From positions 1-32,150 of the forward strand of contig JBAXAI010000039.1 in NCBI GenBank assembly GCA_037142615.1: a DNA stretch of 32,150 nt, given 5' to 3'. The stretch's first letter is position 1; each line of letters begins with the position of its first letter. Positions 1 through 32,150 of the stretch are shown piece after piece. The notes under the pieces are model-generated. The model had not been told where the DNA came from. It did no database searches and saw only the letters and a list, made by a program, of their open reading frames with translations. The stretch comes from Spirochaetales bacterium (GTDB lineage: Bacteria; Spirochaetota; Spirochaetia; JABEVK01). The position numbers and the translations under genes were made by a program.

Positions 1-48
1 CTCGACCGCGCGCTCACCTCGGAACTGATTCTTTTCGATGCCGTTTGA
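1..48 (+). CDS. 3' end of an upstream gene (partial), possibly another GH36-like glycosidase
   Basis: Frame 1 reads LDRALTSELILFDAV then TGA at 46-48, just before the AAGGAG RBS (51-56) of the next gene. It resembles the C-terminus of the GH36 in this window (LPALDMSEILLLQEV). Only 15 codons are visible. Confidence 0.4.
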   Translation, partial: LDRALTSELILFDAV

Positions 49-62
49 ATAAGGAGCTTGTG

Positions 63-1862
63 ATGGAACACGTGCAGATCAAGGGACTCACCGGCGTGGT
101 GTCGGGGGTCCGCACCGCCGTCGGCGCCGCCGAGTCGATAGCGTTGCTGGGCAACAACCGGCCCGACGGTGACGTCGACCTGAAGGTGATGGCCCAGTGG
201 GCCATGAATTACCTGGCCAGGACGCCAAGACCCGAGTTCGAGTGGGAGCCGGTCTTCCAGTGCCATCCTCTAAAGTGCCCGCCCGTGCCCGCAGGACGCG
301 ATGTCGTCGTGCCGTGCGATACCGATGCCCGAATGGAGTGGGAGTGGTACTTCATGCGCGAGATCACCGGCTCGGACGGGGCCCGCGCGGTCGAAAAGGC
401 CTTTCATGAGCGCATGCGCGGCTTCATCCAGCCGGACGGGACGGTCCTCGCCCCGCCGGGTTGCTACGATGAGAACCAAATCGATGCCGTGTTCGAAAAG
501 GAAGACTACACCTACCACGTCTGGGGGGCCACGAAGATTCTCAAGAGTCTCTCGGAAGAGTTCGTCAGGACCGGAAACCCGGAAGCCAAGGTTCTGGCCC
601 GCAAGGTCATGCTTCGGCTGCGAAGTCTTGCGAACTGGGCCGGAGAACCCGGCAAGGGTGCGGCCTGGTTTCCCGGCGGGATGGCGGCACTCCATCAGGA
701 CGGAACGGTTTTGGCGACCGCCTGGATCCTCAACCCGGCGCCCGTGGTGGAGCCGCTGCTTACCTACTACCAGGCGACCGGAGACGTCGAGGGGCTGGCG
801 TTTGCCCGCGCCTACGCTGACGGCATCATGGAAGGCCGCCAACCCGGCGGCCTGCGGTTCAAGCCCGATGGCCGTTTTGACGAACCGCTGGGGCACAGTC
901 ATGCCGTCATGCACTCCGTCTGGGGGATCAGCCATTTGGGGCTGGTGACCGGAGAATCCCGCTACGTGGAGTTCGCCCGCAAGGCCTGGGACTGGATGCT
1001 CTCCCGGGGCACGGGCACCGGTTGGTTCCCGGCCATGCCCGACAGCTGCAACGAGACCTGCTGCGTTTCGGATATGATTTCGTGCGCCTGTGTGTTCGGT
1101 CAGGCCGGGCACACCGAATACTACGACTACGCCGAGCGCTACCTGCGCAACTACATCAGCAACCTGCAATTCGTGGTCGACGAGGGGTTCGAGAAGTACT
1201 ATCGGCGGCTGCACGCTTCAGCCGACCCCAAAGCCGTGGAACAGGGACTGGTGGAACTTCGCAAGTTCCAAGGCGGAATCGTGGGAGGCTCGGGCCTCAA
1301 CGACTTCGAAAATGACCTTCTGGGCGGGGTTTCGGGCTTCGAGATGTTCGGGTGCTGTGCCCCCGAAGGCATGCGGGCCATTCACACCGTTTGGTCGGAC
1401 ACCATTGTTCACCGGCCGGCCGGGCTGTCGACCGCAGCCGGCGTCTACGTGAACATGAGCTTCTCGCGCAGCTCCCCGTGGGGCGAGGTTGTCTCATTCT
1501 TCCCGGACGAGGGAAGGCTCACGGTGAAGGCCACGGTGACAGACACCTTCTTCCTGCGGCCAGGCCATTGGGTACCCAAGGCTTCCGTGCGGGCGTTCCG
1601 AGGAACCCAGGCCATCCCGGTGGTCTGGCAGGGCGACTACGTGCGTTTCGAGGCCGAGGCCGGTCAGGAACTCACCCTCACCTTTCCGTTGCTGGCGTTC
1701 TCTCACCGGGCTGAGGGGCTATGGCCGCAAGCCAATCCCGGGCTCGCGATGAACTTCGAATGGTTGGGGAACATGGTGGTCTCGGTCGACCCCGCTCCTC
1801 AAAAGACACCGTTGTTCACGGGAAGGCCACGGAGACTGCCAAAGGCCCCCGCCCTTCCATGA
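63..1862 (+). CDS. GH127/GH146-like (beta-L-arabinofuranosidase family) cysteine glycosidase
   Basis: AAGGAG at 51-56, then GTG60/ATG63. NETCC and FGCCAPEG match the E-x-C and C-C Zn/nucleophile motifs of GH127 enzymes. Also GHSH, DYAERYLRN and a GVYVN beta-domain start. No signal peptide. Substrate cannot be determined. Confidence 0.7.
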   Translation: MEHVQIKGLTGVVSGVRTAVGAAESIALLGNNRPDGDVDLKVMAQWAMNYLARTPRPEFEWEPVFQCHPLKCPPVPAGRDVVVPCDTDARMEWEWYFMREITGSDGARAVEKAFHERMRGFIQPDGTVLAPPGCYDENQIDAVFEKEDYTYHVWGATKILKSLSEEFVRTGNPEAKVLARKVMLRLRSLANWAGEPGKGAAWFPGGMAALHQDGTVLATAWILNPAPVVEPLLTYYQATGDVEGLAFARAYADGIMEGRQPGGLRFKPDGRFDEPLGHSHAVMHSVWGISHLGLVTGESRYVEFARKAWDWMLSRGTGTGWFPAMPDSCNETCCVSDMISCACVFGQAGHTEYYDYAERYLRNYISNLQFVVDEGFEKYYRRLHASADPKAVEQGLVELRKFQGGIVGGSGLNDFENDLLGGVSGFEMFGCCAPEGMRAIHTVWSDTIVHRPAGLSTAAGVYVNMSFSRSSPWGEVVSFFPDEGRLTVKATVTDTFFLRPGHWVPKASVRAFRGTQAIPVVWQGDYVRFEAEAGQELTLTFPLLAFSHRAEGLWPQANPGLAMNFEWLGNMVVSVDPAPQKTPLFTGRPRRLPKAPALP

Positions 1863-3115
1863 TCACTGGTTCGCCTTGGCTCACGGCATTGGCACTTTTC
1901 AGCCGCGATGCCTGGCTGGTCCTCGGGAGCGCCTTCGTGATGGGTTTCACCATCTTCGGGGGCATCTACTCCTTGCTTTTCAATCTCTACTTGCTGCGTC
2001 TGGGTTACGACCTGGGCTTCATCGGCTTGGTCAATGCGGCGGCCCTGCTGGGCTGGGCCGTGGCGTGTTTGCCGGCCGGCACCGTGGGGGGATGGCTGGG
2101 GAACCGCCTCGCGATGGTTCTGGGCTTGGGTCTGGCGCTGGTGGGGTACCTGCTGGTCCCGTTCTGCGAGCTGATCCCACCCGGCTTGGGCCGCTCTGCG
2201 TGGCTTTTGGTCGCGTATCTCGCGGGGAATGTGTTCATTGCTCTTTACGACGTCAACTCGCAGCCGTTTCTCGCGCAGGCCAGCTCGCCGGTCGAACGGG
2301 ACCACCTGTTTGCCACCCAGGCGGCCTTGTGGCCCGTGGCGGCGTTTCTGGGAAGCCTGGCCGGCGGCGTGCTTCCCGGGATTTTCGGAGTGCTGCTGCC
2401 CGAGGAAGGTCCTTCGGCTCCCTACCGCTATTCGCTGATCCTGTGTGCCGTCCTTCTGGGTTTTGGGGTTTGGGCTCTGCTGGCGACCCGCGGGGGACAG
2501 ACCTCCGTAGATCGGGGAACGACCCCGCCCCGCGGGGGACAGACCTCGGCCAGAATCTTCCCGTCGTTGGGAGTCGTGTTCCTAGGGATTACCCTGTTTC
2601 TTCAGGGAACCGGCGAAGGCGCCGTTCGCACGTTCTTCAACGTGTACCTTGATACCATCTTTAAGGTGCCGACCGAGGTCCTCGGGTTGCTGGCGGCCTC
2701 GGGAAACCTTCTCGGAGCGGGTGCGGCGTTGCTCATGCCGGTGATTTCGCGGCGGACGGGCCACAAGAGACTCTTTGTCTTCGGGACTCTGGGAATCTCG
2801 GTGGCTTTGGCCACGCTCTTCTTTCTCCCGGGGATGGTGGCTGCCAGCGTGGGCTTTATACTGGTCTTGGTGCTGGTTTCGATCACGCGGCCGGCCGTGC
2901 TGGTTTACCTGATGGAAAGTGCCTCCCAGAGGGTCCAGACTCTGCTTTCGAGCGTCTACACGATGGCGATGGGTCTGTCGTGGTCGGCGGTGGCTCTTTT
3001 CGGGGGCTTTGCCCTCGCCACCCTCGGCTATCCGGGGTTCTTTTTGGTCTGCGCGGTTCTGGTGGCTGTCAGCGCTGTGGCGTTCGCCGCCCAAAGGAGA
3101 GAGCAATTTGACTGA
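1859..3115 (+). CDS. MFS transporter
   Basis: ATG1859 overlaps the upstream TGA (ATGA), so the ORF-track start at 1721 is too early. About 12 hydrophobic segments in two halves, with motif-A-like loops GTVGGWLGNR and ISRRTGHKR. Confidence 0.85.
   Translation: MITGSPWLTALALFSRDAWLVLGSAFVMGFTIFGGIYSLLFNLYLLRLGYDLGFIGLVNAAALLGWAVACLPAGTVGGWLGNRLAMVLGLGLALVGYLLVPFCELIPPGLGRSAWLLVAYLAGNVFIALYDVNSQPFLAQASSPVERDHLFATQAALWPVAAFLGSLAGGVLPGIFGVLLPEEGPSAPYRYSLILCAVLLGFGVWALLATRGGQTSVDRGTTPPRGGQTSARIFPSLGVVFLGITLFLQGTGEGAVRTFFNVYLDTIFKVPTEVLGLLAASGNLLGAGAALLMPVISRRTGHKRLFVFGTLGISVALATLFFLPGMVAASVGFILVLVLVSITRPAVLVYLMESASQRVQTLLSSVYTMAMGLSWSAVALFGGFALATLGYPGFFLVCAVLVAVSAVAFAAQRREQFD
2487..2547 (+). repeat. 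19-bp perfect direct repeat (period 42) inside the MFS central loop
   Basis: CCCGCGGGGGACAGACCTC at 2487-2505 and 2529-2547; encodes RGGQTS twice, in frame. Confidence 0.85.
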
Positions 3116-4223
3116 CGAATACATCTGCGGGCATCTGGGCGAGGATCAGGCCAACTACTACGGGGCCGTCGTTCCACCGATCTTCCAGAACTCGCTGCAC
3201 GTTTTTCCCACCATCGAGGAAATGCAGGCCTTTGACGGAAAGCAGGAAGGAAAGTACATGTACGGCCGGCATCTGAACCCGACCGTCGACATCGTACAGA
3301 AGAAGCTGGCCGCCCTGGAAAGGGCCGACAAAGCGGCGCTCTTCGGGTCGGGAATGGCGGCCATTACGGCGGCCATCCTTTCGTGCGTCAAAACCGGCGA
3401 CCACGTCGTGGGGCTTCACCACATGTACGGGCCGGCGCACCGTTTTCTTGGCGAGTACCTTGCCCGATTCGGAGTCGAGGCAAGTTTCGTTTCTGGCGCG
3501 AGTCTCGAAGAGCTTGAGCAGGCCCTGAGGCCGAATACCAGGTTGATCTACCTGGAAAGCCCCACCACCTTCTACTTCGCCCTTCAGGACCTCGCGGCCG
3601 TGGCCACCCTCGCCAAGGCCCGCGGAATTCTGACCGTCATCGACAACACCTGGTGCACGCCACTTTACCAAAAGCCCCTCGAGTTGGGAATCGATCTGGT
3701 GGTGCACTCGGTCACCAAGTACCTCGCTGGTCACAGCGATGTGATTTCGGGGGTTGTCGCCGGCCGGGAAGAGCTCATCGAGCGCCTCAACCGCAACGAG
3801 CGTGATCTGCTGGGTGGCATTCCCGGGCCCTTCGATGCCTGGCTCATCCTCCGCGGCATGAGGACGCTCCCGGTCCGCATGCGCCAACATCAGGAAAATG
3901 CCCTCGTCGTGGCCAAGTTCCTCGAGGGCCATCCGCGGGTGTCGGGGGTCAACTGGCCAGGACTGGCGTCCCACCCCCAGTACGAGCTCGGCCGCAGGCA
4001 GATGAAGGGCTACTCCGGGTTGCTGAGTTTCGAACTTGACTGCGGTGAACGCGAACGCAACCAGTTCTTCAACGCGCTCAAGCTGTTCCGCCTCGGCGTG
4101 AGCTGGGGCGGTTTTGAAAGTCTGGTCGTGAAAGGACCGAACAACCTGGTCAGGCTTGCGGTGGGACTTGAAAGGGCCGAAGATCTGCTTGCCGACCTCG
4201 AAACCGCCTTCAAGAGTTGCTGA
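3108..4223 (+). CDS. PLP-dependent trans-sulfuration family enzyme (cystathionine beta/gamma-lyase / gamma-synthase-like)
   Basis: AAGGAGA at 3094-3100, then TTG3108 overlapping the MFS end. Motifs YGRHLNPT, SGMAAI, DNTW, HSVTKYLAGHSD (PLP lysine), SWGGFESL, RLAVGLE. Confidence 0.9.
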   Translation: MTDEYICGHLGEDQANYYGAVVPPIFQNSLHVFPTIEEMQAFDGKQEGKYMYGRHLNPTVDIVQKKLAALERADKAALFGSGMAAITAAILSCVKTGDHVVGLHHMYGPAHRFLGEYLARFGVEASFVSGASLEELEQALRPNTRLIYLESPTTFYFALQDLAAVATLAKARGILTVIDNTWCTPLYQKPLELGIDLVVHSVTKYLAGHSDVISGVVAGREELIERLNRNERDLLGGIPGPFDAWLILRGMRTLPVRMRQHQENALVVAKFLEGHPRVSGVNWPGLASHPQYELGRRQMKGYSGLLSFELDCGERERNQFFNALKLFRLGVSWGGFESLVVKGPNNLVRLAVGLERAEDLLADLETAFKSC

Positions 4224-4249
4224 GAAACAAGGAAGAAAAGGAGGAATAC

Positions 4250-5044
4250 ATGGGCAAACTTGCCGTCGAAATCAATGAGGCCCGAGTCGAGCCGGGCACG
4301 CTGAAGCTCTGGTGGCTTGGCCAGGCGGGCTTCGCCTTCAAAACTGTCTCGGGGTTGGTGGTGTACGTCGACCCGTACCTGTCCGATTCGGCCAAACGCC
4401 TCCACGGCTTCCGTCGGTTGTCGCTGACACCCCTCGAGGCCGAGGAGACCAAGGTTGACCTGGTGGTGCTCACCCACGAGCATACCGACCACCTCGACCC
4501 GGACGCCCTTCCGGTCATCGCCGCGAAGAACCCGAACTGCATCTTCGCCGCGCCTTCGGGATGCAACGACGGCTTGGACACGGCAGGGATTGCGGCCAAA
4601 CGGCGGCTGCTGCTGGAGCCGGGCAAGGCCGTCTCGTTCCGAGGCGTCACCGTGCACGGCACACCGGCGGACCACCTGCCGCACTCGCCGACGGCTCTGG
4701 CGCTGGCCCTCGATCTCGAAGGGGTGAAGGTGATGGTGAGCGGTGACAGTTCCTGGCGCCCGGACTTCTTCGCCCCGCTCTACCGTCTGGGTCTCGACGT
4801 AGTGATCCCCTGCATCAACGGCGGTTTTGGAAACATGGGGCACACCGATGCGGCGCGGCTGGTTGGCGAGGCGGGTGCACCCATCGCCCTCCCATGCCAT
4901 TACTGGACCTTCGCCGAACAGGGCGCCGGAGACCCCATGGGCTTCCTCAATGCCTGCCTGCGCGAAGCGCCCAAGGTTCAGGCCATGCTCCTCGAGCCCG
5001 CAGAATGCCTAGTCGTCACCGCGAGAACTGACAAGAAACTTTAA
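4250..5044 (+). CDS. Metallo-beta-lactamase-fold hydrolase, UlaG (sugar lactonase)-like
   Basis: GGAGGA RBS before ATG4250. Motifs WWLGQAGF, DPYLSD, THEHTDH metal site, SGDS, PCINGGFGNM, PCHY. Confidence 0.85.
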   Translation: MGKLAVEINEARVEPGTLKLWWLGQAGFAFKTVSGLVVYVDPYLSDSAKRLHGFRRLSLTPLEAEETKVDLVVLTHEHTDHLDPDALPVIAAKNPNCIFAAPSGCNDGLDTAGIAAKRRLLLEPGKAVSFRGVTVHGTPADHLPHSPTALALALDLEGVKVMVSGDSSWRPDFFAPLYRLGLDVVIPCINGGFGNMGHTDAARLVGEAGAPIALPCHYWTFAEQGAGDPMGFLNACLREAPKVQAMLLEPAECLVVTARTDKKL

Positions 5045-5054
5045 GGAGCCTCCT

Positions 5055-5861
5055 ATGAACCGACTGACCGGAAAGACCATCGTTGTGACCGCGGCCTATG
5101 GCGACATCGGCCGCGCAACCTGCCTCCGTTGCTGCGAGGAAGGAGCTACCGTCATCATGACCGGGCGCAAGCCCCAGGCCGAGGGTGAAGTGTTGGCCTC
5201 CCGCCTCGCCGCCGAAGCGAAGGCCGGGAAGGCCGAATACGTGTCGTGCGATGCGTCCTCGCGAAAATCCATCGACGCGATGTTCGCAACCGTCCTCGGC
5301 CGTCATCCCCGGATCGACGTCGTGATCGGCAATGCCGCCACCGTCCACAACGCCAAGTTCCTGGAAGTGACCGCCGAGCATTGGCATGAAACCCTCGACC
5401 TCAACCTCACCGGAAGTTTCCACCTCGGGCAGGCAGCGGCCCGCATCATGGTGACGCAAAAACCGCAGAGCCGGCCTGGGATAGAACGGGGCGTGCGGGG
5501 CAAGATCCTGTTCAACAGTTCCTGGGTGCAAGACACCCCCTGGCCTGATGGAACCTGCTACGTTGTTTCGAAAGCAGGCCTTAAGATGATGGCCCAGTCG
5601 ATGGCCCAGGAGCTTGCCGTGGAAGGCGTGCGGGTCAACCTCGTGGCGCCGGGGATCATCATGGCTGGCTTGACCAAGCAGGTGTACGAGAACTCTCCCG
5701 ATTACGGTCCGCGGGCCACGGCGGCCGTCCCGCTGCGCGAGTTCGGGACGACGCTGCAGTGCGCCGAAGCCTTTCTCTTTCTGGCTTCGGACGAGTCGGA
5801 CTACATTACCGGGATCTCGATGCTGGTAGATGGTGGCGCCAGCCTTCCGCGAAGGGACTGA
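5055..5861 (+). CDS. Short-chain dehydrogenase/reductase (sugar dehydrogenase-like)
   Basis: AAGGAG RBS. Rossmann motif TAAYGDIG (variant of TGxxxGxG), NAA, catalytic S and YVVSK, VNLVAPG, YITG...VDGG. Confidence 0.92.
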   Translation: MNRLTGKTIVVTAAYGDIGRATCLRCCEEGATVIMTGRKPQAEGEVLASRLAAEAKAGKAEYVSCDASSRKSIDAMFATVLGRHPRIDVVIGNAATVHNAKFLEVTAEHWHETLDLNLTGSFHLGQAAARIMVTQKPQSRPGIERGVRGKILFNSSWVQDTPWPDGTCYVVSKAGLKMMAQSMAQELAVEGVRVNLVAPGIIMAGLTKQVYENSPDYGPRATAAVPLREFGTTLQCAEAFLFLASDESDYITGISMLVDGGASLPRRD

Positions 5862-5877
5862 AACTGAAAGCCAACGG

Positions 5878-6984
5878 CTAGGGGATGGATTCCAGCGAGA
5901 AGTTGCTGGCCGAAATCTCCTTGCCGTTGGCAAAGTAGTGCTGGGAACCGTCGAGCCACTGGGTAAAGGCCAGCCTGGTCTTGGGAGTGTGGGCGGTTCC
6001 GCTGGGAAGGATGAGCAAACGGGTGTCACTGCGGCTCGAGTGCCGGGCTCGTTGCCTCGTCTCGTACTCCCTCCGAAAACAGAACACGTTGCGAAGGTCG
6101 GTTCCGTCCACAATGGGAACGTGGAAATCCTCTTCGGCGTTGCTGTTGCCAAGGTAGAGAAGTGACGACGGGTCGAGCTCGAGTCGTCCGATGGCCTTTT
6201 CGGCAAGCTCGAGCGAAAGCAGGCTCGCTTCCGGGGTCGCACCGCTAACCGAGGGGAGGACGCCTTGAAGCTTGCCCGTGAGGCTTCGCTCCCGGGCGGG
6301 GCTCAGTGTATGCGTCTCCAGACCCAGCCTATCGCAAGTATGAAGCAGAGGGTTTCCCGCGGCGGTTTCAGTTAACAATGCCTTGCGACAACTCACGGCG
6401 AGGGGGACTCCGTAACGTGCAACCCAGCGCCAGAGCAGATTCATGAGGGTCAATGGCTCTCCCCCACGTTCGAACGCCACCAAGAGCAGACCCGTTTCCG
6501 AGTCTTGAAGGAAGTGAAGGTTCGCGACGGCTCCGAAGTACGAAACTTCCGGGAAGGGCAAGGAAACGTGGACCAAACAGAAACCAAATCGCCTGCTCCT
6601 CGGCTCGCGTGGTTCGGGAGTCTCGGCGAGCTTCTGACTGGTCCACAGACCGCTGTCGCAGAGCCAGCGGCGCACAGTCTCATGGTCGATGTTGTAGCCC
6701 TTGTCACAAAGGGCCTTGGCGAACAAGGTGGGCCCAACTCCTTTGTAGGAAGAAGAATACTCGTGCAGTACAGCTTCTCTGACAGAGGAAGGAAACGCCC
6801 GGTTGGACTCGCGGCCGCGCCCGCGGTGAACGAGACATTTTTCGCCTTCCTCACCGTAGCGTTTCCAAATCCTCCGCATTTGACGGTTGGAAAGTCCCAA
6901 GGACACAGCCGCCGAGTCCAGGGTTATTCCACCCAATTCGACCTGACGCACGACTAGCAGCCTTTGCTCTGCTCCGGTACTCAT
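5878..6984 (-). CDS. IS1202/ISNCY-family transposase homolog with intact HTH but apparently no DDE triad (inactive or domesticated)
   Basis: ATG6984 with AAGGAG at 7000-6995. N-terminus LGLSNRQMRRIWKRY...LVHRGRGRESNR...GPTL...ETVRRWL...GLW and C-terminal EDFH...DLRNVFCF...WLDGS follow the recalled family consensus. The expected QxDGS, YxDK and KGRVER read HVSLP, SCRKA and RERSLT. Confidence 0.75.
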   Translation of the reverse strand: MSTGAEQRLLVVRQVELGGITLDSAAVSLGLSNRQMRRIWKRYGEEGEKCLVHRGRGRESNRAFPSSVREAVLHEYSSSYKGVGPTLFAKALCDKGYNIDHETVRRWLCDSGLWTSQKLAETPEPREPRSRRFGFCLVHVSLPFPEVSYFGAVANLHFLQDSETGLLLVAFERGGEPLTLMNLLWRWVARYGVPLAVSCRKALLTETAAGNPLLHTCDRLGLETHTLSPARERSLTGKLQGVLPSVSGATPEASLLSLELAEKAIGRLELDPSSLLYLGNSNAEEDFHVPIVDGTDLRNVFCFRREYETRQRARHSSRSDTRLLILPSGTAHTPKTRLAFTQWLDGSQHYFANGKEISASNFSLESIP

Positions 6985-7038
6985 CAACTCGCCGCTCCTT
7001 GGTTGCTCCACAAATAGCCCTTCAAGCCCGACCAAAGT

Positions 7039-7067
7039 ACTGTAAACCCATCAGGAATCTCTGTCAA
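7039..7067 (-). promoter_or_regulatory. sigma70 promoter for the transposase-derived gene
   Basis: Minus strand TTGACA (7067-7062), N17, TACAGT (7044-7039). Confidence 0.7.
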
Positions 7068-7199
7068 TTGTAAGTTGTTAACAAGTTGTCTCAACTGGGA
7101 GGGACACTTCAATCGAGTGGGCGCGCCTGAAGAAAATTGACGGCGGTGCGAAATACCGAGAAGCTTTCTGCTACCCCGCGACGGGGGTAAGGGGGCGCT

Positions 7200-9584
7200 A
7201 TGGAACCCATGGCCAACGTGTTGTGGTTTGAGGATCTCGGAAAGGCTGACGTTTCGGCGGTAGGAGGCAAGGCCTCCTCCTTGGGAGAACTGACTTCTCG
7301 TACCCAAGTGCCCGTGCCCCCTGGCTTCGCAACGACTTCCCGGGCCTACCGGTTCTTCCTGGAGCAGACGGGCCTGGACACCGTTCTGCACGACCTGCTG
7401 CAAGGGCTCGACGATGTGGAGAACGGAAGCAACCTCCGCGAGGTCTGTCTGTCCCTCCGCAACGCCGTTCTGGCCGCGCCTTTCCCGGCGACGCTGGAAC
7501 AAGAGGTTCGCTCGGCTTACGGTCTTCTTGGCGAGCGTGCCGGGTCTGATGAGCCTTTTGTTGCCGTCCGCTCCAGTGCCACGGCTGAGGACCTCCCCGA
7601 TGCGAGTTTCGCGGGTCAACAGGATTCCTACCTGAACGTTCGAGGCGCAGGGGAGGTTCTTGAAAGGCTCAAACAGTGCTACGCCTCGGCGTTTACCGAC
7701 CGGGCGGTCTATTACCGGTCCAAGAAGGGTTTCTCCCACCTCGAAGTCTCCATGAGTGCGGTGATCCAGTTGATGGTCTTCAGCGAGGCTGCCGGGGTCG
7801 TGTTCACCGTCGACGTGGCCACCGGAGACGAGTCCCAACTCCTGATCGAGGGTGCCTTGGGCTTGGGGGAGTACGTGGTTCAGGGGGTTGTTACTCCGCA
7901 GAGCTTTCATGTGAGGAAGTCCGACCTCTTCCTGCTGAAACAGGAGATTCACGACCAGTTGGTCCGGTTGGTGCGCAGGCCAGGCGGCGGTTGCGTCGAA
8001 GAACCTGTCCCTCCCGAGCTTCGAGGTCGGAGTGTGCTCACGAGAGAGCAGATCCGGCAGCTCTCGGAATACGCGCTGGCCATTGAAAGGCACTACGGCT
8101 CGGCGATGGATATCGAGTGGGGGATTGAGGAACGCACGGGACAGCTCTGGATTCTTCAGGCACGACCGGAAACCGTGTGGTCGCGAAAGGCCGCCAAGGC
8201 GGAGCCTAAGGCACTGGCCCGCGCCGACGCTTCTGACCGGGTCATCCTCGTGCGCGGGCTGCCTTCCAGCCCCGGGAGGGTCAGTGCGCGGGTGAGGGTG
8301 ATTCTCGATCCCGCCGATATCGACCAGTTCCAGCAAGGAGAGATCCTGGTGACGCCGATGACGGCCCCGGATTGGGTTGTGGCCATGAAGCGCGCGGCCG
8401 CCATCGTGACCGACACCGGTGGAATGACCTGCCATGCGGCTATCGTCAGCCGCGAATTGGGGATCCCCTGCATCGTGGGTACTCGCAGCCGGGGCTATCT
8501 GGCAACCGAGGTCCTTAGAACCGGGCAGGAAGTCACCGTTGACGCCACCAACGGCGTCGTTTTTGAAGGCCGGATCGACGACCTCGTGAGCCCCCTGCAG
8601 GCGCCTTCCGCCCTTTCGACGCCGGTCCCGGCGGAGTCCTTTCCGGTCACCGGGACCAAGGTCTACATGAACTTGGGCGACCCCGACAGCGCGGGGCGCT
8701 ATGCCGGTCTTCCTTGTGACGGCATAGGACTGATGAGGGAGGAGTTCATTTGGACCAATTCGATCCACGAGCACCCTCTTCACCTCCTGGCAACCGGACA
8801 AAGTGAGAAGGTCGTCGACCTGCTGGCGGAGGGTTTCCGAAAGGTCTGTCAGGCGTTTGCCCCTCGGCCCGTGGTGTTGCGGCTAAGTGACTTCAAGTCC
8901 AGCGAATACCGCGAGCTTTTGGGCGGCGACCAGTATGAGCCCCTGGAAGCCAGCTCCCTGCTCGGGTGGAGGGGAGCCTCGCGCTACTACGACCCCAAGT
9001 ACCGTGAGGCGTTCAAACTCGAGCTGAAGGCCGTCAGGCGCGTACGGGAGGAGTTGGGTTTCAAAAACCTTCATCTGATGATTCCGTTCTGCCGGACCGT
9101 CGAAGAAGCGTCGAAGGTGACGAGCCTGATGGCGGAGGAAGGTCTGACCCGAGGACCGAGCTTCAAGATCTGGCTCATGGCCGAGATACCTTCGAACATC
9201 ATCCTCGCCGACAAGTTCAACGCGTTCGTGGACGGGTATTCCATTGGCTCGAACGACCTCACCATGCTCGTGCTCGGGTGCGACCGCGACAATGACACGA
9301 TGGCCTACCTCTTTGACGAACAGAATCTTGCCATCAAGCGGGCCATCCGCCATCTCATCGAAGTCGCCCATCGCGACGGCAAGACCGTGTCCATCTGCGG
9401 CCAGGCGCCCAGTGTTTATCCGGAGTTTGCCGAGTTTCTCGTGCGAAGCGGCATCGACTCGCTCTCGGTCAACCCTGATGCCGTCAAGTCGACGCGGCGG
9501 TTGGTGGCCCAGGTCGGCCAGAAGCTCATTCTGGACCAACTCACCGGGAAGGGAGTGACCGACGTCGAGGACTACCGCTGGTGA
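7200..9584 (+). CDS. ppsA: Phosphoenolpyruvate synthase (pyruvate, water dikinase)
   Basis: VGGKASSLGE, VAVRSSATAEDLPDASFAGQQ, DIEW, QARPET, phospho-His motif GGMTCHAAIVSRE, GWRGASRY, SIGSNDLT, ICGQAPS. Start is 7200 or 7209. Confidence 0.97.
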   Translation: MEPMANVLWFEDLGKADVSAVGGKASSLGELTSRTQVPVPPGFATTSRAYRFFLEQTGLDTVLHDLLQGLDDVENGSNLREVCLSLRNAVLAAPFPATLEQEVRSAYGLLGERAGSDEPFVAVRSSATAEDLPDASFAGQQDSYLNVRGAGEVLERLKQCYASAFTDRAVYYRSKKGFSHLEVSMSAVIQLMVFSEAAGVVFTVDVATGDESQLLIEGALGLGEYVVQGVVTPQSFHVRKSDLFLLKQEIHDQLVRLVRRPGGGCVEEPVPPELRGRSVLTREQIRQLSEYALAIERHYGSAMDIEWGIEERTGQLWILQARPETVWSRKAAKAEPKALARADASDRVILVRGLPSSPGRVSARVRVILDPADIDQFQQGEILVTPMTAPDWVVAMKRAAAIVTDTGGMTCHAAIVSRELGIPCIVGTRSRGYLATEVLRTGQEVTVDATNGVVFEGRIDDLVSPLQAPSALSTPVPAESFPVTGTKVYMNLGDPDSAGRYAGLPCDGIGLMREEFIWTNSIHEHPLHLLATGQSEKVVDLLAEGFRKVCQAFAPRPVVLRLSDFKSSEYRELLGGDQYEPLEASSLLGWRGASRYYDPKYREAFKLELKAVRRVREELGFKNLHLMIPFCRTVEEASKVTSLMAEEGLTRGPSFKIWLMAEIPSNIILADKFNAFVDGYSIGSNDLTMLVLGCDRDNDTMAYLFDEQNLAIKRAIRHLIEVAHRDGKTVSICGQAPSVYPEFAEFLVRSGIDSLSVNPDAVKSTRRLVAQVGQKLILDQLTGKGVTDVEDYRW

Positions 9585-10399
9585 CCGCGCTCAAGCCGCT
9601 AGTCTACGCCGTGTCGGACTCCGTCGGGGATACGGCCGAGATGGTGGTCAAGGCGGCCATCAGTCAGTTCGGTTCCCAGGCCTTCGAAACCCACCGGAAC
9701 TCCCACGTTGTCTCCGTTGCCGCGATCGAAGAACTCTTTCGGCAGATCGGCGTTAGTGGACGCCGCAGTCTCGTGTGCCACACCCTGGTGTCCCAGGAAC
9801 TTCGTCAAGCCGCGCTGGAGTTCGGGCAGCAGTTTGGAGTTGGAACTGTCGACCTCTTGGGGCCCATTTTGGGCGCGGTGGAGGCTCTTTCCGGCCTCAA
9901 ACCCGAACTCAAGCCAGGGCTAGTCCACAAACTGGACGAAGACTACTTCCGGCGCATCGAGGCGGTTGAGTTTTCGGTCAAGTACGACGACGGGAAGGAC
10001 TGCGCCGGGATCCTGCTGGCCGACATCGTCCTCGTTGGGGTCTCACGTACCTCCAAAACTCCGTTGAGCATGTTTCTTGCGCACAAGATGATGAAAGTCG
10101 CCAACGTGCCGCTGGTACCGGAACTTCTTCCCCCCGCCGAACTTTTCGCGATTCCGGGCCGCAAGATTTTTGGCCTGGTGATCGACCCCTTCAAGCTTAA
10201 CCGGATTCGCCAGGAACGCCTGCGGGTCTTAGGAATCGAAGAGACTTCCGACTACGCCGACATGGCAAGGATCGGACAGGAACTGGCCTACGCCCAAACC
10301 ATCATGCGGCGGTTGCATTGCCAGGTTCTTGACGTGTCGAACAAGGCTATCGAAGAAACGGCCAACTTCGTGCTCGAGATGGTCCGCAACTCCCCTTGA
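9581..10399 (+). CDS. ppsR: PEP synthase regulatory kinase/pyrophosphorylase (DUF299)
   Basis: GTGA overlap with ppsA. Motifs SDSVGDTAE, YFRRIEAVEF..KYDDG, GVSRTSKTP, KAIEETA. Confidence 0.93.
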   Translation: MTALKPLVYAVSDSVGDTAEMVVKAAISQFGSQAFETHRNSHVVSVAAIEELFRQIGVSGRRSLVCHTLVSQELRQAALEFGQQFGVGTVDLLGPILGAVEALSGLKPELKPGLVHKLDEDYFRRIEAVEFSVKYDDGKDCAGILLADIVLVGVSRTSKTPLSMFLAHKMMKVANVPLVPELLPPAELFAIPGRKIFGLVIDPFKLNRIRQERLRVLGIEETSDYADMARIGQELAYAQTIMRRLHCQVLDVSNKAIEETANFVLEMVRNSP

Positions 10400-10423
10400 C
10401 AGCGATCTGCACGAGGACGCTTT

Positions 10424-12484
10424 TCAGCGACCCACCGTTGCTTTGGTAGGGACTTCTTGCAGCAGCAGGATCTCCGACATGTCCAGCGCTGGCAACGCGA
10501 TCTCGAGGCCGTCCAAGAGTTCCTTCCCTGTCAGCACCCGTTTTTCACCGGAGTTTGCCCGCATCACCTCGAAAGTGGCCGACCGCGCCAGACCGCGGAG
10601 GTGGACCACTGTCTTGGAGCTTCGACTTCCGCTGCGAAACAACAGGACCACGGCCGCGCTTCCGTCGCGTTTGCAGAACTCGATCGCGTCCCACGCATCG
10701 GCCTCCGTAGACGGCGGCAGCAGGTGATACACATCCTGGCGCAAAAGACTGCGATACTGCTTGTAGACCTTGAAGTTTCTCGCAAGCGCGTCGCGAACTT
10801 CCTGGGGCAGGAGTGAGATACGTTCGGAGAGCTGCCCGTGGAGAGTCCCTATGCCACAGAGGCCCATCATGCGACTGCGGATGATCGTGTCCAAGACGAC
10901 GGGGTCGCGGCTGCCTTCGGCGGTGAGGATTTGCGCCTCGTTGTGGGCGGCCGGATAAACGTAGCTGGCGTGGATTTGGCCTTGGCGGACGCCCAGCGCC
11001 GTGCCGGTATTGTCCGACAGCCAATGAGAGGTCACCGTGCGGACCAAGCCGTAGTCCAGCCGGCTCGGGTAACCGCACTCCTCGAGCATCAGCGCCGGAA
11101 AGCGCTCGCGCAGTCGTCGCCAAATCTCGTACTGTCCCCTCAACGCCGCCAAAGCACCCTCAACCGCCTGGTGACCGTGGTCCGCGCAGTCGCACGTCGG
11201 ACCCGGTAACCCCGAGTTGTCCCATTTGACCCAATCGAGACCAAAGCGCTCGACGGCGTCACCCATCACTTTGGCCAGGTGATCGACCACGGCCGGATTG
11301 CCGGTACAAATCTGCGTGACGGGGGTGTTCCAGATGGTGAGCTGGATGTCCTTGCCGTCTTTACGGGCAACAAACTCGGGCGGAATGACGTTGCCGACCA
11401 ACTTGCTGTCAACCACTTGCGGTGCGAACCAAAGGCCGAACTTCATTCCGGCCGCATGGACCTTTCTCGAGATTTCGGCCAGTCCGCTGGGGTACTTCTC
11501 CCGGTCCTCCCGCGCGTAATTGCCCACTCCCGCGAACCAGTTGCCGGCGCCGCTCTTGTCCGACCCCTCGTACCAGCTCGCGTCGATGTAAAAAAGATCG
11601 ACCCCGAGCTCTGCCGCGAAAGGAATCTCCTCGAGGATCGCCTTCTCGACGCCCTGAGCCTCCGTAGCCCAGATGTCGTAGACGATCCAGGGGAAGTTCT
11701 TCGGCACGGGAGACATGATGTGCCTCAGGTGGTCGTGCATGACCTTCAGCGATTCGTCGAGGTCCCCATGACTCAACCCGAGAAACATCTTTGGCGACCG
11801 TAGCGAGGAACCTGGCGACAGATCGCACCCGTTGGTATCGAGATCGCAGTGCAGCAGCGTACCGCCGGTTCCCTGGGGCGCGACGTGCACGGTCCACTGG
11901 GATTCCCACTCGACGCCGAGGAAGAGAATCTCTCCCGCCGTCACGTTCTCGATGGCCACCCAACCCGCCGAAGACGGGCTGTTCCAACCGCCGCCCTTGA
12001 CCGTTGCGGAACCGAGACTGGCGTGCTTGCGGTAGTCGGTCCGGCTCAGATGGTGGATGACGAGGTCCGCCGGCTCTGCCGAGAGGTAAAGGCTGATCGG
12101 CCCGAGCGCCCGGACCTCCGTGATTGGGGCAGAGCCGGTGTTTCTCAGCTCCGCTTGGAACTCCATGACGCCGGCAACCGCCGAACGGGTGGCCTTCCAG
12201 TCCAAGTTGAGGCCTTTCTTGCTGGACCAGCGGGCAGTGACTGCTTCCGCCCCGTGCTTGCCTGGGAGAACTTCGCAGGCGACCAGCTCAAGACCCTCGG
12301 GGAGGGCCTGTTTGGCGGCATCGCCCAAGTTCCCAAGAGTGCAAACCGGACCAATTTTGGTGTTCGAGGCCGCCCAAGCGTGTCCCGACGCCCCGTTGTC
12401 CAACTTGTGAACGGCGATGCCGTGCTTGTCGGACGAAACCTCGAAAATCAACCCTGTAGCGCTCGACCCACCTTCGACTGTCAT
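10424..12484 (-). CDS. GH36 alpha-galactosidase family glycosidase
   Basis: GGAGG RBS (12495-12491) before ATG12484. Motifs FYIDASWY, EKYPSGL, MKFGLWFAP, WVKWDN (nucleophile), WLSDNT (acid/base), plus a GH36 C-terminal domain. No signal peptide. Confidence 0.85.
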   Translation of the reverse strand: MTVEGGSSATGLIFEVSSDKHGIAVHKLDNGASGHAWAASNTKIGPVCTLGNLGDAAKQALPEGLELVACEVLPGKHGAEAVTARWSSKKGLNLDWKATRSAVAGVMEFQAELRNTGSAPITEVRALGPISLYLSAEPADLVIHHLSRTDYRKHASLGSATVKGGGWNSPSSAGWVAIENVTAGEILFLGVEWESQWTVHVAPQGTGGTLLHCDLDTNGCDLSPGSSLRSPKMFLGLSHGDLDESLKVMHDHLRHIMSPVPKNFPWIVYDIWATEAQGVEKAILEEIPFAAELGVDLFYIDASWYEGSDKSGAGNWFAGVGNYAREDREKYPSGLAEISRKVHAAGMKFGLWFAPQVVDSKLVGNVIPPEFVARKDGKDIQLTIWNTPVTQICTGNPAVVDHLAKVMGDAVERFGLDWVKWDNSGLPGPTCDCADHGHQAVEGALAALRGQYEIWRRLRERFPALMLEECGYPSRLDYGLVRTVTSHWLSDNTGTALGVRQGQIHASYVYPAAHNEAQILTAEGSRDPVVLDTIIRSRMMGLCGIGTLHGQLSERISLLPQEVRDALARNFKVYKQYRSLLRQDVYHLLPPSTEADAWDAIEFCKRDGSAAVVLLFRSGSRSSKTVVHLRGLARSATFEVMRANSGEKRVLTGKELLDGLEIALPALDMSEILLLQEVPTKATVGR

Positions 12485-12788
12485 GAATGTCCTCCGAACT
12501 GAGGGTACTCTGGAATGCCGTACCACAAGAGGGCGGAGCGCGGGCGGACTCGCTAGGAATGTCCTAGCCGCGCCCCACTTGGATCTCGGAATCCTCCAAG
12601 AGGCACAACAGGCGGCCCAGTCCAACTCGGTACCGCCAGAACTCCGACCAGGTTCCCTGCAGCTTCGTGCGGGTAGCACAGAAGGCCTTTCGGCCGGCAG
12701 CTCCGAGGATTTTCCGCCTGAGGGGGGCACTTTTTCGGCTGGCACGTGTTACACAAGAGGTACGGGGTCGAAAGACCCGGAGGATCCC

Positions 12789-13397
12789 TTGAAAAAGACC
12801 GTGCTGACCGTCCTATTGACCTTCGTTTGCCTTCTGCCCGCGAGCTTGAGCGCGCAAGACCTTGTTCAATTGAGGCTTCCGGTTGTCATTTCTACCCCGT
12901 GGTCGGGAAGCGATTGGTCGCGGGCCGCCGAGGCTTGGAATGACGGGCGCAACGCCTCGTTGGGCTTGGCTCCTGAGTTGATCTTTGACCAGCTTGGTTT
13001 CGCCGTCGATGGCGGGGTTCGCTTCACGCGTGACCTCGCCAAGGCCTGGAGCCTCGACTTCCGCGGGCAGCTGTACACCAGCTTCCACCTCTTCGGCGTG
13101 CAGTCCGAACTCGATCCCTTTGTGCTGGCTGGTCTGGGTTCGGCAGGCTGGGTCGATCTCACCCACGGTGTCGCCCGCCGAGCCGGTGACAACTTGTCGG
13201 GCCTTTCGCTGGCGCTTGCTCCCTCGCTAGGGGCGGGGTTTGCGGTGGATCTCGGCGGCTTGGTGGTGGGTCTGCGCGCCCTGTGGTTTCCGACCACTTG
13301 GGCTATCCCCGTGGCGCCCATCGATACCTATAAGCTGGCGGGGGCTGAACTTGCGGTGTTCGTTGGCTGGGCTCTGGCGGATCACGCCCAGTGGTAA
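12789..13397 (+). CDS. Secreted, probable outer-membrane beta-barrel hypothetical protein
   Basis: GGAGGA at 12779-12784, then TTG12789. Signal peptide MKKTVLTVLLTFVCLLPASLSA|Q. Amphipathic strands with aromatics (FHLFG...LDPFVLAGLG). Confidence 0.65.
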   Translation: MKKTVLTVLLTFVCLLPASLSAQDLVQLRLPVVISTPWSGSDWSRAAEAWNDGRNASLGLAPELIFDQLGFAVDGGVRFTRDLAKAWSLDFRGQLYTSFHLFGVQSELDPFVLAGLGSAGWVDLTHGVARRAGDNLSGLSLALAPSLGAGFAVDLGGLVVGLRALWFPTTWAIPVAPIDTYKLAGAELAVFVGWALADHAQW

Positions 13398-13404
13398 CCC
13401 GGCG

Positions 13405-13572
13405 ATGACCGACGTCGAGACTCTGTACCGGCGCTACGGACCCATGGTTCACCGCCGCTGCCGAGCGCTCCTAGGCGACGAACGCGCCTCGGACGCCTCG
13501 CAAGAGGTGTTCGTCCGACTGCTTCGGACGCAGAAGCGGCTGGAGGACCGGGGTCTGAGTAGCCTGCTCTAA
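13405..13572 (+). pseudogene. Truncated ECF sigma factor (part of region 2 only)
   Basis: MTDVETLYRRYGPMVHRRCRALLGD..ASDASQEVFVRL is typical ECF region 2. It stops after 55 codons at SSLL-TAA, where Y-x-IA-x-N would be expected, and no continuation is recognisable. Confidence 0.8.
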
Positions 13573-13990
13573 CTGGTAGGAACTATGATCCCGGCGCAAG
13601 CCGTGGTTTTCGACCAACCGCGGCGGAATGTGCCCGGGGACGACCCCTGGTCTTACCCCAGCGACGGTGAAAATGCCCCCCGACGGTTCTGAAGCTATTT
13701 TGGGCGCGAGCCACGGCTGTTGTCAATCCAGACCGGACTCGGGTCTGAAAAACCTGATTGCCGTGGGGCATACCTCGATTGTAGACTGGCGATCTGACAA
13801 GGCGAAAACTCACGGGCACAGCAGTATTGGCGGTTCAAACCTAGGGAATAGGCGGTCCTCGTACCTCGTGTGGGGCCAACTGTTGCCCAGCGGCCCATTC
13901 GATGATCGCCTTGAGCCCAGCCGGGTCGTCGATCACCCCGACCACGACCATGGTCCCGCCGCATTTTGGACAGTGAAACGGATCGACCGG
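13572..13990 (-). mobile_element. IS91/ISCR-family (rolling-circle) element remnant: transposase C-terminus plus oriIS end
   Basis: Minus strand 13987-13841 translates VDPFHCPKCGGTMVVVGVIDDPAGLKAIIEWAAGQQLAPHEVRGPPIP*, matching the IS91/ISCR C-terminal pattern VDPxxCPxCGGxM...RGPP. About 270 bp downstream the strand ends GTTCCTACCAGT, like the oriIS terminus TTCCTA-N5, exactly where the sigma gene breaks. Confidence 0.75.
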
Positions 13991-14158
13991 GGGTAAGCCA
14001 CGAAGTGGCGTCCCCTAGACCTCATTCGAGTTTCGCTCTCGACGCTGAAACCAGATGTGAACGGCTGAGGATACTCAGCCCGAACGAATCATCACCGCCC
14101 GCTCCTGCTCTCCGAGAAGTCGCGGCCTTCGTTGAGCGGGAAGTGGCCTGATAGGGCT

Positions 14159-14185
14159 CCGGGGGCTCGGAAGCGAGCCCCTCGG
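14159..14185. terminator. GC-rich hairpin downstream of the CxxC gene; possible terminator
   Basis: GGGGCTCG-GAAG-CGAGCCCC (14162-14181), extendable by CCG/CGG with one bulge. No clear U tract. Confidence 0.4.
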
Positions 14186-14202
14186 CGTGGGGGAGCCATC
14201 CC

Positions 14203-14478
14203 CTACCCTTCCGTGCCGTACACATCCGACTGGAACCTAACCTCCCGCCCGCACTGCGCGCATCGGAACCGAAAATAGGGCCGGTGCCCGCCTTGGGGGT
14301 CGACACCGTGCACCAACTCCATTGCCTTGGCACCACAGGCCTTGCAGCCCGAAATCCTCACGGTGAACTCGCAGCGACTGCACCGAAAACGGTATCCCTC
14401 GGCCAGCTTCTCGGAGAACACGTCGTTCCAGATGGCGCTTTGGCACTTGGGGCAGCGGACGGTTTCGACGTCGGCCAT
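14203..14478 (-). CDS. Small double zinc-ribbon protein (four CxxC)
   Basis: CPKC, CSRC, CKAC and CAQC in 91 aa. ATG overlaps the upstream TGA (TGATG). Confidence 0.75.
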   Translation of the reverse strand: MADVETVRCPKCQSAIWNDVFSEKLAEGYRFRCSRCEFTVRISGCKACGAKAMELVHGVDPQGGHRPYFRFRCAQCGREVRFQSDVYGTEG

Positions 14479-14942
14479 CAGGACTTGGCCCTTGCGGGCC
14501 GCCCTGCCCTCACCGCCCGCGCCGCAGCCACATACCGCTCCAGCGGCACCCGCGCCACCGTCTGGCGGATCAGTTCGAGGGGCAGGTCAGCGGGGGTTTT
14601 GAACCGCAGGCAGGCTTTGCCGAGGTCGAGCTTTTTGCCGGTCTTGGCCCACTCGGCGCGGAACCAGGCTTCGGTGGCGGGGTCGCCGTAAAGCGGCAAC
14701 AGGTGGAGCGACACCGCGTTCTTCTTGCTCGCCAGACCGAGGTACATCAGCGGCTGCTTGTTGTAGGTGTCGGGGTAGACCTCGAGGGGGACGGACCACG
14801 AGATCATGCCGTAGGAGAAGCCCTCTTGGTAGCCTGGGGGCAAGGCGTCGTTGATGAGCTGGCGGAGGGCGGCCAAGGTGACGCGCCGATCGTCGGGGAG
14901 CGAGGCCAGGTGGTCGTCGATGGCTTGGTTGGGTGGGAACAT
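14478..14942 (-). CDS. DUF1801 (YdhG-like) domain protein
   Basis: GGAGG RBS. Motifs IDDHLASLP, YGMISW.VP...YPDTYNKQPL, LASKKN, LDLGKACLRFK. Confidence 0.85.
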   Translation of the reverse strand: MFPPNQAIDDHLASLPDDRRVTLAALRQLINDALPPGYQEGFSYGMISWSVPLEVYPDTYNKQPLMYLGLASKKNAVSLHLLPLYGDPATEAWFRAEWAKTGKKLDLGKACLRFKTPADLPLELIRQTVARVPLERYVAAARAVRAGRPARAKS

Positions 14943-14992
14943 GGTAACCTCCGTGGCTTTGCGCTCTCGCGCGTTCCCTGTATCTTGGCAGA

Positions 14993-15247
14993 ATGAAAAC
15001 CTGGCGACAAGGCGTGCTCGGAAAAGTCAGCGTGGCGGGTCGAGCCCCGTTCTACCTGCGTTGCCTCACCTACCCGCTGGCGCAGACCTACCGCGCCCTC
15101 GACGCGGCAAGCGGTAGACTCTCCGAACCCCTTGGCTTTGTCCGGGTGCGGCTCGACGACTTCGCGGCCATCGAAAGGGTCGGCGACACCAAACTGACCG
15201 CAGCCGAACGCCGACTTGACCCCGAAGCTCCCTGGAGCGCGTGGTAG
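14993..15247 (+). CDS. Hypothetical protein (84 aa), possibly leaderless
   Basis: Fills the gap between DUF1801 and the GH51 end. No RBS, but TATCTT lies 6 nt before the ATG. Confidence 0.55.
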   Translation: MKTWRQGVLGKVSVAGRAPFYLRCLTYPLAQTYRALDAASGRLSEPLGFVRVRLDDFAAIERVGDTKLTAAERRLDPEAPWSAW

Positions 15248-15294
15248 CGCCTAGGAACAAGTACTCGAGTGAGGGGTCGGTCATTTCGTTTTGA

Positions 15295-16794
15295 CTAGGC
15301 CTCGAAGCGCAAAACGTTCCAGCTGAGCGGCCCCAGTCCTACCGAGAGTGCGCCAGCGCTCTGGCCCGAAACGGCCTTTTCCACGGGCGCCACGTTGTCG
15401 GGGTGCTTTTCGTCGTTGACGGCTTTGATGTCCGCGTTGTGAAGCACCGAGTGTCCCTTCAACTTCAGGTGCTCCAGCCCTGCGAAGCTCCCGGTCAGTT
15501 CAATCGTTTCGGTGCTGCTGCGGTTCACGACAAACACCGTGACCGTCTTGCCATCCTGAGACTGCACCGCCGAGGCGTCAAGCCACGGCACGTCGCCGTA
15601 AGTCGCGTTGGCATAGTGTCCGACGTCCAGCTTGATGTTCAACGAAGTTCCGCGACCGTACTTGGAAGCATGGTACAAGGGCCAAAAGATCGTCTGCTTC
15701 CAGGCGGGTCCTCCGTTGCGGGTCATAATGGGCGCGATCACGTTGACCAACTGGGCCATACAGGCGATTTTGACCCGGTCGGCGTGTCGGAGCAGGGTGT
15801 TGATCAGCGTTCCCACGACAAGCGCATCCTCAAAGGTGTACACGTCTTCGAGTTGAGCGGGCCCAACGGTCCACGGGGCGAGTTTCTTGTCGGCATCGTT
15901 GGAATGAAACCAGACGTTCCACTCGTCGAAGCTCAGGTGGATTTGCTTCTTGCCGCGTTTCTTGGCCTGCACGAAGTCACAGGTTGCCACCACATCGTTG
16001 ATAAAGTCGTCCATGCCGAGGGAGTTGGCCAGGAAGGTCGGCAGGTCGTTGGCACGGTTGGCGTAGTACTCGTGAACCGAAATGTAGTCGACTTTGTCGT
16101 AGCAGTGCTCGAGCACGGTGGCTTCCCACTGCGGAAACAACGGCATCTTGCGGTTGGAGCTTCCCACGGCGACCAACTCCAGCGTGGGGTCGAACAGTTT
16201 GATGGCCTTTGCCGTCTCAAAGGCAAGTCGGCCGTATTCATCCGGAGTCTTTTGACCCACCTGCCACGGACCGTCGAGCTCGTTGCCCAGACACCAGAGT
16301 TTGATGTTGTGTGGGTCCTTGACCCCATGACTCTTGCGCAGATCAGACCAATAGGATCCGCCGGGGTGGTTGCAGTATTCCACCAGCGCGCTGGCAGCCT
16401 CGATGCCCCGGGTGCCGAGGTTGAGGGCCATCATGGCCTCGGTGTTGGCGGCTTTCGCCCAAGCCATGAACTCGTTGAGGCCAAACAAATTAGGCTCGAC
16501 TGCCTTCCACGCCAAGTCAAGCCTTCGCGGACGTTGTGCCACGGGCCCGACCGAATCTTCCCAGTTGAACGAGCTGACGAAGTTGCCCCCAGGGTAACGA
16601 ACCACCGGCACATCGAGTTCACGCACCAGGTTCAGCACATCTTTGCGCAAGCCATCCTTGTCGGCCCCAGGGTGGCCCGGCTCGAAGATGCCGCCATACA
16701 CGGCACGCCCGAGATGCTCGATGAAAGAACCGAAGATCCTCTTGTCGACTTCTCCAACCGTGAACTCTTTGTCGAGGTGAAGTTTAGCTTGCAT
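15295..16794 (-). CDS. abfA: GH51 alpha-L-arabinofuranosidase (AbfA-like)
   Basis: GGAG RBS before ATG16794. Motifs GSFIEHLGRAVYGG, RYPGGNF, WCLGNE (acid/base), SFDEWNVW (nucleophile), AQLVNVIAPI. Confidence 0.95.
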   Translation of the reverse strand: MQAKLHLDKEFTVGEVDKRIFGSFIEHLGRAVYGGIFEPGHPGADKDGLRKDVLNLVRELDVPVVRYPGGNFVSSFNWEDSVGPVAQRPRRLDLAWKAVEPNLFGLNEFMAWAKAANTEAMMALNLGTRGIEAASALVEYCNHPGGSYWSDLRKSHGVKDPHNIKLWCLGNELDGPWQVGQKTPDEYGRLAFETAKAIKLFDPTLELVAVGSSNRKMPLFPQWEATVLEHCYDKVDYISVHEYYANRANDLPTFLANSLGMDDFINDVVATCDFVQAKKRGKKQIHLSFDEWNVWFHSNDADKKLAPWTVGPAQLEDVYTFEDALVVGTLINTLLRHADRVKIACMAQLVNVIAPIMTRNGGPAWKQTIFWPLYHASKYGRGTSLNIKLDVGHYANATYGDVPWLDASAVQSQDGKTVTVFVVNRSSTETIELTGSFAGLEHLKLKGHSVLHNADIKAVNDEKHPDNVAPVEKAVSGQSAGALSVGLGPLSWNVLRFEA

Positions 16795-17773
16795 TGTTTT
16801 CTCCATATAGATGACAGCGGACTTTCCAGTTCCCTTCGATCGTTTCGGGGGGCTGGACTTTGCGGCAGATGTCCATGGCTCGGGGGCACCGGGCCGCGAA
16901 CTTGCAACCCACGGCAAGGTACTCTTCGTCGCCGGTAGAAATCTCCCCATCGGCGAGCGATGTAGCCCCGGGCCGGGGATCGAGAGTCGACTCGACCAGC
17001 AGCTTGGTGTAGGGGTGCTTGGGCCTGGTGAGAATCGCCTCGGTATCGCCCTGCTCCACAAAGTAGCCCTTGTGGATGATGGCGATGCGGTCGGAAATGT
17101 AGTAGGCGGTCGCCAGATCGTGAGTGATGTAGATGATCGAGGTGCCCAGAGTGTTCTTCAGGTCCTGAAACAGGTTGACGATGCTCATGCGCAGCGACGC
17201 GTCTACCATCGACACGGGCTCGTCGGCCACCAGGATCTTGGGGTTGGGGATGATAGCCCTCGCCACCGAAGCCCGCTGCAACTGGCCACCGGACAGCTCA
17301 TGCGGGTAGCGCTCGCCTACCTCGGCGAGCGACAATCCCACGGCTTGGAGGGCCATCTCGACGGTTTCTTTGACCTGCGATTGTTTGCGGCCCGAGTAGA
17401 AGTTCTTCGCCGTGGCAAACAGAAACTCATCCACCCGGTTGAGCGGGTTGAACGTCTCAAAAGGGTTTTGAAAAATCGGCTGGACGCGGCGCATGTAGTC
17501 AAGTTCCTGCTTGCGGCCCTTCATGGTGTGGACATCCTTACCTTCCAGGGCAATTGTCCCCGAGTCGGGGAGCAACAGGCGCAGGATCAGCCTCGACAGG
17601 GTCGATTTGCCTGATCCAGACTCGCCAATAATGGAAAGAATGTCGGGCTTGTCGGCAAACAAGGTGAAACTCACCTCGTTGACGGCGATGATTTCCTTGT
17701 TGGACAGCAAACCCCCGAGCCGGAAGGACTTCTTGGCGTTCTTGACGGTAAGCAGTTCGATCGTTTCGCTCAC
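16784..17773 (-). CDS. ABC transporter ATP-binding protein, DppF/OppF-like
   Basis: GTG start with GGAGG. GESGSGKS, LSGGQ, ADEP, HPYT and a C-terminal Cys cluster. Confidence 0.93.
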   Translation of the reverse strand: MSETIELLTVKNAKKSFRLGGLLSNKEIIAVNEVSFTLFADKPDILSIIGESGSGKSTLSRLILRLLLPDSGTIALEGKDVHTMKGRKQELDYMRRVQPIFQNPFETFNPLNRVDEFLFATAKNFYSGRKQSQVKETVEMALQAVGLSLAEVGERYPHELSGGQLQRASVARAIIPNPKILVADEPVSMVDASLRMSIVNLFQDLKNTLGTSIIYITHDLATAYYISDRIAIIHKGYFVEQGDTEAILTRPKHPYTKLLVESTLDPRPGATSLADGEISTGDEEYLAVGCKFAARCPRAMDICRKVQPPETIEGNWKVRCHLYGENNAS

Positions 17774-17790
17774 AAAATTCCTCCGTTGAC

Positions 17791-18774
17791 CTATTCGGCC
17801 AGGAAACAGGCGGCCATGGTACCGCTTTTCTTAGGTTCCAGCCGTGGAACCTCGACCCGGCAACGGTCGACGGCCAAGGGGCAACGTGGATGGAAACGGC
17901 AACCCGGGGGCGGGTCGGCCAGGTTCGGAGGCGCCCCCTTGAGGTAACCCTTCTTTTCTTTGTCGCCCAGGCGGGGGAGAGAACGAATCAGGTGCTGGGT
18001 GTAGGGGTGGGTCGACCGGTCGAAAATGTCGGTTGTCTTCCCTTCCTCGACGATGGTTCCCGCATACATGATGGCAATCCGGTCGCAGACGTTGGCGTGC
18101 ACGGCCAGGTCGTGCGTCACCAGAATGATGGTGTTGGCCAGCTCCTTCTGAATGCGCTTGATCAGCCCCAAGGTTTCGCGCTGCACCACCACATCAAGGG
18201 CCGTGGTCGGCTCGTCGGCAATGATGATCTGGGGTGAACACAGCGTCGCCAGGCCGATGGTCACCCGCTGCCTCATCCCTCCCGAAAGCTCGTGCGGATA
18301 CGAATCGAGGACCTCTTTGCCAAGACGGAGATTTCCCAGGTGCTCGATCACCCGCTGCTTGAACTGCGCCGGAGTCAGGTCCTGCATGTGGGGATAAGCA
18401 AAATCCTCAAAGCTCTTGAAGACCTTCCTCACCGGATTGAGAACGTTCATCGAGCCCTGCATGATGTAGCTGATGTTGCGCCAGCGGATCTTGTACAGTT
18501 CGTCTTCGGTAGACTCGAAAAGTGACATCGGCTCGGACAAACCAAGAAACTCTACCGAGCCGGCCTGAACCTGCAACGGGGGTTTGCAAAAGCCAGCAAT
18601 GAGCTTGAGCAGCGTGGTCTTGCCGCAGCCAGACTCGCCGGCGATGCCGAAGAACTCGTTCTTGCGGATGGCCAAGTCCACCCCATCGACAACTTTGACC
18701 TCGCGGTCGATGCCGTACAGGTGGGTAATGTAGGAAGCCCGCAGGCCTTTTGTCTGCAGAATCAGGTCGCTCAT
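17791..18774 (-). CDS. ABC transporter ATP-binding protein, DppD/OppD-like
   Basis: ATG18774 overlaps the permease stop (ATGA). GESGCGKT, LSGGMRQR, ADEPTTALD, HPYT, GCRFHPRC. Confidence 0.93.
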   Translation of the reverse strand: MSDLILQTKGLRASYITHLYGIDREVKVVDGVDLAIRKNEFFGIAGESGCGKTTLLKLIAGFCKPPLQVQAGSVEFLGLSEPMSLFESTEDELYKIRWRNISYIMQGSMNVLNPVRKVFKSFEDFAYPHMQDLTPAQFKQRVIEHLGNLRLGKEVLDSYPHELSGGMRQRVTIGLATLCSPQIIIADEPTTALDVVVQRETLGLIKRIQKELANTIILVTHDLAVHANVCDRIAIMYAGTIVEEGKTTDIFDRSTHPYTQHLIRSLPRLGDKEKKGYLKGAPPNLADPPPGCRFHPRCPLAVDRCRVEVPRLEPKKSGTMAACFLAE

Positions 18775-19634
18775 GCTGCACCCCCCTTCATGCGAAGCCG
18801 GGTCCGCGGGTCGATGAACTCGTTGATGCTCACCGAGAGCAGGTAGAAACCTGTAAACACAAAGACCGTCACAAGTACCGGTGCAGCAACCCACCACCAG
18901 GAGCCGGAAATCATGGACTGGTGCTGGTTGGCCCAGTAGATCACCACGCCGATGGTCGGGTTGTTGAGGTTGGTGAGGCCAAGAATCGACAAGGTGACTT
19001 CCATTCCGATCGACCACAGCAGGTTGTTGATCGTGGTGGAAAACAGCACCGGCAGAACGTAAGGCATGTGCTCATGGAAGATGATCTTCCGCGTCCGCAT
19101 CCCGCAGAACACGGCGGTTTCCGAGAAGACCCGCTGCTTGAGGCTCAGCACCTGCGAACGGATCAGACGCGCATCCCAAGCCCAACCCAGCAGGGCCATC
19201 ATCAGCGCCATGTAGAACCAGTTCATCTGGTCGCGCAGCAGGAAGTTCAGCAGCAACAGAATGGGGAGCACAGGCATGATGACGAAGCTGTCGTTGATCG
19301 ACATCAGGAACTTGTCGAACCAGCCCCCCTTGTAGCCGGAATACATGCCAACAAGGATGGCCAGAATCCGGCTCAGGAACGCGGTGATGAGGCCAAAACC
19401 CAGCGAGTTGCGCAGGGCGAAGGTCATTTGCCAGAACAGGTCTTGCCCACGGCTGGTGGTTCCAAAAAGGTAGTCAAACGAGGGCGGAAGATCGGTGGGA
19501 ACCTTGTACGAGGCCATCGGTTTGTACGGCGAGAAGAACGAAAGGATGACCATGACCAGGGCAAAAACCAAAGCCACGATGCCGAAACGGAAGTACCCGG
19601 AGGTCTTCCACAGGCCTTTGAAGGCGTTAATCAT
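18771..19634 (-). CDS. ABC transporter permease, DppC/OppC-like
   Basis: GAGG RBS before ATG19634. FGTTSRGQDLF, ARLIRSQVLSLK, EAA-like loop, WWW. Confidence 0.92.
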   Translation of the reverse strand: MINAFKGLWKTSGYFRFGIVALVFALVMVILSFFSPYKPMASYKVPTDLPPSFDYLFGTTSRGQDLFWQMTFALRNSLGFGLITAFLSRILAILVGMYSGYKGGWFDKFLMSINDSFVIMPVLPILLLLNFLLRDQMNWFYMALMMALLGWAWDARLIRSQVLSLKQRVFSETAVFCGMRTRKIIFHEHMPYVLPVLFSTTINNLLWSIGMEVTLSILGLTNLNNPTIGVVIYWANQHQSMISGSWWWVAAPVLVTVFVFTGFYLLSVSINEFIDPRTRLRMKGGAA

Positions 19635-19644
19635 GCTAAATACC

Positions 19645-20676
19645 TCAATTGAGCCGGACGCGTGGGTCGAAGATGGGATACAGCAGGTCAACGATCAGGA
19701 CCGCTACGGAAACCCCCACGATGGAGAAGATCGAAACCCCCATGATGAGGCTGTAGTCAAAGCCGACGATAGCCCGGTAGGCTAATTGCCCCATGCCGGG
19801 AATGCCGAACACGTATTCGGTGATGAGCGCCCCCGAGAAGATTCCGCCCAGGCTCATGCCCAAGCCGGTGATTTGAGGAAGCATGGCATTGCGCATCACA
19901 TACTGGTAGAGAATTGTTTTCTTTTTGACACCGGCGACTTCGGCATACTGCACGTAGTCCTCAGAGATGATATTGGAAACCAGGGCCCGCATGCCCAGCA
20001 ACCAGCCGCCCAGGCCCGTAAGAACCAACGAAAGGGCAGGTAAGAAAGTGTGGTGGAGCACACTGAGAAGGAAGGCGGGATTCATCCAATTCTCGTCCAT
20101 GCCCCGGTCATAGGCACCCAAAGTTGGAAAAAGCGGGAACACGAAACAGAAGACAATCAAGAGAATGAACGCGAAAATGTAGTAAGGAATCGGCCGTATG
20201 CTGTTGGCCAACAGTTCGGCCCACCTGGTCCAGCGACGGTTGGAGTAGTAGCCCGCGAGCCCCCCCAAGAGATTGCCAAAAATCCAGGAGATGACGCTCG
20301 TTGAGAGCAGCAAACCGATCGTCCAGGGCATCGACTTCATGATGATGTCGGTGGCCGGGTACGGAAAGCTGAAAATCGAGGGGCCCAAATCGCCACGGGC
20401 GAGTCGACCCCAGAAATTAACGTATTGTTCCAGCAAAGTTCCCTTGAGGCCGTAGATGTCATTCATCGCCTCGCGGAATTGCCTGATCGCTTCGGGGTGA
20501 ATGTTGGCTCCCGATACCATCATCTGCTGGATCTTCAACTCGACCGGATTTGTCGGAGCCAGCCGGGGAATAATAAAAGTGATCGTGATTCCAATGATGA
20601 TGACCATGATCGTCTGGCCTATCCGGCCTAGCAGGTACTTGCCGAAGTTCTTGTTGAAAAGATGCTTAAAGGTCAT
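19645..20676 (-). CDS. ABC transporter permease, DppB/OppB-like
   Basis: GDLGPS, EDYVQYAEVAG, RNAMLP, GALITEYVFGIPGMG, DLLYPIFDPRVR. Confidence 0.93.
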   Translation of the reverse strand: MTFKHLFNKNFGKYLLGRIGQTIMVIIIGITITFIIPRLAPTNPVELKIQQMMVSGANIHPEAIRQFREAMNDIYGLKGTLLEQYVNFWGRLARGDLGPSIFSFPYPATDIIMKSMPWTIGLLLSTSVISWIFGNLLGGLAGYYSNRRWTRWAELLANSIRPIPYYIFAFILLIVFCFVFPLFPTLGAYDRGMDENWMNPAFLLSVLHHTFLPALSLVLTGLGGWLLGMRALVSNIISEDYVQYAEVAGVKKKTILYQYVMRNAMLPQITGLGMSLGGIFSGALITEYVFGIPGMGQLAYRAIVGFDYSLIMGVSIFSIVGVSVAVLIVDLLYPIFDPRVRLN

Positions 20677-20712
20677 GGGTACCCCCGCTGGCTTTGTCAG
20701 GAATCATGGAAA

Positions 20713-20744
20713 GGGAGTTCTCCGCCCGAAGGCGGAGAACTCCC
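20713..20744 (-). terminator. Perfect 14-bp stem-loop between the SBP and permease genes (partial terminator or mRNA stabiliser)
   Basis: On the transcribed strand GGGAGTTCTCCGCC-TTCG-GGCGGAGAACTCCC followed by only TTT; C(UUCG)G tetraloop. Confidence 0.8.
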
Positions 20745-20768
20745 GAAGTTGCTTAGGAGCGCAGACCC

Positions 20769-22715
20769 CTATTTCTTCGGGGGCAGCATCTGCTTCAGCT
20801 GGGTGAAGATGTAGCGGCTGTTCGCCCAGTTGGTAACTGGGTTGGCATAAGGCTTGTCGAAGTTCGGGTAGCCGGACCAGTAGGTATTGTCCTGGCTCGA
20901 CATCACGTTGTACGACATCAGCGGAATGGTGGGCATGTCCTTGGCGGTCAGCTTCAGGAACTCCAGGCCGAGCGCGGCGCTCTTGGCCGTGTCGTTGAAG
21001 TCAGAAAGATTGACCTTGTCGAGGATCTTGTCGAGCTCGGCGCTCTTGTAGCGCACCTGATTGCGTCCGTTATGCACTTCCCCGATAGGAGTGTAGAAGC
21101 GGGAGTGCATCGAGTCGGCGAAGAAGCTGATGTCAGGATTGCCACCCCACGATTCAATGTTCCAGCCCATGTTGACGTCGAAGTCACCTAGGTTGTAGCG
21201 GGTACCGTTGTCTTGAGCCCACAGAGCGGTAGTTTCAATACCGAAGTCGGTCCAGAGCTCGGCGACCATGGTGCCCAGGCGCTGCAGCGTCGGGTTGCCG
21301 GTTCCCCAGTTGAACAGGGTGATCTTGAACTGCTCACCGTTGGCCTTGTACCACTGGTCGCCCTTCTTGGTCATGCCAGCCTTGATCAGCAGGTCAGAAG
21401 CGGCCTTGGGGTCGTACTTCCACCAGCCCTGGCCCAACATGGCTGCCAAGCGGGTCGGATCCTTGGGAACAGCGTCGCCAAACGTGGGCCGCACCATGTC
21501 GCCGATTTTGGTGGCGACGGTGGTGTCGTAAGGCTTGTAGGCCTTGTTGGTTCCGGTGTCGAGGGTCATGTCCTTGAGGAAGCCTTGCATCGGGTCGAAG
21601 TAGTACTTCTTCGAGGTTCCGGTCGGGGGGTATTGCAGAGGCGAAAGCGTAACTGCACCCTTGTAGCTCGCCAAGGCGACCTTGGTGATATCCAGAGAAA
21701 GCGCGAGCGCCCAGCGGACATCCTTGTTATCGAAGGGAGCCTTGGCATTGTTGGGCAAAATGGCCACGAGGGTCGGGTCCGGATGACCAAAGGGGAAGCC
21801 CTGGAACCAGTTCGTTTCCCACTTGTTCTTGGCCAACGAGATAATTCCCTCAGGCGTGACTTCGTGAATCATATCGAGGTCGTGGTTGGTCTGGGCAATG
21901 ACTTTCTTGTCGTTGGGCAGATCAAGCTGGTACATGACAAAGGGAGGCACTGGCTTGCCGAAATCAGCGATCGAGGTGCGGGCCCAGTCAGCGCGGCGTT
22001 CCCACATGAACCAACCGCCATGCTTGTCGTAGTCCTTGAGGGTGTAGGGCCCAAGCGACAGAGGGGGATTGAAGTTGTAGGTCATCAGGTCGGTGGCAAC
22101 CTTCAGGTCCTTCTCAAAACGGTGCTTGGGCATGATCCAGCAGGCGTTCCAGCGAACGGTGAAGTTGCGGTGGAAACGGCTGTTGGGAGCGTTCAGATTG
22201 AACACGATGGTGTATTTGTCGGGAGTCGTCATGCTCTTGACGTCTGTCTTGAATTGGGGACCAAACAAGGCTGTGGGGTTTTGAGCCAGGGTCTCAACGG
22301 TGTACTTGACGTCGGCAGAAGTGAACTCGACGTTGTCGCTCCAGTAGATTCCCTTCTTGAGCTTCACGGTCATGACGGTGAAGTCCTTGTTGTACGCCGG
22401 GCGGTCGGCCGCAAGGCTGTTGTGCCAGGTGTTGTCCTTCTCGCCGGGATGGGCCAGACCCGAGTCCGGGTCAATCAGCCACAGGGTATCCATAGCGAGC
22501 TGCTGCAAGCCATGCGACCAGCCACCATTTCCACCGGCCCACACGGTCCAGATGTTAAAGCTGTCGGGGTTGGTGATTGCGCCCGTCGGATCTTCTACGA
22601 TGATGGTGTCACCTCGTTTGACACCGGGGATGACTTCCTTGTTCGGATCAATGTCCGCGTACACCACACTGGTGGCGAACAAAGCTGAAACGACAAGCCA
22701 AAATAATCTCTTCAT
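20769..22715 (-). CDS. ABC solute-binding protein, family 5 (Dpp/Opp type), probably oligosaccharide-binding
   Basis: AAGGAGGAG RBS before ATG22715. Signal peptide MKRLFWLVVSALFATSVVYA|D, no lipobox. LKKGIYWSD..FTSADVKYT, GPYTL, PFDNKDVRWAL. Trp-rich and cotranscribed with a GH51. Confidence 0.9.
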   Translation of the reverse strand: MKRLFWLVVSALFATSVVYADIDPNKEVIPGVKRGDTIIVEDPTGAITNPDSFNIWTVWAGGNGGWSHGLQQLAMDTLWLIDPDSGLAHPGEKDNTWHNSLAADRPAYNKDFTVMTVKLKKGIYWSDNVEFTSADVKYTVETLAQNPTALFGPQFKTDVKSMTTPDKYTIVFNLNAPNSRFHRNFTVRWNACWIMPKHRFEKDLKVATDLMTYNFNPPLSLGPYTLKDYDKHGGWFMWERRADWARTSIADFGKPVPPFVMYQLDLPNDKKVIAQTNHDLDMIHEVTPEGIISLAKNKWETNWFQGFPFGHPDPTLVAILPNNAKAPFDNKDVRWALALSLDITKVALASYKGAVTLSPLQYPPTGTSKKYYFDPMQGFLKDMTLDTGTNKAYKPYDTTVATKIGDMVRPTFGDAVPKDPTRLAAMLGQGWWKYDPKAASDLLIKAGMTKKGDQWYKANGEQFKITLFNWGTGNPTLQRLGTMVAELWTDFGIETTALWAQDNGTRYNLGDFDVNMGWNIESWGGNPDISFFADSMHSRFYTPIGEVHNGRNQVRYKSAELDKILDKVNLSDFNDTAKSAALGLEFLKLTAKDMPTIPLMSYNVMSSQDNTYWSGYPNFDKPYANPVTNWANSRYIFTQLKQMLPPKK

Positions 22716-22783
22716 GGCTCCTCCTTTTTGGTCGTCCAGGGTAGCCACAACTGCGCTCCACGCGAGCCCCCTAGAATAAGCTA

Positions 22784-22812
22784 ACCGTAAACCCACCCCA
22801 ACAAACCGTCAA
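22784..22812 (-). promoter_or_regulatory. sigma70 promoter for the ABC-abfA operon
   Basis: Minus strand TTGACG (22812-22807), N17, TACGGT (22789-22784). Confidence 0.6.
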
Positions 22813-22928
22813 CACAAACTTGATATAAATCACATCTACTGATACACATGTCGATTCGACCCATTTGGTCCGGACATTTTCACCTTCAAAACGACAAAAT
22901 CGGCGCCCTGGCGCTAAAAACACGTTCC

Positions 22929-22957
22929 TTGATACATAGCGGTCTCCATGATATCGT
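22929..22957 (+). promoter_or_regulatory. sigma70 promoter for the regulator gene
   Basis: TTGATA (22929-22934), N17, TATCGT (22952-22957), with extended -10 TG at 22949-22950. Confidence 0.6.
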
Positions 22958-22978
22958 TGGGTCAAGGAGCCTTGCACC

Positions 22979-23908
22979 ATGTCCGAGATTCTTGACCGCA
23001 TCCTGATTCTTACCCCCGGCGACGACCTGGAAACGATCAAAGTGCTTTCGTCGGAAGTAAGGCTGCGCATCTTGCAGCAGCTTTCCCAGAAGCCCCACAA
23101 CGTCAACGAACTCGCCGACGCCCTCGGTCTGCCCCAGTCAACCGTCGCCACGAACGTGCTGACTCTCGAAGAGGCGGGGCTGATTGCCACCGAGGCCGTG
23201 AAGGCACGCAAGGGCAGCCAAAAGCTGTGCCGACCCGTTTACAACGAGATTCTTTTGCGGTTTGTCGACTCGTCCAAGGAAGCCGGAGACGGTGCTGTCG
23301 AGGTGGCCATGCCGATTGGCCTGTATACGAACTACGAGGTATTTTCGCCGTGCGGACTCTGCTCGCGCGACAGCGTGGTGGGCTATCTCGATGTGCCCGA
23401 CAGCTTTCTGAGCCCGGACCGCATGAAGGCCGGCTTGCTGTGGTTCGAAAAGGGCTGGGTAGAGTATAAGTTTCCCAACAACAGCCGCTTGAAAGACCGC
23501 CCTGTCAGCCGCCTTGAAATCGTCACAGAGTTGTCGTCCGAGACCCCAGGCACCAACAAAAACTGGCTTTCAGATATCACCCTGTGGATCAACTCGGTCG
23601 AAGTAGGCACTTGGACCAGCCCCGGAGATTTCGGCGACCGACGGGGAAAGTACACCCCCCAATGGTGGAAACTCGAAGGATCTCAGTATGGGCTTCTCAA
23701 GAACTGGAGCGTCAATGATGAAGGAAGCTATGTCGATGGGGTCAAGATCAGCGGTGTCACTCTGGCCGACCTCGACCTTCCCGGCCATCACTCGGTCAAG
23801 GTGAAGATCGGGGTCAAGGAAGAGGCCGAACACCTCGGCGGAATGAATATCTTCGGCCGAGGCTTCGGTAATTATGGTCAGGATATCATCTTACGACTCC
23901 TGTTCTAG
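22979..23908 (+). CDS. ArsR-like HTH transcriptional regulator with a large C-terminal beta domain (COG4189-type)
   Basis: AAGGAG RBS. LSSEVRLRILQQL...NVNELADALGLPQSTV..NV..LEEAGLI, MPIGLY, PCGL, WTSPGDFGDRRG..TPQWW..GSQYG. Divergent from the ABC operon. Confidence 0.85.
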   Translation: MSEILDRILILTPGDDLETIKVLSSEVRLRILQQLSQKPHNVNELADALGLPQSTVATNVLTLEEAGLIATEAVKARKGSQKLCRPVYNEILLRFVDSSKEAGDGAVEVAMPIGLYTNYEVFSPCGLCSRDSVVGYLDVPDSFLSPDRMKAGLLWFEKGWVEYKFPNNSRLKDRPVSRLEIVTELSSETPGTNKNWLSDITLWINSVEVGTWTSPGDFGDRRGKYTPQWWKLEGSQYGLLKNWSVNDEGSYVDGVKISGVTLADLDLPGHHSVKVKIGVKEEAEHLGGMNIFGRGFGNYGQDIILRLLF

Positions 23909-23912
23909 CGAA

Positions 23913-25391
23913 CTAGGCCTCAAAGGTCAGTACAACCACCGAGCGTGGGGGCAGGGTCACTGACAGAACCTTCCCCTCCATCCGGAAGGCCGAAAACGCA
24001 ACGGGCCTGACTTCGTCGCGTGCGGCAAACGTATTGTGGCTGTCCATGCTTGCGCCGGTGAGCACTTCGCCGTGGGCCCGGTTGGCCAAGGTGCCCGACG
24101 GCAACCCCACGGTCAACGTCGCTTCGTTGTCGGGGTCGAGGTGACAAAGGCTGAGCCTGAGGGTTCCGTGATCATCCTGCGAGGCCGAAGCCGAAAACCT
24201 GGGGAGCCCGGGGCTTTCCGGCAGGTCTTCCACTTCCAGATCGACGGCCACGCTCCGGGCACCCTGATGCCCCTGAAACATTCGCAGCACGTGGTAGGTC
24301 GGCGTCAGCAGCATCTTCTCTTTGTCTGTGAGAACCACGGACTGCAGCACATTGACCATTTGCGCCAAATTGGCCATTCGCACCCGGTCGGCGTGCTTAT
24401 GAAAGATGTTGAGCGTGATTCCGGCCACCAGAGCATCGCGAACCGAGTTCTGCTGGTACAAAAAGCCCGGGTTGGTGCCTTGCTCGACTTGATGCCAGGC
24501 GCCCCACTCGTCGACGATGAGTGAAATGCGTTTGTCAGGATCGTACTGGTCCATGATGGCCTTGTGTCTGGTGATCAGCTCGTCCATGCGCTGAGCACTG
24601 GCCAGAAGGCGGAACCAAGAGCCTCGACTGAAGCCGGTGGCCGTTTCTTTGTCGTTCCAGCGGGGCTCCCAGGCGTAGTGATGCAGGGTGAGCCCGTCCA
24701 TGTACTTCGCGGCGTCCTTCATCAGGACCTCAGTCCACCGATAATCATCCACATTGGCTCCGCAGGCGATGCGGAACACTTTGTTGTCGCCGTAGTTGCG
24801 GACAAACGTCTGGAAACGGCGGTATTCGTCTGCGTAGGCCTCAGGACGCATGTTGCCACCGCAACCCCAGCTCTCGTTTCCGACGCCAAAATACCGCACC
24901 TTCCAAGGCTTGTCGCGGCCGTTCGCCCGCCTCAGGCGCGCCATGGGGGAATCACCATCAAAGGTCATGTACTCTACCCACTCGCTCATCTCCTGAACCG
25001 TTCCGGAGCCGACATTCCCGTTGACGTAGGGTTCACAGCCGATCAGCTCGCACAAAGTCAGGAACTCATGGGTGCCAAAGGAATTATCTTCCACTAAACC
25101 GCCCCAGTGGGTGTTGACCATACGTTTGCGTTCGGGCTGCGGGCCAATACCATCCTTCCAGTGATATTCATCGGCAAAACACCCTCCCGGCCACCTCAGG
25201 ACCGGCACCTTGAGCGCCTTGAGTGCGGCCACAACATCGTTGCGCAGGCCCAACGTGTTGGGAATGGGGCTTTCGGTACCAACCCAGAGGCCTTCATAGA
25301 TGCAGCGACCGAGGTGCTCGGCGAAGTGGCCGTAGATTCCCGGATCAATGAGGGGACCGGGGCGTGCTGAAGACAAGATCAATTGGGACAC
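23913..25391 (-). CDS. GH51 alpha-L-arabinofuranosidase (Abf2/Xsa-like subtype)
   Basis: AAGGAG (25403-25398), then GTG25391. [49 protein letters not shown]. No signal peptide. Confidence 0.93.
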
Positions 25392-25407
25392 TGGACACTC
25401 CTTATAT

Positions 25408-25463
25408 ATATCCATACAATGGATATTCACCAATATTATGGGATCAGTTCTCGGAACTGTCAA
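25408..25463 (-). promoter_or_regulatory. sigma70 promoter plus palindromic operator for the second GH51
   Basis: Minus strand TTGACA (25463-25458), N17, CATAAT (25440-25435). Perfect inverted repeat ATATCCAT-ACA-ATGGATAT at 25408-25426 between the -10 and the RBS. Confidence 0.7.
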
Positions 25464-25512
25464 TCGGTATCCCGACGTTGGTGTTCCACGCGCCTGTGTT
25501 ATGCTTGTTCCC

Positions 25513-25788
25513 ATGCCCGCCCACCGCGCCGGAGGAAAACTCACCCGCAGCCACACCACCCTCATCGACGCCGCCGAGCCGGTGGTCGATGCCCTGCAAG
25601 AACGACCGGAGGTCAGCAAGATTTCGCTGGGGCTGATCAAGAACATTGGGAAAGGCTCGACCGGCCTCAAGTTCCACGAAGTGGTGGGCGGCTGGCGCAT
25701 CGTCATTCGGGGGAGCACGAGCCTGCAGGAGGTCGTGGTCTACACGTCGGACCCGGCCCGAACCAAGTTTGAACTGGAGCGCCTATGA
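25513..25788 (+). CDS. DUF2103-like small protein
   Basis: [21 protein letters not shown]...[11 protein letters not shown]...QEVVVYT matches the recalled DUF2103 pattern. Its stop overlaps the globin start (ATGA). Confidence 0.65.
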
Positions 25789-26198
25789 ACAAGTACGCGA
25801 TCGACGAGGTCAACCTCTACGAGCAGCTCGGCCACGCCAAGTTCGTCGAGCTGTCGACCTGCTTCTACAACAAGGTGTACGCCGACACTGAGCCTTCGTT
25901 CCGGGGCATGTTCCCCAAGGACAAGGACAGCGCCATCCAGAACCAGTACGAGTTCTTCATCCAGCGCATGCATGGCCCTGACCTCTATAGCCAGCGCAAG
26001 GGCCACCCCGCATTGCGCGCGCGCCACGACCGCTTTGCCATCACGCGCGCCCACGCCGACAAATGGCTGGGGCTCATGCGCGAGGCCTTGGGCGAAGTCG
26101 GCATCCCCGACGACGCCCGCGCCCGCATGGACGAGTTCCTCACCGACGTGGCGTACTTTTTGCAAAACGTGGGTGAGAATGGCGAACGCTTGTACTAG
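25785..26198 (+). CDS. Group II (2/2) truncated hemoglobin, GlbO/plant GLB3-like
   Basis: LYEQLG, FY (B9-B10), [28 protein letters not shown] (proximal His), conserved G8 Trp in DKWL. Confidence 0.9.
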   Translation: [137 protein letters not shown]

Positions 26199-26312
26199 CC
26201 CGGGCTCGGAAGCCTGTGCAATTTAGTTCTCACCTCTGTGCATTCCGGCGCCGACGAGCGCTCCCAATGCGTTCCTTCGGCTCAAAACCAACCTGCAAAC
26301 CGCTCCGATGTC

Positions 26313-26328
26313 TGGCATGAATCCTGCT
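26313..26328 (+). promoter_or_regulatory. sigma54 (-24/-12) promoter
   Basis: TGGCATG-AATC-CTGCT with GG-N10-GC, two mismatches from TGGCACG-N4-TTGCW. It places +1 near 26339, just before the GAGG RBS. Confidence 0.65.
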
Positions 26329-26349
26329 ATGGGGTGGCAGAGGTTCCCG

Positions 26350-27303
26350 ATGAAAATCTTCGCTGTTCTGCTTGCCTGCTTTGTGCTGCTGGTGGGGTGC
26401 TCCTCCAACCAGACTCCCATCCGAATCGGAATCGACGACTGGCCCCCCTGCGCCGTTTGGTCGGTGGCCGAAAAAGAAGGCTACTTGGCAGGACTTCGGG
26501 TCGAGTTCATCCACTACACCAACTGGTCCGACAACATGGAGGCCCTGTACAAGGGCAAAGTTGACCTGACCCACTCGACCTACCTCAACAGCATTTTTTA
26601 CAACAGCAAGGGCGAGCCGTGCCAGATTCTGCTCTCGCTCGATACCATTCTGGGCGGTGACGGACTGGTGATGTCGAACCGGTTGGCCTCGCCCAAAGAC
26701 CTCGTTGGGGCGCGCGTTGCTGTCGAGGTCGATACCGATGAGCACTTCCTGCTGTACAAGGCCCTGGTCGCCTTCGGGATTCCCACCGACCAGGTGACCC
26801 TCGTCTCGGCCACGTCGCAGGAGGCCGCCAAACTGTTCGCCGAGGGCAAGGTCGACGCCTGCTTCACCTACGACCCCTACCTCACCGAAGCCGCCAACTC
26901 GGGGCAGGGCCGGATCGTTTGGACGACCAAGGATGCTCCCGGGTACATGATCGACGTGCTGGTGGCCCGCAAGGAACTCGTCGACCAGCGCAAGGGCGAT
27001 ACCACCAAGGTTGTCGAGGCGTGGTACAAGGCGCTGGCGTTCATCCGAGCCCACTCCGACGTGGCCTACCCCATCATGGCCGAGTCGCTGAAAATGCCGC
27101 TGGCAGACTTTGTTCCTTTCTTCGAGTCGTTCCAGTTCTTCGGGGTTGAAGAAAACCAGAAGATCTTCGCCTCGCCGCAGTTCCAGGCGACGCTGGGCGA
27201 AATGTCAGACTTCCTGTTACGGGAAAAGGCCATTCCGATTCCAGCGGTCGTTTCGCGGCTTTATGAGCCCAGCGTGGTGGGAGCGATCAGCCCAACGCCA
27301 TGA
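26350..27303 (+). CDS. NitT/TauT (NMT1/SsuA-like) solute-binding lipoprotein
   Basis: ATG26350 with lipobox LLVG|C. IRIGIDDWP, AEKEGY, GGDGLV, DLVGARVAVE, VDACFTYDPYL, IDVL. Confidence 0.85.
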   Translation: MKIFAVLLACFVLLVGCSSNQTPIRIGIDDWPPCAVWSVAEKEGYLAGLRVEFIHYTNWSDNMEALYKGKVDLTHSTYLNSIFYNSKGEPCQILLSLDTILGGDGLVMSNRLASPKDLVGARVAVEVDTDEHFLLYKALVAFGIPTDQVTLVSATSQEAAKLFAEGKVDACFTYDPYLTEAANSGQGRIVWTTKDAPGYMIDVLVARKELVDQRKGDTTKVVEAWYKALAFIRAHSDVAYPIMAESLKMPLADFVPFFESFQFFGVEENQKIFASPQFQATLGEMSDFLLREKAIPIPAVVSRLYEPSVVGAISPTP

Positions 27304-28919
27304 AAGCACCCGTTCGCCGAGGAGTCAGGTTTCTCGTTGTCGTCATGATCTTGAGCACCTGTCTGGTTCTGATCACCCTCTTGAGCCTGACGACCCGGGG
27401 CATCTTCGAAAACGAGGCCCGGTCCGAGATGAAATCGACCTCGCAATTGTTGCTGTCGTCGCTCGACTGGGCCGTGGCTCCGCTGTTGAAATCCGGCGAC
27501 CTGTCGGCCATCCAGCGGCTCCTCGAGAACTTCGCCGACGATCGTTCGGTCGGCACGGTGCGCCTGGTCGATCACGCGGGCCTGGTGCTGGCGGGAAGCC
27601 GCCAGTTGGGGGGCGAGTCCAAACTTCCCGACATGGCGCTCGACCTCGTTTTCAGCCGGCAAAAACTGATGACCGACCTCTGGACGGGCGACAATTACTT
27701 CGCGGCCATCCCGGTCCGCGGGCAGGAGTATTCCCAGCAGCGAGGCAGCGACGTGGTCGCGGTGCTCATCCTCGGGCTGCGCGCCGAGACCTACCTCGCC
27801 AGCTATGGCCCGTTCAACACGACGATCATTGTGGTGGCCAGCCTCGCGGTCGCGCTCTTCGGAGGCATCTTGCTGATGTTTTTGCAACGGTGGATCTTCC
27901 GGCCCTTGAAGGACTTCCAGGCGGCCGCCCTTCAATTGCGAGACGGCGACTACCAGGCCAGAGTCGTGGTCAGCACGACCTCGGAAATGTGGGAGTTCGC
28001 CGACGTCTTCAACCGCATGGCCGAGGAAGTCGGCACCAAGGAAGTCGACTTGGAAAGGCGGGTCGAAGCCCGCACCGCTGAATTGACCCATGCACTTGCC
28101 AACCTCGAAAAGACCCGCGACGCGCTGGTCAGCCAAGAAAAAATGGCTTCCATCGGGCGGCTGGCCGCAGGCATTGCGCACGAGATCAACAACCCGACGG
28201 CGTACATACTGTCAAACTTCCTTTCGTTGACCGACTACATCGCCTACCTGAGTACCATCATTGAGGCCGGCCTGGAGCTGGGTCGCAAGGTCCGCGAGCA
28301 CGAAACAGCCGACCTCGCGGCGGCGGCCATCCGGCTTGACCAGGCGCAGCGCAAGGACGACCTGGAGTTTGTGCTCGGCGATCTGGGACTCATTTTGTCG
28401 GACTCAGCCAGCGGTGCGACGCGAATCAAGCAGATCGTCGATGGACTGAAGTCGTTTGCCCGCGGCGACAGCGGCGTTCAACTGCCGTGCGACCTGAATG
28501 AGCTCATCCGCACGTCGATGCGCATGGTCGACAACAAGCTGAAGTACAAGGGCAAGGTTGTCGCTGACCTCGGTGCTCTGCCCCCGGTTCTGGGCGTCGC
28601 GGGCAAACTCGAGCAGGTGTTTGTGAACCTGCTCACCAACGCTGGCGATGCGATCCAAGAACTTGGGGTGATCGAGATCCGTAGCTGGGCCGCGCCCGGC
28701 GAGGTCTTCGTGTCGGTGCGCGACAACGGCTCAGGCATGGATTCGGTCACGATCGCGCGGATCTTCGAGCCGTTCTATACCACGAAAGATGTAGGCCGAG
28801 GCACAGGGCTGGGCCTTTCCATCTCGTTGGGCATCATCCAGGAGCACGGGGGCGCCCTGAGCGTTGAGTCGGTGGTGGGCGTTGGCACCACCTTTACCAT
28901 CAGGCTCCCCTTGCTGTGA
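27300..28919 (+). CDS. Membrane sensor histidine kinase (2 TM, HAMP, HisKA, HATPase)
   Basis: ATGA overlap with the SBP gene. EKMASIGRLAAGIAHEINNP, QVFVNLLTNAGDA, DNGSGM, IFEPFYTTK, GTGLGLS. Confidence 0.95.
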   Translation: MKAPVRRGVRFLVVVMILSTCLVLITLLSLTTRGIFENEARSEMKSTSQLLLSSLDWAVAPLLKSGDLSAIQRLLENFADDRSVGTVRLVDHAGLVLAGSRQLGGESKLPDMALDLVFSRQKLMTDLWTGDNYFAAIPVRGQEYSQQRGSDVVAVLILGLRAETYLASYGPFNTTIIVVASLAVALFGGILLMFLQRWIFRPLKDFQAAALQLRDGDYQARVVVSTTSEMWEFADVFNRMAEEVGTKEVDLERRVEARTAELTHALANLEKTRDALVSQEKMASIGRLAAGIAHEINNPTAYILSNFLSLTDYIAYLSTIIEAGLELGRKVREHETADLAAAAIRLDQAQRKDDLEFVLGDLGLILSDSASGATRIKQIVDGLKSFARGDSGVQLPCDLNELIRTSMRMVDNKLKYKGKVVADLGALPPVLGVAGKLEQVFVNLLTNAGDAIQELGVIEIRSWAAPGEVFVSVRDNGSGMDSVTIARIFEPFYTTKDVGRGTGLGLSISLGIIQEHGGALSVESVVGVGTTFTIRLPLL

Positions 28920-28961
28920 CGCTCGGAATTAGTTAACATTAGTAACAAAAGGGAGCCTCAG

Positions 28962-29510
28962 ATGGAAAAGAAATCGTTCCTGGAAAATCGCGGCTGGCTG
29001 TATGGGCTGGTCAAAGCTCTGGCGTTTGGCAGCCTGTTTCGGTTCATGCACTACTGGTACGAGTGGTGGCCGAATCCGGTCACGGCCATCGTTTCCGGCA
29101 CCGGCGAATCGGTGTTCCAGCACTTCAAGATCGGGTTCTGGGCGTTGGCGATTCTGATCTTGGTCGAGGCCTTGCTGGTGGGAAAGCGCATCGGCTGGCG
29201 TCCGTTCGCGGCGAGCCGGGCGCTGAGTCTGAGTCTGGTTTCGTGGTTCAACTTTGTGCTGTGGTACGCGGTGGCCAGCTTCGGCCCCTTGCCGACCGGC
29301 CCCGTCGAGCTGGCGGTGGTGATTGGCATGGTGTTCGCCATGGGCTTCTTGATCTGGGCCCTCGAAAAAGACACCGAGACAATTGCGTGGTCGGTTCGCG
29401 GCTTGGTCACGGTCGGGCTGGTGCTGGTGTTGACGGCGTGGGTGCTCATCGCGTGGCAATGGCAAACGGTGCTTCCCGCCGATGACGTGTTTGCGGCGCC
29501 GAAGGGTTAG
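28962..29510 (+). CDS. Membrane protein, DUF6512-like
   Basis: GGGAG RBS and about 5 hydrophobic segments. HYWYEW and ESVFQHFKIGFW resemble the recalled ESVWEHxK motif. Confidence 0.65.
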   Translation: MEKKSFLENRGWLYGLVKALAFGSLFRFMHYWYEWWPNPVTAIVSGTGESVFQHFKIGFWALAILILVEALLVGKRIGWRPFAASRALSLSLVSWFNFVLWYAVASFGPLPTGPVELAVVIGMVFAMGFLIWALEKDTETIAWSVRGLVTVGLVLVLTAWVLIAWQWQTVLPADDVFAAPKG

Positions 29511-32101
29511 CTGACCGAAGGAAGCAGCGCCTGCAGGGTGTCCATCAGCATGCTTGCCGAAAACGGCTTTGGCAGCCGGGCGCGAAAAACCTTGTCAAAC
29601 TCGGTTTGGTCGCCGTCGGCGGCGTAGCCGCTCATGGCAACAAGGACCGGGGAAGCCCCGAACTCCAACAGGGCTTTCCCCATTTCCAAGCCGCCCATGC
29701 CCCCCGGCACCGTCAGGTCAAGCAGGGCAAACCTGATGGTGTGCCCTTTGGCTCCGGCCTCCTGGAACAAGCGCAGGCCACTTTGGCCATCGGGGGCGCT
29801 GAGCACTTGGAAACCCAGCAGTTCGAGCATTTCGGCCACAAGTTCCCGCACCTGGTCCTGGTCGTCCATCACAAGCGCCCAGCCCGAACCGTGGTAGTTG
29901 ACCCCGACCGGCGGCTCGGCAACGGGCTTGGAAGGCGCCAGAGCCGGCAACACAAGGGTAAAGGTCGACCCGTGTTTGGGTTCCGACAGCACCTCAATCC
30001 AGCCGCCATGCTTTTTTGCGATCGACAGAGCCTTTGTCAGGCCCAGGCCGGTAGCCCCCGGTCTGGTGGTGTAAAAGGGAGCAAACACCTGCTTGAGTCC
30101 GACTTCATCGATGCCAATACCCTGGTCAACAACGGAAAGGCGCACGGTCGGCACCGGGTCCGGAACGTTGGTGGCAACCAAACGGACCGTCACACCCTCC
30201 GCTGAGGCTTGCCGCGCATTGTCCAGCAAGTATCCCAGCACTTGGCGAACCTGATCGGCGTCGCAGTTGCACTCCCACAGATCGGGCTCAAAGTCGCTCA
30301 CCAGGGTGACAGAACTGCCGGTAAAGCTCGCTTCGGCCCAGGACCGCAAACGGCCGAGTAACTGCATGACTTTCTTGACCGGAGTTCCCCCAGTGGCAAA
30401 GGTAAGGTTCTCGCGGGTCAGGTTCTTGGCCATGTCGAAAGTCGCCAGGGCTGCGTCGAGTTTCTCCTTGACGTAAGTCGGCTTTCCTGCCGCAAGTCCC
30501 CGTAGGGCGAGTTCAATATTTCCAAACAGTACCGACAGAATATTGTTGAACTCGTGCGCGATGCCACCTGCCAAAAACCCCAGGCTTTCCAGTTTTTGCA
30601 GCTCTGAGGCTTTGTCTTCCAGCAGGCGTTCCGAAGTGACGTCCCGTATGGTCACTTGAGTTCCAGCCGCTTGTTGAGTTTCAGGTTGAAACAAGGGAGC
30701 AATGACGGACTGGAGCCAGAGGTGCTGCGTACCCACCATGTAACCCCGTTCTGTGGTCACAGGGAGTCTTTTCACTATGGCCTCGACCATCCGCGAACGG
30801 ATCTCGGAGCCGCGTTCGGGGCCGAACAACTGCTCGACGGTCTTGCCGACACTGCTTTCTTCTTGGCGTTGGGTGTATTGAATCGCGGCCGAGTTTTGCG
30901 CGACAAGGCGGCAATCTTGATCGAAAAGGACGTTGGCGCTGCCGGAATGTTCAAAGATCAACTGGTAACGCTGACGAGTGAGCTGCAACTCCCGTTCCCG
31001 CGCTTTGGCTTCGGTGATGTCAACAAATGTCGTGAAGACGCCGTCCGGGTTTTTCCCCGTCGCACCAAAAAGTGGTACCGAGTTGATGCTGATCCAACGC
31101 CGCCCTGTTTGGGGGTCGTCGATGCCCATCACGTTTCCCAGGGTGCCTTTTCCCGAACGCAGCGAGACCATCGAAGGGTGGGTCTCGCCCGGCCACGGAC
31201 TCCCGTCTTCGTGAACGGAACCCCAAGCTGGATCGACCGAAGTTCTGTTCAGAAGTTGTTCAAGGGACAGGCCCAAGTACTTTAGGGCCGCCTTGTTGGC
31301 CGACACAATTTTGCCCTGGACGTCTTGGAACACAAGACCTTCCGTCATTGAACCGTAGATCCGCTCAAGTAGATAGTCGCCGCGGACGAGCCTTCGTTCT
31401 GTCTCGATTCGAGCGCTGATTTCCCTTCCAACAGCGACAAAGACCGGCGTGCCCGAAATCTCGACCGCCTTGATGCTGAACTCGACCATGGACACCGAAC
31501 CCGAGCGGGAAACTGCCGACACTTCGAAGGTGGCTTCGCCCGAGTCGCGGCACTTTGCCAGGCCTTCCCGCATGGCCTCCCGGTCGGACTTCGTACGAAG
31601 TCCGTGGCTTGCACCGTGTACCGACTTCGTAAACTCTTCGAGCGCGTACCCGGAATACTTCAGGCCCGTCGCGTTGACCTCGAGGATCTTTTCGGTCGTC
31701 ACATCGATCACAAAAACGGCGTCGGCCACCGAATCCAGAACTTCCCGATACCGCTCTCCCTGGGGAGCCGGCTCTTGGCGGGTGGTACAAGCCTCAAAAA
31801 TCGCGACGAAATGCTGGGCCTCGGGGCAGTAGACGCTGACCTCGTACCCTTGCGCCACACCGGCAACGAAAGTGACGGTCCGCTCAGCGACTCCTGTTTC
31901 AGCGACCCGGCCTAGAAGTTGAAGAAAGTCACCCTTGGTTTCGAAGATCTTGGAGCCGGAAAGCCCGGCAAACGCAGGATTGGCGTAGAGCAGTTGGCAT
32001 TCCGCCCCCCCCCCCCCCCCCCCCCCCCGCCACGACGCAACGCCACTCGCGCCCCAGAAACCGCGCACGATCACCACACACACCAGTACCACGAAACACA
32101 A
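29507..32101 (-). CDS. Multi-PAS hybrid histidine kinase with receiver domain (5' end uncertain)
   Basis: Several PAS repeats (YANPAF, EVNAT, SANKAA, AQNSAA), GGIAHEFNNIL, DQGIGI, FAPFYTTR, GLGL, receiver VMDDQ...LLDLTVPGGMGG...KPF. The N-terminus passes through a 24-nt homopolymer and low-complexity sequence. Confidence 0.88.
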   Translation of the reverse strand: MCFVVLVCVVIVRGFWGASGVASWRGGGGGGGAECQLLYANPAFAGLSGSKIFETKGDFLQLLGRVAETGVAERTVTFVAGVAQGYEVSVYCPEAQHFVAIFEACTTRQEPAPQGERYREVLDSVADAVFVIDVTTEKILEVNATGLKYSGYALEEFTKSVHGASHGLRTKSDREAMREGLAKCRDSGEATFEVSAVSRSGSVSMVEFSIKAVEISGTPVFVAVGREISARIETERRLVRGDYLLERIYGSMTEGLVFQDVQGKIVSANKAALKYLGLSLEQLLNRTSVDPAWGSVHEDGSPWPGETHPSMVSLRSGKGTLGNVMGIDDPQTGRRWISINSVPLFGATGKNPDGVFTTFVDITEAKARERELQLTRQRYQLIFEHSGSANVLFDQDCRLVAQNSAAIQYTQRQEESSVGKTVEQLFGPERGSEIRSRMVEAIVKRLPVTTERGYMVGTQHLWLQSVIAPLFQPETQQAAGTQVTIRDVTSERLLEDKASELQKLESLGFLAGGIAHEFNNILSVLFGNIELALRGLAAGKPTYVKEKLDAALATFDMAKNLTRENLTFATGGTPVKKVMQLLGRLRSWAEASFTGSSVTLVSDFEPDLWECNCDADQVRQVLGYLLDNARQASAEGVTVRLVATNVPDPVPTVRLSVVDQGIGIDEVGLKQVFAPFYTTRPGATGLGLTKALSIAKKHGGWIEVLSEPKHGSTFTLVLPALAPSKPVAEPPVGVNYHGSGWALVMDDQDQVRELVAEMLELLGFQVLSAPDGQSGLRLFQEAGAKGHTIRFALLDLTVPGGMGGLEMGKALLEFGASPVLVAMSGYAADGDQTEFDKVFRARLPKPFSASMLMDTLQALLPSVS
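32005..32028. repeat. C24 homopolymer (G24 on the coding strand)
   Basis: 24 consecutive C counted directly. Confidence 0.9.
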
Positions 32102-32150
32102 ACCGAGCTGCCTTCCCCGCCCGCCCAGGGAACAAGAAACCGTGCTCCAC

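Follow-up and report, generated by a model that had tools for sequence, protein, structure and literature searches.

In eukaryotes it is a textbook idea that a DDE transposase can become a transcription factor with the transposon ends as its binding sites. FHY3/FAR1, derived from Mutator-like elements, are factors of this kind whose sites descend from transposon ends, and a model in which such end-derived sites wire regulatory networks is reportedly due to Feschotte. Among insertion sequences (IS) and related elements, encoded regulators that bind the element ends include InsA of IS1, OrfA of IS911, the Tn5 inhibitor and the Mu repressor, the last of which shares the end-binding domain of MuA. 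The ISTde1 subgroup of the IS1202 family was formerly placed within ISNCY and is covered in NCBIfam by the model NF033594 (“ISNCY_2”). According to the family description, an extra conserved DD pair between the first and second catalytic Asp (D1 and D2) and a Q past the catalytic Glu are IS1202-family features (10.1101/2022.12.17.520857). The TldR proteins of bacteria are described as TnpB-derived, nuclease-dead, RNA-guided repressors (10.1101/2023.11.30.569447, PMC13622181). Judged by title and abstract, the papers on prokaryotic transposase domestication that our searches returned include no DDE IS-family case, broader searches gave only TldR as a bacterial case, and our search for literature on domesticated ISNCY or catalytically inactive IS1202 transposases returned none.

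Gene X lies in the window, by which we mean the whole stretch of 32,150 nucleotides analysed here (Table 1). Like the ISTde1 subgroup, its best HMM family match, the protein has an N-terminal HTH, a colinear RNase H-like core and a C-terminal domain, and a site near the gene matches the inverted-repeat subrepeat of DDE-intact relatives. Unlike these elements, X lacks the DDE triad, the second extra Asp and the C-terminal tail bearing an HPWR-like motif; it scores 100.8 bits against NF033594, below the 250-bit cut-off, with the match restricted to model positions 2-193 of 368. It also has neither a right inverted repeat nor a target duplication, and is a single copy that stays at one locus and evolves under purifying selection. 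With TldR, X would share its nature as a transposon-encoded DNA-targeting enzyme that has lost catalysis and is proposed to act as a transcription factor in bacteria; unlike TldR, which stems from a RuvC nuclease and is targeted by a guide RNA, X would stem from a DDE transposase and find its targets through the HTH and IS-end-derived sites. The proposal for X resembles the eukaryotic cases (see also bioRxiv 10.64898/2026.08.24.746577) in that a dead transposase would be kept for DNA binding, with dispersed end-derived sites as cis-regulatory elements, and differs from them in that X is bacterial, the sites are few and clustered round the gene, and the IS terminus may supply a sigma-70 -35 hexamer. 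The likeness to InsA, OrfA, the Tn5 inhibitor and the Mu repressor would lie in a transposase DNA-binding module that binds ends to control transcription. Those proteins, however, come from active elements, as truncated or separate products, and act on the element that encodes them, whereas X is a full-length protein in a genome with no active element and has its sites at host genes.

Table 1. Features of the X locus and of candidate target sites in the window (L083 is the locus of the syntenic ortholog).
Feature	Position	Strand	Basis or remark
X coding sequence (DDE-less, IS1202-family, ISNCY_2-like, 368 aa)	5881..6984	-	ORF call and translation
X stop codon TAG	5878-5880	-	ORF call
X N-terminal double HTH (residues ~1-110), presumed sequence-specific DNA-binding part	6655..6984	-	Pfam; AF2 helices 3-110
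Codon V140, at the first catalytic Asp position (D of QxDGS)	6565..6567	-	alignments
Codon R200, at the second catalytic Asp position (D of YxDK)	6385..6387	-	alignments
Codons T236-G237, at the catalytic Glu position (E of KGRVER)	6274..6279	-	alignments
X ribosome-binding site AAGGAG, 10 nt 5' of the ATG	6995..7000	-	sequence; kept in L083
X sigma-70-type promoter TTGACA-N17-TACAGT	7039..7067	-	promoter scan; both hexamers kept in L083
Palindrome TTGTTAACAA just 5' of the X -35 hexamer, candidate operator	7075..7084	.	clade-wide conservation
S1 CACTCGATTGAAGTGTCCCT (core 7102-7118)	7100..7119	-	rank 2 over both window strands with a PWM from 23 canonical subrepeats
TTGACG, reverse complement of the IS-terminus-like CGTCAA, facing ppsA	7137..7142	+	18 nt from S1
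S2 GACTCGCTAGGAATGTCCTA, intergenic, upstream of the melibiase-family gene	12547..12566	+	PWM rank 1 in the window
Melibiase-family gene (Pfam Melibiase)	10427-12484	-	Pfam

The first-pass annotation of this DNA had read X as an intact but catalytically dead transposase gene with strong expression signals, and these elements were recovered. The 368-codon frame runs without breaks, the AAGGAG ribosome-binding site is in place, a promoter scan returned the TTGACA-N17-TACAGT promoter, and X ends 16 bp from the stop codon of the SDR gene (5859-5861). In the interval 5700-7300, two promoter-like sites were observed versus 0.2 expected from shuffles. All three catalytic motifs are indeed replaced: read in two alignments, one of 29 sequences and one of 158 distinct sequences (113 of them DDE-intact), X carries V140, R200 and T236 or G237 at the catalytic positions of its 113 DDE-intact relatives. 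The two alignments lie one residue apart at the Glu position, where both candidates are non-acidic, and in the comparison with the family an acidic residue stands at no catalytic position of X. Only the register of the motif strings given earlier had to be shifted, by at most one residue, to VHVSL for QxDGS, SCRK for YxDK and ERSLTG for KGRVER.

Across the DDE-less clade the residues replacing the triad vary (V, L, I; R, P, H, Q, A, N; and T, L, I, M, R). The residue just before R200, C199, is invariant in 16/16 of the clade and belongs with V289, D293 and T295 to the clade-specific invariant residues of the DDE-less proteins. HVPIVDGTD is likewise a motif specific to the clade. From the extra DD pair X keeps D161 only, which is invariant across 70 aligned sequences, while the second Asp is replaced by S162. 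The conserved Q stands 7 residues past the Glu in canonical sequences, and the nearest one in X, Q240, is out of register. As the first-pass annotation had proposed, conservation is highest in the HTH, with a mean identity to the 113 canonical sequences of 0.41 for residues 1-115 versus 0.16 for 116-280 and 0.17 for 281-368. Pfam finds only HTH_29 (8-62), HTH_28 (7-58) and HTH_32 (37-108) in X. The AF2 model has a mean pLDDT of 82.5, near 90 in the core, and the top PDB folds in a Foldseek search are IstA (E 3e-12), TnsB, retroviral integrases and MuA. X is thus predicted from the model to keep a transposase fold that includes the RNase H-like core.

In a FastTree phylogeny the DDE-less proteins (23-24 rows) fall into two clades of 17 and 6 rows, which a branch marked 99* sets apart from 108 DDE-intact rows. 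The DDE-less label requires 2 changes on the tree, and DDE loss may have had a single origin. By its place on the tree, X is a member of a deep DDE-less clade apart from the active ISTde1-type elements of the IS1202 family, and not a lone decaying copy; a further protein, P0003, is 71% identical to it. The DDE-intact relatives belong to IS of 1.27-1.60 kb with inverted repeats of ~50 bp that start with TGT and contain two subrepeats each, and 17 of the 21 copies are flanked by target duplications of 16-19 bp. The description of the ISTde1 subgroup fits them and gives direct target repeats of 15-17 bp (10.1101/2022.12.17.520857). Loss of the triad alone is no proof of domestication, because the sister DDE-less clade (P0013 type; loci L086 and L099 in genome G382) retains flanking IR-like sites and comprises two copies that are 91% identical.

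X is the sole family member in its own genome, which is 96.7% complete; DNA contig depth over the gene equals that over its flanks, and near-identical copies, which the first-pass annotation had said would refute it, were found nowhere else in this genome. In the five other carrier genomes, X is likewise the only strong NF033594 match (148-167 bits), all others being HTH-only matches of ~30 bits. A canonical, DDE-intact member was found in none of these six genomes, and the suggestion that X represses related IS copies is accordingly not supported. No credible inverted repeats flank X, the spanning pairs being only 70-90% complementary and located inside SDR and ppsA coding sequence, and neither a right IS end nor a target duplication was found. 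X is absent from 40/40 relatives, 4 of which are congeneric. It is an accessory gene, patchily distributed.

L083, at 94.5% DNA identity and collinear with the window over 5.7 kb, provides a syntenic ortholog of X, the only one of the window copy, and X is also syntenic across L004-L007. Between the window and L083, X shows Sd 50.5, Nd 14.5 and a dN/dS of 0.083; the domain values of 0.048, 0.069 and 0.160 are not near 1, the outcome that the first-pass annotation had named as telling against it. Four neighbouring genes have dN/dS values of 0.05-0.13 in the same comparison, the same range as X. For the syntenic pair L006 and L007, dN/dS is 0.104 (0.049, 0.131 and 0.138 by domain). The value for kdgK2 (1.07) was left out of the results since it comes from a partial ORF whose frame was guessed. 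X is under purifying selection at fixed loci, with its triad lost and its frame intact. The earlier proposal that purifying selection maintains a DNA-binding role other than catalysis gains support from the two low-dN/dS syntenic pairs, from the deep DDE-less clade and from the clustering of sites in six genomes described below.

Could X nevertheless belong, as an inactive transposase, to an IS that is non-autonomous or dying, with sites that are neutral local relics of IS or MITEs, and have no host function or only that of a leftover transposition regulator or inhibitor? Its patchiness (present in 0/40 relatives) would suit this reading, as would the sister clade in G382, where IR-like sites persist at either side and the two copies have diverged. 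However, a useless fixed copy should approach a dN/dS of 1 and lose its frame, whereas the values at fixed loci are 0.08 and 0.10 and low in all three domains. The right end, the target duplication and a second copy are all absent, and no intact member that could mobilise X or be repressed by it was found in the 6 genomes. The sites also bear on the question.

The subrepeat that the ancestor would have bound inside the IS ends is ACTCnnTAGAAATGTCC, and the consensus of the sites is ACTCTTTAGAAATGTCC. Genomes were searched with the pattern ACTCNNTNGAAATGTCC, allowing at most 1 mismatch, and with the reversed pattern as control. The six X-carrying genomes contain 5, 8, 5, 7, 12 and 8 matches, with 0 control matches in each, while five X-less relatives together contain 3 site matches versus 5 control matches. 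Many matches lie no more than 40 kb from X (2/5, 6/8, 4/5, 7/12 and 4/7; binomial P 3e-3 to 1e-10), figures to be read with the qualification that the +-40 kb span was picked after inspection of the data and that G230, G334, G402 and G403, being related and in part syntenic, are not independent replicates. Sites near X are intergenic or at ORF edges, mostly between divergent genes. The gene families next to them, taken from crude ORF picks and not from annotation, recur in three lineages: SBP_bac_1, KDPG aldolase/PfkB, UxaE-like, DUF386, Ldh_2, SDR, 2-Hacid_dh, and GntR-FCD followed by E1_dh. In the genome of the window, the C47 locus has the same layout as the recurring site-bearing loci. G230 and G334 share a site identical at 17/17 positions in their UxaE-like promoters, with unalignable flanks and a dS of ~1.4.

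A GTCAA motif lies 14-20 nt upstream of the ACTC end in 7 of the 12 sites examined; S2 and the 4 other sites have none there. The 5 sites of the window's genome each carry one mismatch; one of them (C18) falls within a GH31 ORF, and the site at the DctP gene has the opposite orientation to the others. A generic PWM was rejected as a definition of the regulon in this genome, because 138 matches of at least 11 bits compare with 77 in the reversed-sequence control and the top ones lie mostly in ORFs; the stricter pattern and mismatch searches outperformed it. Several genomes have conserved sites at the same gene families, and sites are scarce where X is absent, as for a regulon. We infer the link between X and the sites from their homology to IS ends and from co-occurrence.

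Some features of the sites would fit a dying IS. At L005-L007, facing site pairs consist of two ends 1-28 bp apart and resemble MITEs, and S1 with its CGTCAA resembles the relic of a left end about where one would be expected upstream of X. Against this, sites have stayed unchanged where the flanking DNA is saturated, the same gene families stand beside them in three lineages, and the X promoter and its palindrome are kept in 7/7 loci. Taken with the selection data, this makes the dying-IS reading unlikely in our judgement.

We consider it probable, on comparative sequence grounds, that X is a domesticated ISTde1-type IS1202-family transposase and serves as a transcription factor through sites derived from IS ends. 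The ancestor would have been an ISTde1-type transposase, from which X would keep the double HTH, the RNase H-like core and the C-terminal domain. Since all three catalytic carboxylates are lost, X should be unable to cut or join DNA. It would still recognise the ancestral IS-end subrepeat ACTCnnTAGAAATGTCC, and solo IS-end relics with this subrepeat appear to stand before nearby genes of carbon catabolism (sugar-acid and pyruvate metabolism). Many of these putative relics also carry the terminal TGTCAA, which reads outward as a TTGACA -35 hexamer. X bound ~14-20 nt upstream of such a -35 element would control transcription, and the position of the sites would suit a class-I activator. More tentatively, and with somewhat less than even confidence, we suggest a bacterial regulatory network made from a transposon: solo IS ends may serve as portable promoter-operator modules, with an outward TTGACA and the subrepeat 14-20 nt inside, that wire sugar-acid, 2-oxoacid and pyruvate/PEP genes (ppsA here) to a dead IS1202-family transposase across several spirochaete lineages.

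At the X locus itself, S1 is unchanged in L083, and a genome search for the core of the L007 site, with up to 1 mismatch allowed, hit S1 alone (control 0). To judge from its sequence, S1 is probably what remains of the left end of the ancestral IS. The TTGACG hexamer is followed on its 3' side by a 17-nt spacer, GAAGCT and then the ppsA ATG at 7200, and TTGACG-N17-GAAGCT is a candidate hybrid promoter for ppsA-ppsR. S2 is one of 5 pattern matches in the genome (control 0). Candidate targets of X in the window, proposed from these sites, are therefore ppsA-ppsR (S1) and the melibiase-family gene (S2); outside it, the genome offers a 2-hydroxyacid dehydrogenase/SDR/GntR/E1 dehydrogenase locus and a gene for a DctP TRAP binding protein as further candidates. 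The claim that X regulates ppsA-ppsR is supported only in part. S1 stands at a class-I-like distance from the -35-like hexamer facing ppsA, but in the other lineages examined ppsA is neither a neighbour of X nor site-bearing. In 4 same-genus genomes no ortholog was found of ppsA (E 1e-50) or of the SDR gene (best match 34% identity), and because both lack orthologs there, the pairing of X with ppsA is recent and local.

Less likely still than a dying IS is that X is a functional DNA-binding protein of another role, for example an architectural or nucleoid factor, a partner or adaptor of a recombinase, or a defence-like protein that uses IS-end-like sites. Transposases such as IstA, MuA and TnsB use the core and the C-terminal domain to bring two DNA ends together in synapsis, and these three are also among the proteins that the fold of X matches. 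Selection on X extends to its dead core and C-terminal domain, both of which a plain repressor might shed, and the clade-specific invariant residues C199, V289, D293 and T295 point the same way. On the other hand, no recombinase, nuclease or defence gene was seen to recur next to X, whose neighbours are metabolic and lineage-specific, and the sites are single, lie in promoter regions and keep a regular distance to -35-like hexamers, which better suits transcription control than synapsis. That X is a working transposase with alternative catalytic residues is highly improbable: the full-length transposase fold and the D161 invariant in 70 aligned sequences would agree with it, but the triad is non-acidic in every clade member with variable replacements, X is a single copy without inverted repeats or target duplication, and its orthologs sit at fixed loci.

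If the role of X as a domesticated transcription factor is confirmed, insertion sequences can seed bacterial promoters and regulons, and one protein with one 17-nt site would make a simple system for following how the end-binding module of a transposase becomes a regulator. It would also be a caution for annotators that labels such as “ISNCY family transposase” can conceal host regulators. For an uncultured freshwater spirochaete, X already offers a concrete candidate for the regulator of ppsA-ppsR.

X is matched at 100% by three contigs from RNA libraries (5848-6146, 6132-6329 and 6745-6930), which come from 2 runs of a single study. The runs were retrieved via words from the window sequence and the contigs may represent DNA carry-over; they give a weak hint that X is expressed. 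The rest of 5000-8000, including the SDR gene and ppsA, has no RNA-contig cover in the two runs, which is not proof of silence.

Upstream of X, the TTGACA hexamer adjoining the palindrome is kept in 7/7 clade loci with DNA. TGTTAACA abuts TTGACA in all of these (the window, L083 and L003-L007), and the arrangement persists down to an X protein identity of 33-35%. The palindrome TTGTTAACAA itself occurs a single time in the 4.27-Mb genome and, from its position and conservation, is a candidate operator for X or for a GntR-type regulator.

The best reading of the protein encoded between the SDR gene and ppsA, here called X, is a domesticated transposase of the ISTde1 type that would regulate a few, locally clustered carbon-metabolism genes by binding specific DNA sites. 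The sequence bears out what the first-pass annotation described: an open reading frame of 368 codons with no interruption, a promoter, a ribosome-binding site and a 16-bp gap to the stop of the convergent SDR gene. On the other side ppsA, followed by ppsR (Pfam Kinase-PPPase), is divergent from X. The only Pfam matches on X are HTH_29, HTH_28 and HTH_32 (residues 7-108), and the NCBIfam ISNCY_2 transposase model NF033594 scores 100.8 bits against a cut-off of 250, over the first half of the model only. With E up to 1e-3, a profile-free search of 1.84 billion representatives gave 3489 relatives, and with 1e-30 it gave 17. Of 158 distinct full-length relatives that were aligned, 113 carry the family motifs FGE.vQ.DGS.H.WF, Y.D(K/R) and SPQAKGRVER (canonical, or DDE-intact); in 29 the whole catalytic triad is missing, and in 16 a part of it. 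At the triad positions X has V140, R200 and T236/G237, both in this alignment and in a separate one of 29 sequences, which confirms the earlier claim that the catalytic motifs are replaced. The HTH region, as had also been noted, is the best conserved: identity to the canonical sequences is 0.41 there and falls to 0.16 for the core and 0.17 for the C-terminal part.

An AlphaFold2 model of X (70 aligned sequences; mean pLDDT 82.5, core near 90) features six N-terminal helices, an alpha/beta core and a C-terminal beta domain. The best solved structures found by Foldseek are IS21 IstA (E 3e-12), TnsB, retroviral integrases and MuA. Since the triad is replaced and the transposase fold is kept in the model, X is predicted to be a whole transposase body minus its active site. 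Throughout the DDE-less clade the motif DFHVPIVDGTDL varies little or not at all; its residues V289, D293 and T295 occur in 16 of 16 clade members and are rare among canonical transposases, making it a candidate for a new functional surface of this clade.

The DDE-intact relatives are multicopy: one Hydrogenedentota MAG has ten near-identical copies, one Hydrogenedentales MAG has nine, and spirochaete genomes have 3-5. As discrete units of 1272-1602 bp, they possess inverted repeats of about 50 bp that start with TGT and contain two subrepeats each, of the form ACTCnnTAGAAATGTCAC at a spacing of 25 nt; target duplications of 16-19 bp accompany 17 of 21 copies. This set of features agrees with the ISTde1 subgroup of the IS1202 family, described as having TGT ends, repeats of 15-17 bp, an HTH and a DDE domain with an additional DD pair (10.1101/2022.12.17.520857). 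X is not an active insertion sequence of this canonical type. In its own genome (96.7% complete) it is the sole match by protein search and by family model, an inverted-repeat search of the locus found neither a right-end-like sequence nor a target duplication in its flanks, and in two metagenome runs X and its flanks have equal DNA contig depth.

The same SDR-X-ppsA locus recurs on a metagenome contig of 5677 bp (L083), which aligns collinearly to window 3191-8868 at 94.5% identity. The two X genes are separated by 50.5 synonymous and 14.5 non-synonymous differences (dN/dS 0.083; HTH 0.048, dead core 0.069, C-terminal part 0.160), and the four neighbouring genes give dN/dS values of 0.052-0.128. 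Two spirochaete MAG loci, L006 and L007, which carry the X gene at the same place between two KDPG-aldolase/PfkB pairs, yield 0.104 (by domain 0.049, 0.131 and 0.138). Because a single-locus fixed copy is not maintained via selection among transposing copies, this purifying selection acts on a function that X has for the host; the non-catalytic role under selection that had been proposed is thus supported at fixed loci. X was found in none of 40 relatives of the window's genome. In four same-genus genomes ppsA (window 7200-10399) goes unmatched at E 1e-50 and the SDR gene lacks an ortholog (best 34% identity), so the SDR-X-ppsA-ppsR block looks like accessory DNA of the window's lineage.

In a FastTree phylogeny of 133 rows (16 partial rows and rows below 330 residues left out here and in the second tree), the DDE-less proteins form a 17-row clade with X (support 99) and a 6-row clade, both set apart from 108 DDE-intact rows by a branch of support 99. 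In a quick IQ-TREE run on 61 rows, for which L093, P0085 and three quarters of the canonical set were also put aside, the DDE label must once more change twice; a single origin of the loss stays conceivable. All X-clade members with locus DNA (L003-L007) are Spirochaetota. Since branches inside the clade measure 0.3-1.3 changes per site, the triad loss is ancient, with the reading frame preserved ever since. A picture of neutral decay within the same family is offered by L093 (genome G377), a long-branch triad-less row nested among DDE-intact rows in the FastTree phylogeny and probably an ordinary IS copy in decay. The second DDE-less clade (P0013 type) still resembles an IS unit in genome G382, perhaps as a non-autonomous element or at an intermediate step towards domestication. 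Over the gene and about 200 bp more, its two copies there (L086, L099) share 91% identity, and a search of G382 at E 1e-10 found no DDE-intact family member.

We built a weight matrix on 23 canonical IS-end subrepeats, whose true instances score 20-31 bits; S1 and S2 denote its two best matches in the window. Full-strength sites (22-26 bits) are present in L003 and L005-L007. The facing pairs in L005-L007 separate an ABC binding-protein gene from the first KDPG aldolase gene, have GC-rich, variable spacers of 1, 25 or 28 bp, and look like a MITE or internally deleted IS kept as a divergent-promoter element. The L007 site core ACTCGATTGAAATGTCC, with at most one mismatch, has a single match in the window's genome, S1 (control 0).

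Positions of features in the window and in related loci
Feature	Sequence	Position	Strand	Remark
Inverted repeat, 17 nt	window	5870-5931		88% complementary, 28-nt loop; covers X stop, last codons and gap to SDR
X gene	window	5881-6984	-	stop TAG 5878-5880
Motif DFHVPIVDGTDL	window	about 6094-6129		X residues 286-297
Ribosome site AAGGAG	window	7000-6995	-	5' of X ATG
Sigma-70-type promoter of X, TTGACA-17-TACAGT	window	7067-7039	-	promoter scan
Promoter-like site TTGAGA-16-TACAAT	window	7067-7094	-	overlaps palindrome; directly 5' of main X promoter
S1	window	7100-7119	-	top-two matrix match, both strands of 32 kb; between X and ppsA; core 7102-7118
TTGACG	window	7137-7142		towards ppsA
ppsA start	window	7200		ATG
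S2	window	12547-12566	+	top-two matrix match, both strands of 32 kb; 5' of melibiase-family gene
Sites on own-genome contig C47	C47	6164-6180; 8717-8736		= L112 3665-3681; 6218-6237
Facing full-strength pair	L005	4032-4072
Facing full-strength pair	L006	3964-4028
Facing full-strength pair	L007	3940-4007
IR-subrepeat-like sites, inverted	L086	1171-2747	+1171, -2747	both sides of P0013-type gene
X between two aldolase/PfkB pairs	L004-L007	about 4100-8900

The pattern ACTCNNTNGAAATGTCC, allowing up to one mismatch and with its reversed form as control, has 5, 8, 5, 7, 12 and 8 matches in the six genomes carrying X (the window's own, G230, G334, G401, G402 and G403; G230, G334, G402 and G403 are related to one another) with a control of 0 in each, and 3 matches in total, control 5, in five X-less relatives (four of the same genus, one of the same family). 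Matches within 40 kb on either side of X amount to 2/5, 6/8, 4/5, 7/12 and 4/7 in five carriers (G403 is too fragmented), a clustering with binomial P of 3e-3 to 1e-10 for a span picked post hoc. The sites of the window's genome are few (5) and imperfect. As the sole strong family-model match in each of the five other carriers is X (148-167 bits; the rest are about 30-bit and HTH-only), X is the only evident cognate protein for these sites.

Gene calls around the sites are crude ORF picks rather than annotation. Close to X, G230 and G334 have their sites in intergenic DNA or at ORF edges, mostly in gaps between divergent genes. Adjacent families that recur in these two genomes and in the more distant G401 are SBP_bac_1, KDPG aldolase/PfkB, UxaE-like, DUF386, Ldh_2, SDR, URO-D-like, 2-hydroxyacid dehydrogenase, and GntR-FCD followed by E1 dehydrogenase. 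Contig C47 has the order MFS, site, 2-hydroxyacid dehydrogenase, SDR, GntR-FCD, weaker site, E1 alpha, E1 beta, and G401 shows the same layout 22-29 kb from its own X gene. Another own-genome site is 5' of a DctP TRAP binding-protein gene, while one of the five matches, inside a GH31 ORF on contig C18, is probably due to chance. The UxaE-like promoters of G230 and G334 share an identical 17-mer in unalignable flanks, at a synonymous divergence of X of about 1.4. In L004-L007 X lies exactly between two tandem paralogous KDPG aldolase and PfkB kinase pairs (about 66% nucleotide identity), a duplication for which the ancestral IS may be responsible.

How could an insertion sequence have given rise to such a regulator? 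In 7 of 12 sites examined, GTCAA is found 14-20 nt 5' of the ACTC end, which is the layout of an IS end: a TGTCAA terminus and then the binding site. Outward, the terminus reads TTGACA, the -35 consensus. IS ends are able to supply outward -35 hexamers. The S1 core is followed by an 18-nt spacer, TTGACG, a 17-nt spacer and GAAGCT ahead of ppsA, and L003 has a homologous left-end relic 5' of its X-type gene. We therefore propose that an ancestral IS would have inserted with its left end facing ppsA and then lost its right end and catalysis, and that X would now bind end-derived sites about 14-20 nt 5' of -35 hexamers. The weak -10 of ppsA and the position of S1 suggest that the effect may be activation. 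The proposed regulation of ppsA-ppsR agrees with S1 and TTGACG facing ppsA, but ppsA has no part in the site pattern of other lineages; as a target of X in the window's genome it is plausible but unproven.

The promoter scan found 2 promoter-like sites in 5700-7300 compared to 0.2 expected. A longer reading of X from TTG 7035 is unlikely because the alignment of homologs begins at the ATG and this TTG is only 4 nt past the -10 hexamer. The inverted repeat at the 3' end of X may be a shared terminator of X and SDR; the terminator scan found no T-tract type there. The X locus is present in freshwater metagenomes of 15 studies. One metatranscriptomic study yields, in two of its runs, three contigs that are 100% identical to X (5848-6146, 6132-6329, 6745-6930), the rest of 5000-8000 being without contig cover in these runs; the three contigs are a weak hint of expression, since they may also stem from DNA carry-over or from a bias of the search.

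Upstream of the gene, a palindrome TGTTAACA abuts TTGACA in 7/7 clade loci (window, L083, L003-L007), and the proteins of palindrome-bearing clade loci are only 33-35% identical to X. A 7-nt insert between palindrome and TTGACA is common to the window and L003. The genome of the window contains TTGTTAACAA a single time. Because the palindrome appears similar to GntR-family operators, and GntR-FCD genes are present in loci with IS-end-like sites, it may be an operator of X itself or of a GntR-type regulator.
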